Source: Gemmatimonadetes bacterium 13_1_40CM_69_22 (lineage in GTDB: Bacteria > Gemmatimonadota > Gemmatimonadetes > Gemmatimonadales > GWC2-71-9). Taken from it: a stretch of DNA of 64,000 nucleotides. The stretch is from contig MNEL01000020.1 of the NCBI GenBank assembly GCA_001917665.1, positions 119-64,118 on the forward strand, given 5' to 3'. Every line of letters starts with the position of its first letter. Positions within the stretch are counted from its first letter, which is position 1. The notes under the pieces were generated by a model that saw nothing but the letters and a program-made list of their open reading frames with translations, made no database searches and was not told where the DNA came from. The position numbers and the translations under genes were made by a program. Positions 1-64,000 of the stretch are shown here, in pieces.

Positions 1-1
1 C

Positions 2-427
2 CCATCGTACGAGGACGTGTGCACCGGAACGACCGGCCACGCCGAGGTCGTACAGATCACGTTCGACCCGGCGGTGGTATCGTTCCGCGACTTGTTGCAC
101 GTCTTCTTCACCATCCACGATCCCACGACTCTAAACCGCCAGGGACCGGACGTCGGCACCCAGTACCGCTCGGCCGTCTTCTACCACACGCCGGAGCAGA
201 AGGCGGTCGTGGAACAGGTGATCCGTGAGCTCGAGGCCGAGCAGGTGTGGGATGACCCGATCGTCACCGCCGTCGTCCCATTCGAGGTGCTCTACCCGGC
301 GGAGGAGTACCACCGCGACTACTACCGCCGCAATCCGAATCAGGGCTATTGCCGCGCCGTTATCGCCCCCAAGGTGGCCAAGGTCCGCAAGCTCTACCTC
401 GACAAGCTGAAGCAGCCGGTGGGCTGA
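2..427 (+). CDS. msrA: Peptide-methionine (S)-S-oxide reductase, 5'-truncated by window edge
   Basis: [37 protein letters not shown] and AEEYH motifs; frame open to the window start. Confidence 0.95.
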
Positions 428-436
428 GCGCCCGGC

Positions 437-1174
437 GTGACGCGTCTTCTCAAAGCCGCGATCAACGGCGGCCGCATGCGCGCCGAGCACCAGGGGATCC
501 CCGTCACGCCAGAGGAGCAAGCGGTCGCGGCGACCGAGTCGGTCGCCGCCGGAGCCGGGGCGATCCATCTGCATGTCCGCGCTGCGGATGGAAGCGAAAG
601 CCTGGCCGCGACCGACGTGGCCGGGGCGCTGACGGCCATCCGCGCCGCGGTGCCCGGGATCCCGATCGGGGTCAGCACCGGCGCGTGGATCATTCGAGAC
701 TCCGACGCCCGGCTGCGGGCCGTCACGGGATGGACACTGCTGCCCGACTTTGCGTCGGTGAATTTCCACGAAGCGGGCTCGAAGCCACTCGCCGAGCTGC
801 TGCGCACCCGTGGCGTGGGCGTGGAGGCGGGGCTGTCGAACGCGCGCGGCGCCGAGTTGTTCGTGGACAGCGGTCTCGCCGGGCGTTGCCTGCGGGTCAT
901 GTTCGAGCCTCAGGAGGGCGACGCCGACGCGGCGTTGCGAGCCCTGGCCCAGCTGGAGGCGAGACTCGACGGCGCCGGAATCAAGCTGCCACGCCTGCTC
1001 CATGGCACCGGCCCGACCGTGTGGCCGCTCGTCGACGAGGCGATCGCGCGCGGGTACGACACCCGCGTGGGGTTTGAGGACACGCTCACCCTGCCGGACG
1101 GCACGACGGCCCCCACTAACGCCGCGCTCGTCGCCGCAGCGCGCCGGCGGATCGAGGCGCATGGCGCCCGCTGA
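437..1174 (+). CDS. BKACE / 3-keto-5-aminohexanoate cleavage family protein (DUF849)
   Basis: KAAINGGR, PVTPEE, AGAGAIHLHVR (HxH), STG and RVGFED motifs. Confidence 0.85.
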   Translation: MTRLLKAAINGGRMRAEHQGIPVTPEEQAVAATESVAAGAGAIHLHVRAADGSESLAATDVAGALTAIRAAVPGIPIGVSTGAWIIRDSDARLRAVTGWTLLPDFASVNFHEAGSKPLAELLRTRGVGVEAGLSNARGAELFVDSGLAGRCLRVMFEPQEGDADAALRALAQLEARLDGAGIKLPRLLHGTGPTVWPLVDEAIARGYDTRVGFEDTLTLPDGTTAPTNAALVAAARRRIEAHGAR

Positions 1175-2507
1175 GCTCGTCATCGCCAGTCGGCGCGTGG
1201 CGACCCCGGACGGGATAGGTCCGGCGGCCGTGGTGATCGCCCAGGGCGTGATCACCGCGGTCCGAGCTTACGGCGAGCCCCGGGACGCTACCCGGCTGCT
1301 CGACCTGGGAGATGCCGTGGTGCTGCCCGGCGTGGTGGATACGCACGTACACGTGAACGAGCCAGGGCGCACCCAGTGGGAAGGCTTTGTGACCGCGACG
1401 CGGGCCGCGGCCGCAGGGGGGGTCACGACCATCGTGGACATGCCGCTGAACAGCGTTCCGGTGACGACCACGGTTCAGGCCCTGGAGCAGAAGGCCCGGT
1501 CGGCGGCCGGCCACGCCGTGGTGGACTACGCGTTCTGGGGCGGCGTCGTGCCCGGCAACGCCGACCGGCTCGCGCCGCTCGCCCGCGCGGGTGCGCTCGG
1601 CTTCAAGTGTTTCATGGTCGCGTCGGGGATCGACGAGTTCCCACCGGTAGCGGAAGCCGACCTGCGCCCGGCCATGACGCGACTCGCCGAGCTCGGGCTG
1701 CCACTGCTCGTTCACGCCGAGCTCCCCGGGCCTATCGCGCAAGCCGCGGCCGCTGCTCCCGCCGACCCGCGCCGCTACGCCGCGTATCTCGCCTCCCGGC
1801 CGCGTGCCGCGGAGCTCGACGCGATCGACGCGATCCTCGGGCTGTCCCGCGAGACCGGATGCCGGGTTCACATCGTGCACCTCTCGGCAGCCGATGCGCT
1901 GAGCCGGCTGCGAGACGCGCGGCGCGCCGGCCTCCCGCTGACGGTCGAGACCTGCCCGCACTACCTCACCTTCGCCGCGGACGACATCGCGGACGGCGCC
2001 ACCGCCTGGAAGTGCGCCCCACCGATTCGTGAGCGGGAGAACCGCGAGCGCCTCTGGACCGGCCTGGCCGAGGGGACCATCGACTTCGTGGCGAGCGACC
2101 ACTCGCCGGCACCTCCGGAGCTGAGGTGTCTCGAGGCCGGCGACTTCTTCCGCGCCTGGGGCGGTGTGGCCTCGCTCGAGCTGGCGCTCGCCGTCACGTG
2201 GACCGGTGCGCGCGCTCGCGGCCACGACCCGCGAGACCTCGCTCGCTGGCTCGCCGAGCGGCCGGCCAGGCTCGCCGGCTTGCGCGGCAAGGGCCGCATC
2301 GCCCCGGGGGCCGATGCCGACCTGGTGGTGTTCGATCCGGACGCGCGATTCACCGTCGATCCCTCGCGGCTGCGTCAGCGACATCCCATCACCCCTTACG
2401 CCGGGATGACGCTGTACGGCGTCGTGCGGCAGACGTTCGTTCGAGGTTGCTGCGTATACGACGAGGGGACGTTTCCGGCGGGGGCCGTGGGCCAATGGGT
2501 GCGCTAA
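1161..2507 (+). CDS. allB: Allantoinase
   Basis: DTHVHVNEPGRTQWEGF, GFKCF, HAE, HIVH, ETCPHYL, KCAPPIR, SDHSP, WGG; ATG at 1161 overlaps the BKACE 3' end. Confidence 0.93.
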   Translation: MAPAELVIASRRVATPDGIGPAAVVIAQGVITAVRAYGEPRDATRLLDLGDAVVLPGVVDTHVHVNEPGRTQWEGFVTATRAAAAGGVTTIVDMPLNSVPVTTTVQALEQKARSAAGHAVVDYAFWGGVVPGNADRLAPLARAGALGFKCFMVASGIDEFPPVAEADLRPAMTRLAELGLPLLVHAELPGPIAQAAAAAPADPRRYAAYLASRPRAAELDAIDAILGLSRETGCRVHIVHLSAADALSRLRDARRAGLPLTVETCPHYLTFAADDIADGATAWKCAPPIRERENRERLWTGLAEGTIDFVASDHSPAPPELRCLEAGDFFRAWGGVASLELALAVTWTGARARGHDPRDLARWLAERPARLAGLRGKGRIAPGADADLVVFDPDARFTVDPSRLRQRHPITPYAGMTLYGVVRQTFVRGCCVYDEGTFPAGAVGQWVR

Positions 2508-2511
2508 CTCC

Positions 2512-3555
2512 GTGGCCGAGCCCACCCCTTGGGGTGGGAACATGATGCGCGACGGTTGCATCGATTTGGCGGCCGCGCGCGTCGGCGGGCGGGCGCTCCT
2601 CGCGAGCGACGAGTTTTTCGCGCCCAAGGAGAACCTGCTCGAGCCCGGGCGCGGAGTGTTCCTCGAGGGCAAATACACCGATCGGGGCAAGTGGATGGAC
2701 GGGTGGGAGACGCGGCGGCGCCGCGGGCCGGGCCCAGACCACGACTGGTGCATCATCCGCTTGGGCATCCCGGGAGTGATCCGGGCGGTCACGGTGGACA
2801 CCAATCATTTCAGGGGCAACCATCCCGTGGCATGCTCGCTGCACGCAGCGGAGCTGCGGGGGGCCCCCACCGCGCAACGGCTGCGCGCCCTGGGCCACGC
2901 CTTCGTGGAGCTCGTGCCGCGCTCACCACTCACGGGACACGCCGAAAACGACTTCTTGACGGGGAGCGACGCCCGGTGCACGCACGTCCGCCTCAACATC
3001 TACCCGGACGGCGGCATAGCCCGCTTGCGCGTCTGGGGTGAGGCGCGCCCAGACTGGCGACGGATCACGAGTACCGAGCGGGGCGCGATCGACCTAGTCG
3101 CGGTGGAGCACGGTGGGCTCCCCCTCGCCACCAGCGACCAGTTCTTCAGCGAGCCGCTGAACCTGATCATGCCGGGTCGGCCGCGCGATATGGCCGACGG
3201 CTGGGAGACGCGGCGGCGCCGCGACCGTGGCCACGACTGGGTCGTGCTGCGGCTCGGCCGGCGGGGCGTGATCGAGCGGATCGAACTGAACACGACTCAC
3301 TTCAAGGGCAACTTCCCCGAGAGCGCGGGGCTCAAGGGGTGCGACGCGCCCGCGCTCCGCGGCGTCGCCACGCCTCTCGACACCGCCGACTGGCGCGAGC
3401 TGCTGCCCCGCGCCAAACTGCGGGCCGACACGCGGCACCGCTTCGTGCTCCGCCGCCCGACACGGGTACCGGTGACGCACGTCCGGCTGAACATCTTCCC
3501 GGACGGCGGGGTGGCGCGGCTGCGACTCTGGGGGCGGCCGGTGGACCCCGTGTGA
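2512..3555 (+). CDS. alc: Allantoicase (true start may be ATG 2542 or 2545)
   Basis: Duplicated DGWETRRRR...HDW..LRLG and RLNI(Y/F)PDGG.ARLR repeats. Confidence 0.93.
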   Translation: MAEPTPWGGNMMRDGCIDLAAARVGGRALLASDEFFAPKENLLEPGRGVFLEGKYTDRGKWMDGWETRRRRGPGPDHDWCIIRLGIPGVIRAVTVDTNHFRGNHPVACSLHAAELRGAPTAQRLRALGHAFVELVPRSPLTGHAENDFLTGSDARCTHVRLNIYPDGGIARLRVWGEARPDWRRITSTERGAIDLVAVEHGGLPLATSDQFFSEPLNLIMPGRPRDMADGWETRRRRDRGHDWVVLRLGRRGVIERIELNTTHFKGNFPESAGLKGCDAPALRGVATPLDTADWRELLPRAKLRADTRHRFVLRRPTRVPVTHVRLNIFPDGGVARLRLWGRPVDPV

Positions 3556-3567
3556 GCGCCCGTCGTG

Positions 3568-3649
3568 GTTCACAGGCTGAAGCCTGTGCTCGGCACGTCA
3601 CTACCCTTACGGGTAGCGTCTCACCGAGCACACCCTTCAGGGTGTGAAC
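3568..3649. repeat. 82-bp imperfect palindrome (inverted REP-doublet-like element)
   Basis: CACAGGC-TGAA-GCCTGTG and CACACCC-TTCA-GGGTGTG hairpins flank a central CTACCC-TTAC-GGGTAG hairpin; GCTCGG/CCGAGC and GTTCAC/GTGAAC pair across the element. Confidence 0.75.
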
Positions 3650-4132
3650 AGGATCGCCGTGTATTTCAATGGGCTCCCCGAGCGCGACGCCCGCGCGGCG
3701 TTGCAGCGCTGTTGCGGCGCGCGGCGCTGGGTGGACGAGATGCTCGCCGCCCGCCCGTTCGCGAGCGACGCCGTGTTGCTCGCACACGCCGCGCGCGTCT
3801 GGTGGGCGCTCGGGCGGGAGGATTGGCTCGAAGCGTTCGCGCGCCACCCACGGATCGGCGAGCGGACCGCGGAACAGTGGTCGCGCCGCGAGCAGGCCGG
3901 CGTGGACACGGCCCCGGCCGCCACGCGCGCCGCCCTCGCCCGTGAGAACCTCGCCTACACCGAGCGGTTCGGGTATCTGTTCCTGACTTGTGCCACGGGG
4001 AAGACCGCCGGCGAGATGCTCGGCGAGCTGCGCCGCCGCCTCGCACACGACCCGGCCACGGAGCTCCGGATCGCGGCGGGCGAGCAGGCGAAGATCACCC
4101 GGCTCCGACTCGAGAAACTGGTGTCGCCATGA
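3644..4132 (+). CDS. uraD: OHCU decarboxylase
   Basis: RPF, WLEAFARHPRIGE, SRREQAGV, NLAYTERFGYLFL.CATGK, EQAKITRLRL. Confidence 0.93.
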   Translation: MNRIAVYFNGLPERDARAALQRCCGARRWVDEMLAARPFASDAVLLAHAARVWWALGREDWLEAFARHPRIGERTAEQWSRREQAGVDTAPAATRAALARENLAYTERFGYLFLTCATGKTAGEMLGELRRRLAHDPATELRIAAGEQAKITRLRLEKLVSP

Positions 4133-4467
4133 GCGGAATCACGACGCACGTCCTGGACACCGCGCGCGGACGGCCCGCCGCCGGCATCGCCGTCTCACTG
4201 GCGTGGCAGACCGGCGACGGTTGGACCGAGCTCGCCTCCGGCCGGACCGACGCCGATGGCCGCGTCGCCGATCTGCTACCGGCGCGAGTGCAGGACGCGG
4301 CCGGCACCTACCGCCTTCGCTTCGACGTCGGAGCCTATTTCGCGGCGCAAGGCGCCGCGCCTCTCTTCCCGTACGTCGATGTCGTGTTCGACATCCGCGA
4401 CGCGGGGCGCTATCACGTGCCGCTCCTGGTCAGCCCGTTCGGCTATACCACCTACCGCGGCAGCTGA
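4129..4467 (+). CDS. uraH: 5-hydroxyisourate hydrolase (transthyretin-like)
   Basis: ITTHVLDTARGRPAAG and C-terminal YHVPLL.SPFGYTTYRGS; ATGA overlap with uraD. Confidence 0.95.
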   Translation: MSGITTHVLDTARGRPAAGIAVSLAWQTGDGWTELASGRTDADGRVADLLPARVQDAAGTYRLRFDVGAYFAAQGAAPLFPYVDVVFDIRDAGRYHVPLLVSPFGYTTYRGS

Positions 4468-4475
4468 GCCCCGGC

Positions 4476-5699
4476 GTGGACACGCACCTCGGTCAGTGGC
4501 TCAACCTGGCGCTCCGCTGGGGCCACGTGATCACGGGAGTCGCGTGGATCGGAACGTCGTTCTACTTCAACTGGCTGAACAGCCGGCTGGCGCCGCCCCC
4601 GCCCGAGCGCGCCGAGCCGGGGGTCGCGGGCGAGCTCTGGTCGGTCCACGGCGGCGGGTTCTACCGAGTAGTCAAGTACGCGGTCGCCCCCACCCGCCTC
4701 CCCCCTACGCTCCACTGGTTCAAATGGGAGGCGTACGCCACCTGGCTCACCGGCTTCGCGCTGCTCGCCTGGGTCTACTACGTGGGGGCGGCGGCCTACC
4801 TCGTGGACCCGCAAGTCTCCCGGCTCGGCCCGCGTGCCGCGATCGCCGTCGGCCTCGGGACGCTGCTCGGCGCTTGGGTGGTGTACGACGCGCTGTGCCG
4901 GTCGCGGCTCGCGAACTCGCCTCTCGCCCTCGCTGCGACGCTGTTCGTCCTCGGGACCGGGCTCGCGTGGGGACTCACGCAGCTGCTCGCTCCCCGCGCG
5001 GCCTACCTCCACGTCGGCGCGGCGCTCGGCACGATCATGGCTGCGAACGTCCTCATGGTGATCATCCCATCCCAGCGGGACATGGTCACCGCCTTGACGG
5101 AGGGGCGGGCGCCCGACGCAGCTCGGGGCGCACAGGCTGCGCTCCGCTCGCTCCACAACAACTATTTCACGCTGCCCGTCTTGTTCATCATGGTCAGCTC
5201 GCACTACCCCGAGACGTACGGCCACACGCTGAGCTGGTTGATCCTCGCCGGGCTTGCGCTGGTGGGCGTGGCGACGCGGCATTGGTTCAACCTGCGCAAC
5301 GAGGGGCGCCCGAACGGGTGGCTCCTGCCAGGAGCGGCGCTGGCCATGGTGGCGCTCGCGGTCGTCACGGCTCCACGGCGTGCCGACCGAACGGGGGCGT
5401 ACGAGAGGGCGGGGGCGAACCCGACGGCGGGGAACACGGCGTCATTCGCTGAGGTGCGCGTGATCATGGCGCGCCGTTGCGCACCGTGCCACTCCGCAGC
5501 GCCCACCGTGCCGGGCCTCACCACTCCGCCGCGCGGCGTCGCGTTCGACACGCCGGAGCAGATCCGCACCCGTGCCGACCGGATCCTCGTCATGGCCGCG
5601 ACGACCCACACCATGCCGCTTGGCAACGTCACTGGGATGACGGACGAGGAGCGCGCGCTCGTGGCCCGGTGGATACGGGCCGGGGCCCTGCTTCGTTAG
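4476..5699 (+). CDS. puuD: Membrane urate hydroxylase with C-terminal cytochrome c
   Basis: RWGHVITGVAWIGTSFYF, WSVHGGGFY, LHWFKWEAY, RSLHNNYFTLPV and CAPCH heme motif; GTG start at 4476. Confidence 0.9.
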   Translation: MDTHLGQWLNLALRWGHVITGVAWIGTSFYFNWLNSRLAPPPPERAEPGVAGELWSVHGGGFYRVVKYAVAPTRLPPTLHWFKWEAYATWLTGFALLAWVYYVGAAAYLVDPQVSRLGPRAAIAVGLGTLLGAWVVYDALCRSRLANSPLALAATLFVLGTGLAWGLTQLLAPRAAYLHVGAALGTIMAANVLMVIIPSQRDMVTALTEGRAPDAARGAQAALRSLHNNYFTLPVLFIMVSSHYPETYGHTLSWLILAGLALVGVATRHWFNLRNEGRPNGWLLPGAALAMVALAVVTAPRRADRTGAYERAGANPTAGNTASFAEVRVIMARRCAPCHSAAPTVPGLTTPPRGVAFDTPEQIRTRADRILVMAATTHTMPLGNVTGMTDEERALVARWIRAGALLR

Positions 5700-5700
5700 A

Positions 5701-6528
5701 TCACGGCCACCCGCACGTCTCCCGCAGATCGTCATACAGCACGCGCGCCATCACGCGGCGCCGGTACTCCGCCGTGGAGCGGACGTCATCGATGGGCGAC
5801 ACGTCCTGCGTGATAGCGGGAACCAAATCCCCCGGATGTGCGACCTGCACGCGCTGCTCGAGCAGTCGCTCGAGCATCGGACAGCGGCGGATCGTGGGCG
5901 CCATGCTCGCCGCCACGACGCGCCATCCGGCATCCGAGCGCGTGACCGCGAGCCCCACTTTCGCGATCGCCTGCGCCCGGCGCGAGCCGACCTTCTCGAA
6001 CACCTGGTATGAGTACGGGCGGCGCGGGATGCGGATCGCCACCACGAGCTGGTCGGCGCGGCGCCGCATCTCCTTGTAGCCGGTGTAAAAGTGGTCGAGC
6101 GGCACCTCCTCCCGACCGCGCCCCGACTCGAGGACGACTACGGCGTCATAAGCCATGAGCACGGGCACGCCGTCCGCCGCCGGAGAGGCGTTCACGATGT
6201 TCCCCGCCCACGTGCCGCGCGCCTGGATCTGGATCGCGCCGACTTGTCGCGCCGCTCGCACGAGCAACGGGAATTCCCGTCCGATCCGCTCGTCCTGGAT
6301 TACGTCCCAGTAGGTGGTGAGACCGCCCAGCACGAGCTCCCGGTCGCTCCAGCGCAGTGGCTTCAGATCTTCGAGCCGCGACAGATCGACGTAGGTCCGG
6401 TCGTGCGCGTCGATACGAACGGGCCAGTGGACCAGCAAGTCCGTGCCGCCGGCGACCGGGATGGCCGCGCCGTCGCCCGCGAGCAGGCCCAAAGCCTCGG
6501 GGACACGGTCGGCCAGCAGTACTCTCAC
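5701..6528 (-). CDS. Xanthine dehydrogenase family FAD-binding subunit
   Basis: AGGTDL, GAIQIQARGTWAGNIVNASPAAD, SPIDDVRSTAEYRR; GTG 6528 overlaps the upstream stop. Confidence 0.9.
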   Translation of the reverse strand: MRVLLADRVPEALGLLAGDGAAIPVAGGTDLLVHWPVRIDAHDRTYVDLSRLEDLKPLRWSDRELVLGGLTTYWDVIQDERIGREFPLLVRAARQVGAIQIQARGTWAGNIVNASPAADGVPVLMAYDAVVVLESGRGREEVPLDHFYTGYKEMRRRADQLVVAIRIPRRPYSYQVFEKVGSRRAQAIAKVGLAVTRSDAGWRVVAASMAPTIRRCPMLERLLEQRVQVAHPGDLVPAITQDVSPIDDVRSTAEYRRRVMARVLYDDLRETCGWP

Positions 6529-7004
6529 GCTTCCCCCTTCCCCCTTCCCCCTTCCCCGACTTCCCCGATCGTCGTCGCCACGGCGTCCACGATGCCGTCG
6601 TAGCCGGTGCAGCGGCACAGGTTCCCGGCCATCAGCTCGCGAACCGTATGCGTCTCGAGCAGCTCGGGGTGGGCGCTGATCCACAGCGCCGTCATCACCA
6701 CGCCGGGTGTGCAGGCGCCACACTGCGTCGCGCCCTGTTCGAGGAACGGCCCGAGCTGGACGGGATCGAGCGCCTCAATTGTCTCCACCCGCGCCCCACG
6801 CACCTGGTAGGTCGGCACGAGGCAGGAGTTCACGGGCAGGCCGTCCAGGTATACGGTGCACGCCCCGCACTCGCCCTCCCCGCAGCCCTCCTTGGTTCCC
6901 GTGAGTCCCAGGCGGTAGCGCAGCGTGTCGAGCAGCCGCTCGGCGGGATCGGCCTCCATCGACACCGCCTTCCCGTTGAGGGTGAAACCAATGCTGAGGG
7001 TCAT
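6525..7004 (-). CDS. Xanthine dehydrogenase family 2Fe-2S subunit
   Basis: GTKEGCGEGECGACT..NSC and QCGACTPG...CRCTGY. Confidence 0.92.
   Translation of the reverse strand: MTLSIGFTLNGKAVSMEADPAERLLDTLRYRLGLTGTKEGCGEGECGACTVYLDGLPVNSCLVPTYQVRGARVETIEALDPVQLGPFLEQGATQCGACTPGVVMTALWISAHPELLETHTVRELMAGNLCRCTGYDGIVDAVATTIGEVGEGGRGKGEA
6531..6567. repeat. TTCCCC(C/G) heptamer tandem repeat in the 3' end of the 2Fe-2S gene
   Basis: ttccccc x3, ttccccg, ac, ttccccg; encodes a GEVGEGGRGKGE tail. Confidence 0.8.
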
Positions 7005-7019
7005 CCGCCACCCCCCAAG

Positions 7020-7074
7020 TGCGGAATGCAACTCCCACTGCCATTCCGCATTCCGCACTCCGCATTCCGCATTC
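7020..7074. repeat. ATTCCGC heptamer array with an inverted copy (intergenic)
   Basis: attccgc attccgc actccgc attccgc at 7043-7070; TGCGGAATG at 7020-7028 can pair with CATTCCGCA. Confidence 0.85.
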
Positions 7075-7101
7075 TTTGCTCCTCAGGCCGGCCGGCGCAC
7101 A

Positions 7102-9294
7102 TCAGTGCGTCCTTTCCACGATTTCCATGAGGCGTTCCGCAGTGAGCGGGATCGCGCGCGGGTCCGCCCCCGTGGCCGCCGCCACCGCGTTCAGGATCGC
7201 AGGCGCGGGGCCGTCGATCGGCAGCTCACCGAGCCCCTTCGCCCCCTGGGCGCCATGGGGGTAGGGGTTCTCGACGAACGCGACGCGGATCGGCGGCACG
7301 TCGTCGCTCGTGGGGATGATGTAGTTCGTGAGCTGGTTGTTGATCATCGCCCCGTTCTCGACCTTGCACTCCTCCATCAGCGCCCACCCGAGGCCTTGCA
7401 CCACGCCGCCTTGCACTTGGCCCCGCGCCAGCGTCGGGTTGATCACTTTCCCGACCTCTTGCACCGCGACGAAGTCGATCACGCGCGTGGTGCAGGTGCG
7501 GAGGTCCACCTCCACCTCGGCGACGTAGGCGGCCCAGGCGAATGCAGCATAAGCGTCGCCCTGGTAGCGTTCCTCGTCCCACGCGATGCCGGGCGGACGC
7601 TCGTAGACCGCCTCGCCCAACAGCGGTTCACCGCGGTGCTCCCGGTGCCAGCGCATAATGGCGTCCTTCACCGCCGCGCCGCGCGCGCGGTCGTCGAGCC
7701 CGACCCGGTGTCGCAGGTCGTCCGCGGCGCGCTCGATCAGGCGCCCGACCACCATGGTGGTGCGCGAGGCGACGGTGGGCCCGCTGTTGGGCACGCGCGC
7801 TGTGTCCGGTTCCCCGATGACGACCTCCTCGGGTGCCAGGCCGAGCCGGTCCGCCACGATCTGCGTGAACACGGTGAGCGTCCCCTGTCCCATCTCGATG
7901 TTCGCGCTCAGCACCTCGACCCGGCCGTCCGGCAGCCCGGCCACCTGGAGCCGTGAATTCAGGTGCACCTCGCCGCCGCCCGTGAACCCAGCGCCGTGGT
8001 AGAAGGTCGCGAGCCCGATGCCGCGCCGCTGCGAGCGCTGCGCCGCGTTGAACGCCGCGTGCGAGTGTTGCTTTTCGCGGTAGCCGGAGAGCGCGAGCGC
8101 CCGCTCGAGCACCGCGATCCGATCGGTGCCGTCCCGGATCACCTGGCCGGTCGCGGTGCTCTGGCCGTCCCGGAGCAGGTTCCTACGCCGCAGCTCCACC
8201 GGATCGAGCCCGAGTGCCCGCGCGATCACGTCCATGTGCCGCTCGAGTGCGAACAGCGTTTGCGGGGCGCCGAACCCGCGGAACGCGCCGAACGGCACCG
8301 CGTTGGTGAACATAGCGCGACCCACGATGCGGACGTTGTCGCAGGCGTAGGGCCCCGCCGCGTGGATGATGCCGCGGGATAGCACCACGGGCGACAGGGT
8401 CACGTACGCGCCGCCGTCGAGCACGACCTCGATGTCCTGGGCGAGGAGCCGGCCATCCGTGGTGAGCGCCGTGCGGTGGCGCACCAGCGACGGATGGCGC
8501 TTCGTCGTGGACGCCATGTCTTCCGGGCGGTCGTACACCATCTTGACCGGGCGGCCGGCCTTGAGCGCCAGCAACGCCGCGTGCAGCGCGATCGTGGACG
8601 GGTATTCCTCCTTGCCGCCGAAGCCGCCGCCCGTGGGCGTCTGGATCACCCGGACGCGCCGCTCGTCGCGTCCGAGGGCGTGCTGCAACGCATTGAGTAC
8701 GTAGTAAGGGCACTGCATCGATCCCTTTACCACGAGCACGTCGTTCTCGAGCCAGGCGATCATGCCCTGGGTCTCGAGGTAGACGTGCTCCTGCGCGCCC
8801 GTCTCGTAGACGCCCTCGACGACGACGGGCGCTCGGGCGAGCGCTTGCTCCACGTCGCCCTTGGCGATCTGCAGCCGCTTGAGCACGTTGTCCCGCCCGA
8901 ACTGGATCTGTTCCGGCCGCGGTGGAGCGCGAAAATCCAGCGCCGGTGGCTCGGGCGCGACCACGACATCGACCGCGCGGGCCGCGCGCCGTGCCATCTC
9001 CCGGGAGGGATGCGCCACCAGCAGCACCGCCTCGTGCACGTGGCGCACGTACCCCGCAGCGAGCACCGGCTGGTCGCGCTCGATGAGGAGGATTTCGTTC
9101 GCGGTGGGGACGTCCCGGTAATCGACGACGACGATCTCCGACCAGTTTACGTCGGGCCGAAAGCGGACGGCGCTGACGCGACCGCGCGGGGCGGGACTCC
9201 GGACCGTCATCCCCCACAGCGCGCCCTCGAGTGGTAGGTCGTCGACGTAGCGCTCACGCCCGGTGAGCTTGGCGAGACCCTCGCGGCGTTGCAT
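7102..9294 (-). CDS. Xanthine dehydrogenase family molybdopterin-binding subunit
   Basis: QEHVYLE, GGGFGGKE, AFRGFGAPQ, EMGQG, TVASR, GQVQGG, GAKGLGELP; adjacent to the urate operon. Confidence 0.92.
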   Translation of the reverse strand: MQRREGLAKLTGRERYVDDLPLEGALWGMTVRSPAPRGRVSAVRFRPDVNWSEIVVVDYRDVPTANEILLIERDQPVLAAGYVRHVHEAVLLVAHPSREMARRAARAVDVVVAPEPPALDFRAPPRPEQIQFGRDNVLKRLQIAKGDVEQALARAPVVVEGVYETGAQEHVYLETQGMIAWLENDVLVVKGSMQCPYYVLNALQHALGRDERRVRVIQTPTGGGFGGKEEYPSTIALHAALLALKAGRPVKMVYDRPEDMASTTKRHPSLVRHRTALTTDGRLLAQDIEVVLDGGAYVTLSPVVLSRGIIHAAGPYACDNVRIVGRAMFTNAVPFGAFRGFGAPQTLFALERHMDVIARALGLDPVELRRRNLLRDGQSTATGQVIRDGTDRIAVLERALALSGYREKQHSHAAFNAAQRSQRRGIGLATFYHGAGFTGGGEVHLNSRLQVAGLPDGRVEVLSANIEMGQGTLTVFTQIVADRLGLAPEEVVIGEPDTARVPNSGPTVASRTTMVVGRLIERAADDLRHRVGLDDRARGAAVKDAIMRWHREHRGEPLLGEAVYERPPGIAWDEERYQGDAYAAFAWAAYVAEVEVDLRTCTTRVIDFVAVQEVGKVINPTLARGQVQGGVVQGLGWALMEECKVENGAMINNQLTNYIIPTSDDVPPIRVAFVENPYPHGAQGAKGLGELPIDGPAPAILNAVAAATGADPRAIPLTAERLMEIVERTH

Positions 9295-9403
9295 GAGTCC
9301 GGCATTAATACCGTTGCCGAGTCGTTCTCGCCACTCCGGCTGCTTTATCGCCACTTGACCGAGGCGCCGTACCTGGGTCAGTCATACTCTGCCGGAGGGA
9401 GCC

Positions 9404-9781
9404 ATGTCGTACCTCGCCTGGGCCTGCAGCGCGGAGGGCAAAGGAGCCGAGCGTGGGTTGCGCCGCGGCGCCTGGTATCCCGTGCTCGAGACTTCGGACC
9501 GGTTCGTGGTGCTCGACGTGAACGACATCCAGGTGCGGTTCACGCGTGAGCGGCTGCGGTTTCGCGCCGCGCCACCGAGCGGCTGGACCGTGGTGCAGCT
9601 GTCGCCGGAGGAGGCCACAGCCGAGGCGCGAGCGCACGGACATCCCGACACCGAGGTCGTCCGCGTCTACCTCGTCTGTCCGGGCTGTCACTCCCGCTAC
9701 CACCTGCGTGAGGTTGCGCCGGAAGTGCGCTGCGGGGAGTGCGGCAACACGTACCCGGTCCACTCGGTGACCACGGCCTGA
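9404..9781 (+). CDS. Hypothetical protein with C-terminal zinc ribbon
   Basis: GGAGGGAG RBS; CPGC...CGEC. Confidence 0.7.
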   Translation: MSYLAWACSAEGKGAERGLRRGAWYPVLETSDRFVVLDVNDIQVRFTRERLRFRAAPPSGWTVVQLSPEEATAEARAHGHPDTEVVRVYLVCPGCHSRYHLREVAPEVRCGECGNTYPVHSVTTA

Positions 9782-9856
9782 GGGGGCAAGGGACGCGCGT
9801 TTGCGGCGAGGCGCCGGTGCCCGCAGCTTTAGGGCCCGCGACCCGAGGAGGGAGCC

Positions 9857-10294
9857 ATGACGCGCTGGCCGCTGCTCGCGGTGCTCCTCGCGGCGCCCGT
9901 CTCGGGCGCTGCGCAGGCGCCGCCCGCCGGACCGAGCGAGCCGTTTGTAGTGGAGTATTACTACAAGGCACGCTGGGGCTATGCCGACGAGTTCATCCGA
10001 CTTTTCAAGAAGAATCACTACCCGGTTTTGAAGCGCCAGATGGAACTGGGGCGCATCCAGGAGATCACGGCGGCGGCACCCAGGTTCCACGCCACGGAGG
10101 AGGGTCGCTGGGACTATCGCGTCACCATCGTGTGGAAGAACGCCGCCGCGCCGCACGAGCCATTCCTCGAGGCGGAGCTGCGGCGCCTATTTCCCGACCA
10201 GGAGACGTTCAAGCGCGAGGAGCAGCGCCGCTTCGAGATCCTCGCGGCGCACTGGGACGTCCCCGTGGTGACCGTGGACCTGACGCGGCCGTAG
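9857..10294 (+). CDS. Secreted hypothetical protein (possibly NIPSNAP-like fold)
   Basis: GAGGAGG RBS, signal peptide, globular sequence (VEYYYKARWG...AHWDV). Confidence 0.75.
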   Translation: MTRWPLLAVLLAAPVSGAAQAPPAGPSEPFVVEYYYKARWGYADEFIRLFKKNHYPVLKRQMELGRIQEITAAAPRFHATEEGRWDYRVTIVWKNAAAPHEPFLEAELRRLFPDQETFKREEQRRFEILAAHWDVPVVTVDLTRP

Positions 10295-10299
10295 CGCCG

Positions 10300-13200
10300 C
10301 TACCGCCCTGCCCGCGTCTTCCCGAGGTAGGTCCGCACCAGCGGTGCGACTCGGCCCCGCACGAGGGCTGTCCGCAGCGCCTCCGCCTGCTCGGCCGTCA
10401 CGTCTGTGAGCAACCGCTCCCCTCTCCCCTCTCCCTCCTTCACCGCTACCGGAATGCCGTCGCGGTACAGAACGCGGTTCGTCGCGAGGGCGGGCACGGC
10501 GTCTCCCGGCGTGATGATGCCGACCAGATTGAGGGGGTCGGCACCACTCAGCGCGACGAGCGCACCGCTCGTCGCTTGCCGGCGCACGGAGCGTAGCAGG
10601 CCGACGGCTTCTGGAAGCGCGTACTGTTCGCCCGAGAACCCGCCGACGAAGCGGCCGCCGCGCACCTCGCCCCGCGCCTCGAGGCGGCGGTACACGCGCA
10701 ACAGATCACGCCACGGTGCCAGCAGCGTTTCGCGCGTCACGACGCGGCGGAACACCACCCCGTAGCGCCGCAGCAGCTGCCAGGCGACCGCTTCGACGAG
10801 CTGGTCTTCCGGCAGGAGCGACGCCTGCCGCACGCGCGACCAGCGACCCGCCGTTTCGACCCCGAACGGCGCGACCCGCCCGCGGCGTCGGAAGCCGCTG
10901 CTCCCGATGGGGCGACGGCGGTCGGACGGGATGAGCAGCGCTCGCAACCCCGCGAAGCTGTCCGAGGTGACGAGGCCCCAGGCCACCAGCTCCCCCAGTC
11001 CCTTCTCGACTTCGGTGCGCAGCAGACCGGTGGCGTTCACGAGGTCGCCGAAGAACGACGCACCACGCCCGTCAAGCAGCTCCAGCACCGCCCGCCCTGC
11101 GTGGGATAGCGCCAGCTCCGCAGGGTCCGGTTGCAGCGTCAGAGACCGCCAGATTGCCCCCCGTTCCCGGCGGAACAGGGCCACCGGGCTCGTGCGAATC
11201 GGGCCCGACTTCCTGTTCCGCGTTCCGACTTCCGCGTTCCGCGTTGCGGCGAGTCGGCCCCAAGCGATCTCGCCCGAGAGGCAGAGCCCGTCGAGCCACA
11301 GCGGATCGTACTCCCCGAGCCGCGCGGGGAGGACGTCCGTCTCCCAGGCGCCCGCCGGCAGCTCGAAGCCGTCGAGCAGCTCCAGCACGGCCGCGAGCCC
11401 CTCCGGCCCCTCGGCCCGCGCGTCCGGGGCGACGCGCTGCCAGCGGAACAGGAAGCGCATGAAGTCGGCCGCCGTCACCGGCTCGATCTCCTTGCGCAGG
11501 CGATCGAGCGTGTAGCGGTGGATGCGCGCCAGCAGCCGCCGCTCGCACCACTCGAGCTCGGCCACGCCGGGGGTGAACCGACCGCGCAGCACGAACCCCT
11601 CGTGCTCGAGCGCACCGAGGGCGACGTCGACGTCCGGCGCTGGGACGCCGAGCGAGCGCCCCAATTCCGCCACCGTCGTCGGCCCGACCGCCTCCAGTCT
11701 CCCCCGCACCAGCTCGCGCAGCGCATCCTCGCGGGTCCACGTCTTGGCGCGTTCCCGCTCGGGCGGCACGAGCGGCGGCTCGCACGGCGCCCCGGGAAAC
11801 GCCGCCTGCACCATCGGCAGTCGCTCGGCGGGAACCCAGAGGCGTGGCTCGTGGAGGAGAGTCCCGGCGCGCCCTGCCCGCACCAGCTCCTCGAACCACC
11901 CTTGCCATTCCGCATTCCGCACTCCGCATTCCGCACCGGGGACGGCCCCCATCACCAGCAGCGCGTCGTGCAGTTCATCGCCGGAACTGACGTCCGGCCA
12001 TGCTTCGTCCCGCACCCGATCGATCGCGTCCTGGTCGAGTTTGCCGAATTCGTCGGCGCTCTTCACGTCGAGCCCGCGGCGCGTGATCACCGCCTGGGTG
12101 CGGCGCTCTTCGAGCGGGGCGTCGTCCAGGAACGCGTACGGCTTCGCGTTCAACACCTCGTGTGACAGCAGTGACGGCTCGGGGGTGTCCCGCGCGATGA
12201 GCGTGACGCCCCCCGCTTCCATCGCTTCGAGCACGCGCTTCAACCCCGGGAAATCCATCGCCTCGAGCAGGCAGTCTTCGATGGTCTGCTTTACCAGCGG
12301 ATGGTCGGGGATCTCGCGGTCTCCCACCAGATTCTCAGGGCACGCGAGCTGGTCCGGGAACACCGCCGCCGCGAGGTCTTCCGCCTCCATCCGTTGCAGC
12401 GGCGTCGGGACTTTCTTGCCGCCACGCGCCCGCAGCACCGCGAGCGCGCGCGTCGCGTTCCAGCGCCACCGGGAGCCGAACATCGGCGCGTCCAGCATCG
12501 CCTGCACCAGCAGGTGCTCGGCCGTCTCCGGCTTCAGGTAGTGGAACACGTCATCCAGTGGGAAGCTGTGCTGGGGCCCGAGCGACAGGACGATCGCGTC
12601 CTCGGTCGCCGCAGCCTGGAGCTCGAAGTTGAAGCTGCGGCAGAACCGCTTCCGGAGTGCGAGACCCCACGCCCGGTTGATCCGGCTCCCGAACGGCGCG
12701 TGCAGCACGAGCTGCATCCCGCCCGCCTCGTCGAAGAACCGCTCGAGCACGAGGGTCTGCTGGGTGGGGATGACGCCGAGGACCTGCTTCGCCGCGCCCA
12801 GGTACTCGACCACCTGGCGCGCCGCCGCCTCCGGGAGCCCCGGCACCGCGCCGGCGAGCCAGGCGATCGCGCTGGGCGGATCGCCGAGACGGTCCGCGAC
12901 GTCCTGCCGCAGGCGAGACACTTCCTCCGACAGCTCCGGCGTGCGCGCCGGCGCCTCCCCCACCCAGAACGGAATGCTGGGCGGCTGGCCGTGGGCGTCC
13001 ACCACCCGCACCTGACCGGACTCGACCTTGCTGATGAGATAGGAGGTGTTGCCGAGCTGGAAGATGTCGCCCGGCATGCTCTCGATCGCGAAGTCTTCGT
13101 TCAGGGTGCCGACGAAGGTCTCGGTCGGGTCGAGGATCACGCGATAGTCCCCGATGTCGGGGATCGCGCCTCCCGAGGTGAGCGCCGCGAGCCGGGCGCC

Positions 13201-14646
13201 GCGCCGGCCGCGTAGCCGGCGGTTCACCCCGTCGTAGTGGATATGCGCCCCGCGCCGGCCCCGGCGCGTGGTGAACCCCTCCGCGAGCATCTGCACCACG
13301 TCGCCGAAATCCTGGCGGGCCAGGTCGCGGTAGGGGTAGGCACCGCGCACCAGCTCGTACAGCGCCTCCTCGTCCCAGTCATCGCCTGCCGCAGCCGCCA
13401 CGATGTGCTGGGCGAGGATGTCGAGCGGGTGGCGGGGGATGACCAGCCGGTCGAGCCGGCGCTCGGCGGTCGCGCGCGCCAGGGCGGCGCACTCGATCAG
13501 CTCGTCGCGCGACAGTGGGAACAGCCGTCCCTTCGGGATCGCCTGCAGGTGATGTCCCGCCCGCCCCACGCGCTGCAGCAGCGTCGCGATCGAGCGCGTC
13601 GAGCCGATTTGGCACACCAGGTCCACCGTGCCGATGTCGATCCCGAGCTCGAGCGACGCCGTCGCCACGAGCGCCTTGAGCTTGCCCTCCTTGAGCCGCG
13701 TCTCGGCGTCGAGCCGCTTCTCCTTGGACAGGCTGCCGTGGTGCGACGTCACGTGCTCCGCCCCGACCCGCTCGGAGAGGTGCAGGGTGAGTCGCTCCGC
13801 GAGCCGCCGCGTGTTCACAAACACGAGCGTGGTGCGGTGCGCACCGATCAGCTGCGCCAGCCGGTCGTACAACTCGTCCCACACCTCACCCGCCATCACC
13901 GCTTCGAGCGGGGAGGAGGGGATCTCGATCGCGAGATCGAGCGCGCGGGCGTGCCCTGAGTCGATGATGCTGGTGTCGAGAGCCTGGTGTCGGACGCCGG
14001 CAAGAAAGGCCGCGATCTCCTCGATCGGCTTCTGCGTGGCCGACAGACCGACCCGCTGGAGCTGCCGGCCAGCCAGATGCTCCAGCCGCTCGAGCGACAG
14101 CGCGAGGTGGCTGCCGCGCTTGTCGCGCGCCACCGCGTGGATCTCGTCGACGATGATGGTCCGCACGGTGCGGAGCATGTCGCGCGCGTGCTCGGAGGTG
14201 AGGATCAGGTACAGCGACTCGGGCGTCGTCACGAGGATGTGCGGCGGCCGTTTCACCATCGCCTGCCGCTCAGCCGCCGGCGTGTCCCCGGTGCGGACGA
14301 GCGTGCGGATCTCCACGTCCGGGAGGCACATCGCCTCGAGCGTGCGGCGGATCTCGGCGAGCGGCTCCGCCAGGTTCTTCTGGACGTCGTTGGAGAGCGC
14401 CTTCAGCGGCGAGACGTACACCACCTGCGTTTCGTCGCGCAGCGTCCCCTCGAGTCCCTGGCGCAGCAGGGAGTCGATCGCCGCCAGGAAAGCGGCGAAC
14501 GTCTTCCCCGAGCCCGTGGGAGCGGCGATCAGCGCATTCCGGCCCGCGTGCATGACGGGCCAGGCGCGCCGCTGCGGCTCGGTGGGCTCCGCGAAACGCG
14601 CGCCGAACCAGCGCTCGATGACGGGGTGGAAGCCGGAGAGCGGCAT
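10300..14646 (-). CDS. lhr: Lhr-family DEAD/DEAH helicase, long form with C-terminal winged-helix/glycosylase-like region
   Basis: [32 protein letters not shown]...[27 protein letters not shown]; C-terminal [17 protein letters not shown]. Confidence 0.92.
11215..11242. repeat. GTTCCGC heptamer x4 inside lhr
   Basis: gttccgc gttccga cttccgc gttccgc; encodes RNAEVGTRN. Confidence 0.8.
11903..11935. repeat. ATTCCGC heptamer x4 inside lhr, identical to 7039-7071
   Basis: tgcc attccgc attccgc actccgc attccgc a; encodes [10 protein letters not shown]. Confidence 0.9.
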
Positions 14647-14679
14647 GACTCAAATATGGCGAAGATTTCCCGAATGGAG

Positions 14680-15882
14680 CTAGAGCACGCTGTCGAGCGA
14701 GGCGCCCCGTGCGGCCGCGATACGCGCGATCGTTTCCCCGATCTTGTTGTTGGGTGTCGAGGCGCCTGCGGTGATCCCGATCGTCAGCGGCCCGGCGGGC
14801 AGCCACCCCTCCCGGCGCTGCTCGTCTGGCGCTCCCACGGGGCGGAACCGGATCGTGCCGCCTGCTGGGTCGATGCACACGGCGTCCTCCACGTGATAGG
14901 TCGGCACTTTCTGCTGACAGATCGCGGCGAGGTGCGTGGTGTTGCTTGAGTTATAGCCGCCGATCACGACCATGAGATCGAGCGGCTCGGCGATGAGCTT
15001 GAGCACCGCGTCCTGCCGGTCCTGGGTGGCCGAGCAGATCGTATCGAAGGTGCGGAAGTGCTGCGGCACCGCCGCCTCCCCGTAGCGCGCCGCCACGCTG
15101 TTGCGCAGCTCCGCGGCGATGGCCAGCGATTCGCCGGACAGCATCGTGGTCTGATTCGCCACGCCGACGCGCGTGAGGTCGCGATCCGGGTCGAAGCCGG
15201 GCGACAGCTTTCCGGCGAACTGCGCCAGCAGCCGCTCCCCGTTCTCCCCTCCCTCGATGTACCGGCACACCTCGCGTGCCTCCGCCATGTCGCGCACCAC
15301 GAGGTAGCGGCCCCCGGGATACTTGGTCACCTGGCTCGACGTAGCCTTCGTTTCTTCGTGGTAGTACTTGCCGTGGATGATCGCTGTGAAGCCGTCCTTC
15401 GCGTACGACTCGACCCGCTTCCACACGTTTAGCACGGAGCCGCAGGTCGTATCGACCAGCACGCAGCCGATGGCCCGGAGCCGCTCGAAGTCCCGCACCG
15501 TCACGCCGAAAGCGGGGAGGATGACGACGTCGTCCGGCTGCACGGCGCTCAGCTCGAACTCGCCCCCTTCCGGCCGGCCGAGGAGCTCCACGCCCATGGC
15601 GCGCAGCTTCGAGTTCACATGCGGGTTGTGGATGATCTCGCCCACGAGGAAGAGGCGCTTGTCGGGGAACTTGGTGCGGCTCTCGTACGCATACTCGACG
15701 GCGCGGTCGACGCCATAGCAGAACCCGAATTCGCCCGCGAGCTTGAAGGTGAGGTCGCCCAGCGAGAGCACGTACCCATGCCGGCGGATCCGGTCTACGA
15801 CGTGGCTGTGGTAGTCCGCCGTCAGGGCGCCCTCGATGCGCCCCTTCAGCCCGAACCCTCTCCGGAAGTAGGTCTGCTCCAC
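14680..15882 (-). CDS. ispH: 4-hydroxy-3-methylbut-2-enyl diphosphate reductase
   Basis: GFCYGVDRA, IIHNPHV, DTTC, HEE, NQTTM, DTICSATQDRQ, GGYNSSNT, TAGASTP. Confidence 0.95.
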   Translation of the reverse strand: MEQTYFRRGFGLKGRIEGALTADYHSHVVDRIRRHGYVLSLGDLTFKLAGEFGFCYGVDRAVEYAYESRTKFPDKRLFLVGEIIHNPHVNSKLRAMGVELLGRPEGGEFELSAVQPDDVVILPAFGVTVRDFERLRAIGCVLVDTTCGSVLNVWKRVESYAKDGFTAIIHGKYYHEETKATSSQVTKYPGGRYLVVRDMAEAREVCRYIEGGENGERLLAQFAGKLSPGFDPDRDLTRVGVANQTTMLSGESLAIAAELRNSVAARYGEAAVPQHFRTFDTICSATQDRQDAVLKLIAEPLDLMVVIGGYNSSNTTHLAAICQQKVPTYHVEDAVCIDPAGGTIRFRPVGAPDEQRREGWLPAGPLTIGITAGASTPNNKIGETIARIAAARGASLDSVL

Positions 15883-15886
15883 GGGG

Positions 15887-16945
15887 TCAATCTAATCGGA
15901 CCCCGCGGCCGGCGCGCACGGCGTCCATCACCCGCTGGACCGCGACACCGTCGTGGAATGTGGCGGGCTCGCCTGCCGCGGGCCGCCCCTCCAGGACACC
16001 GACCAAATCTCGCAGCAACCGCACGCACGAGCGCGCCCACATGTTGTTCGGCACCGTCTGCCCGGACAACTCGTCGGGAACGCTGACGTCCTCGAGCGCA
16101 AGTCCCGGACGACCGATCTCGAGCTTCGTCTCACCCGTCAGGAGCAGCGAGCCCTCGGGTCCCGTCACCCGCACAAAGTGACCCGGCCCGTGAAACGCGA
16201 ATGTGGTCAGTGTGATCGTCGCGACCGCGCCGCTGGCGAGGCGCATCACGAAGCTGGCGTAGTCGTCGGCCGTGACGGCCCGCGCCACCCCATGCTCGTC
16301 CCGGCGCTCGGGGACGAACGTGGCGACCCGGCCGCTCACTTCGACGACGTCGCCTGCCGTCCAGAAGCGGCACAGATCGATGAGATGCGACCCTACGGCT
16401 CCCAGGATCCCGCCGCCGCGCGCCGCGTCGTGCCACCAGGTCCAGGGCGCCTCGCAGGCCTGGGGTCGCCCGTCGCCGCGCAGGTAGGACACCACCAGCT
16501 CGAGATGCAGCACCGGGCCAATCCCGCCCGCGCGGATCAGCGCTCGAGCCCGGCGCCGGTTCGGTTCGTAGCGCAGCTCGTGGTCGACGCGGGCGCAGCC
16601 CGGGCTCCGCTCTGCCACCTCGACCATGTGCTCCGCCTCGCGCGCGGTGAGCGCCATCGGCTTCTCGCACAACACGTGCTTCCCGGCCTCGAGCGCCGCG
16701 ATGGCGTGGCGCGCGTGGGCGTCCGGGGTCGACGACACGATGACGAGGTCGACATCGCCGGAGCGGGCCAGCTCCTCGCCGCTCCCGAACGCGTGCGCAA
16801 TGTCGAACTCCCGGGCCACGGCGGCCGCCCGCGCGCGATCCCGGCTCGCCACCGCCGTCACCACCGCACCTGGCACCAGCCGCAGCCCCGGCAGCTGCAC
16901 CCGTCGCGCGAACCCCGTGCCGATGACGCCGACCCGGACCGTCAT
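15887..16945 (-). CDS. Gfo/Idh/MocA family oxidoreductase
   Basis: VGVIGTG, GKHVLCEKPMA, GGGILGAVGSHLID. Confidence 0.9.
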   Translation of the reverse strand: MTVRVGVIGTGFARRVQLPGLRLVPGAVVTAVASRDRARAAAVAREFDIAHAFGSGEELARSGDVDLVIVSSTPDAHARHAIAALEAGKHVLCEKPMALTAREAEHMVEVAERSPGCARVDHELRYEPNRRRARALIRAGGIGPVLHLELVVSYLRGDGRPQACEAPWTWWHDAARGGGILGAVGSHLIDLCRFWTAGDVVEVSGRVATFVPERRDEHGVARAVTADDYASFVMRLASGAVATITLTTFAFHGPGHFVRVTGPEGSLLLTGETKLEIGRPGLALEDVSVPDELSGQTVPNNMWARSCVRLLRDLVGVLEGRPAAGEPATFHDGVAVQRVMDAVRAGRGVRLD

Positions 16946-17448
16946 GGCTGCATCGCGCACGGCGGCGTGTCCGCTCCGATGCGCACCGACTCGAACGACG
17001 CATCGAGCGTGACGCGAGCCGTCCCCGCGACCTCGCCACCAGAGCCCCGCGCGTTCGCCGCGAGCGCATCGCCCGCCCGGGTCACCGACACCGTCCCGCT
17101 GTCGAGCGTGACACCGTGCGCCACGTCGCCCACCATGAAACGCGCCGCTACGACCGCACCGCGCCCCGTCGTGCTGTCGGCGCGCGCCAGCAGGGGGAAC
17201 TCACCGCTCGCGATTGAGTCGCTCGAGCGTACGTAGATGAGCACGCCGTTGCCGCGCTCCGTGCCTTGCAGCAGCAGGCCGCCCCGGCCGGCACGCCCGC
17301 AGCGATCCGCGGTAGCCGGTGTGGCGAAGCGCAGCGTGTCGCGCGGCGGCCGGGTGATGCGGGCGCGCAGCCGGGCCGCCGGCGGCCCGCGGCTCCCGCA
17401 CGCCACTGCGGTGCCGAGCGCGAGCAACGCGAGCGCGCGTGTGTTCAG
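16942..17448 (-). CDS. Hypothetical lipoprotein (probable CTG start)
   Basis: Lipobox ALALLALGTAVAC; CTG overlaps the TGA of the upstream thioesterase; its stop overlaps the ATG of the next gene. Confidence 0.6.
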   Translation of the reverse strand: MNTRALALLALGTAVACGSRGPPAARLRARITRPPRDTLRFATPATADRCGRAGRGGLLLQGTERGNGVLIYVRSSDSIASGEFPLLARADSTTGRGAVVAARFMVGDVAHGVTLDSGTVSVTRAGDALAANARGSGGEVAGTARVTLDASFESVRIGADTPPCAMQP

Positions 17449-17912
17449 GGGGACGGAGGGGGAGCGCCGAGCTGCGCGCGCGCCGCTTCCAACGGCAGCG
17501 TGTGGGGCGCGAGCGCCGCGACCAGCCCAGCCGGGAGCGGCTGGGGCTTCAAGTGTTTCCGATCCACGCAAACGAGGACCATCCACCCCGCCGCGGTGAG
17601 AGACTGGCCGGTGCCGCGGAACACGTCGAAGTTCAGAGTCATCGACGTCGTGCCGATCCGCCCGACATAGGTGGCGACGCGCAGCCGGTCGTCGAGGCGC
17701 GCCGGCGAGTAGAACTCGCTGTGCACGGCCTTGCGGGGAAGGAAGATGTCGTAGCGATCGAAGACCCGGGCGTAGGCGAGGCCGCAGGCGCGGAACAGCT
17801 CGGTTTCCGCGATCTCGAAGAAGCGAACGTAGGAGCCGTAGAAGATGATGCCCGCAAAATCCACGTCGGACCAGCGGACATAGTCTTCGACGACGTACGG
17901 CGTGGCGGGCAT
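17445..17912 (-). CDS. Acyl-CoA thioesterase (YbgC/4HBT hot-dog fold)
   Basis: VRWSDVDFAGIIFYGSYVRFFEIAE, YSPARLDD. Confidence 0.9.
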   Translation of the reverse strand: MPATPYVVEDYVRWSDVDFAGIIFYGSYVRFFEIAETELFRACGLAYARVFDRYDIFLPRKAVHSEFYSPARLDDRLRVATYVGRIGTTSMTLNFDVFRGTGQSLTAAGWMVLVCVDRKHLKPQPLPAGLVAALAPHTLPLEAARAQLGAPPPSP

Positions 17913-17991
17913 GGTTTCCCGGGCGTGGCCTGAGCGGGAAGCTAGACGGCGGGAAACTACGACGCCAGCAGCCTGGCGCGCCCCTGCGCCG

Positions 17992-18519
17992 CTACACCCG
18001 CGCCGGGGGTCCGTGGCTGCCGCGCGCGTCGGGCCGGAGGCCGTAGGCGCGCAGCCTCCGCCATAGCGTAGTGCGGCTGATCCCGAGCCGGCGCGCCGTT
18101 TCGGCCAACTTGCCGTGCGTCTGCTCCAGCGTGTCCAGGATCGCCTGCCGCTCGCGCTCCGCGAGCGTCTTCGCGTGAGCGCCGTCGGCCAGGAAGATCG
18201 CCTCACCGAGCTCCGCCGAGCCCTGCTTCAGCGAGCGCGCTCGACCGCCCAGCGCGACCAGCCGCTCTCGCAAAGCGCCGCCGCGCAGAAACGTGGCGTC
18301 GCCCAGGCTGTCCACGACTTTCCGGGCACGCTGGTTGGCGTAGATCATTCGGCCGTAGGCGTCGAACACCACGACGCCCTCCCCAAAAGACTCCAGGACC
18401 GCTTGGCCGAGCGGCGCGAAGGAGAGCGGAGGCGGGACGCTGGTAGCCTTGTCTCGTTGAGCCATACGTAATTGCATACTCGGATGCGGGGTCAGAGTTT
18501 CAGGCAGCATCGCCGTCAT
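17992..18519 (-). CDS. PAS-like plus Fis-type HTH protein (start may be 18477)
   Basis: VLESFGEGVVVFDAYGRMIYANQRA and TLAERERQAI...ETARRLGISRTTLWRRL. Confidence 0.8.
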   Translation of the reverse strand: MTAMLPETLTPHPSMQLRMAQRDKATSVPPPLSFAPLGQAVLESFGEGVVVFDAYGRMIYANQRARKVVDSLGDATFLRGGALRERLVALGGRARSLKQGSAELGEAIFLADGAHAKTLAERERQAILDTLEQTHGKLAETARRLGISRTTLWRRLRAYGLRPDARGSHGPPARV

Positions 18520-18566
18520 AGAGAGGACCCCCCGATCCGCCCGAGGTCACACCTCGGCCTGGCCCG

Positions 18567-21119
18567 CTAGCGGCGGCGGCGGCGCCCGCCGCGAACCAGG
18601 CGGACGCGCTCCTCGCGCGAGAGCCCGCTGAGCTGCCGGTGCAGCTCCTCCACCGTCGCAGCGCGCACTGCCTCCCGCTTACCGCGCAGCACTATGAAAC
18701 GCACCGGGCGGTCCAGCGGCGGGAGGTCGCGGGGCTGGAGCCGGCGCGCCTGCCCCTCCTTGAGCCGCAGGCGGATCACGCCCACGCCCTGCTCCACCTC
18801 GTAGTCCACGGGGACGCGGTCGCCGTAGAGGTGGATCGAAGACGGCAGCGCTTCGAGCTGGTGGCGCAGGCCCTCGGGGACCGCCGCATCGACGTCGAGG
18901 GCGATGCGCGTATTGATGAACTCGTCCCACGAGCTCACGCCCTCGAGCTGAGCGGCGAGCCGGGCAGTCAGTCGCTCGCTCGCCGCCTCCGCGACCCGTC
19001 CGCCGGAGCGGCGCCAATAGAAGCCGAAGCGCTCGAGCGCCTTGCGGATCCGCCCCTGGTCGGGATGGGGCGTTGCCCCCGCCAGCAGGGCCTGGACCAG
19101 CGCTGCCCGCGCGGCGGCGGCGAGCTCGGGCGGGAACGGGCTGCGCAGGGGCTCGACGTCGCGCTCGAGCACGAAGCCGAAGTACTCGACAGTGCGCACC
19201 ACCATCAGCCCCTCTCGTCGACGGTGCCGCTCGAACACCACGGTCGGCGCCCCGCGTCGCGCGTAGCGACGCAACGCGCGCTCGGGAAGCTGGGTCCCTT
19301 CGATGCTCGCCCGCGGCACGCCGAACCGGTCCGCGAAGTAGCGCAGCGTCCCCGCGACCGCCCCCCAGCTGCCGCACACAGAGCCGCGGCTCACCCGCGC
19401 CTCGTGCCCATCCGCCGTCTCCTCCTCGATCACCAGGTCGAACGGCATGATCTTCGCGACCAGATCGGCGAACGCCGCGAGCGTCTTCTCGCCGGCGTAG
19501 GACAGCTTGTCCGGCAGCGCGAGCTCGATCTGGCGGTACACCGACGCCGTGCCGAGGGCGACGTCCTCGATCGCCTTGACGAGCACGCCGCGGCCCTCCG
19601 CCCAGTCATCGATGCTCTCGTGGAAGACGTGGCGCGGGAGGCCGTACACCTCCCCCAAGGAGCCGTGCTTGTTGACCGCCTCGGCGTAGACGTTGTACGC
19701 CGTGAGGTGATCGCTGCCCGGCACGATCAGTCCCTTCAGCTCCCGCTCCTCACGCGTCATGCGGTGGAGCGATTCGATGTTGGCGGCGACGGCGACCACC
19801 GGGATCAACTCGCCCTCCGCGTGATAGAGCAGCTCGCCCCACGGCCGCTCGACCGGCATCGCCTCGACCTCGCGTCCGTAGCGCGTGAGCCGGCCCTGCT
19901 CGATGAGACCCCGGTCCGTCAGGAGCTGGAGCGCATCGCGATACGCCTTGCGATCGAGCGGGACGGGCAGGTCGAGGTCCCGCGCGTCGACGCCCAGCGC
20001 AGCGCAGGTGATCGCGACGCGCTCTGCGTCGCCCGCGAGCTGAAACTCCGGCGGCGTCGGCACGAGCCGCTCGAAATCGAGATCGCGGTCGCTGAGGATG
20101 TAGACCTCGCCCCCTTCGACCCGCCCGTGCACCCGCCCCGCCATCTGGAGGATCTCGTTCGCCCCGAGATACAGCCGGGTGAGCACGTTGCGGCCCCGCT
20201 CCACCACGTTGGTGTAGCGCGCGTCGTAGATCACCACCGTGTCGAGCCCGCGGATGTTGAGCGCGGACTGGCCCGCTGCCGTCATGGCGAGCAGGAACGG
20301 GCGCCGCACCTCCCCATCGAGGAACGGCCGGATGACCCGGATCGGCTCGCCCCCGTGGTAGAACGCCGTGGGCAGCGTTTGCCAGCGTGCACCCAGCTCC
20401 CGCGCGATTTGCTCGACTTCGGCTCGGGTCGGCACGAACACGGCTACCCCGCGGCGCTGCCGCATCACCTGCCTGACGAAGCGCTCGTTCAGGAACTCGA
20501 GCGGCTGCTGGGGGAGGACGCGCACCTGGGCCGCCTTCGCCGGGTCGAACGCCCGGGTCTCGAGCACCTCCACCGCGCCGAGGTAGCGGGCGTAGAAGGC
20601 CGGATCCACGGTCGCCGACAGCCAGATGAAGCGGCAGCGCGCCCGCTTGCCGAGCGCGAGGCAGAGCTCGAGCTCCGCCGACGTCTGGTGGATCTCGTCC
20701 ACGACGAGCGTGTCGCGGTCGGTGATCAGGCCGTCCTCGAACCAGCGGCGCGCGATCCCCGTCGTGACGATCACCACGTTCCAGGTGGGAGTTTCGGGCG
20801 TTGCTTCGCGCTCCCGGTTCACGACGCCCACCTTGAGGTGCGCCCGCAAGATGGTTTCGGCGATCGACCGGATGGCGAGCGTTTTCCCCGTGCCGGTGCC
20901 CGCCACGATCCCGAACCCGCGCCCCGAGGCGGCGAGGCGAAGGATGTCGTCACCGTGCTCTCGCTCGAGCAGCGTGTCGATGCTCAGGCCGAGCGCGAGC
21001 TCGATCGTTTCGCACGCCGCACGGGTCGGGGCGATGACCACGACCCGCCCGGTGGAGGGCTCGGCGGCGAGGAAGGCCTGCGGATCGGGAGGAAGAAAGT
21101 GGTCGCGCGAGATTCGCAC
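18567..21119 (-). CDS. HrpA/HrpB-like DEAH-box helicase with atypical motif order
   Basis: GTGTGKT, TTG, DEIH, SAT, FVPTR..YHGG, QMAGRVHGR and an HA2-like LTRYGRE..MPV. Confidence 0.85.
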   Translation of the reverse strand: MRISRDHFLPPDPQAFLAAEPSTGRVVVIAPTRAACETIELALGLSIDTLLEREHGDDILRLAASGRGFGIVAGTGTGKTLAIRSIAETILRAHLKVGVVNREREATPETPTWNVVIVTTGIARRWFEDGLITDRDTLVVDEIHQTSAELELCLALGKRARCRFIWLSATVDPAFYARYLGAVEVLETRAFDPAKAAQVRVLPQQPLEFLNERFVRQVMRQRRGVAVFVPTRAEVEQIARELGARWQTLPTAFYHGGEPIRVIRPFLDGEVRRPFLLAMTAAGQSALNIRGLDTVVIYDARYTNVVERGRNVLTRLYLGANEILQMAGRVHGRVEGGEVYILSDRDLDFERLVPTPPEFQLAGDAERVAITCAALGVDARDLDLPVPLDRKAYRDALQLLTDRGLIEQGRLTRYGREVEAMPVERPWGELLYHAEGELIPVVAVAANIESLHRMTREERELKGLIVPGSDHLTAYNVYAEAVNKHGSLGEVYGLPRHVFHESIDDWAEGRGVLVKAIEDVALGTASVYRQIELALPDKLSYAGEKTLAAFADLVAKIMPFDLVIEEETADGHEARVSRGSVCGSWGAVAGTLRYFADRFGVPRASIEGTQLPERALRRYARRGAPTVVFERHRRREGLMVVRTVEYFGFVLERDVEPLRSPFPPELAAAARAALVQALLAGATPHPDQGRIRKALERFGFYWRRSGGRVAEAASERLTARLAAQLEGVSSWDEFINTRIALDVDAAVPEGLRHQLEALPSSIHLYGDRVPVDYEVEQGVGVIRLRLKEGQARRLQPRDLPPLDRPVRFIVLRGKREAVRAATVEELHRQLSGLSREERVRLVRGGRRRRR

Positions 21120-21190
21120 GCCCGCAATATAGATTAGGCGCGGCGCCCGCTCACGAACCCCAACCCCCTCGACCGAGGAGGAGGCGGGAA

Positions 21191-22078
21191 ATGTCGGCTC
21201 GCTGGCTCGCTTGCCTCGTGCTGCTCCCCTTGGGCGCAGCCTCCGCGCAGAAACTGGAGAAAAAACCGCTCACGCCCGAGCAGTTAGAAGCCCAGCTCCA
21301 CTACCAGACCGGCCGCGTGTCCATCCGCAATGGCCTCGCGACGCTCGTGCTGCCGGCCGAATTCCGCTACCTCGACTCCCGTCAGGCCGCCACGGTGCTC
21401 CAGGCGTGGGGGAATCCGCCCGGCAGCCGCACGCTCGGCTTGCTCCTCCCGTCGGGCCTCAGCGTGTTCGCCCGCGAGGCCTGGGCCGTCGTGATCACCT
21501 ACGACGAAGACGGCTACGTCAAGGACGACGAAGCGGCGCAGATCGACTCCGACGACCTCCTGAAGAAGATGCAGCAGGGGATCCGCGATGGAAACGACGA
21601 GCGCAAGCGCGCCGGCTACCCCACGGTCGAGCTCGTCGGATGGGCCGAGCCGCCGCACTACGACAGCGCCAGCCACAAGCTGTACTGGGCGAAGGACCTG
21701 CGGTTCGGCGGCGACAGCGGGCGTACGCTCAACTACAACATCCGGGTGTTCGGGCGGCGCGGCGTCCTGGTACTCAACGCGGTCGCCGCGATGGACCAGC
21801 TCGAGTCGATCAAGCGCGCGATGAGCCAAGTGATGGGTTTCGTCGAGTTCAACGAGGGGCACCGCTACGCCGACTTCGTCCCGGGTACCGACAAGGTCGC
21901 CGAATACGGCATTGCCGCGCTGATCGCCGGGGGCGTCGCCGCGAAGGCAGGGCTCTTCAAGGTGCTGCTCGCCGCCTTGATTGGGCTGAAGAAGGTCCTC
22001 GTCGTAGCGCTGGCCGCGGCAGCCGGGTTCTTTCGCAAGCTGTTCCGCCGCAAGCCGGCAGACGCGGCCGCGAAGTAG
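21191..22078 (+). CDS. DUF2167 family membrane-anchored protein
   Basis: WAVVITYDEDGYVKDD, GWAEPPHYD...KLYWAK, LNY.IR..GRRG, RYADF.PGTDKVAEYG; C-terminal TM helix. Confidence 0.88.
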   Translation: MSARWLACLVLLPLGAASAQKLEKKPLTPEQLEAQLHYQTGRVSIRNGLATLVLPAEFRYLDSRQAATVLQAWGNPPGSRTLGLLLPSGLSVFAREAWAVVITYDEDGYVKDDEAAQIDSDDLLKKMQQGIRDGNDERKRAGYPTVELVGWAEPPHYDSASHKLYWAKDLRFGGDSGRTLNYNIRVFGRRGVLVLNAVAAMDQLESIKRAMSQVMGFVEFNEGHRYADFVPGTDKVAEYGIAALIAGGVAAKAGLFKVLLAALIGLKKVLVVALAAAAGFFRKLFRRKPADAAAK

Positions 22079-22079
22079 G

Positions 22080-22119
22080 AAAAAGAAAGCGGGAGGCGTG
22101 CGTGCAACGCCTCCCGCTT
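22080..22119 (-). terminator. Intrinsic (probably bidirectional) terminator
   Basis: 13-bp stem AAGCGGGAGGCGT/ACGCCTCCCGCTT followed by a T tract on the minus strand, between convergent genes. Confidence 0.8.
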
Positions 22120-22222
22120 GACCACCGTACCGTGCGCTCCTGCCTAGGGCATCAGGAGCCGCACCGGCGACCTCCGCACGCGCTCGCTCCGAATGGTACG
22201 GCGCGCGATTAACCCGCGGCGC

Positions 22223-22525
22223 TCACTCGTCGTCATCGTAGCCGTACTGGTGATGGCGGTGATGATGCCGGTAGATTCTCGCCCGAGTCACGAATACCCG
22301 ATCGACGAACAGGGGGCGAACCGGATAGGGCCGGGGGACGACAACGACCACCGGCGGCCGATAGAAGTACGGGCGGTAGACATACGGCCGCTCCACCACG
22401 ACGATGCCAGACACGTAGGGCCGCGGCACACCGAACCCGACCGCGACGCTGACCCGCGTCTGCGCCGCGGCGGGAGCCGCAGCGAGTGCGAGTACCAGTC
22501 CGAATGCCAAAGCTGTGCGTTTCAT
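22223..22525 (-). CDS. Small secreted Pro/Tyr/Arg-rich protein
   Basis: GGAGGTGA RBS, signal peptide MKRTALAFGLVLALAAAPAAAQ. Confidence 0.75.
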   Translation of the reverse strand: MKRTALAFGLVLALAAAPAAAQTRVSVAVGFGVPRPYVSGIVVVERPYVYRPYFYRPPVVVVVPRPYPVRPLFVDRVFVTRARIYRHHHRHHQYGYDDDE

Positions 22526-22686
22526 AGGTCACCTCCGCGACACCGGCTCGTCGGAAGGGTCATGCCACAGGCGGAGGCCGTCGGATAACCTGCGCATCTG
22601 AGCCCACTTAGGGACGTTGGGCATGGGGCGTCGTGGCGCGCGGAGTTGTCACCCCCAGCGGTCACCGTGTAGCGGGGTCGGGTCCC

Positions 22687-23754
22687 TCAATCTCCCAGGC
22701 TGATCCCCAGGTCGCGCGCCGTCGCGATGGTATCGGAGTCGAGCGGGACGAGCTTCGGCATGGCGAGCGCCTCCGCAATGGGGATAGGGGCGATGGCGGG
22801 GGGTCGCAGCGCGACCATCGTCCCGAACTTCCCTTCTGCGATCACGCGTACGGCCGCCGCACCGAACCGCAGGCCCAGCAGGCGGTCGAACGTCGTGGGG
22901 CTGCCGCCACGCTGGAGGTGCCCCAGTACGATCGTGCGCGTCTCCTTGCCCGTCATTTCCTGGATCGAGTTGGCGACCTTGTCGCCGATTCCGCCGAGGC
23001 GCTCGTGCTCGGGATCGATCAGCGACACGGTGCCGCCCTTCGGTGCCGCTCCCTCCGCGACCACCACGATGCTGAAGTGCCGGCCCTCGGTTTCGCGCCG
23101 CTGGATTTTGTCGCACACCTTCCTGATATCGAAAGGGATCTCGGGGATCAGGATCACGTCGGCAGACCCGGAGATCCCGGAGTGCAGGGCGATCCACCCG
23201 GCGTGGCGCCCCATCACCTCCACCACCATGACGCGCTCGTGACTCTCGGCCGTGGAGTGGAGCTTGTCGATGGCGTCGGTGGCGGTCTGGACCGCGGTAT
23301 CGAAGCCGAACGTGGAGACGGTGCCACCGACGTCGTTGTCGATCGTCTTCGGCACGCCGACCACCGGGATCCCTTTCTCGAACAGCCGGTGCGCGATGCG
23401 CAGCGAGCCATCACCGCCGATTGCGATGAGGGCGTCGATCCCTTTGGTCCGGAAAGCGGCGATGAGCTCGTCGGTGCGGTCCCGCTCGACCCAACGGCCG
23501 TCGGGGAGCTGCTCGCGCCACCGGAACGGATCGCCGCGGTTGGTGGACCCGAGGATGGTGCCACCGAGGTGTGTGATGCCGCGGACCGCGTTGGCATCGA
23601 GCGTCACGACGCGGTCCTCGTCCAGCAGCCCGTCATAGCCGCGCCGGATACCGACGCACGCCCAGCCGCGGTGGACCGCAGCGAGCACGGCCCCGCGGAT
23701 CACGGCGTTCAGCCCCGGGGCGTCGCCGCCGCCGGTGGAGATCGCGATTCTCAA
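22687..23754 (-). CDS. pfkA: 6-phosphofructokinase
   Basis: TGGGDAPGLN, GGTILG, GGDGS, PKTIDND, EVMGRHAG, LGHLQRGG; TTG start. Confidence 0.93.
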   Translation of the reverse strand: MRIAISTGGGDAPGLNAVIRGAVLAAVHRGWACVGIRRGYDGLLDEDRVVTLDANAVRGITHLGGTILGSTNRGDPFRWREQLPDGRWVERDRTDELIAAFRTKGIDALIAIGGDGSLRIAHRLFEKGIPVVGVPKTIDNDVGGTVSTFGFDTAVQTATDAIDKLHSTAESHERVMVVEVMGRHAGWIALHSGISGSADVILIPEIPFDIRKVCDKIQRRETEGRHFSIVVVAEGAAPKGGTVSLIDPEHERLGGIGDKVANSIQEMTGKETRTIVLGHLQRGGSPTTFDRLLGLRFGAAAVRVIAEGKFGTMVALRPPAIAPIPIAEALAMPKLVPLDSDTIATARDLGISLGD

Positions 23755-23990
23755 CGCGCCGGCGGCGCCGTCTGCTGAATCAGGCGCAGCACTTCCCCGG
23801 GCTCAGCGTGCCGCCCGAGGGCCTTTTTGGAGAACAGGCGACGCCCGTCGATCTCGACTTCGAACACACCGCCGGAGGACTGGATCAGCTTGACGTCCGC
23901 GTGCGGGTAGGCCTTGCGGATCTCGGCCGCCAGACCGGCGGCCCGAGGCTCGTAGTTTCAGACGACACAGTACTCGATGGTGACGCGCAT
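23751..23990 (-). CDS. Rdx/SelW/SelT/SelH-family selenoprotein (79 aa, Sec at codon 11)
   Basis: Manual translation MRVTIEYCVV-UGA-NYEPRAAGLAAEI...SSGGVFEVEIDGRRLFSKKALGRHAEPGEV; CxxU plus GxFEV..FSK family motifs; UGA at 23958-23960. Confidence 0.9.
23922..23947 (-). promoter_or_regulatory. Bacterial SECIS element
   Basis: CUCG-G-GCCGCC-[GGUCU]-GGCGGC-CGAG hairpin; G-initiated loop 21 nt after the UGA. Confidence 0.82.
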
Positions 23991-24103
23991 ACGGGGTGTG
24001 GGAGAGCCGGCTCGGTTCCGTGTAAGGATAGTCGCGCTTGACACGCCACGCCACAGTCCCGAGTTTGCGCGGCATCCACCCCCGAGGATTCAGACCGACC
24101 GGC

Positions 24104-26224
24104 ATGAGCATCCTTCCCCGCCTCAAGGCCTCGCCCGGCGTGCTGGTGCGAACGCTCGTGTCGCTCGGGGCCGTCCTCGCCGTCGTCGCGGCGGTCGCCG
24201 CCTACGCCTCCGGACGGGCGGTCCTCGGTGCCGGTCTCGGGACCGAGTTCGTCATGCTAGTGGCGATCGGTGCGCTGTCGCGGCGCTACGGGGTGGCGCT
24301 CCCCGGCAATGGCTTTTCTTCTTACATCGTGGGCGTCACGGCGTTCGCTGTGCTCGACCGCGGGTGGGCGTGCGCGGCCCTTGTCGCCCCGACGGCCATG
24401 GTCGCGGGCGACCTGTTGTTGCGGCGGCTGCCGGCCCGCACGGCGCTGGGAAACGCCGCCCATCTCACGGCCGGCACGGCGGTCGTCGGCCTCATGTACG
24501 AGCGTCTCGGCGGCCTCCTGGGTGCCGACGCGCTCGACGCGACGAACCTCGCGCCCCTCGCCGCGCTGCTCGCGCTCCTACCCGTCGTCGTCAACGCCAC
24601 GTTCTACCTCGAGCTCGCGCTCGGTCGCTCGCTGGCATGGGTGGACGCGTGGCTCACCGCGCGGTGGGAGACGATCGTGTATGCCTGCTCCGCCGGGCTC
24701 GCGCTCGCCTGGCTGCGCCTCGCCCACGCCGGGCTTGGCCCGGTCGAGACGTTCGTAGCGGGCGCGGTCCTCGCCACGGCGACCGCGACCAGCGTGTACG
24801 TCGTCCGGCTCGGGGTGCGCGCCGACGAACTCGCATTGATCCAAGGGCTCTCGCAGGTCATCGCGCGAGACATCTCGCTCGCGAAGAGCTTCGCGCGCAT
24901 TCAGGAGCTCACGCGGCGCCTGGTGCCGTGGGAGCAGATGGGCTTCGCCCGCTACGACTCCCGCACCAACGAAATGGAGCTCGTCGCCGACACCGCGGCC
25001 GGCGGCCGGACGAGCTTTCGCTTCGACGCGAACGCCGGGCTGACCGGCGAGGCAGTCCGGCTACGCCGTCCCGTCGTGGCGCACGCGCTGCGGCCTGACC
25101 AGGTCGTCCTCCCTGGCGAGGAGCGCCCCGGCGCGGAGGTGCTCGTCCCGCTCTATCACGCCGGCCAACTGGTCGGTCTGTGGAGCGTGCGCCACTCCGA
25201 TCCCCTGATGTACCGCGAAACCGACGGCGAGGTGCTCGCGCTCCTCGCCCCCCAGCTCGCGCTCATGCTCGCGATCGAGACGTCGGTACAGCCGGTAGTC
25301 GGCGCCTCCGAGCGAACGACCACGTACATCGGGACCCTCACCGCGACGACGCAGGAGATCCATGCGTCGAGCCAGGAGGTAGCCGCGGCGGCCCAGCGCG
25401 CCAGCCACGGCGCGAAGCAGGCGGCGAGTCTCGTGAGCGCCGTGGCGCGCGAGTCGGATCAGCTCAAGCAGCACGCCGGCGAGGTCGCCGCGGCCGGCGA
25501 CCAGACGCGCGACTCGGGCTCCGCGATGGAGAAGACCACCGACAAGGTCCGCCTCGCGACCGAGACCGCCGTCCGCCGCCTCACGGACCTCGGGGTGACG
25601 ACCGAGCACAGCGCGTCCGAAGTGCGGCGGCTGCGCGACGTCGCCGAGCAGGTGGAGAAATTCTCGGAGACGATCGGGTTCATCGCGAACCAGACCAATC
25701 TGCTCGCTCTCAACGCTACGATCGAGGCGGCGCGTGCCGGCGTGCACGGCCGCGGTTTCGCCGTCGTGGCCGACGAGGTGCATAAGCTCGCGGAAGCAAG
25801 CGGGCGCGAGGCCCGGGCCGTCGGCCGGTCGGCGCAGGACACGCGCGGAGCTCTCGACCGCGCCGCCCAGCTGCTCGAGGGGCTCCGCGAGGACCTGACC
25901 GAGGTCGTCCGGGGCTCGTCCGAGTGGGTGTCGGACCTGAGCCACATCGCCGAGGCAGCCTCCAGCACCGCCCGGGCGGGGAAGCGCGTGGCGGAACTCG
26001 CGCGCGGCATCGCGGCGCTGTCGGGCCGGATCAGCGCGGCGCTCGAACAGGCGAAGGCCGGCGCCCAGTCGTCGAGCACGGAGGCGGAGGCCGTGGCGGC
26101 CGCAGCGGCGGAGCAGCTCAAGGCCATTGAAGCCCTCACCCACGGCGCCACCGAGCTGGCGCAGCTCGCCGACAACCTTGCGAAAGCGGTGCGCTTCGTC
26201 CGGGGGGAGAACGGCCATCCGTAG
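24104..26224 (+). CDS. Methyl-accepting chemotaxis-like protein (multi-TM, GAF, MCP signal domain)
   Basis: [38 protein letters not shown]; GAF-like GLTGEAV...VLVPL; hydrophobic N-terminus. Confidence 0.9.
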
Positions 26225-27668
26225 GCTCGCGCCAGCCTGGGCCGTCCTGCTCGCCGGGTGCGGCGACACGATTGGACCGCCCGCGCAGGCCGGGCCCCGC
26301 GTCGACTACGTCGACGGCGCGATCGATCCCATCCTAGTGCGCGGCCAGGCCGCGGTGATTGAGGGCTTCGGGTTCGGGGCCGCGCCGGGCACCGGGGGCG
26401 TCACGCTCGCCGGCGCTGGAGGCAGCGTCGCCGCGCCCATGGCCGGCTCGAGCGATTGGAGCGACCTCACCATCCGCTTCACCGTGCCGGACAGCGCGGT
26501 TTCGGGAATGCTCACCGTGACGACGGCGGCCGGGCTTCGGCTCACAGCTACCGTACACGTGATTCCTCGTCTCCGGTTCGGCCCGGACACGCTGACCTGG
26601 AAGCAGCGGACTGCCTTCCCGCGCGCTCCCGTGGGCGTCGGGGTCGCGGCGGCGGAGATTCCCGCGGACAACGTCGTTTCGATCACCCTGTACGCCGCGG
26701 GCGGTGCCGAGCTGGTCGGCGCGCGTCTCGTCCCCGACGCGGGCGTCTACGTCGCCCGGGCGCTCGCGGGCGGGGCGGTCGGCGCGTGGGCGCGCCAGCC
26801 CGACAACGCGGACCCGCTCAAGAGCCGGGCACTTCCCGCGCCGCGCGGGTTCGCCGCCGTGGCCGTGGCCACGCGCTACAACTCCCACTTCACGGGAAGC
26901 GCGCTGTACGTGATCGGGGGCATCGACTCCGCCGGTCGGGCGCAGCCGTCGGTGTTCGCAGCCGATGTCACTCCAGACAGCGTCGCCGGGCACTTCGCGC
27001 CGATCGAGCCGCTTCCCGCACCGGTGGCGGGCGCGACCGCGGTGGTGCGGCGCGGCCGGATCTACGTCATCGGCGGCACGGACTCGCTCGGGCGCCCGCA
27101 ACGCTCGGTGTTCGTCGGGCGCATCGCCGCCGACGGGCATATCGACGGCTGGTACCGGCAGCCCTTGCTCCCGACGCCACGGGCCTACGGTGGCGGTGTG
27201 GTCCTCGACGATCGCGCGGTCGCGTTCGGCGGAGTGGCGGATAGCGTGCCGCCGGGCGGCGGACTCGACCCAACGACGCCGCGGCTCGCTTCGAGCGATA
27301 CCGCGCCGGTGAGCCTCGTCTCGGGCTTCTTGGCCGGCCCTTGGGCCTCGGGAAACACGCTGTTCCCCGCCCCCCGGTCGCAGTTCGCTACGCTGGACCT
27401 GGGCGACGTCGTCCTGCTCGTGGGCGGCATGTACGGTGGCGCCGCCACGAACGACGCGGAGACGCTCGCGGCCGCCGTGATCGGCGACTCGCTCGGCCTG
27501 TTTACGGGGCCCGCCGGCCCCGGCACGATTGCGGCGCAGGGCGGCGGCACGCTGGTGGGGCCGGCGGGCGTCAGCTGGCGCGAGTCGGATGGGTCACGGC
27601 ATGCGCTCGTGATCGGGGGGATCGACCTGAACACGGGCCTGCGGAAATCGGGCGTCTGGGGTTTCTAA
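26178..27668 (+). CDS. Lipoprotein with IPT/TIG-like and Kelch-like repeats (start uncertain)
   Basis: Lipobox VLLAGC; IEGFGFG..WSD..I.FTVP; repeated LP.PR...LYVIGG. Confidence 0.7.
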
Positions 27669-27722
27669 CCGGAGCCCGAGTTATTACCGTAGGGCCACAC
27701 CCTAGGGACCGGGGGCCGAGTC

Positions 27723-29165
27723 GTGCGCACACTGGCGATCCTGGGAATGGCGCTTACCTGCGGCGTCGGCCGCCTCGGCGCGCAGCGGGCGCATCAGTTC
27801 GAACTCGGCGCGCTCGGCTCCTTCACGCGCTACGACAGGGCGTTCGGCCTCGAGGATCGCGTCGGCGGCGGCGCGCGTCTCGGCTACTTCTTCACTGACG
27901 TCGTCGGCGCGGAGCTCGACGTCGGGTACCAGGACTTGAGCCCCAGGACGGGCAGCGCATCGCCCACCCTCGCGCTCGGCGGCGCGAGCCTGATCCTCAA
28001 TTTCGGGAGCCCGCGCCAGCTGTTCTACATCCTCGGCGGCTACTCGCGCCTCGACTTCGAGAAGACGGCGCCGTACCGCTTCACCGACGACGCCGTCCAC
28101 GGCGCGATCGGCGATCGGCTGTTCCTGGGCGACCGCGCCGCGCTGCGGCTCGAGGTGCGCGCCATCTACGCGCCCAACACCGGATTCGCGCGCGCCTTGT
28201 GGGCCGGTCACTTGGTCGGCTCGCTCGGCCTCTCCCTCTTCACCGGCGGGGGGCTGCTCCCGGACGAGGATCACGATGGCGTCCCCGACAAGCGCGATAC
28301 CTGCTCCAACACGCCGCTGGGCGCAACGGTCGACGTGCACGGCTGCCCGACCGACGCCGATCATGACGGCGTGTCCGACGGACTCGATCAGTGCCCCGGC
28401 ACGCCCGCCGGGGCTCGGGTGGACGCGAAGGGCTGTCCGATCGACTCGGACCACGACGGCGTGTACGACGGGCTCGATCAGTGCTCCAACACGCCCGCCG
28501 GCGCGCATGTAGACGCCAAGGGCTGCCCCACCGACGCCGACGGCGACGGCGTTCCCGACGGAATCGACCAGTGCCCCAACACCCCCGCGGGCGCGACCGT
28601 CGACCCGGCCGGCTGCCCCCTCGATACGGACAAGGACGGCGTGCCGGACGGCATCGACAAATGCCCGAACACACCGCTGGGCACGGAAGTGGACAGCACC
28701 GGGTGCCAGCGCTTCAAGGACTCCGACGGCGACGGAGTCGACGACACCAAGGACAAGTGTCCCGGCACTCCGCCCGGCTCGCGAGTGGATGCCTTCGGCT
28801 GCGTGATCCTGTTCACGCCGGAGCGGACACCGGTGATCCTGCGGGGGGTGACGTTCGAGACGGGCAGGGCGGTCCTCCAGCTCGAGTCCTTCACTGTGCT
28901 CAACATCGTCGCCCAGTCGCTGGTGGCGAATCCCGCCATTCGCATCGAGATCGCGGGATATACCGACGGCACGGGCTCCGCGGCGACGAACCTGCGGCTC
29001 TCGCAGGCCCGCGCGGAGGTGGTGCGCGCCTACCTGGTGAGCCGAGGGGTCTCGCCCACCCGCATGATCGCGCGGGGCTACGGCGCGACCAATCCGATCG
29101 CCGTGAACACCACTCCCGAAGGTCGAGCGCAGAACCGGCGGGTGGAGCTGCACCAGTTACCCTAG
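27723..29165 (+). CDS. OmpA family protein (OM beta-barrel, 6 TSP3-like repeats, OmpA C-domain)
   Basis: DxDxDGVxDxxDxCPNTPxGxxVDxxGC x6; IAGYTD..N.RLSQARA..GYG..NRRVE. Confidence 0.9.
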   Translation: MRTLAILGMALTCGVGRLGAQRAHQFELGALGSFTRYDRAFGLEDRVGGGARLGYFFTDVVGAELDVGYQDLSPRTGSASPTLALGGASLILNFGSPRQLFYILGGYSRLDFEKTAPYRFTDDAVHGAIGDRLFLGDRAALRLEVRAIYAPNTGFARALWAGHLVGSLGLSLFTGGGLLPDEDHDGVPDKRDTCSNTPLGATVDVHGCPTDADHDGVSDGLDQCPGTPAGARVDAKGCPIDSDHDGVYDGLDQCSNTPAGAHVDAKGCPTDADGDGVPDGIDQCPNTPAGATVDPAGCPLDTDKDGVPDGIDKCPNTPLGTEVDSTGCQRFKDSDGDGVDDTKDKCPGTPPGSRVDAFGCVILFTPERTPVILRGVTFETGRAVLQLESFTVLNIVAQSLVANPAIRIEIAGYTDGTGSAATNLRLSQARAEVVRAYLVSRGVSPTRMIARGYGATNPIAVNTTPEGRAQNRRVELHQLP

Positions 29166-29175
29166 AGGAGCCGAC

Positions 29176-30768
29176 ATGAGACGGTTCGCGGTGCTGGCGA
29201 CATTGCTCACGCTCCCGACGGGACGCCTCGCGGCGCAACACGCCGGGCAGTTCGAGGCCGGTGCGTTTGGCTCCTACACGCGCTACGACGCCGCCTTCGG
29301 TCTTCCCAACAAGCTGGGTGGCGGCGGACGCCTCGGCTACTTCTTCGGTGACGCGGTCGGCCTCGAGGCCGACGTGCTGTTCCAGCCCCAGTACACCGTG
29401 TCGAGCGGTGGGACGCCCACCACGCTCGAGCCGCTGATCGGCAGCGCCAGTCTGGTCTTCAACGCCGTGCACGGCAGCCGCCTGATGCTCTACCTGCTCG
29501 GCGGCTACTCGCTGCTCGACTTCGGGACGCGGGCCCCGTATCGCTTCACCGACAACGCCATGCACGGCGGCGCCGGCGTGCGGATCTTCCTCACCCAGCG
29601 GGTCGCGCTGCGGCTCGAAGGGCGCGGCGTCTACGTGCCCAGCACCAGGTCCGCCTTCGGGCCGACCACGGCTACGCATTTCGTCGCGACGGCCGGCCTT
29701 TCGGTCTTCCACCTGGGCGAGCCGCCGAAGGACTCGGACAAAGACGGGGTGACCGACAAGAAGGACGCCTGTCCCAACACGCCATTGGGCGCGACCGTCG
29801 ACCCGCGCGGCTGCCCGACGGACTCCGACCATGACGGCGTGTACGACGGGCTCGACAAATGCCCCAACACACCGGCCGGCGCGACCGTGGACGCCAGCGG
29901 CTGTCCCGCCGACGCCGACGCTGACGGCGTGCCCGACGGGATCGATCAATGCCCGAACACGCCGGCGGGCGTGCACGTGGACGCCAAGGGCTGCGCCGTC
30001 GACTCGGACGGCGACGGCGTTCCCGACGGCGTCGATCAGTGCCCCAACACCCCGGCGGGCGCGACCGTGGACGCCCTGGGGTGCCCGGCGGACGCGGACA
30101 AAGACGGCGTGCCGGACGGCGTCGATCAGTGCCCCAATACGCCGGTCGGCGCGCTGGTCGACGCGAAGGGTTGTCCGATGGACTCGGACCTGGACGGCGT
30201 GCCGGACGGCCTCGACAAGTGTCCCAACACTCCCGCCGGGACGCCGGTCGACACCACCGGCTGCCCGCTGCCGCGGCAGGTGATCCGGGACTCCGACGGG
30301 GACGGCGTGCCCGACGACCGCGACAAATGCCCGAATACGCCGGCCGGCTCGAAAGTGGATGCGAACGGCTGCATCATCCTGTTCCAGCCGGAAATCGTGC
30401 CGGGCGCCCCGGGCGCCGCGCCGGCGCGGCCCACGCTGATCCTGCGCGGGGTGAACTTCGAGTGGGGCCGGTCCGCCCTCACGCGTGATTCCTACGCGGT
30501 GCTCGACCAGGTGGCGGGGTCCCTGATCGCCAACCCTGACATTCAGATCGAGATCGCGGGCTACACCGACAACACGGGATCGGTGCCTCTCAACGTGCGG
30601 CTCTCGGAGGCCCGGGCGGCCTCGGTGCGCGCGTACCTGGCGCGCAAGGGCGTGTCGCCGGGGCGGATGGTGGCGAAGGGCTACGGGGCGAGTGGCTTCA
30701 TCGCGCCCAACACCACGGCGGCGGGCCGGGCGCAGAACCGGCGGGTGGAGCTGCATAAGCTGCCGTAA
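29176..30768 (+). CDS. OmpA family paralog (beta-barrel, 7 TSP3-like repeats, OmpA C-domain)
   Basis: Same architecture as the upstream gene with 7 repeats; GAGGAG RBS. Confidence 0.9.
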   Translation: MRRFAVLATLLTLPTGRLAAQHAGQFEAGAFGSYTRYDAAFGLPNKLGGGGRLGYFFGDAVGLEADVLFQPQYTVSSGGTPTTLEPLIGSASLVFNAVHGSRLMLYLLGGYSLLDFGTRAPYRFTDNAMHGGAGVRIFLTQRVALRLEGRGVYVPSTRSAFGPTTATHFVATAGLSVFHLGEPPKDSDKDGVTDKKDACPNTPLGATVDPRGCPTDSDHDGVYDGLDKCPNTPAGATVDASGCPADADADGVPDGIDQCPNTPAGVHVDAKGCAVDSDGDGVPDGVDQCPNTPAGATVDALGCPADADKDGVPDGVDQCPNTPVGALVDAKGCPMDSDLDGVPDGLDKCPNTPAGTPVDTTGCPLPRQVIRDSDGDGVPDDRDKCPNTPAGSKVDANGCIILFQPEIVPGAPGAAPARPTLILRGVNFEWGRSALTRDSYAVLDQVAGSLIANPDIQIEIAGYTDNTGSVPLNVRLSEARAASVRAYLARKGVSPGRMVAKGYGASGFIAPNTTAAGRAQNRRVELHKLP

Positions 30769-30772
30769 CGGC

Positions 30773-30819
30773 GGCGGTCGGGCTGACAGGCGGTCGGGCG
30801 GTCGGCATCGCTGACCGCC
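30773..30819. repeat. GGCGGTCG octamer x4 plus one inverted copy
   Basis: ggcggtcg ggctgaca ggcggtcg ggcggtcg gcatcgc tgaccgcc. Confidence 0.7.
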
Positions 30820-30879
30820 CGTCGCGTCGCTGGCTCCCAGCACGTAGTTTTCTCCGTCCCGCAACCGCTTGAGCATCAC

Positions 30880-32982
30880 ATGAACGCCCGCTGGCTGCCT
30901 CCAGTCGCGATCGGCCTTCTGACCGCCGGTCCGCCGGCCTGTCTGTCCGCCCAGTCTTCCCGCCATCCCTTTCAAGCGACGGACGCCTACCGCCTCACCG
31001 CTCTCGGCGACGCGCGCGTCTCGCCCGACGGGCGGCGCATCGCCTTCGTCGTGACGACGGTTGTCGAGGACAAGGACCGCCGACATTCCGAGATTTGGAC
31101 CGTGCCGACGGACGGTTCGGCGCCCGCGTTCCGCTACACGAGCCCAGCCACGGAGGCGTCGAATCCGGTGTGGTCCCCAGACGGCTCGCTGCTCGCCTTC
31201 ACGAGCAAGCGCGAGGGCTTCGACGACGACGTGTGGTTCCTGCGGACCACGGCGCCGGGCGGTGAAGCCTTCCAGGCGCGCGGCGTACACGCCACCCCGC
31301 TCTTTTCGGGCGACGGCAAGTGGCTGCTCTACAGCTGGCGCGGCTCGGAGCCCGACAGCTTGAAGAAGGACTCGTGGCGGACTCGAGTCTCTCCGAGCGC
31401 GATCACGCGCGGGCCGGACCCGAAGCGGTTCGACGGCCGGGTGTACACGTCCCTGCCGTTTCTGGAGGACGAGCGCGGGCTCGTGCCGCCGCGCGAGACC
31501 CGCCGGCCGAGCCATCTGTACCTCGTGCCCTCGGGCGGCGGCGAGCCGAAGCAGCTCACCAACGGGGACCTGAGCCAGCGGGCCCCAGACTGGTCACCCG
31601 ACGGTCGGGCGATCGTGTTCGTGCAGGACTCGACCGACACGAGCGAGGTGCGCGACCAGGTCAGGCCGCAGCTCTACGTGCTCACGGTGGCGGACGGCGC
31701 GGTGCGCCGGCTCGCCACGTCCTACGTGGAGAACTTCGAGCCTGCCTGGTCGCCCGACGGCAACGCCATCGCCTTCATCTGCTCCAAGGGTCGCGGCGAG
31801 GAGAACGATGTGTGCGTGATTCCGGCGGCGGGCGGGACCGTGCGCAGTCTCACGAGCGCGTGGGACTTGGATCCGTCAGGCCCGGCCTGGTCCCCGGACT
31901 CGAAGACCGTGTACTTCAGCGCCGAGACGCGCGGCAACATCCACGTGTTCGCGGCGCCGGCCACGGGAGGCGATGTCCGCCAGATCACAACGGGCGAACG
32001 GCAGCTCAGCGGTCCGGCGATCACGCGCGACGGCAAGTGGCTCGCCTACCCGGCGAGCGACGCCACGCACCCGACGGAACTGTTCGTCGCCCCGGTCGGG
32101 CGCGCCGGGGCCGGGCCTGACAAACGGCTCACGTCTTTCAACGACTCGCTGCTCGCGCAGCTCGTGACGATCCCGGCCGACACGTTGTGGTTCACGAGCG
32201 TGGGGGGCTTGAGCATCGAGGCATTTCTCATGCGCCCCTACGGCTACCGCCCCGGGAAGAGCTACCCCTTGATCCTGTACATTCACGGCGGCCCGCACTG
32301 GAACTACGGCAACGTCTTCTTCCCCGAGATGCAACTGCTCGCAGGACAGGGGTACTGGGTGCTGCTCGTCAATCCGCGCGGTTCGACCGGGTACGGGCAC
32401 GACTTCACGTTCGCGACGCGCGGGCGCTGGGGGATGGAGGACTACCAAGACCTGATGAAGGCGGTGGATGTGGCGATCGCCCGCGGCGGCGTGGATACGA
32501 CGCGCCTGGGAGTCGCGGGGGGCTCCTACGGCGGCTTCATGACCAACTGGGTGGTGGGGCACACGCACCGCTTTGCCGCGGCGGAGACCGATCGCTCCAT
32601 CTACGACTGGCACTCCTGGTACGGCTCCTCGGACGCGCAAGGCCTCACGGACTACGAGTTCTCAGGGCCGCCGTGGGACGCGGACTCGCTGTACCGCGTG
32701 CTCTCGCCGATGACCTACGCCCAGCGCATTCGCACGCCGCTGCTCATCGTCCACTCGGAGGACGATCGCCGCACCCCGATCACGGACGGCGAGCAGCTGT
32801 TCGTGATGCTGCGCAAGCGCGGCGTGCCCGCAGAGTTCGTGCGTTACCCGCGCTCCTACCACGGCCTGTCCCGCACGGGCCCGCCGTGGCTGCTCGTGGA
32901 CCGGCTGGAGCGGATCCGCACCTGGTTTGCGCACTGGTTCGGCAGCGGCGAGACGCCGCCGGCCGCCGGCACGCTGCGCTAG
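30880..32982 (+). CDS. S9 family peptidase (acylaminoacyl/dipeptidyl peptidase, TolB-like propeller)
   Basis: WSPDG repeats, IHGGP, NPRGSTGYG, GGSYGG, D.R, H. Confidence 0.92.
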   Translation: MNARWLPPVAIGLLTAGPPACLSAQSSRHPFQATDAYRLTALGDARVSPDGRRIAFVVTTVVEDKDRRHSEIWTVPTDGSAPAFRYTSPATEASNPVWSPDGSLLAFTSKREGFDDDVWFLRTTAPGGEAFQARGVHATPLFSGDGKWLLYSWRGSEPDSLKKDSWRTRVSPSAITRGPDPKRFDGRVYTSLPFLEDERGLVPPRETRRPSHLYLVPSGGGEPKQLTNGDLSQRAPDWSPDGRAIVFVQDSTDTSEVRDQVRPQLYVLTVADGAVRRLATSYVENFEPAWSPDGNAIAFICSKGRGEENDVCVIPAAGGTVRSLTSAWDLDPSGPAWSPDSKTVYFSAETRGNIHVFAAPATGGDVRQITTGERQLSGPAITRDGKWLAYPASDATHPTELFVAPVGRAGAGPDKRLTSFNDSLLAQLVTIPADTLWFTSVGGLSIEAFLMRPYGYRPGKSYPLILYIHGGPHWNYGNVFFPEMQLLAGQGYWVLLVNPRGSTGYGHDFTFATRGRWGMEDYQDLMKAVDVAIARGGVDTTRLGVAGGSYGGFMTNWVVGHTHRFAAAETDRSIYDWHSWYGSSDAQGLTDYEFSGPPWDADSLYRVLSPMTYAQRIRTPLLIVHSEDDRRTPITDGEQLFVMLRKRGVPAEFVRYPRSYHGLSRTGPPWLLVDRLERIRTWFAHWFGSGETPPAAGTLR

Positions 32983-32985
32983 ACC

Positions 32986-35364
32986 GTGACGCCTCGCGCC
33001 CTCGTCGCGCTGCTCGCGGCGGGGCTGCTCGCTGCCCCGCTGTCGCTTGCCGCGCAGCAGCGCCGCCACACCGGGCAGACTCCGGCCCCGCGGCGGCCGC
33101 GGGCTCCGGACATCGTGACGCGCGTGCCGACTCCCAAGTCGGTCCTGGGATTCGAGCCCGGCGAGGATCGCCGCCTCGCCGACTGGCCGGCGCTGCTGCG
33201 CTACTACCAGGCCCTGGCGAAGACGAGCGACCGCGTGCGGTATCGCGAGCTCGGGAAGACCACGCTGGGCGCGCCGCTCGTCGCGCTCCTCATCTCGAGC
33301 CCGCAGAACCTCAAAAGCCTCGATCGCTATCGGCAGCTGAACGCGCGGCTCGCCGATCCGCGGACCATCCGCAGCAACCGCGAGGCGCAGGAGGCGCTGC
33401 GCGACGGCCGCACCATCGTGCTCATCACGTCCGGCATTCACTCGAACGAGGTGGGCGGGCACCTGACGCCCGCGATCCTCGCCTACCGCCTCGCGAGCGA
33501 CACCACCGCCGCCACCCGGACGATCCTCGACAACGTGATCCTGTTGCTCGTCCCCTCGCTCAACCCTGACGGCGTCTCGATCGTCACGCGCTGGTACAAC
33601 CGCACGCTCGGCACGCCCGCCGAGGGCACCGACCCACCCGAGCTGTACCACCACTACACGGGGCACGACAACAACCGCGACTGGTACGCCTTCACCCAGG
33701 TCGAGACGCAGCTCGTGGTCGACTCGCTGCACAACGTGTGGCATCCCGAGATCGTGCACGACATTCATCAGCAGGACAGCGACGGCTCGCGCCTTTTCCT
33801 GCCGCCGTACCTCGACCCGGTGGAGCCGAACGTAGACCCGCTGCTGGTGGACGGCGTGAACGCCCTCGGGGCCGGCGTCGCGTGGCAGCTCGCCGGGGAG
33901 GGGAAGACGGGGATCGCGATCAACGCCATCTACGACGCGTGGACGCCGGCCCGCGCCTACCAGCACTACCACGGCGGCGTCCGCATCCTCTCCGAGGCGG
34001 CGAGCGCCAACCTCGCGTCGCCGATCGATGTCCCGTTCGACCACCTCGCGACCCGGGCGCGCGGCTTCACGCCGCGCGAGCGCTCCTGGAACTTCACGAA
34101 TCCGTGGCCCGGCGGCCGCTGGACTCTCAGGGACATCGTCGCCTACCAGACCGACGCCGCGTACGCGCTGCTCGAGAACGCGGCGCGCTACCGTGACGTC
34201 TGGCTCGCGAACTTCCTCACCATCGAGGGGCGCGCGGTCCGCGGCTGGCGAGGATGGCCGTACGCGTACGTGATCCCCCGCCAGCCGCGGGACACGGTCG
34301 GGCTCGCCACGCTGCTCGGCATCCTGCGCCGCGGGCAAGTGGAGATCCGCACCGCCTTGCACCCCATTACGCTCGCCGGACAGCGGTACGCCGCGGGGAG
34401 CTACGTCGTCGTGCTGCGGCAGCCGTACGCGGCCTTCGCCAAGACGCTGCTCGAGCCGCAGCATTATCCCGATCTGCGGCTCTACCCCGGCGGGCCGCCC
34501 CTGCCGCCCTACGATGTGACGGCCCACACGCTGCCGCTCCTCATGGGCGTCGCGGCCGTGCCGGCGCGCGACTCCCTGCGGATCGGTCTGTCGGCGCCGA
34601 TCGAGCCGCCGGCGGCGACCCCCGGCGCCGCCGGCATCGCCGGGGCGGAGAGGCCCCGTGTCGGGCTGTACCGCTCCTACAACGCCGCGATCGACGAAGG
34701 GTGGACGCGGTGGGTGTTCGATACGTGGCGCGTGCCGTACGTCTCGGTGGTGGATTCCGTCGTGCGCGCCGGCAAGCTCGCGGAGCAGTTCGACGTGGTC
34801 GTGCTCCCCGATCAAGCGCCGGACGAGCTGCTCACCGGCCTGCCGCGCGAGTATCCCGCGCCGTACGCAGGCGGCCTGGGGGACGATGGCGTTAAGGCGC
34901 TGCGCCGGTTCGTGCAAGATGGCGGCACGCTCGTCGCGCTCAACGACGCCAGCCGGTTCGCAGCGACGCAACTGCTGCTCCCAGTGCGCAACGTGCTCGA
35001 AGGCGTAGCCGACGACGAGTTCTATGCCCCGGGATCGATCTTCCGGCTCGAGCTCGACACCGGCCATCCGGTCGCGCGCGGCATGCCAGCGCAGAGCATC
35101 GCCTGGTACGAGAGCGGCCCCGCCTTCGAAGTGCTCGACTCGAGCGCCGCGCGGGTGATCGGCCGCTACCCCGCCGACGCCGACAAGCTGCTGCTCTCGG
35201 GGTGGGTGCTCCATCCGGAGCGGGTGGCGGGCCGTGCCGCCCTGGTCGAAGTGAAACAGGGGGCCGGGCGGGTCGTATTGTTCGGCTTCCGCCCCCAGTA
35301 CCGTGGTCAAAGCATCGCGACGTACCCCTTGCTATTCAACAGCTTACAGCGGTCGGCACGATAG
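32986..35364 (+). CDS. M14 zinc carboxypeptidase-like protein with C-terminal GATase-like domain
   Basis: IHSNE, NPDG, DNNRD, DIHQ; C-terminal DEGWTRW...FGFRPQYR. Confidence 0.88.
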   Translation: MTPRALVALLAAGLLAAPLSLAAQQRRHTGQTPAPRRPRAPDIVTRVPTPKSVLGFEPGEDRRLADWPALLRYYQALAKTSDRVRYRELGKTTLGAPLVALLISSPQNLKSLDRYRQLNARLADPRTIRSNREAQEALRDGRTIVLITSGIHSNEVGGHLTPAILAYRLASDTTAATRTILDNVILLLVPSLNPDGVSIVTRWYNRTLGTPAEGTDPPELYHHYTGHDNNRDWYAFTQVETQLVVDSLHNVWHPEIVHDIHQQDSDGSRLFLPPYLDPVEPNVDPLLVDGVNALGAGVAWQLAGEGKTGIAINAIYDAWTPARAYQHYHGGVRILSEAASANLASPIDVPFDHLATRARGFTPRERSWNFTNPWPGGRWTLRDIVAYQTDAAYALLENAARYRDVWLANFLTIEGRAVRGWRGWPYAYVIPRQPRDTVGLATLLGILRRGQVEIRTALHPITLAGQRYAAGSYVVVLRQPYAAFAKTLLEPQHYPDLRLYPGGPPLPPYDVTAHTLPLLMGVAAVPARDSLRIGLSAPIEPPAATPGAAGIAGAERPRVGLYRSYNAAIDEGWTRWVFDTWRVPYVSVVDSVVRAGKLAEQFDVVVLPDQAPDELLTGLPREYPAPYAGGLGDDGVKALRRFVQDGGTLVALNDASRFAATQLLLPVRNVLEGVADDEFYAPGSIFRLELDTGHPVARGMPAQSIAWYESGPAFEVLDSSAARVIGRYPADADKLLLSGWVLHPERVAGRAALVEVKQGAGRVVLFGFRPQYRGQSIATYPLLFNSLQRSAR

Positions 35365-35418
35365 CGTGATCCCCGTCTCTTGTCCCATCGGAGTGGGATT
35401 CCTATCGTGTAGCCCCCT

Positions 35419-36681
35419 ATGGCTGTGGTCCGGCAGGCAGGTGCCCTCTTGCTGGCCGCGCTCTTCATGAGTCGCGGCCTTTTTGCGCAGGATAGCGTTC
35501 CACCTGCGCCCGCCGCGCCCGGACCGACCGACGTGCCGGTCGTGCTGCCGACGGCTCCCGCCGATCAGGCGCACGTCACGCTCCGACCGACCGAGCTCCG
35601 CTACGTCCAGCAGGAGACGCTGCTCGTGCCCCAGACGTCGTCGATCAAGGGGCTGTACGTGAACGCGTGGGCATTCGGGTCGCACAAGCTGTGGCAGCTC
35701 GTGCGGCTCGCCGACGAGACGGAGATCAACGCCTTCGTCGTCGACGTGAAGGACGACACCGGGTGCCTCCTGTATCCGTCGGCAGTGCCGACGGCGGAGC
35801 AGATCGGGGCGAACAAGTGCGTCCGCGCCAAGGACGCGAAGGCCCGACTCGACACGCTCGCGGCGCACGGGATCTACACCATCGCGCGCTTCGTGGTCGC
35901 CAAGGACCCGCTGCTGGCGGAGCGGAAGCCAGGCTGGTCGGTGAAGGATCGCACCACGGGCGGGCTGTGGCGCGACCGGATCAACATCGCCTGGGTGGAC
36001 GCCTACAACGACTCGGTGTGGATCTACGCGGCGCAGCTGGCCGCGGAGGCCGTGCGGTTGGGGTTCAACGAGGTGCAGTTCGATTATGTCCGCTTCCCCG
36101 ACGAGCCGCGCGAGCGCATGGCGACGGCGATCTTCCCGGCCCACCACGCCGGGGAAACGCAGCGCGCGGCGGTGCGCGAGCACATCACGCTGCTCCGGAA
36201 CCGCCTCAAGCCGCTGGGCGTGCCCGTCACGTTCGACATTTTCGGCCTCACCGCCTCTGCTACGACGGGCGATCTCGGCATCGGGCAAGTGTGGGAGGAT
36301 TTCATCAACGTCGCGGACGTGGTGCTGCCGATGGTCTATCCCAGCCACTACTACCGCGGGGCGTTCGGGCTGGCATGGCCGAACGGCCAGCCGTATCGCG
36401 TGGTGCGCGCCGCGTTGACCGACGCGCTGCAGCGCTCGCGGCCGCACCCCGCCGCCGCCGAGATCCGCCCCTTCCTGCAGGCGTTCACGCTGGGCCGGCG
36501 GCTTCCCCGCTACACGCCGTCCGAGATCCGCGAGCAGATCCGCGCGGTCGAAGACCTCGGCATCACGTCGTGGGTGCTGTGGAACCCACGCAGCGTGTAC
36601 CAGCGGGAATCGCTGCGGCCGAAGAAGCGCGCTCCCCCTGCCCCAGGGCGAGAACTCTCCGGCACGACCGGCGGCCGTTAG
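35419..36681 (+). CDS. Putative glycoside hydrolase (DUF4015/GTP-binding-annotated TIM barrel)
   Basis: KGLYV, NAFVVDVKDDTG, IARFVVAKDP, GFNEVQFDYVRFPD, PMVYPSHY. Confidence 0.8.
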   Translation: MAVVRQAGALLLAALFMSRGLFAQDSVPPAPAAPGPTDVPVVLPTAPADQAHVTLRPTELRYVQQETLLVPQTSSIKGLYVNAWAFGSHKLWQLVRLADETEINAFVVDVKDDTGCLLYPSAVPTAEQIGANKCVRAKDAKARLDTLAAHGIYTIARFVVAKDPLLAERKPGWSVKDRTTGGLWRDRINIAWVDAYNDSVWIYAAQLAAEAVRLGFNEVQFDYVRFPDEPRERMATAIFPAHHAGETQRAAVREHITLLRNRLKPLGVPVTFDIFGLTASATTGDLGIGQVWEDFINVADVVLPMVYPSHYYRGAFGLAWPNGQPYRVVRAALTDALQRSRPHPAAAEIRPFLQAFTLGRRLPRYTPSEIREQIRAVEDLGITSWVLWNPRSVYQRESLRPKKRAPPAPGRELSGTTGGR

Positions 36682-36690
36682 CCCCGGCCG

Positions 36691-38712
36691 TCAGGCCGGG
36701 GCGGCCACCGGCCCGGGCTGCCACTCCGTGATGTAGCCCGTGATGGCCGACGCCGCCACGGTGTACGGGTTGGCGAGGTAGAGCTGCCCCGGACCCGAGC
36801 GTCCTGGGAAGTTGCGGTTGATCGCGCTGATCGTCACTTCATCCCGGGTCTTCGACACACCGGGCCCCGCGTTGATGCAGGCGCCGCACGAGGGCTCGAG
36901 AAACGTCGCGCCCACCTTATGGAACAGCTCGAGGTAGCCCCGCTCCTCGCAGTAGCGTTTCACATCCTGCGACCCGCACTGGATGTAAAACCGCACCCAC
37001 GGCGCGACGCGGGCGCCCCGCTCCGCCGCTTCCGCGAGCACCCGTGCATACATGTCCATGTCTTCCTTCTTCCCCGCCGTGCACGAACCCGCGTACGCGA
37101 TATCCACACGGATCCGCCGAGCCGCCGGGTCGATATGCTGGCCGTTCCCCGGGTCGCCGGGTAGCGCCATCATCGGCCGGATCGCGCCAGCGTCGATCTC
37201 GATCACCTCGCAGTACTCGGCGTCGGGGTCGCTCGCCAGCCCGGCGCACAGCCGCTCGGCGTCGCCACGCGCCATGCCGCGGTACTCCCTCAAGTACTCG
37301 ACCGTCTTCGCGTCCGGGGCGACGTAGCCGGTGAACCCGCCTACCTCGGCCGTCATATTGGTCATCGTGGCCCGCTCGTCGACGGACAGCGACTCGACAG
37401 CACCCCCACAGTATTCCACCAGCTTGCCGATGGCCTGGCCGCTCTTCACGTACGGATGCCGCAAGATCTCGAGCATGAAGTCCTTGGCCGTCACGTTGTC
37501 CGGCTTCTGCCCGCGCACTACGACCTTGACGGTTTCCGGGACCGTGAGCCGCACGTCCTTCGTGATCCACGAATTGAAGATCGCCGTCGTCCCCACGCCG
37601 AACGCCACGCACCCGACCGCGCCGGCGTGTGGGGTGTGGGAGTCCGAGCCGATGATCACCATCCCCGGCTCGGCGTGCCCCTCGAGCATCTTCGAATGGC
37701 AGATCGCCTCGGCGCCGTGGCGGCCGAGCCGCAGCTCGCCGTACAGCTTGATCCCCTGCTTCTCCGCGAACGTACGCTGCTTCTTCTCGAGCTGGAGCGC
37801 GACGTCGAGGAGCCCCTCCTTGACGCGCTCGGGCGTCATCGCTTCGGGGAGGAACGTCAGGTGGTCGCGGAACATGAGGATCGAGCCGGGATCGTAGACC
37901 TGCTCGTTCTCGCCCACGAGCTGCTCGAAGAAGATCGCGGCCATCGGCGTCACGTACTCGTGGCTGAACCGGATGTCGGTGACCACGAAGCCCTCGTCTC
38001 CCGGCTTGACGGCCGGTACGCCGATCCTTCCCCGCGACGGGTCCACCACCCAATGACGGGCGATGATCTTCTCGCCGAGCGTCATGGGCCGGCGCGGAGT
38101 CTCGGGCGGCGCGAGGACGACCTTCCCTTGGAGCCGGGCGACGTTGAAGTTGAACAGCCCGCCGTACTCGATGATACCGCGCGTGATCTCGCCCTCGCCT
38201 TGGGTGAAGGCTGCGAGCGGAATCGCCTCGCCCCGCCGCACTCGGTCGATGATCGAGAAGTCGGTAGTGGTGAGGATCCCCAGATTCTGGCAATTCTCCC
38301 GGTAGATCCGCTCGATATTCTCGGCGATGACCAGTTTGATGCCGGCGCACATCTCGGCGTACGGCGACTGCTCCCGCGACGAGCCCTTGCCGCGCCGCTT
38401 GCCGCTGACCGACGCCACGAAGCGGCCGCCCTTCACCGATCCCCGAGTGATCGGGAACTCCTCGCCGCATTTCAAGCCCAGGTACGGGAAGTCGCCCAGC
38501 GTTTCGTCGTAGTAGTAGCAGATGTAGGCAGGCGTGATCTCGTCGGTCGAGATGTTGTCGCGCAGCGCGATGGCGGGGGTCCAGTCCAGGTCCTCCCCCG
38601 CGAGCTGGCTGCGCACCAGCGCGGCATCCTCGGCCAGAAACAGGACACGGCCCTCGAGCCGGACGAGATCCGGGAGCCGCGCGACCGGGCGGGCCTGCAG
38701 CGCTTGCAGCAT
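36691..38712 (-). CDS. Aconitase/isopropylmalate dehydratase family, swivel (LeuD-like) domain fused N-terminal to the LeuC-like domain
   Basis: DNISTDEITP and GKGSSREQ, then DH, ICH, GSDSHT, GSCT, CGAC, NRNFPGR. Confidence 0.88.
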   Translation of the reverse strand: MLQALQARPVARLPDLVRLEGRVLFLAEDAALVRSQLAGEDLDWTPAIALRDNISTDEITPAYICYYYDETLGDFPYLGLKCGEEFPITRGSVKGGRFVASVSGKRRGKGSSREQSPYAEMCAGIKLVIAENIERIYRENCQNLGILTTTDFSIIDRVRRGEAIPLAAFTQGEGEITRGIIEYGGLFNFNVARLQGKVVLAPPETPRRPMTLGEKIIARHWVVDPSRGRIGVPAVKPGDEGFVVTDIRFSHEYVTPMAAIFFEQLVGENEQVYDPGSILMFRDHLTFLPEAMTPERVKEGLLDVALQLEKKQRTFAEKQGIKLYGELRLGRHGAEAICHSKMLEGHAEPGMVIIGSDSHTPHAGAVGCVAFGVGTTAIFNSWITKDVRLTVPETVKVVVRGQKPDNVTAKDFMLEILRHPYVKSGQAIGKLVEYCGGAVESLSVDERATMTNMTAEVGGFTGYVAPDAKTVEYLREYRGMARGDAERLCAGLASDPDAEYCEVIEIDAGAIRPMMALPGDPGNGQHIDPAARRIRVDIAYAGSCTAGKKEDMDMYARVLAEAAERGARVAPWVRFYIQCGSQDVKRYCEERGYLELFHKVGATFLEPSCGACINAGPGVSKTRDEVTISAINRNFPGRSGPGQLYLANPYTVAASAITGYITEWQPGPVAAPA

Positions 38713-38792
38713 ACGCGAAAGATGAACCCCTTGCTCCGAGCCGAGCAAGCCGATTTGCTTCGGGGCACCGGACCGAACGCTGGAGGTCGAGG

Positions 38793-40424
38793 ATGTCTCC
38801 GTGCTGTCGATTTGCTGTCACGATACTGCTCGCCACGCCGGTCGCATCGCTCGGCGGCCAGCAACGGGCACCCGCGTTGCCACCCGTGAGCACCGCAGCG
38901 ATGGACGCCCACCTCCGCTATCTGTCCGACGACTTGCTCGAGGGGCGTGCCCCGGGCACGCGCGGGGGCCGCCTCGCCGCTCAGTACGTCGCGGCGCAGT
39001 TCCAAGCGCTCGGTCTAGCGCCTGCGGGGCCCGACGGCTCCTACTTCCAGCCGGTCGCGCTCGTCGGCCTCACGCCGCATCCGTCGCTCATGTGGGGCAC
39101 GCCCGGCGCGCCGCAACCACTCAAGCCGCTCGACGACTTCGTCGCGTGGGCTGAGCGCCCGGAGCCCGAGATCACGGCTGACGGCGAAGTCGTGTTCCTG
39201 GGCTACGGTATTCAGGCGCCCGAGTGGCAATGGGACGACTACAAAGATGTGAGCGTGCGCGGCCAGGTCCTGCTGATGCTCGTGAACGACCCGGGGCTCC
39301 AGGACTCGACGGTTTTCAACGGCCGCGCGCTCACCTACTACGGCCGCTGGACTTACAAGCTCGAGGAGGCAGCCCGGCGCGGGGCGCTCGGCGTCCTCCT
39401 GATTCACACCACCGCCAGCGCGACGTACCCGTGGGAGGTGGTGCGCGGGTCATGGTCGGTGGAGCAGTTCAAACTGGACCGCGTGGCGGCGCAGGGCATC
39501 GCGTTCGCCGGGTGGGTCACCTCCGACGCCGCCCGGGCTGCGCTCTCCCGCGCCGGCTTCAACCTCGACTTCCTGAGCCGTGCCGCCGCGCGGCGGGACT
39601 TCCGGCCGGTCCCGACCGGCCTGCACGTGGCGGTCGATATCATCAGCGCGCTACGTCGCGTCCGCTCCGAGAACGTGGTGGCGAAGCTGCCGGGGAGCGA
39701 CCCGAGACTCGCGAGCCAGGTCGTACTGTTCACCGCTCACTGGGACCACAAGGGGATCGGCCCCGCGGTCAACGGTGACTCGATCTACAACGGCGCGGAG
39801 GACAACGCGTCCGGCGTCGCCGCGATGCTCGCGACGGCCCAGGCGCTCAGCCACGCGACTCCCCCGCCGCGACGCACCCTGCTGTTCGTCGCGACGACCG
39901 CCGAGGAGAGCGGCCTGCTCGGCAGCCAGGCATACGTGCAAAGCCCGCTCGCGCCGCTCGAGCGCACGGCGGCGGTGCTGAACCTCGATGTCACGAACGT
40001 GCGCGGCGCCACGCGGGACATCGACGCTCTCGGGATCGACCGCTCCACTCTCGGACTGGTGTTTGAGAGCGCGGCGCGGGCTGAGTCGCTCGCGGTCGTC
40101 CACGAGCCGGACGTGCGTGGCTCGTTCTACCGGTCGGACCACTTTCCCTTTGCAAGAGCCGGGGTGCCGGTGCTCTCGATCGAGGCGGGAAGAGATTTCA
40201 TCGGGCGGCCTGCCGGATGGGGCAAGGAGCAGGATGAGCTGTACAACCGGGAGCGCTACCACCAGCCGAGCGACCAGTACCGGCCGACCTTCGCCTACGA
40301 AGGGATGGCGCAGGAGGTCCGCGTCACGATGCGGGTGGCTCTCGCGGTGGCGAATGCGCCCGAGGTGCCGCGCTGGTTGCCAAACTCGGAGTTCAAGCGT
40401 CAGACCAGCCCGCCGACGCCCTGA
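38793..40424 (+). CDS. M28 family peptidase with PA domain
   Basis: EGRAPG, TYYGRWTYK.EEA, AHWDH, NGAEDNASG, AEESGLLGS, RSDH, YHQPSD. Confidence 0.92.
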   Translation: MSPCCRFAVTILLATPVASLGGQQRAPALPPVSTAAMDAHLRYLSDDLLEGRAPGTRGGRLAAQYVAAQFQALGLAPAGPDGSYFQPVALVGLTPHPSLMWGTPGAPQPLKPLDDFVAWAERPEPEITADGEVVFLGYGIQAPEWQWDDYKDVSVRGQVLLMLVNDPGLQDSTVFNGRALTYYGRWTYKLEEAARRGALGVLLIHTTASATYPWEVVRGSWSVEQFKLDRVAAQGIAFAGWVTSDAARAALSRAGFNLDFLSRAAARRDFRPVPTGLHVAVDIISALRRVRSENVVAKLPGSDPRLASQVVLFTAHWDHKGIGPAVNGDSIYNGAEDNASGVAAMLATAQALSHATPPPRRTLLFVATTAEESGLLGSQAYVQSPLAPLERTAAVLNLDVTNVRGATRDIDALGIDRSTLGLVFESAARAESLAVVHEPDVRGSFYRSDHFPFARAGVPVLSIEAGRDFIGRPAGWGKEQDELYNRERYHQPSDQYRPTFAYEGMAQEVRVTMRVALAVANAPEVPRWLPNSEFKRQTSPPTP

Positions 40425-40612
40425 GTGCAATCCGTTGCATTGCTTGTAATGTGGCGAGCAGAAGGCAGTTACGGGTCTTGGTCCGGCCAGTTCTCCAGCG
40501 CCTCTGGCCGATTCCGAGGCCGCCGAATAAGTTTGCGCCCGCTTTTTGACAGTCCCGTCTCCCGCACTCGTCACCGCGGAGCGAGCCCCTGGAACTCCCG
40601 ACATCCCATCGG

Positions 40613-41728
40613 TTGCCGCTGTCCTGGCTGCTCGAGGCGGCAAGCCCACCGATCCAGTACCGCGCCTACGCCGAAGTTGTGCGGGAGAGCGAGCGCGATC
40701 CGGAACGACTCGCCGTGCTGCGCCAGGCCGTCTTGGAGTACAAGGTCGCTCTGGCGATCGCCCGCAAGCAGAAGTCCACGGGGCTGTGGGGCGGCAACCT
40801 CCTCGGGCCGAACGCCTCGAAGGCGTACGGTTGGCATGAGCCCGGCACCGTGTTTCAGTACCGCCGATTGCTCGAGATGGGCTGGCCGCCGACCGAGCGG
40901 CCGTTCAGGCTCGCGGACCGGCTGCTGTTTCAGTTGCTGTCGCGCATCGAGCCGGACGACCCGGACCGGGCGGTTGCCCAGCGGGCTCAAGAGCTGCTGG
41001 CAGAGTACCAAAAGCCCGCCCGGACCGACTCCGGACTCGGCCGCTGGGCACGGCGGCTCGGCCGGGAGGCGGCGGCATGCGCGCTCGCGCGCGCCGGCCA
41101 CATCGACGACCCGCGAGTGCGCGGGACCGCGCATACGATCGCCAGTAACATCTCACAGTTCCTGCGCAGCGAGCTCGCTGGGAAGCCGTTCAGGAAGGCG
41201 CACGGCAAGACGGTGCTCGAGCCCGCGGCCTACCCGCCCACCGTTTTCGCGGTCGAGATGCTCGCCTGCCTCCCTCCGGTGCAGCGGGAGCGCGCGGGGT
41301 TCATCGAACGGTTGGGGCAGTATTTCTCGGCGCCGGCGCCGCGTCGCGCGTTTTTCATCCTGGCTGGCAAGAAGCTGTTCAAGCCGATGTTCGAGCTGCT
41401 GGGCGACCCCCTGCGCTCCGACGCTCAGGGCCACATCAGCGACATTCCGTTCGCCGTGTACTGGCTCGAGCTCCTGGCCCGGCTCGGCCTGGCGCGCCAG
41501 ATCCCGAGCGCCAACCGCGTGCTCGCCCGTCTCTACAGCGAGTGCGACGACCAGGGGATTTGGAGCCCGAAAAGCCTGCGAGCCATGCCCAAGGCCACGA
41601 ATCCTGTCACGGCCCACTATTTCCCGCTCGAAGGGCCCGGGAAGAGTCCCGCTCAGCGACAGACCGACGTGACGTTTCGGCTGGGGCTGATCGCGCGGCT
41701 CATGGGGATCCCGGTCGAGGTGGTGTGA
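40613..41728 (+). CDS. Hypothetical helical protein (prenyltransferase/alpha-alpha barrel-like)
   Basis: Coding-like frame; WLLE...IQYR and Q..G.W motifs; start uncertain. Confidence 0.6.
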   Translation: MPLSWLLEAASPPIQYRAYAEVVRESERDPERLAVLRQAVLEYKVALAIARKQKSTGLWGGNLLGPNASKAYGWHEPGTVFQYRRLLEMGWPPTERPFRLADRLLFQLLSRIEPDDPDRAVAQRAQELLAEYQKPARTDSGLGRWARRLGREAAACALARAGHIDDPRVRGTAHTIASNISQFLRSELAGKPFRKAHGKTVLEPAAYPPTVFAVEMLACLPPVQRERAGFIERLGQYFSAPAPRRAFFILAGKKLFKPMFELLGDPLRSDAQGHISDIPFAVYWLELLARLGLARQIPSANRVLARLYSECDDQGIWSPKSLRAMPKATNPVTAHYFPLEGPGKSPAQRQTDVTFRLGLIARLMGIPVEVV

Positions 41729-41794
41729 GAGGCACGGGGGCGCGCGCGGCGCGGGGGAGCGATGAGCACCACCTTGCGGCGAGCGTGTTAATAA

Positions 41795-41816
41795 CGTAGT
41801 AGTAACTACTACTACG
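41795..41816. promoter_or_regulatory. Palindromic operator upstream of the TrmB-like gene
   Basis: Perfect CGTAGTAGT-N4-ACTACTACG ending 2 nt before the ATG. Confidence 0.75.
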
Positions 41817-41818
41817 CG

Positions 41819-42481
41819 ATGCCAGACGTCGACCTCACCCCGTTCGGATTCACTCCCACTGAGTCCGTCGTGTATGCAGCGTTGCTGCGGCTCGGCCCGT
41901 CCACGGGGTACGGGGTGGGGCACGCCACGCGGCTCGCACGCGCCAACGCCTATGCCGCGCTCGCAGGGCTCGTCACCCGCGGGGCCGCTCACCGGACCCC
42001 CGGCCGCCCCGTGCAATATCGCCCCACCGACCCCCAAGCACTGCTCGCTCACCTCGCCGCCCAGCAGGGAGAAGCACTCGACCGGCTCAGTCGCGCGCTT
42101 GAGGACGCGAGTCACCCGACGGAGCCCGAGACTCGCGTCGTGGCCGGCGCTCGCGCCGTGGCCAACCTCATCCAGCAGCTCGTCGCTCGGGCCGACCAGA
42201 CGATCCAGGGGATCCTGGCCGCAGAGCTGTGGCGCCCGACGCTGCCCGCGTGGCGGCGTGCCACAACCCGGGCGGCGCTCGACGTCCGCCTGGCGGGCGA
42301 GAGCTCCGACACCGATGGCATCACGCAGGGCGCGGTCCCCGCAGGCACGCCCACGCTGCTGCTGATCGACGACACCCGAGTGCTGACCGTCTCGGGAACG
42401 GGCGAGCAGATTACCGCGCTGTGGAGCACGCATCCGCTCATTGCGACGCTGGCCCGCGCCGCGCTGCGCAACGTCACCTGA
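41819..42481 (+). CDS. TrmB family transcriptional regulator
   Basis: FGFTPTESVVYAALLRLGPSTGY...RANAYAALAGLV..G wHTH. Confidence 0.85.
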   Translation: MPDVDLTPFGFTPTESVVYAALLRLGPSTGYGVGHATRLARANAYAALAGLVTRGAAHRTPGRPVQYRPTDPQALLAHLAAQQGEALDRLSRALEDASHPTEPETRVVAGARAVANLIQQLVARADQTIQGILAAELWRPTLPAWRRATTRAALDVRLAGESSDTDGITQGAVPAGTPTLLLIDDTRVLTVSGTGEQITALWSTHPLIATLARAALRNVT

Positions 42482-43479
42482 TGCGCCGGCTGCCGCTCGC
42501 CCTGTTCGCCACGCTCGCCGCCTGCCGCGCGGCGCCGATTCCGGACGGCGAGCGGTTCCCGGCCGGAACGCAATTCACGGCGCGCTTCCTTCAGGTCGGC
42601 GACACCAAGGTCCGGTATATCGACGCCGGGGAGGGGACGGCCGTGATCTTCATCCACGGGCTGGGGGCGTCTCTGTACGCCTGGCGGAAAAACCTCGCCC
42701 CCGTGATAGCGGCGGGATTCCGGGTGGTGGCGTTCGACAATCGGGGCTTCGGCTCCTCCGGCAAACCGGCGCAGGGGTACACGAACGCCGCCTATGCGCG
42801 CCTCGTCGCGGCACTGATGGACTCCCTGCACCTCCCCGATGCCGTGCTCGTGGGTCACTCGATGGGGGGCGAGATCGCCGGCGAGGTGGCGATCGCCTTC
42901 CCGCACCGTGTACGCGCATTGGTCCTGATTGGGGCTGTGGGACTCGGCACGCGCGAGCCGCTGCTGTTCCGAGTCGCCCGGTGGCCCGTGGTGGGGCCCG
43001 CGATCCTCGCGTTCCGGGGCCGGGGATTCGTCGCGCGGCTGCTCAAGTCTACGTATGCCGACCCCAACAAAGTGGGCGAGGCGGATGTGGACCAGTATTA
43101 CGCCCCGGTCGCCGAGCCGGACTACGGTCGGGCGCTGCGGGGAGTGTTGCGGGAGTTCCGGCTCGACGGGTTGGCAGGGCGGCTCGGCGCGATTCAGGCG
43201 CCCACGCTGGTGCTGTGGGGGGAAGCGGACCGCTGGGTGCCGATCGCCCGGGGCCGCGCGCTCGCCGCCCAGCTCGAGCGCTCGGCGTTCCTCTCCGTGC
43301 CGCACGCCGGACACTCGGTGCAGGAGGAAGCGCCCGGGGAGGTGAACCGCCTGCTGATCAAGTTCCTCAAGCAGGGCCTGCCGCGCGTACCGGAGAACCT
43401 CGCATCGCTCACGGACTGGCGCGGCCGCCGGAGGGATATAGATTTCATCAACCGGATGGTTGAGCGAATCGCCCCCTGA
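42481..43479 (+). CDS. Alpha/beta hydrolase (possible lipoprotein)
   Basis: FIHGLG, DNRGFG.S, GHSMGG, WGEAD, GH; TGATG coupling to the TrmB gene. Confidence 0.9.
   Translation: MRRLPLALFATLAACRAAPIPDGERFPAGTQFTARFLQVGDTKVRYIDAGEGTAVIFIHGLGASLYAWRKNLAPVIAAGFRVVAFDNRGFGSSGKPAQGYTNAAYARLVAALMDSLHLPDAVLVGHSMGGEIAGEVAIAFPHRVRALVLIGAVGLGTREPLLFRVARWPVVGPAILAFRGRGFVARLLKSTYADPNKVGEADVDQYYAPVAEPDYGRALRGVLREFRLDGLAGRLGAIQAPTLVLWGEADRWVPIARGRALAAQLERSAFLSVPHAGHSVQEEAPGEVNRLLIKFLKQGLPRVPENLASLTDWRGRRRDIDFINRMVERIAP
43448..43463. promoter_or_regulatory. Putative TetR operator
   Basis: TCAACC-GGAT-GGTTGA palindrome just after TAGATT (43439-43444) and upstream of the tetR gene. Confidence 0.6.
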
Positions 43480-44066
43480 AACCTAAGCTGGGCAACCCCA
43501 GAGCATTACGGATCATCACCGCCGCCAGGGACGAGTTCGCCCGGCGCGGCTTCGATGGCGCCCGCGTGGACCAGATCGCTCGGCGCGCCGGTGTCAACAA
43601 GCAGCTGCTGTTCTACTACTTCCACTCCAAGCGCGGACTGTTTAACGCCGTGCTCACGCGCGGCGCCGCCGAGCTGGAGCAGGCGCTCGCCTCGCTCGCG
43701 GTCGGCGGCGAGGGGCCGCTCGATCGCATGGGCGCGGCGCTGGCGGCACAGTTCGACTTTCTCGCCGCCCACCCCGATCTCGTCATGCTGCTCACGCAGG
43801 CCGGCCGATCCGACGCCCGGCCGTTTGCGCCGGCCATCAAGCGGCTGGTCATCCTGCTCGCCGAGGGACAAGGGCTGGGCCAGGTGCGCGACGACGTCGA
43901 CCCACACTTGGCGGCGGCGCAGGCGCTGGTGCTCATGGTCGCCTATCTCGGCCTCGAGTCGCTCATTGCCGCGAGCGCCCCGCCGCTCGGCGCCGACGAG
44001 CCGGCGTTGCGCGCGCGCTGGAAGGAAGCCGCGGTGAAGCTGGTGCTGGAGGGAGTGAGGGCCTAG
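43476..44066 (+). CDS. TetR/AcrR family regulator (RutR/NicS-like HTH), non-canonical start
   Basis: RIITAARDEFARRGFDGARVDQIARRAGVNKQLLFYYF; helix 1 lies upstream of the tracked GTG at 43566. Confidence 0.85.
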   Translation: MKPKLGNPRALRIITAARDEFARRGFDGARVDQIARRAGVNKQLLFYYFHSKRGLFNAVLTRGAAELEQALASLAVGGEGPLDRMGAALAAQFDFLAAHPDLVMLLTQAGRSDARPFAPAIKRLVILLAEGQGLGQVRDDVDPHLAAAQALVLMVAYLGLESLIAASAPPLGADEPALRARWKEAAVKLVLEGVRA

Positions 44067-44110
44067 GAAGAGACTTCGAGGCCGAGTGCATCGGGCGGGC
44101 CGGCCGACCG

Positions 44111-46648
44111 TCACCAATTCAGCCAGTACGACGCTTTCACGAGGAAGGTGTTTTCCGGGTGGAGGCTGAACAGGTCGCGGAAGTCACCGGCGAGCGACCG
44201 CGTCCCCGTCGCCCCGAGGAAGTCGCCCCGACGTTGCGCCCAGACGACGAACAGCGTCGAGCCGGGCCGATACTCCCACCGCAGCACGACGTTGGAATTG
44301 AACTGCTTGAAGTTGAACCCACTGGCGACGGTGCCGAAGTACGGCTTGAACCGGTCGTCGTACGCCGCAGCGCGCGGATTGGCGAGCTCGCGCGGGTTCG
44401 CGTACGTGCCCTTGCTCACGAACGGCTGTGCGTAGACCTGGAGCGTGAGGTCGGGCGTTATCGTGTAGTCTACCCGCCCGGTCAGCGACAGGGTCTTCTG
44501 GTTCAGGTGGGCCAAGGGGTAGTGTGTGGCGCCGGTGGAGTCGGTGACGGGGCCGAAGGGCTGGGTGTTGTCGATATTGTGCGTGACGCTGATGCCGATC
44601 GTTGTGTTGAACTGCGACGCGATGCGCACCGATACCTGCGAGCCCATGTTGACCGACTCGGACCGGCCGCCGTCCCCACGCCAATAGTTCGCCCACAGAG
44701 CGGGCACCACAACCGGCCGGCTGTCGCCGTCCCACTCCGCCCAAGAGGAGACAATTGGATCGACCCGCACGGCCGGGCCACCGCGAGCGCGGCGGTCGTC
44801 GAGCGTCGTGCCAAGGTGACCCAGTGTCGTGCCGGCGTGCAGCCACCAGCGGTTCTTGAGCTGCACGTGAACATTGGTGTTGGCAGCGCGCTCGAGCGGC
44901 AACCCGGCGCCCGTCCAGAATTGCCACCAGTTGAAGTTCCAGAACGCGGTCTGGTACAGCGAGCTCGGATGCAGCGACTGCACCCCGAACCAGTTGTTCC
45001 AGCTCTGCTGGTCGGCGCGGAGCAAGAAGCCGAGGTCGTTCACCTCGAAACCCGGGGAGCGGCGCTGATAGCTCGTCTCGAACCGGGTGATCCCCCCGCC
45101 CACCTTGCCGAAGAGCAGCTCCTCCGCGTCGCCCGCGAGCGACGTCCTGGTCGAGTCGAAGGGGAGACCGGCGTCGGGGCGCTGGTAGTAGTGCACCGGG
45201 TCCCGTTGGGTCGCCGTGATCGCCGACGGCGTTCCCGCCACCCGGCTCAAGTCCACAGAGCCGGAGAGCTGGTAGCGGCTCCCCAAGAAGCGGTGGCGAA
45301 AGTCGAGCGCGCCCACGTACGCGCTGTGGCGGAGCGAGGCGTCCGTCAGCGGGTCGAGGCTGCGGTTCACCGCCGTGGCCAGGACGCCGACGCCGCTCCC
45401 GCCGTTGCGGAAGTCCTGCTGCGCGCGGATGGCCGCGTAGTTGGCGGCAGGCTCGGTGGTGCGGTCCGCGTTGCCGGCGGCGCGCCGCGTAACTGCGTCG
45501 AGCACACCGACCGTCTGCCCACCGGGCAACCGGCCGGTCAGCTTCGCCGCGCTGTAGATCGTGGTGGCGATAGGCGACTCGGGATCGCCGCGGCCGAGTT
45601 GCGGGGCCCGCCCGATGCGACGCGAGTAGAACAGCCGCTCACCGTTGCAGTTCACCTGGCTGCAGTTCACGTTGAAGCGGAAGATCCCTGTGCCCGCGAC
45701 GAAGAAGGGACGGCGCTCCTGGAAGAAGGTCTCGAAGGCCGTGAGGTTGAGGACAGCGGGGTCGGCCTCCACTTGCCCGAAGTCAGGGTTCACGGTGGCG
45801 TCGAGCGTCAGGTTGGAGGTGAGCCCGTATTTCAGGTCCGCCCCTCCTGTGAGCTTCTGGGACCGATCAAAGCTGTTGCCGGCTGCGACCGACACGTTCT
45901 TCGTCACCGCGTACGGCGCGACCTCCAGTCGGCGCGGTGCGGGGAGTCCCACCAAACCGGTGACGTCCCCCAGCTGGGAGGCGAAGCCCGCCTTCGATTG
46001 CCGGTACACCGGCCAGGCGACCCGCTCCGAGTACCGCTGGATGTCGCGCCACACGGCGAAGCCGAACGTGTTCGTGTCCGCATGCGCGTAGCGCAGCTGC
46101 GACAGCGGTATCCGGAACTCCGCCGTCCAGCCGAGCGAGTCCACGGTCGTCGCCACCTCCCACACCCCGTCCCACGCATCATCCTCGTTGTTGTCGTTGT
46201 AGATCGCGTAATCGCGCTTCACGCCCGCGGGGTTGACGGCGAACTCGTACCCGGTGCGCCGGTCGTGATAGGAGTCGATCACGATCTTGAGCTGGTCCGT
46301 CGGCGCGCGCACGTCGCGACGCGCCAGGATTTTCAGGATGCTGTCGGGATGGGGATCGAAGGCGCGGATGAACGCGTAGAAGTTGTGGTCGTCGTAGCCG
46401 ACCTTGGCTTCCGTGGGGAACCGCGGGTCGCCGTCCTCCCGCGGCGAGAACTCGCGGAAGGCCGTGATGGCGGGTGCTTCGCGCCACACCTCGTCGTCGT
46501 CCTTGCCGTCGATGACCACGACGCGGACCGCCCGCCGGGCGACGACCGTGGTGGCAGTGGGCGCCGGCGGCTTGCCGGCTTCGGCGGTGGGGCTGCCGTA
46601 CGCCTGGACGACGACCATGACGGCGAGCATGGGCACGGCGGCTGGCAT
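44111..46648 (-). CDS. CBM9-like plus DUF5916 outer-membrane protein
   Basis: IDG..D...W, WTAEFRIP.SQLR, TVNPDFGQVEAD, FFQERRPFF, FYSRRIG; terminal KASYW. Confidence 0.85.
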   Translation of the reverse strand: MPAAVPMLAVMVVVQAYGSPTAEAGKPPAPTATTVVARRAVRVVVIDGKDDDEVWREAPAITAFREFSPREDGDPRFPTEAKVGYDDHNFYAFIRAFDPHPDSILKILARRDVRAPTDQLKIVIDSYHDRRTGYEFAVNPAGVKRDYAIYNDNNEDDAWDGVWEVATTVDSLGWTAEFRIPLSQLRYAHADTNTFGFAVWRDIQRYSERVAWPVYRQSKAGFASQLGDVTGLVGLPAPRRLEVAPYAVTKNVSVAAGNSFDRSQKLTGGADLKYGLTSNLTLDATVNPDFGQVEADPAVLNLTAFETFFQERRPFFVAGTGIFRFNVNCSQVNCNGERLFYSRRIGRAPQLGRGDPESPIATTIYSAAKLTGRLPGGQTVGVLDAVTRRAAGNADRTTEPAANYAAIRAQQDFRNGGSGVGVLATAVNRSLDPLTDASLRHSAYVGALDFRHRFLGSRYQLSGSVDLSRVAGTPSAITATQRDPVHYYQRPDAGLPFDSTRTSLAGDAEELLFGKVGGGITRFETSYQRRSPGFEVNDLGFLLRADQQSWNNWFGVQSLHPSSLYQTAFWNFNWWQFWTGAGLPLERAANTNVHVQLKNRWWLHAGTTLGHLGTTLDDRRARGGPAVRVDPIVSSWAEWDGDSRPVVVPALWANYWRGDGGRSESVNMGSQVSVRIASQFNTTIGISVTHNIDNTQPFGPVTDSTGATHYPLAHLNQKTLSLTGRVDYTITPDLTLQVYAQPFVSKGTYANPRELANPRAAAYDDRFKPYFGTVASGFNFKQFNSNVVLRWEYRPGSTLFVVWAQRRGDFLGATGTRSLAGDFRDLFSLHPENTFLVKASYWLNW

Positions 46649-46714
46649 ACCGGACCTTTGGGGGTACCGGGGACTTAGACGCGTCCGGGGCCGAAATGGT
46701 TGCACCAACGCGCA

Positions 46715-46745
46715 GGCCCCCGGGGAGAGCAACCCGCCGGGGGCC
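46715..46745 (-). terminator. GC-rich hairpin downstream of lon
   Basis: GGCCCCCGG/CCGGGGGCC stem without a U tract. Confidence 0.4.
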
Positions 46746-46767
46746 CGATGCGCCGCGTTGCGCCCGC

Positions 46768-49197
46768 TTAGTTCTGCTTCGCCACCAGGCTCGGCTCGTG
46801 CGGTACGTCGCCCTCGAACACGAGGTGGCCCGCCTCGAACCTGGCGCCACGGAGCGCCAAGCTCAGCACCTCGCCCAGGTCCTCGACGAGGTGCACCTCG
46901 AGCGACGTCCGCACCTCTTCGGGAAGATCGTCCAAGTCCGGCGCGTTCTCCTTGGGGAGCACGATCGTGCGAATGCCGGCGCGGACGGCACCGAGCACCT
47001 TCTCCTTGACGCCTCCAATGGGCAACACCCGGCCCCGCAGCGTGACTTCGCCGGTCATCGCGAGGTCGTGGCGTGCGGGCCGCCGGGACAGCGCGGACAC
47101 CAGCGCGGTCGCCATCGTCACACCGGCGGACGGGCCGTCCTTCGGGATGGCACCGGCCGGGACGTGGATATGCACGTCGGTCCCGGTGAGGGCTGCGTCC
47201 GGGATACCGAGCTGGTCGGCGTGGCTCTTGGCGTACGTGAGTGCCGCGCGCGCCGATTCCTTCATCACGTCACCCAGCTGGCCGGTGAGCACCAGCTCGC
47301 CCTTGCCGCGCATCACGCTCGCCTCGACGAACATGATGTCGCCTCCGACCGGCGTGTAGTACATCCCCGTCGCGACCCCGATGTCGTCCTCCCGCGCCAT
47401 GCGCTCGGGGTGCACCTTGGGGCGTCCGATGAGATCGTCGACATGTTTCGCGTCCACTGTGACGCGCTCGGCTTCCCCTCCGGCGATCTTGCGGGCGACC
47501 TTGCGCCCGAGCTTGCCGATCTCGCGCTCGAGCTGGCGCACACCCGCCTCGCGCGTGTAACTCGTGATGATCGCGCTCAGAGCCTCGTCCGTCACCGTGA
47601 GCTGCTCGGGAGCCAGCCCGGTCTCGTGCAGCTGCCGCGGCACGAGGTAGCGCTTCGCGATCTCGAGCTTTTCGCGCTCGGTATAGCCCGCGAAGTTCAC
47701 CGTCTCGAGCCGGTCGAGCAGCGGCGCCGGGATGTACTGGAGGAAGTTCGCCGTCGCGATGAACAGCACCTCGGACAGGTCGAACGGCACACCGAGGTAG
47801 TGATCGGTGAACGAGTCGTTCTGTGCCGGATCCAGCACCTCGAGCAACGCGGCCGCGGGGTCGCCCTGGAACGAGACGCCCAGCTTGTCGACCTCGTCGA
47901 GCAGGAACACCGGGTTCTTCGCGCCGGCCTGCTTCATCCCCTGGATGATGCGGCCGGGCATGGCACCCACGTAGGTGCGACGATGGCCGCGGATATCGGC
48001 CTCGTCGCGAGCGCCGCCCAGCGAGATACGCACGTACGGCCGGCCCATCGCGCGGGCGATCGACTTGGCGATCGACGTCTTGCCCACGCCCGGCGGCCCG
48101 ACGAACAGCAGAATCGAGCCTTTCGACTGCTTGTCGTCTTCGTTGCCGCGCGCGTCGCCTTTCGGCGTGCGCTGTCGCAGCTGGCGCACCGAGAGGAACT
48201 CGAGGACTTCGTCCTTGACATCCTGCAGGCCGTAGTGGTCCTCGTCGAGGATCGCGGCCGCCCGCTTCAGGTCGAGCGACTCTTCGGCCCGCTTGTTCCA
48301 CGGCAGCTCGGCCATGGTCTCGAGATAGGTGCGGATCACCTGGGCTTCCATCGAGTCCCGGGCCGCCCGCTCGAGCCGCGCCAGCTCGCGATCCACTTCC
48401 TTGCGCGCGGCTTCGGGAAGCTCGAGCGCCGCGAAGCGCTTACGCAACTCTTCGACTTCCGTCGCTTCGTCTTCCTCGCCCAGCTCCTTGCGGATCGCCT
48501 TCATCTGCTCGCGCAGGAACAGCTCCCGCTGGCGCTCTCCCAGCTCCTCCTGAACCTGGGACTTGATCTGCTCCTGGGCGTCGAGCACCCCGATCTGACG
48601 TTGCACGTGCACCAGCACCCGGCGTAGCCGCTCCTCGACCTCGAGGGTTTCGAGCAATGCCTGGCGCTCGGCCGGGGCGATCTCCAGGTAGCCCGCCACG
48701 AGGTCGGCCAGGCGCCCCGGATCCGACACGCCCTCCAGCACCTGCCGCACCACCTCCTCGGGCAGCCCGGACTTCTGTCCGAGCTCCCCGGCCCGCTCGC
48801 GCGCCTCGCGGTGCAGCGCCACGAACGCCGGATCGTCGGGGCGGAGCGGCGGCCGATCCTCCACCTCCCGTACCACGGCCTCGAGATGCCCCTGGTTCTC
48901 GACATAGTGCAGCGCCACGCCGCGCTTCTCACCGTGCAGCAGCAGCTGCACGCCGCCCAGACCGCGCTGAATCTGGCTGATCTTGGCGATCGTCCCCGTC
49001 GTGTACAGCACGCTCGGGGTCACGTGATCGACGTTCTCGCGCTGCGAGACGGCGAAGATCAGGCGGGACTCCCCCTTCAGCGCCGCTTCGATAGCGCGCA
49101 ACGTAGTGGGACGGCCCGCGCCGATCGGCGCGGACACGCCCGGAAACAAGACGATCTCCCGGAGCGGAAGCACCGGGAGCGTCAAGCGTTCAGACAT
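46768..49197 (-). CDS. lon: ATP-dependent Lon protease
   Basis: LPVLPLR, DHYGL, GPPGVGKTS, RGHRRTYVGAMPG, DEVDK, PKDGPSAG, IGGVKEK. Confidence 0.96.
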   Translation of the reverse strand: MSERLTLPVLPLREIVLFPGVSAPIGAGRPTTLRAIEAALKGESRLIFAVSQRENVDHVTPSVLYTTGTIAKISQIQRGLGGVQLLLHGEKRGVALHYVENQGHLEAVVREVEDRPPLRPDDPAFVALHREARERAGELGQKSGLPEEVVRQVLEGVSDPGRLADLVAGYLEIAPAERQALLETLEVEERLRRVLVHVQRQIGVLDAQEQIKSQVQEELGERQRELFLREQMKAIRKELGEEDEATEVEELRKRFAALELPEAARKEVDRELARLERAARDSMEAQVIRTYLETMAELPWNKRAEESLDLKRAAAILDEDHYGLQDVKDEVLEFLSVRQLRQRTPKGDARGNEDDKQSKGSILLFVGPPGVGKTSIAKSIARAMGRPYVRISLGGARDEADIRGHRRTYVGAMPGRIIQGMKQAGAKNPVFLLDEVDKLGVSFQGDPAAALLEVLDPAQNDSFTDHYLGVPFDLSEVLFIATANFLQYIPAPLLDRLETVNFAGYTEREKLEIAKRYLVPRQLHETGLAPEQLTVTDEALSAIITSYTREAGVRQLEREIGKLGRKVARKIAGGEAERVTVDAKHVDDLIGRPKVHPERMAREDDIGVATGMYYTPVGGDIMFVEASVMRGKGELVLTGQLGDVMKESARAALTYAKSHADQLGIPDAALTGTDVHIHVPAGAIPKDGPSAGVTMATALVSALSRRPARHDLAMTGEVTLRGRVLPIGGVKEKVLGAVRAGIRTIVLPKENAPDLDDLPEEVRTSLEVHLVEDLGEVLSLALRGARFEAGHLVFEGDVPHEPSLVAKQN

Positions 49198-49246
49198 AGG
49201 TTCTTCCATTTGAGAGTTCACAACGGCCTCACGGCCGGACTGCGTC

Positions 49247-49262
49247 AGCATCGTCCGTGCCA
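49247..49262 (-). promoter_or_regulatory. Sigma54 -24/-12 promoter upstream of lon
   Basis: TGGCACG-GACG-ATGCT versus consensus TGGCACG-N4-TTGCW, with correct GG-N10-GC spacing. Confidence 0.65.
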
Positions 49263-49469
49263 CCAAGAGAACGCTTAAGCGAGCACGTCCGTTCCGTGCG
49301 GAGCGGTCAATAAGGCAGAAGCTGCCTTTTAGCCACTGATGATCAGGCCATCGGCCGTCAGCTTGGCGCCACCTACCGACGGCTTCGATCGTAAGTGCAA
49401 ACCGTTTGGATGGTTGCACGGTCGCGCCGACACGGCTAAATCTATGCGGCGCACACCGCTCGGACCCCG

Positions 49470-51299
49470 ATGACGGACGCAGACAAGTCGCTCGCCGCGC
49501 GCCTGATCCAGGCGTTGGGAAGCTCCTACACTGTCGAGGGGGAGCTCGGTCGCGGCGGGATGGGCGTCGTGTACAAAGCCCGTGACGAGCGCTTGAAGCG
49601 CCAGGTGGCGATCAAGGTGCTGCCCCCCGAGCTCGCCTTCCGGGAGGAGATCCGTATCCGGTTCCTGCGCGAAGCAGAGACGGCGGCGCGGTTGTCACAC
49701 CCGCACATCGTCCCGATCCATTCGGTCGGCGAAGGTCCGGACGGCCTCGTCTACTTCGTGATGGCGTACGTGGACGGCGAGTCGGTCGCGGCGAAGCTGA
49801 AGCGGCGCGGCCAACTGCCCTCGGAGGAAGCGCGCCGCATCATGCTGGAGACGGCGGACGCGCTCGGAGCCGCGCACGCGCTCGGCATCATCCACCGGGA
49901 CGTGAAGCCGGACAACATCCTGCTCGAAGGAAGCCGCGGTCGCGTCGTCGTGACGGACTTCGGGATCGCGAAGGCGCTCTCGTCGACCACGGGCTCGGCG
50001 ACGCTGACCGCCACGGGCGTGGCGATCGGGACGCCGCACTACATGAGCCCGGAGCAGGCCGCGGGAGATCGCGAGATCGACGGCCGCTCCGACATCTATA
50101 GCCTGGGCGTCGTGAGCTACCAGATGTTGACGGGGGAGCTGCCGTTCCACGCGCCGACGGTGCCGGGCATCCTCATGAAGCACATCACGGAGCGGGCACC
50201 GCTCGTCACAGATAAGTGCCGCGATTGCCCCGAAGATCTGGCGGCCTGCGTGATGCGCTCCCTCGAGAAGGACCCCGATGACCGCTGGCCCACGGCGGAC
50301 GCGCTACGGCGCGCGCTCGAGGCCCGCAGCGCGACCATGTCCCGGTCGCGACGAACCTCCGGGGGGCCGGCGCCGCGGGCGCCGCGGTTCCCGTCCCCGC
50401 CCGCCCTCCCCATCCCCCGAAGCCCCGACGTGGGACGTCGCCCGATCCGCCGTCGCGAGGCGGCGCAGTTGGCGCCTGCCGGCGAAGCGGACATTGTCCG
50501 CAAGATGCGCTCGAGCTTCGTGTCTTGGGCCTCGGTCGCCGGCGGGTGCTTGTTGTTCGACGTGGCGACCGGGTGGCATGGGTGGTCCTTGTTCGTGGCT
50601 GTGCCGTGGGGCGCGTTCGGCCTGCTGCCGCTCTACATGCGGCTCTGGAGTGCGGGCTACTCCTGGCGCGACGTGCTGCGCCGGCCGGCGGCGCCCGAGT
50701 CGGCGGAGGCGCAGCTCGCGGCGGCGGGGTCGCGGCCGCTCGATCTCCCGACCGCCACGGGGGACGAGTTCGGCCGCCTGGCGACGGCGGTGCAACAGGC
50801 GCGGAACGACCGCAAGGCCATTCTCAAGATCATGGAGCGGGTGCCCAAGTCCGAGAAGAAGCTGCTCCCGGACGTGATCGTCACGGTGGACGGGCTGCTG
50901 AAGCGGTCCGAAGACCTGGCGCGGACGGCGCACGCGATGAGCGGCGCCGTCGATCGCGGAGCGCTCGCACGACTCGAGGACAAGATCGCTGTGACGAAGC
51001 GGGAGCCCGAGAGCGCGGAGCGCGAGCGCCAGCTCAACCTGCTGCAGCGGCAGCGGCAGACGCTCACCGACCTGCTCACGCGCCGCCAGCTGGTCGAAGA
51101 CCAGATCGAGTCGTGCGTGCTCGCGATGCAGAACGTGCGGTTCGATCTGCTGCGCCTCAGATCGGCGGGCGTGGCCGCCGTGCTCGACGATCTCACCCAC
51201 GCCACTCAGCAGGCGCGCGCCCTGTCCCGCGACGTCGACCACGCCATCGCCGCGGCCGGCGAGATCCGGGAAGCGCTGGGGGAGCAGCCCGGCGCCTAG
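49470..51299 (+). CDS. Hanks-type Ser/Thr kinase with TM hairpin and C-terminal coiled coil
   Basis: LGRGGMGVVY, VAIK, HRDVKPDN, DFGIA, GTPHYMSPEQ, SDIYSLG. Confidence 0.93.
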   Translation: MTDADKSLAARLIQALGSSYTVEGELGRGGMGVVYKARDERLKRQVAIKVLPPELAFREEIRIRFLREAETAARLSHPHIVPIHSVGEGPDGLVYFVMAYVDGESVAAKLKRRGQLPSEEARRIMLETADALGAAHALGIIHRDVKPDNILLEGSRGRVVVTDFGIAKALSSTTGSATLTATGVAIGTPHYMSPEQAAGDREIDGRSDIYSLGVVSYQMLTGELPFHAPTVPGILMKHITERAPLVTDKCRDCPEDLAACVMRSLEKDPDDRWPTADALRRALEARSATMSRSRRTSGGPAPRAPRFPSPPALPIPRSPDVGRRPIRRREAAQLAPAGEADIVRKMRSSFVSWASVAGGCLLFDVATGWHGWSLFVAVPWGAFGLLPLYMRLWSAGYSWRDVLRRPAAPESAEAQLAAAGSRPLDLPTATGDEFGRLATAVQQARNDRKAILKIMERVPKSEKKLLPDVIVTVDGLLKRSEDLARTAHAMSGAVDRGALARLEDKIAVTKREPESAERERQLNLLQRQRQTLTDLLTRRQLVEDQIESCVLAMQNVRFDLLRLRSAGVAAVLDDLTHATQQARALSRDVDHAIAAAGEIREALGEQPGA

Positions 51300-54200
51300 A
51301 GCACCTCGCCGCGCCGGCACCGCGCGACGAGCGGCGGGCCGTCGTCACGCTCGATCCCGAACTCGAGCAACAGGATGAACTGCTGCGCGGCCTCCTCGCA
51401 GCGGCCCGCCCGCAGCGCCGCGACCGCGAGAAACTCGTGGAGCTTCGACCAGCCATCGCGACCCGCCACGGCCGCCCGCATCAGGCTGTCGGCGGTGCGC
51501 GGCGGTCCCTCCAGGGCGAAGCGCGTGAGCGCGTCCCCAAGCCATTCCCGGGGATAGGGGTGCCGCAACGTGCCGCGCGCGGCGGCCAACGCCGCCCGCG
51601 CGTCTGCCGCGGCCCCGGCCCAGTCCTTGGCACGTGCCGCCACCACCGCGAGGCCGGCGCGCGCTTCCGCAGTGTCGGCACCCGCTGCGAGCGCCCCGGT
51701 CAACAGAACGGCGGCCCGTGCGCTCTGTCCGCGCCGGGTCGCGACGAGCCCGGCGAGCAGCCACGCGCCGGGGTCGCGCCCCGGCCTCACGAGCCGCCCG
51801 AGCGCCGTGTCGGCGAGCGTCGAGTCGCCGAGTCCCAGCAAGATCGCGGCGGCGTTGACGGTCCAGAGAGGTTCATCGGGGCGGGCCCGGCGGGCGGCGT
51901 CGATGTAGCGCAGGGCAGCGGGATCACCGCGCCGCACGGTGAGCGCCCTGGCGAACAGGAACGGGGACGCGCCGTCCGCTTCCTGAGTCGCGGCGCGGAT
52001 CGCGACCAGCGAATCGAACACCCCCTCGGTACCCCGGCTGTCGAGGAAGCGACGCGCCGCGACGAACTCGAGCCGGGGCAGGTCGTCGCGATGCGCCACG
52101 CCGGGCTGCTTGAGCAGCTCGCCGACGCCCGCCGACCCGAGGAGCAGGTGGCCGAAGTAGTCGGCGGGTTGGTCCACGCCGAGATACTCGCGGCCGAGCT
52201 CGCCGAGCGAGCCACGGGCGCCGACCAGCCGCCCCAGCCAAGCGCGGTCGTACGTGAGCGGACGCGCCGAGCCGAGCACCATCACGTCGCCCGGCGAGCT
52301 GAACCAGATCTCCACGTGCGGGAACACCGCGGCAAGGTTCCGCACGATGCCCACCACGACGGGCACCGGCAGCTGGTATAGCTGCACCCACTGGGAGAAG
52401 ACGCCGCCCTCCGTGAGTCGCTCGCGCACGATCCGGAAGAACTCCGGCGTATAGAGGGTCGCGACGCCCGCGAGCCACGGGTTCGAGGGCTCGGAGACGA
52501 TCACGTCGTAGCGCGCCCGGTCGATCTGGAGCGCGCTCCGCGCGTCGTCGACGACGACGGAGACGGTGGGCCGGGCGAGCACGGTGTCGTTCACGTGTAG
52601 GAAGAACCGGCTCATATCCAGCACGGCGGGCTCGATCTCCACCACGCGCACCCGCTCCATCCCGGGGACGGCTGCGAGCGCGTGCGTGGTGACGCCGCTA
52701 CCATACCCGATCACCAGGGCCGACGTGGCGCCAGGCCGCGCCGCCACAGGGGCGAGGCCGAGCAGGATTTCCGTGTCCATGTCGCCGTGGTCCGAGGCGT
52801 CGGCCTTGCCGTTGACCTTGAGCGTGCGGCCGGTTCCGCTCTCCCACACCGACACGGTGGCGTTCCAGCCCTCGCGGTACGCCAGCTGCCGCACGCCGCG
52901 GTGCTCGAGGAAGTCCTGCCGCGCAACGGCACTCATCGGCTGTCGGGCATAGATGCTCGGGCCCAGATCGATGAGCCGGGTGCTCCAGCGCGGTGCGGCA
53001 AGGGCGACGGCGAGCCCCACGCTCGCGAGGCCGCCGGCGCCGAGCACCCGCAGCCGGAGACGGCGGTGCTGCTCGGAGCCTTCCGCGACGCGGCGCGCCA
53101 CCAGGACCGCGAGCGTCAGGGCCGCGCACGCGTTGATCGCCACACCAATGCGGAGCGTGCGATCGGTGCCCAGCGTCACCACCAGCAGGAATCCCGTGAG
53201 CACGGCGCCTGCGATGCTGCCCAGGGTGTTGAGGGCGTACGCGCGCCCCACGTCGGCCCCGCGCGCCACGTTCCGGGAGGCCACGAGATCCGTGAGGAGA
53301 GGAAACGTCATCCCCATGCCGAGCGCCGGGATCAGCACCACCGCGCCGACGCCGAATCCCATGGCGAGGAGTCGTTCCGTCGCCCCCAGGGACTGTGTCT
53401 GGAACACGGCGATGATGTAGCGCGGCAGCAAGCCAAACACGACGAACAGCGCCCCGGCCCCGGCGGCGGTCACGCCCTGCGCTAACGCGGCGTCCGCCGC
53501 AGCCTCGGACGCGGGCGCGCGGCGCCGCGCCACGACGGCGCTGCCGACGCCGATCCCGAGCAGGAAAACGAGCAGCACCAGGGTAAATGCGTAGGTCGAG
53601 CCGCCGACGATCATCACGAGCACCCGTGTCCACGCGATCTCGTCGAGCAGCGAGGCGAACGCCGTGAGGGCGAGGAGGAACAGCGCGACGGCGCGGAGCG
53701 GGGCGATGTGGTGCTCCCCGGGCTGTCGCCCGGGGTCAGGGGGTGGCGCGGCCGCCCGGGGATCGGGCAGGCGGAGCGCGCTCACGCCGATGAGCAGGTT
53801 CACCAGCGCGGTACCCCAGAGGCTCGCCCGGATGCCGACGTACTCGATGAGGAAGAACCCGGCGAGCGCCGTGCCCGCCACCGCACCGAGCGTGTTGAGG
53901 CCGTACAGGCGGCCCAGTGACGGTTGCAACGCGGCGCGGTCCGCGCCCATGAACGCCCGCGTGAGCACCGGGAGCGTGCCGCCCATCAGGGTCGTGGGGA
54001 CGAGCAGCACGAGCGCCGCGAGCCCGAAGCGCAGCGCGACGCTGGCGGTGCCGCTCAGCTGCCAGGCGCCCGCCGCGGCGATGTACACCCGGTGCGCGAG
54101 CGACAGGACAAGGGGCGAGACGAGGCCGAAGACCCCGATGGCGACCTCGAGTCCGCCGTACAGCGCTGCGGGGCGCGCGTGGCGGTCGGCGCGGCGGCCC

Positions 54201-54379
54201 AACAGCCACGCGCCCAGGCCGAGCCCCCCCATGTAGGCGGCGACGACCGTCGTCACCGACTGCACGGTGGAGCCGAACGCTTGGTACAGGAGGCGCACCC
54301 AGAGGAGCTCGTAGACGAGCCCGGTGGCGCCTGACAGAAGGAACAGGAGACTGTAAGCGCGCGCCGCGCTAGAACGCAT
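51296..54379 (-). CDS. Fused MFS-like/spermidine synthase-like membrane protein with TPR-like tail
   Basis: [22 protein letters not shown] repeat, [28 protein letters not shown]. Confidence 0.88.
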
Positions 54380-56489
54380 GCAGCTCGCGCATCGCCTGCG
54401 CGAGATCTTCCACCTGTGGCAGGATAAAATCCTCGAGCGCGGGAGCGTAGCCGACGAAGGTGTCGGTCGCCGCCACGCGCTTCACCGGGGCGTCGAGCCA
54501 GGCGAAGCACTCGTCCGCGATCTTCGCGGCGATCTCGGCGCCGTAGCCCCAGGACAGAGCATCCTCGTAGGCCACGAGTACCCGGCTCGTCTTCTGCAGC
54601 GACGCGGCGATCGTGGCGAAGTCCAACGGCGAGAGGCTGCGCAGATCGATCACCTCGCTGCTCACGCCGTCCTTCTCCTCGAGCTCCTTGGCCGCGACGA
54701 GCGCGCGCTGCACCACGGCGCCGTAGGTCACGACGGTCAGGTCCTTTCCCTGTTTGACGACCTTCGCCTTGCCGAACGGGATCATGAAGTTCGGGCCGGG
54801 GTTCGGCGCCTTGTTGTAGGTCTGGCGGTAGAGGTGCTTGTGCTCGAGGAAGAGGACCGGGTCGTCGCAGCGGACGGCGGTGCGGAGCAGCCCGTTTGCG
54901 TCCAGCGCCGTGCTGGGACACACGACCCGCAGCCCCGGAATGGCGGTGAAGACGACGGCCCCCGTCTGCGAATGGTACAGGGCACCGCCCTTCAGGTAGC
55001 CACCGTAGGTCACACGCACGACGGCCGGGGCGCTGAACGCGTTGCTCGAGCGCCACCGCATCGTGGCGAGCTCGTTGCGGAGCTGGTGGTAGGCGGGCCA
55101 GATGTAGTCGAAGAACTGGATCTCGACGACCGGCTTGAGCCCGCGGGTCGCAAGCCCGATTGCCCGGCCCACGATGTTGGCCTCGGCGAGTGGCGAGTTG
55201 TACACGCGCTCGCTCCCGAACTGGCGCTGCAGGCCCCAGGTGACCTTGAAGACCCCGCCCTTCCCCTTCACTTCCTTGAGGTTTTGCTCGCGGCTGGCGT
55301 CGGCCACGTCCTCGCCGAACACGACGATGCGCGGGTCCCGCGCCATCTCGTCCTTGAGGCAGGCATTGAGCAGATCCACCATCGTGGTGGGATCGCCCGC
55401 GAACTGGGGGTCATCCTCGGTGTCGAACTGCTCGGAGGTCGGGTCGACGTCCGGAGAGTACACGTAGCGCAGCGCCGATTCCGGTTGCGGCTGGGGGGAG
55501 GCGAGCGCCATGTCGGCCGCAACGCCGACTTCCTCCTCCACCTGCCGCCGCATCTGCTCGATCTCCGCCTCGGTGGCGACGCCTTCGGCGATCAGCCGCT
55601 TGGGGAAGGTGAGCGTGCAATCGCGTTTCGCTTCGTCCTCGCGCTCCTTCGGCGGCTTATACAGGACCTCGTCGTCCGAGAGCGAGTGCGAGTAGGGCCG
55701 GATGACGTGTGCATGGACGAGCGCGGGGCCCTTGCGCTGGCGGCAGTATTCGGCCGCGCGCACGAGCACCTCATAGGAGGCGACCGGGTCGCAGCCGTCC
55801 ACCTCGTCGACCAGCAGGTCGGGGAAATTGCGGACCAGCTTCGACACCGAGCCGCCCGCGGTTTGCACCTCGACCGGCACCGAGATCGCGTACTTGTTGT
55901 CCTCGACGAGGAACAGCACCGGCAGCTTGAGGTTGGACGCGGTGTTGAGCGCCTCCCAGAATTCGCCCTCGCTCGTCGTACCGTCGCCGATCGAGACGTA
56001 GACCAGCTCGTCGCCCTGGATCGGCTTGTCGGCGATGTCAGCGATGCGGGCGTAGCGCAGCCACGCCTCGGCGCAGCCCACCGCCTGCAGGAGCTGCGTG
56101 CCCGTCGGGCTCGACTGGCTGACGATGTTGAGCGCCTTGTGGCCCCAATGGGACGGCATCTGTCGGCCACCCGAGTTGGGATCCTCCGCCGCCCCCACCG
56201 CGGAGAGCAGCATCTCCGTCGGGGTCATGCCGAGCGTGAGGCAGAGCGCGCGATCGCGATAGTACGGATAGAACCAGTCGTAGGCGGGGCGGAGCACTCT
56301 CCCTGCGGCTGCGAGCACGGCTTCGTGGCCGGCGCCCGAGATCTGGAAGAAGATCTTGTTCTGCCGCTTGAGCTGGATCTCCTTGTCGTCGAGCCGGCGC
56401 GAGAGCAGCATCAGCCGGCAGATATCGAGGAGATCCGCTTTCGAGAGGACCTTAGCGGCCTTGGCTCTGGCGTGGGTCCGGGTCGCCAT
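54369..56489 (-). CDS. 2-oxoacid (branched-chain-type) dehydrogenase E1, fused alpha/beta
   Basis: [48 protein letters not shown]. Confidence 0.93.
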
Positions 56490-56526
56490 GGAGTGAAAGA
56501 TAGCGCTCCCACGGCATCCGCACGAC

Positions 56527-58857
56527 TCACCACCGCTCCGTCTTCACATCCGCCAGAACCCCGTGCAGGTCATTGAACAGGACCTCTTTCGGCTCCGCGG
56601 GAAGGAGCGGACTTTGGTACTCCGTCTGATCCCCCCGGACCCCAATACGGAAGTGTGCAAAGCGGTTGTTCCCCAGGTCCGCCGAAACGAGAACGAACAT
56701 CTGGAAGTCGCCCGGCACGTACTCCTGCGTCACGCGGAGGCGGATCGTGTACTTCCCGCCCGCGACGGGTTGGCTGGTCCACGCCACGTGATAGGTGGGA
56801 ATGGCCGTGCCCTTCACCCACTCGTCGAAGAACCAGTCCATCGGAACGCCGGCGTGACGCTCGACGACACTTCGAAAGTCGTCGGTGGTCGCTGGCTTCC
56901 CCCGGTACGACTGATAGAAGTCGCGCATGGTCTCGAGGAAGCGATCCTGCTTCATCGTGCTGAGGTCGAGCATCAAGATGCGCAGCATGTGAAAGACCCA
57001 GGCGCCCTTCTCGTAGATCACCACGTCGTACCCGCGTCGCACGCTCGGCGTAGCGTTGCGGTAGCCGATCCAGATCGGGCCCGCATCGTCCCTTTCGTCC
57101 TTGATGTCGGCCTTGTACTGGTCGAGAAACTTGAAGTACTCGTCGTTGCGCTTGCGCTCGCTCTGGAGATACCAGAGGGCGGAGAACGAGGCCAGCCCCT
57201 CGCTCAGCCAGGCGTCGCGATACGAGCCGGGTTGGACGCCGTTGCCCCACCACTGATGGGCGACCTCGTGCGCTCGGAAGAATTCGTCGAAGCCGTCGAG
57301 CGAGGTGTTCTGGAAGGTCGACCAGGACAGGTCGATCATTCCGGGAAAAGATACGCCCTCATCGTACGGGATCTCCGTGACGTAGAAATGACTGTAGGGG
57401 CACTCGCCAAAGAGATTCGTGAACAGCTTCAGGCTGTTCGAGACATCCGCCGCGACGTTCTCTCGCATGCGCTTCTGCTGCGGGATCATGTAGCCCCGCG
57501 CCATGAGCTCCCGCGCGAGTTGGCGATGCGCGTCCTCGGAGAGGAGCACATCCAGCGCGGGCGCGTCCGGTTGCGCCACGTGGTAGTTCTCGAACACGCC
57601 GAGGTTGAACGTGGCGAAGGGCGTCGGGAGGCGCGTGACCCAGTGCGTCGTCAGCACCTTGTCTGCCACCGTGGAGTCGGTGCGCTCGCCCACGCTGACG
57701 AGCGGATACCAGGTGGGGCTGTGATACGTGAGATCGAACGTCGCGAGGTTCTTGCCCTGCCGGTTTACAGGATACCACGATGCGCCCGGATCGATGAAAA
57801 ACCAGTCGCCATGCCGATCGATCAGGCCGCCGCCAGCGCTGTGATAGAACAGCCTCAGCGCCGGGGAGTCGCCCGCTTGCAGCCGGCGACCCGCCCGCAC
57901 CCACAGGTCGTCGCTATCCTTGGCCTTGAACACCGGGGCGGGCTCCCCGGTACTCCAACGCGCCGAGTCCACCAAGAGCTTCGGGTGGAGCCCGAACAGG
58001 AGCCACGGTCCCACGGGCTCGACGGCCGTCAGGGACAGCGTGGCGCTCGCGGCGAAATCGAGGTTTGCACCGGCCGTCGGCGTGAGCTGAACCTCCATGC
58101 GGTAGCTCGGCACGTCGAGCCGCTCGCGATACATCCAGGACCCGCCCGTGCCCCTTAAGGGTCGCTGCAGTGGAGACTGCGTGACGACGGCCCAACTGCT
58201 CCCCCAGCGGAGGCGGCTCACAGGACGGTACAGCTGCACCGCCTCACTCACCTCCGGGTTGATCTGGAAGAGCACCGCCCCACCGTGGGCGCGCTCCACG
58301 CGCGCCAGGAAGAACCCGGTCGGCTCGCCGCTGAGCAGCGGGCCGATCACATCGCTGCTGAACGACCCATCGTTGCTTCCCTTGAGGGTGCCGACCAGGT
58401 CGCGCACGTGGTCGCCGACCTCCCCGGGAATCTCGGCCTGCCGGAATGGGAGCACGCCGAGTTGATCGACCGTCGAGTCCGAGAAGACCAGGATCGCTTC
58501 GGTGAGGGTATCCTCGAGTGCGGGAGATCCAGCGAACCGCTGGAGCTCGGCTCGCTCGGCGGGAGGGTCGGGTGCGAAGCTGAACCGGCCCTCGCCCCGA
58601 AACAGGGCGCCCACGGTCCGGCCGCCGACGGGCCCGAGCAGATACAGCGTCCCGCGCTCCAGGGTGAGCCGGCCGACGTCACGGCTGAGGACGAGGTGAC
58701 TGACCTCGGCCACGCGCCCGGGCAGCGGCGCGAGGTTGCTGACCTGTTGGTACCGCTCCAGGTAGGTCGCGGCCGGGGAATGCCCATCGGACGCCGAGTT
58801 CTGGCCGAGGAGGCGAGCGGGAACGAGCACCAGCGCCAAAAGGGGAAGACGGGTCAT
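56527..58857 (-). CDS. Secreted M1 family aminopeptidase
   Basis: [11 protein letters not shown]...WLSEG, YEKG; signal peptide. Confidence 0.9.
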
Positions 58858-58902
58858 GACGCCAAACTTGGCGCGCCGTTGGCCCGGGTCAATATTTCAC
58901 CC

Positions 58903-59385
58903 ATGGATGAAGCGGCGAAGAAAACCGTCCTCCGGCACTTCCCCTACGGGCTCTACGCCCTCACGGTCAAGCACGGAGGCGAGGAGCACGGCATGACCGC
59001 CAACTGGATTACCCAGGCGTCCTTTGAGCCCCCGATGGTGGTCGTGGCCGTAGAGAACACGTCGAAGACGATCGGCATGATTCGCGACGCCCACCACTTC
59101 GCAGTCAATGTTTTCCTGCAAGGGCAGCGCGAGCTTGCTGGGAAACTGGGTCGCTCCTCCGCCAACACGCCGCAGAAGCTCAAGGGGATCAAGACGAAGC
59201 CGGGGCCCGTTTCCGGTGCGCCGATCCTCGCCGAGGCGCTGGGGTGGGTCGAGTGCCGCGTCGTCGCCACGCTCCCGGCTGGCGATCACACGCTGGTGCT
59301 CGGCGAGGTGGTCGAAGCGGGCGTGGAGCACGACGGCGGCCAGGCGCTGACCCTAGAGGAGGCGGGGTTCAAATACTCGGGCTAG
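58903..59385 (+). CDS. Flavin reductase family protein
   Basis: GMTANW..QASFEPP, FAVN, ECRV...GDHTLV.GEV. Confidence 0.9.
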   Translation: MDEAAKKTVLRHFPYGLYALTVKHGGEEHGMTANWITQASFEPPMVVVAVENTSKTIGMIRDAHHFAVNVFLQGQRELAGKLGRSSANTPQKLKGIKTKPGPVSGAPILAEALGWVECRVVATLPAGDHTLVLGEVVEAGVEHDGGQALTLEEAGFKYSG

Positions 59386-59401
59386 GTGCTAAGCGCTGCT
59401 G

Positions 59402-61057
59402 CTATGGCTTCTCGTATACCACTTTCCCGCCAACGATCGTGACCGCCACCCGGGCCGTGTTGATCGACTCCGCCGGCATCGTGAACAGATTGCGGTCGAT
59501 CACCACCACGTCCGCATCGTAGCCGGGAGCGAGCGCGCCCCGCGTCTTGTCGTCGAACGTCGCGTAGGCATTCCCGGCGGTGTAGGCGCGCAGGGCCTCG
59601 CCCACGGTGACCCTCTGCTCGGGCACCCACCCGTTCGGATTCTTGCCGTCGAGGGTGCGGCGCGTGACCGCGGCATAAACACCCGCGATCGGGTCGAGCG
59701 GCGCGACGGTCCAATCGGACCCGAACGCGAGCTTCGCCCCGGTGTCCAGCAACGTGCGGAACGCATAGGTCGTCCTGATGCGGACCGGGCCGATACGCTT
59801 CTCGACCCAACGGCCGTCGTCGATGGCGTGATAGGGCTGCATCGACGGAATCACGCCGAGCGTGCCGAACACGGGGATCTCTTGCGGCCGCAGGTGCTGG
59901 GCATGCTCCACCCGGAAGCGGCGGTCCCGCCGCCCGTGCGCCTTGGTCACGCTGTCGTAGATCGACAGGATGAGCGCATTGGCGCGATCGCCGATGGCGT
60001 GCACCGCCACTTGCAACCCCACCGAGTCGGCGTTGCCGATCCACGTGGCGAGGTCCTGGGGCGGGTGCTGCAGCAAGCCGGCATAGCCCGTCGAGTCGGC
60101 GTACGGCTCGAAGAAGGCGGCGGTGCGCGAGCCCGCGGAGCCGTCCGCGAAGCCCTTCAGCCCGCCGATGCGGACCCAGTCGTCCCCCGGGCCCGTGCGC
60201 CGGATTGTGTCCGCGACGGCGCGCCACTCCTCGAGGGGCAAGTACAGCGCCACGCGCATGGTGAGGCGGCCCGCCTGTTCCAGGCGGCGGTAGGTCGCCA
60301 GGTCGGCCCAGGACGCCGCCATGTGCGCGGTGGCAGTGACGCCGAGTGACGCGGCGTGAGCGAGCGCGCGCGCCAGCGCCGAGTCGCGCTGCTCGAGAGA
60401 CGGGTCAGGCTCGGCCCGACCGATGAGATCGAGCGCCTGGTCCTTGAAGATCCCGATGGGCTCGCCGCTCTTTGGGTCGCGCAGGATCTCGCCGCCCGCC
60501 GGCGTGGGAGTGTCCTTGGTAATGCCGGCGGCTTTCATGGCAGCGGCGTTCGCGAGCGCCTCGTGCCCGTCCAGCCGGCTGACGAAGACGGGATTTCTGG
60601 GCGTCACCGAATCGATCCATTCGTGCCGCGGTAGCGGCTGGCCCGGCCAGAGGGTGTGGTCCCAATCGCCGCCGGTGATCCATTGCCCGGGCTTGAGGGT
60701 TCGCGCGTACTCCCGGAGACGCCGGACGAATTCCTGGGGCGTCGCGGCGCTCCGCAAATCGACCGACGCGAGCTGGAACCCGCCGCCGATGAAGTGCGTG
60801 TGGCCATCTGCGAGACCGGGGATCACCAGGCCGCCGTCCGCGCGAATCACGCGGGTGTGGGAGCCGAGGTAGCGGGCGATCGCGGCCGAGTCGCCGACGG
60901 CGAGGATCTTGCCCTCGGCGATCGCCACGGCGCCCGGCTGCGCGGCGCCGGAGGAGAGGCCGGTCCACACCATGCCGCCGCGGATGACGATATCCGCCGG
61001 CTGGCCGCAAGCGGCGAGCGAAAGGCACAACAGTCCCACCCAGAGGTGTCGGCGCAT
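59402..61057 (-). CDS. Amidohydrolase (YtcJ/Amidohydro_3) lipoprotein
   Basis: Lipobox LAAC; PG..DGHTH, KGFADGS, HAIGD, EHAQ, GSDW. Confidence 0.9.
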   Translation of the reverse strand: MRRHLWVGLLCLSLAACGQPADIVIRGGMVWTGLSSGAAQPGAVAIAEGKILAVGDSAAIARYLGSHTRVIRADGGLVIPGLADGHTHFIGGGFQLASVDLRSAATPQEFVRRLREYARTLKPGQWITGGDWDHTLWPGQPLPRHEWIDSVTPRNPVFVSRLDGHEALANAAAMKAAGITKDTPTPAGGEILRDPKSGEPIGIFKDQALDLIGRAEPDPSLEQRDSALARALAHAASLGVTATAHMAASWADLATYRRLEQAGRLTMRVALYLPLEEWRAVADTIRRTGPGDDWVRIGGLKGFADGSAGSRTAAFFEPYADSTGYAGLLQHPPQDLATWIGNADSVGLQVAVHAIGDRANALILSIYDSVTKAHGRRDRRFRVEHAQHLRPQEIPVFGTLGVIPSMQPYHAIDDGRWVEKRIGPVRIRTTYAFRTLLDTGAKLAFGSDWTVAPLDPIAGVYAAVTRRTLDGKNPNGWVPEQRVTVGEALRAYTAGNAYATFDDKTRGALAPGYDADVVVIDRNLFTMPAESINTARVAVTIVGGKVVYEKP

Positions 61058-61066
61058 GCGGTTCCC

Positions 61067-61339
61067 TCAGCGGAGTTTGGTGATGCGGCGGATCGTCTCC
61101 AGCGCGGCGACGGGGTCGGCCCTGGCGCTCTTCCCGGCGCTTCCCTCAGCCACGGCGGGCGGGACGGCGAGGGCGTCGCGGATGTCGAGCAGCACCTCGA
61201 GCAGGAGCTGCTCGCGCTGGTAGGCGGCGTCGACATCGGCCATCCGCGCCTGGTCGCCGCCGGCCTTCGCGCGGTCGTAAGCTTCGCGGTAGATCGATTC
61301 GAGATTGCCGAGGATTCGCTCACGGGGCCGTGGACTCAT
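61067..61339 (-). CDS. Small helical hypothetical protein
   Basis: Coding-like 90-aa frame filling the gap; TATCTT box 8 nt upstream of the ATG. Confidence 0.7.
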   Translation of the reverse strand: MSPRPRERILGNLESIYREAYDRAKAGGDQARMADVDAAYQREQLLLEVLLDIRDALAVPPAVAEGSAGKSARADPVAALETIRRITKLR

Positions 61340-61365
61340 GGCGGGGAAAGATATAGCTTGGCGAC

Positions 61366-61896
61366 ATGAGCCTCAAAGGCAAGAACCTGCTCTTCTTCGC
61401 GGGTCCTCTCTACGAGGACCTCGAGCTGTGGTATCCGAAGATCCGCCTCGAGGAAGAAGGCGCGGCGACGGTGGTTGCGGGATTGGGAGAACGCACCTAC
61501 CAGGGGAAACGCGGCTATCCCGTCACGGTGGACACCAGCGTTGATCAAGTCGACGCGGGAGACTTCAACGGTCTGGTCATCCCCGGCGGGTTCGCGCCCG
61601 ACCAGCTGCGCCGTTCCGAGAAGGTTCTCGCGATCACCCGAGAGATTTTCCGGGCTGGGAAACCGCTCGCGTTCATCTGTCACGCTGGGTGGGTGCCGAT
61701 TTCGGCGAAGATCCTGGACGGCAAACGCGCGACGAGCGTGCGGGCGATCAAGGACGACATGGAGAACGCCGGCGTGATCTGGGAAGATGCCCCCGTAGTG
61801 GTGGACGGCAACCTGATCTCATCGCGCACACCCGCCGACCTGCCGCACTTCTGCCGCGCCCTGATCGCGGCCCTACGCCAGGGACCGCAGGACTAG
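61366..61896 (+). CDS. PfpI/DJ-1 family (type 1 GATase-like) protein
   Basis: YEDLELWYP, IPGGFAPD.LR, ICHAGW, VVVDGNLISSR.P.DL. Confidence 0.92.
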   Translation: MSLKGKNLLFFAGPLYEDLELWYPKIRLEEEGAATVVAGLGERTYQGKRGYPVTVDTSVDQVDAGDFNGLVIPGGFAPDQLRRSEKVLAITREIFRAGKPLAFICHAGWVPISAKILDGKRATSVRAIKDDMENAGVIWEDAPVVVDGNLISSRTPADLPHFCRALIAALRQGPQD

Positions 61897-63126
61897 GCCG
61901 CTGGGCACCTTCGGCACGAAGTAGGTGGACTTGGGCGGCATCACGTCCCCCGCATCCGCCACCGCGAACACCTGCTCCACCTTGGTGGGGTTGAGCAGCA
62001 CCGCGGCCGCCGCCTTCCCGTGGCGCACTGCGTCGAAGGCGGCCCTCGGGTCGGGGGTGTAGGCGAGCGTGGGCGTGGTTGTCCCCGCGCCGAGGATGTA
62101 CTGCACGACGAGCGCCTCGATGCGCGCCACGTCGAGCGCCCGGACCGCGGGCGTCCTGCCCAGCCCCGGGATGTGGTCGAGCTGCGCCTCTTGCTTCAGC
62201 ACCAGGGTGACGTCGTAGGCGCCGGGGAACGCAACGATGCACGCGGTGCGGTCGCGACCCAGCTCGGCGAGGCGTTCGATTCGATCCATACAGGGCGCCA
62301 CGCGGCCCACCTCGAACCACTCGCGCCACCCCTCGATCAGCTTCGCGGCATCGCGGTCGGCCCCGAACACGATCCGGTGTGTGGGGAGGAGCGTCAACCC
62401 GGGATCCGCGGCCGAAACGATGAACGACAGCACCCGGTCGCCGCGGGGGTCTTCCTGCGCGAAGGCGATCGCAGTCTCGTAGCGGTGATGACCGTCCGCG
62501 ATGTAGAGCTGCGCCCGGCCCGCGAGCGCCGCGAGCTCGCGCGCCCTTTCTCCGACCACGCTCCACATGCGGATGCCCACGTCGTCCAGCTCGGCGCGGG
62601 CCGCGGGCGCACCACGCGCCGCCTGCGCGAGGGCCTGGGCGAGCGCTCGGTCGGGGTCGGGGGCGATCAAAAAGATCGACTCCAGGCTGGTCCGCGTCGC
62701 CCGGAGCAGCGCGAGCCGGTCCGCCTTGGGGGCCGCGTGGGTCTGCTCGTGCGGTCGCACGCGTCGCGTCGCGAACGGCTCCGCCCGCACGGCGGCGAAC
62801 ATCCCGACGCGCGCACGGCGCTCGCCCGACGGCAGCCCGTAGTCCTGCGCGACGACGTAGACCGCGTCCCCCGGGTCCGGCTGCAGCACACCCGCGCTCC
62901 GCCATGCCGCCAGGCGCTCGGCGGCGCCGGCGTATCGATCCGCGTCGGCCGGCGCTTCCGGCAGGATGAGGTGGACGATATTGTGAGAGTCCCGCGCCGC
63001 GTAGCCCGCCCGCTGTGCGGGCGCGATGACGTCGTAGGGCGGCGCGATCAGCGCACTCAGCCGGTGCTGGGCCGCATACCGCTCGCCGCGGAACGGGACC
63101 ACGAGCGGTGGCAGATCGACACTCAC
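61873..63126 (-). CDS. DUF1015 family protein
   Basis: PFRG, APPYDVI, PHE.T, YIADGHHRYETA, PTHR, MPPKSTYFVPK..SGL. Confidence 0.9.
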   Translation of the reverse strand: MSVDLPPLVVPFRGERYAAQHRLSALIAPPYDVIAPAQRAGYAARDSHNIVHLILPEAPADADRYAGAAERLAAWRSAGVLQPDPGDAVYVVAQDYGLPSGERRARVGMFAAVRAEPFATRRVRPHEQTHAAPKADRLALLRATRTSLESIFLIAPDPDRALAQALAQAARGAPAARAELDDVGIRMWSVVGERARELAALAGRAQLYIADGHHRYETAIAFAQEDPRGDRVLSFIVSAADPGLTLLPTHRIVFGADRDAAKLIEGWREWFEVGRVAPCMDRIERLAELGRDRTACIVAFPGAYDVTLVLKQEAQLDHIPGLGRTPAVRALDVARIEALVVQYILGAGTTTPTLAYTPDPRAAFDAVRHGKAAAAVLLNPTKVEQVFAVADAGDVMPPKSTYFVPKVPSGLVLRSLA

Positions 63127-63144
63127 GCTTGCCCGGAGCCTCCC

Positions 63145-63459
63145 TTGTCCCTGCGCGAAACCCAACAGACAGTCGATCGCTGGATCGGGCAATATAAGGA
63201 AGGATACTTCTCGCCGCTGACGAACGTCGTCCGGCTAACGGAAGAGGTGGGCGAGCTCGCGCGCGAGATCAACCACCGGTTTGGCGAGAAGACCAAGAAG
63301 CAGGACGAGGCGGAGGGCTCGGTGGCGATGGAGCTCGCCGACATCCTCTTCGTCGTCGTCTGCATCGCCAACTCGCAGCGGATCGACCTCGATCAGGCCT
63401 TCGCGGCGATGATGCAGAAGGTGGAGACCCGGGACCGGGAACGGTGGAAGCGGAAATAG
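63145..63459 (+). CDS. MazG-like nucleotide pyrophosphohydrolase (YpjD type)
   Basis: TTG start after GGAG; YFSPL...LTEEVGELARE.N, ELAD.LFV, RD..RW. Confidence 0.88.
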   Translation: MSLRETQQTVDRWIGQYKEGYFSPLTNVVRLTEEVGELAREINHRFGEKTKKQDEAEGSVAMELADILFVVVCIANSQRIDLDQAFAAMMQKVETRDRERWKRK

Positions 63460-63559
63460 GCTGCGGGGATTGCGGTTTGGGTGGCCGGCTCGAATCTTTG
63501 TACCCCTGATGACCAACGGCCGCGTCGCAGGCGACTGCTCGATGCCTGGTGTCCGGGCC

Positions 63560-64000
63560 ATGCGCCGAGTGGCGGCGGTGCTGCTCGGCGTGTCCTGCAT
63601 CGGTGAGTCCGCAAGCCGGAAGGGACCGTCCGACCGAGTCGCAGCCGACACCCCCTACCATGCGGCCGGCGAGGAGGGCAGCGGCGTCGCTGTCGCCATC
63701 GTGCTCGACAACTCGGGCTCCATGGGGAATGCCGCCCCCGGGGACACGCGTCCCAAGACCGACGTCGCCCGCGCGGCGATCGCCACGATGCTCGACGCGA
63801 CCGAAGGCTTCATTCGGGCGCACCCCGACGTGCCGGTGAAGGTCGCGATGCTCTGGTTTGCAGGCAGCCGGCACGTGACGACGGTGCTTCCGGTGCAAGG
63901 CTATAGCCCGGACGCGGTGCGAGCCGCCCTGCACAGCATCCCCCGCCCCTCGGGCGGCACGGCGATCGGCGTGGCGCTGGAGGTCGCGCGCGAGCAATTG
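63560..64000 (+). CDS. vWA domain protein, 3'-truncated (alternative starts 63509, 63542)
   Basis: Manual translation: MIDAS IVLDNSGSM and GGTAIG.AL; frame open to the window end. Confidence 0.85.
   Translation, partial: MRRVAAVLLGVSCIGESASRKGPSDRVAADTPYHAAGEEGSGVAVAIVLDNSGSMGNAAPGDTRPKTDVARAAIATMLDATEGFIRAHPDVPVKVAMLWFAGSRHVTTVLPVQGYSPDAVRAALHSIPRPSGGTAIGVALEVAREQL

Follow-up and report, generated by a model that had tools for sequence, protein, structure and literature searches.

Descriptions of bacterial SelW-like selenoproteins with a CxxU motif go back to 2005. In Sargasso Sea data they made up the most abundant selenoprotein family, with 48 selenocysteine (Sec) forms, a conserved CXXU motif and a SECIS element right after the UGA codon (according to the accessible text of PMC1088965). 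A survey of 2006 placed the family among the bacterial selenoprotein families for which Cys homologues are few or lacking in Sec-using organisms (accessible text of PMC1794560). The gene described here resembles these proteins in its predicted fold, in the place of its CxxU motif, in its similar size and in the presence of a SECIS-type hairpin directly after the UGA. It differs in host lineage – the Gemmatimonadota, the string 'Gemmatimon' being absent from the accessible text of PMC1794560 – and in a tight, order-wide pairing with a gene for phosphofructokinase. A literature search on Gemmatimonad selenoproteins and selenocysteine returned nothing that, judged from titles, was evidently on this gene. 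We regard it as highly probable that the stretch in question is a functional gene of a Gemmatimonadales soil bacterium for a 79-residue SelW-like selenoprotein, the UGA at codon 11 being decoded via a bacterial SECIS hairpin: the gene adds another representative to a long-known family with a long-known mechanism.

A SelW-like gene with an in-frame TGA

The window – the whole stretch of DNA analysed, 64,000 nucleotides of contig MNEL01000020.1 from Gemmatimonadetes bacterium 13_1_40CM_69_22 – carries the gene on its minus strand (Table 1). Read directly, the frame opens with ATG (23990-23988) and closes with TGA (23753-23751); translated with TGA as U, its 79-residue product begins MRVTIEYCVVU and contains GGVFEVEIDG and FSKK, exactly as the initial annotation had read it. 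Under translation table 11 this frame yields a 38-aa piece only (23751-23867), and the ORF track therefore misses the selenoprotein gene, which had likewise been claimed. A read-through search recovered an orthologue in 57 of 61 genomes of the same order, each with an internal TGA.

Table 1. Positions and properties of features at the SelW-like locus (numbering of the window)
Feature	Position	Strand	Basis or remark
SelW-like (Rdx family) selenoprotein gene, predicted	23751..23990	minus	79 codons plus terminal TGA; translation with TGA=U, profile matches
Selenocysteine codon UGA (codon 11), predicted	23958..23960	minus	last position of C-V-V-U; conserved in orthologues
C-V-V-U redox motif, predicted	23958-23969	minus	translation with TGA=U
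Bacterial SECIS-type hairpin	23925..23943	minus	7-bp stem, 23943-23937 with 23931-23925; loop GGUCU, 23936-23932
6-phosphofructokinase gene (PFK_mixed type)	22687..23754	minus	TIGR02483, 450.6 bits, over cut-off; 355 residues
Gene for 728-residue chemoreceptor-like protein	24038-26224	plus	divergent, upstream of the selenoprotein gene

Membership of the product in the Rdx/SelW family is established by profile searches, which were run with C in place of U: it scored 74.6 bits against PF10262 (Rdx; cut-off 22.6; profile positions 1-73 of 74), 61.5 bits against TIGR02174 (CXXU_selWTH; cut-off 34.2) and 101.8 bits against NF041051 (SelT/SelW/SelH family (seleno)protein; cut-off 88). The first two of these models had been proposed as a check at the outset, and both are matched above their cut-offs. 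A sequence search of the PDB returned seven Rdx-family chains, among them 2fa8, 2ljk (MIEN1) and 3dex, with E-values from 1.9e-9 to 4.9e-3; the CxxC motif of these three aligns with CVVU, the TGA codon taking the place of the second Cys of CxxC (2fa8, 2ljk).

An AlphaFold2 model of the product (mean pLDDT 90, built on 55 orthologues) predicts a thioredoxin-like fold of the order strand-helix-strand-strand-strand-helix (strand 2-8, helix 14-27, strands 32-38, 43-47 and 50-54, helix 66-74), in which the CxxU motif (C8-V-V-U11) sits between strand 1 and helix 1. When the model was compared to known structures with Foldseek, all top matches were solved bacterial SelW-related proteins (2fa8, 2obk, 2oka and 3dex; TM 0.84-0.88); MIEN1 (2ljk) gave a TM of 0.73 and mouse SelW (2npb) of 0.67, with thioredoxins and glutaredoxins far lower. 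The solved Cys-type Rdx proteins (2fa8 (Atu0228), 2obk, 2oka, 3dex, 2ojl, 2p0g) are like the product in sequence and in predicted fold, and differ from it in carrying CxxC rather than CxxU and in being about 25 residues longer. Profiles, PDB alignment and model thus uphold the proposal of an Rdx/SelW protein with its CxxU motif placed across an in-frame TGA.

The hairpin downstream of the UGA

In the accessible text of PMC1088965, the bacterial SECIS is characterized as a stem-loop directly 3' of the UGA with a small apical loop that contains a G. What follows codon 11 here is a 7-bp stem with a 5-nt loop, GGUCU: the stem starts 14 nt after the UGA and, counted from the last base of the TGA, the loop starts 21 nt downstream, so that direct reading agrees with the hairpin, loop and distance given in the initial annotation. 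The spacing rule of bSECISearch is 16-37 nt. RNAalifold recovers the same helix; a possible eighth pair (G-U or A-U) would leave a GUC triloop (GUC/GUU).

According to the initial annotation, the SECIS of Escherichia coli fdhF has GGUCU in its apex, and in E. coli K-12 the apex indeed reads GCA-GGUC-UGC. Both elements are stem-loops that lie in the coding region shortly after the UGA, and they share the GGUC(U) apex and the in-frame Gly-Leu codons, GGU CUG. They differ in that the loop lies 18 nt after the UGA in fdhF and 21 nt after it here, and in that the fdhF SECIS has a bulged U, whereas the helix here is a plain, G+C-rich one of 7 bp in which no bulged U is seen.

That this RNA structure is under selection is evident from an ungapped alignment (A1) of the 57 order-level orthologues, reduced to 56 distinct rows for pair counts. 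Pairing is kept in 97.7% of stem cells, and double-sided changes occur in four of the seven pairs (27 cells). Not one of 500 column shuffles reached the observed value on any of five measures – related genomes are not independent, and both orthologue counts and shuffle tests overstate significance – while in a control in which the 3' arm was slid by 1-3 columns at most 2 double-sided cells were left. The closing pair joins the third base of an Arg codon (CGN) to that of an Ala codon (GCN), both four-fold degenerate, and is found as GC (33), CG (10), AU (9), GU (1) and UG (1), with 2 unpaired: selection on the protein therefore cannot explain its covariation. The middle pair (31:41) is compensated in five rows (AU in 4, UA in 1) and broken in 6 of 56 distinct rows; the second loop base, a G, is invariant in all 57. 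All 10 of the more distant, class-level TGA forms compared likewise have a hairpin in this position, with further pair types. Judged by this comparative evidence, the TGA together with its hairpin is far beyond chance, and the compensatory changes back the SECIS-type reading of the element.

Folding energy was considered as evidence for the hairpin and dropped. By this measure the element folds no better than chance (z = 0.15; 104 of 200 shuffles are equally or more stable); the bona fide SECIS of fdhF is also unremarkable (z = -0.32; 60 of 200 shuffles), and folding energy therefore does not discriminate. No Rfam family, the Rfam SECIS models included, was matched at E <= 10 in 23600-24150. 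The bacterial SECIS models of Rfam are lineage-specific, so the absent match does not bear on function.

Could the hairpin be something other than a SECIS – a by-product of selection on the peptide P-R-A-A-G-L-A-A-E encoded across it, or an element that serves a different purpose in the RNA, for instance in mRNA stability or in coupling to pfk? Conservation of the peptide encoded here is high, and neither Rfam nor folding energy singles the element out. However, the covariation at four-fold-degenerate third positions cannot alter the protein, and synonymous sites are frozen inside the stem only: third-position entropy is 0.38, 0 and 0.14 at stem codons 17, 20 and 21, compared to 0.91-1.89 at 14 conserved degenerate codons in positions 29 to 70 (55 rows, L032 and L073 being left out). 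Position (loop at 21 nt vs. 18 in fdhF) and GGUC(U) apex match the E. coli element, and the one Cys form of the phylum sample, described below, has no recognisable peptide or hairpin region. Roles of this kind appear to us very improbable, and we retain the reading of the hairpin as a SECIS.

Selenocysteine machinery and distribution of the TGA form

The initial annotation implied selA, selB, selC and selD elsewhere in the genome. Most of this machinery is present in the source assembly (2.36 Mb in 60 contigs, rated 71.5% complete), which contains a tRNA-Sec (RF01852, 81 bits; ARAGORN SeC, anticodon TCA), selA (TIGR00474, 542 bits) and selD (TIGR00476, 402 bits). The selD gene (L015, G000:C50:57472-58398, minus strand) has an in-frame TGA of its own, which places U at the active-site position in SHGAGUACK, and is a second selenoprotein gene in this genome. 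The strongest predicted hairpin after the selD TGA has a CCU triloop without G, unlike the SelW-like element.

Of the predicted components, only selB was not found in this 71.5%-complete assembly: the best matches to TIGR00475 are IF2, TypA, LepA and a weaker GTPase, no SelB winged-helix domain (PF09107) was detected in the assembly, and selB does not adjoin selA on contig C54, where the next ORF encodes a GmhB-type phosphatase. EF-Tu is not above cut-off in the assembly either (the best match, at 97.4 bits, is TypA). Essential EF-Tu being missing too, essential genes are missing from this MAG, and the absence of selB therefore weighs little. Of 25 relatives, 23 have a selB above cut-off, and so do 4 of the 5 that belong to the same genus.

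Across 201 genomes of the phylum – related and not independent, so that the counts are descriptive only – selA was found in 162; the TGA form is present in 127 of these 162 vs. 3 of the 39 without selA (G208, G211 and G040, which are 94-95% complete). The sole match without TGA in these 201 genomes (L168, G214:C55:36143-36382) is a CTGC Cys form, longer and Atu0228-like, without recognisable peptide or hairpin region, and it sits in a genome without detected selA. In one genus (g50), the SelW-like gene and selA are both found in none of eight genomes, and parts of family f2 are also without both, which suggests that whole lineages of the family have lost the Sec trait.

Read-through of the UGA without the Sec pathway – by near-cognate Trp or Cys decoding or a reassigned code, the hairpin merely stimulating – would accord with the failure to find selB in the 71.5%-complete assembly and with those database translations that have W at position 11 (evidently code-4 calls). 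It is difficult to reconcile with the use of TGA as a regular stop in these organisms, where 21 of 30 orthologues end in TGA and neighbouring genes do likewise, or with the presence of tRNA-Sec, selA and a Sec-type selD. Moreover, selB is over cut-off in nearly all of the relatives while EF-Tu, too, is missing from the assembly; the TGA form tracks selA across the phylum; and the UGA occupies the position of the redox Cys of the family. We give such read-through very little credence.

Under the preferred reading, that of Sec decoding, we infer Sec insertion, SelB binding and a redox activity with its substrate in the following way. During translation the UGA at codon 11 would not be read as a stop: the hairpin inside the coding sequence would act as a bacterial SECIS and recruit SelB-GTP with Sec-tRNA(Sec). 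Selenocysteine inserted at this point would complete a Cys8-x-x-Sec11 redox centre where strand 1 ends and helix 1 starts, and the protein would most likely work as a small thiol/selenol oxidoreductase.

Conservation of the UGA is established at several taxonomic depths. Each of the 57 order-level orthologues was read, and all have C-x-x followed by TGA as codon 11, flanked on either side by conserved residues; the ten codons upstream of the TGA show protein-level conservation with synonymous variation. In the phylum sample, 131 of the 201 genomes gave a match and 130 of these 131 contain the TGA; it stands at codon 11 in 80 of 80 MAG loci from records titled Gemmatimonadales, Gemmatimonadetes or Gemmatimonadota. 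The initial annotation had named TGC or TGT in reads or orthologues, together with a lack of Sec machinery, as the mark of an error or pseudogene, and the counts of TGA (57/57, 130/131, 80/80) speak for a genuine codon. Metagenome loci found with query P0006 have TGA in 13 of 14 cases, the remaining one being a distant TGC form, and a search of 401 order-level genomes with the same query gave 24 matches, all with TGA and none above 77% identity. Unpublished genomes contribute one row at order level (G019, locus L032) and three genomes of the phylum sample (G208, G095, G183); no conclusion rests on them. Within the phylum the SelW-like gene is almost universally in the Sec form, in agreement with the few Cys homologues noted for the family in the accessible text of PMC1794560.

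One orthologue (L073, G035:C1:1104087-1104179) keeps the start, CxxU, TGA and hairpin region, while an internal deletion removes the central strands and would leave a product of 51 residues. This copy may be in decay; selA is still present in its genome.

The stretch was also found in soil-metagenome runs, and contigs of two DNA and two RNA-library runs (the RNA runs belonging to one study) were mapped to it. RNA-library contigs span the TGA site (X19, 23913-24006; X20, 23860-24027), contigs of this kind showing presence rather than transcription or transcript ends. Among the rows listed, no difference occurs at 23958-23960 in the four runs, and the RNA-library contigs with their unchanged TGA site lend weak support to the UGA. 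Summed depth is very high over 23857-23982, most likely because contigs from many relatives match this conserved stretch, and no conclusion is based on it.

In public protein records there are 262 relatives at E <= 1e-10; among the 120 listed, most are fragments of 44-65 residues, with names such as 'hypothetical protein [Gemmatimonadetes bacterium]' or 'selenoprotein W-related protein'. Fourteen relatives were inspected: 3 of them begin downstream of the hairpin, 3 have W as residue 11, which evidently stems from code-4 gene calling, and 8 have C there. These 8 are full-length, 74-80% identical and known from protein records alone; close Cys forms may exist.

That the TGA arose through an error of sequencing or assembly, or that the gene is a pseudogene whose real product is at most a downstream piece of 38 or 60 aa, would fit the lone 38-aa ORF of table 11 and the 44-65-aa fragments that prevail in public orthologue calls among the relatives listed, but it has virtually no chance of being right given a TGA at the same codon in the three sets of genomes counted above, ten upstream codons conserved as protein with synonymous variation, an Rdx profile and fold that need the N-terminal strand and CxxU, and, among the rows listed, no difference at 23958-23960 in four runs. 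The claim of a hidden selenoprotein as a whole is therefore confirmed as an observation and supported as an interpretation in every testable part, with selB the one component not found.

The phosphofructokinase neighbour

The TTG start of the phosphofructokinase gene (23754-23752) overlaps the stop TGA of the selenoprotein gene (23753-23751). The gene pair is conserved: in all 30 order-level loci (L017-L046), two of which are cut by contig ends, pfk is the next gene downstream and has the same orientation. It is downstream in 3 of 14 metagenome loci; of 10 class-level loci, 2 have it in this place, both belonging to a single family, and the other 8 have no pfk within about 2.5 kb. On the opposite side, the C-terminal part of the 728-residue protein is a methyl-accepting chemotaxis signalling region, weakly matched in NCBIfam (up to 68 bits), and the gene for this protein adjoins the selenoprotein gene in 21 of the 30 order-level loci. 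A consensus scan of 22400-24200 gave no consensus promoter or terminator. The SelW-like gene would be co-transcribed, and probably translationally coupled, with that for phosphofructokinase.

A full-text literature search found no paper on a pairing of SelW-like proteins with phosphofructokinase (PFK). It is conceivable, if unlikely, that in Gemmatimonadales the SelW-like protein is a dedicated partner of PFK rather than a redox protein standing by itself, and that the enzyme's redox state, and hence its activity, is set by a selenium-dependent thiol/selenol switch. If true, glycolytic flux would be linked through this switch to redox or selenium status, and the bacterial SelW-like family, long uncharacterised, would have PFK as its first defined client.

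The gene matters chiefly in practice: surveys of the selenoproteomes of soil Gemmatimonadota will miss SelW-like orthologues if they depend on public gene calls, because these are called mostly as fragments of 44-65 residues and a few are translated with W in place of Sec. The gene also supplies clean, naturally occurring data on the bacterial SECIS: at least 57 orthologues, with compensatory changes at synonymous sites. The understanding of Sec decoding is left unchanged; the one lead beyond the textbook is the order-wide pair of SelW-like and pfk genes, which offers a testable hint at what bacterial SelW-like proteins do.
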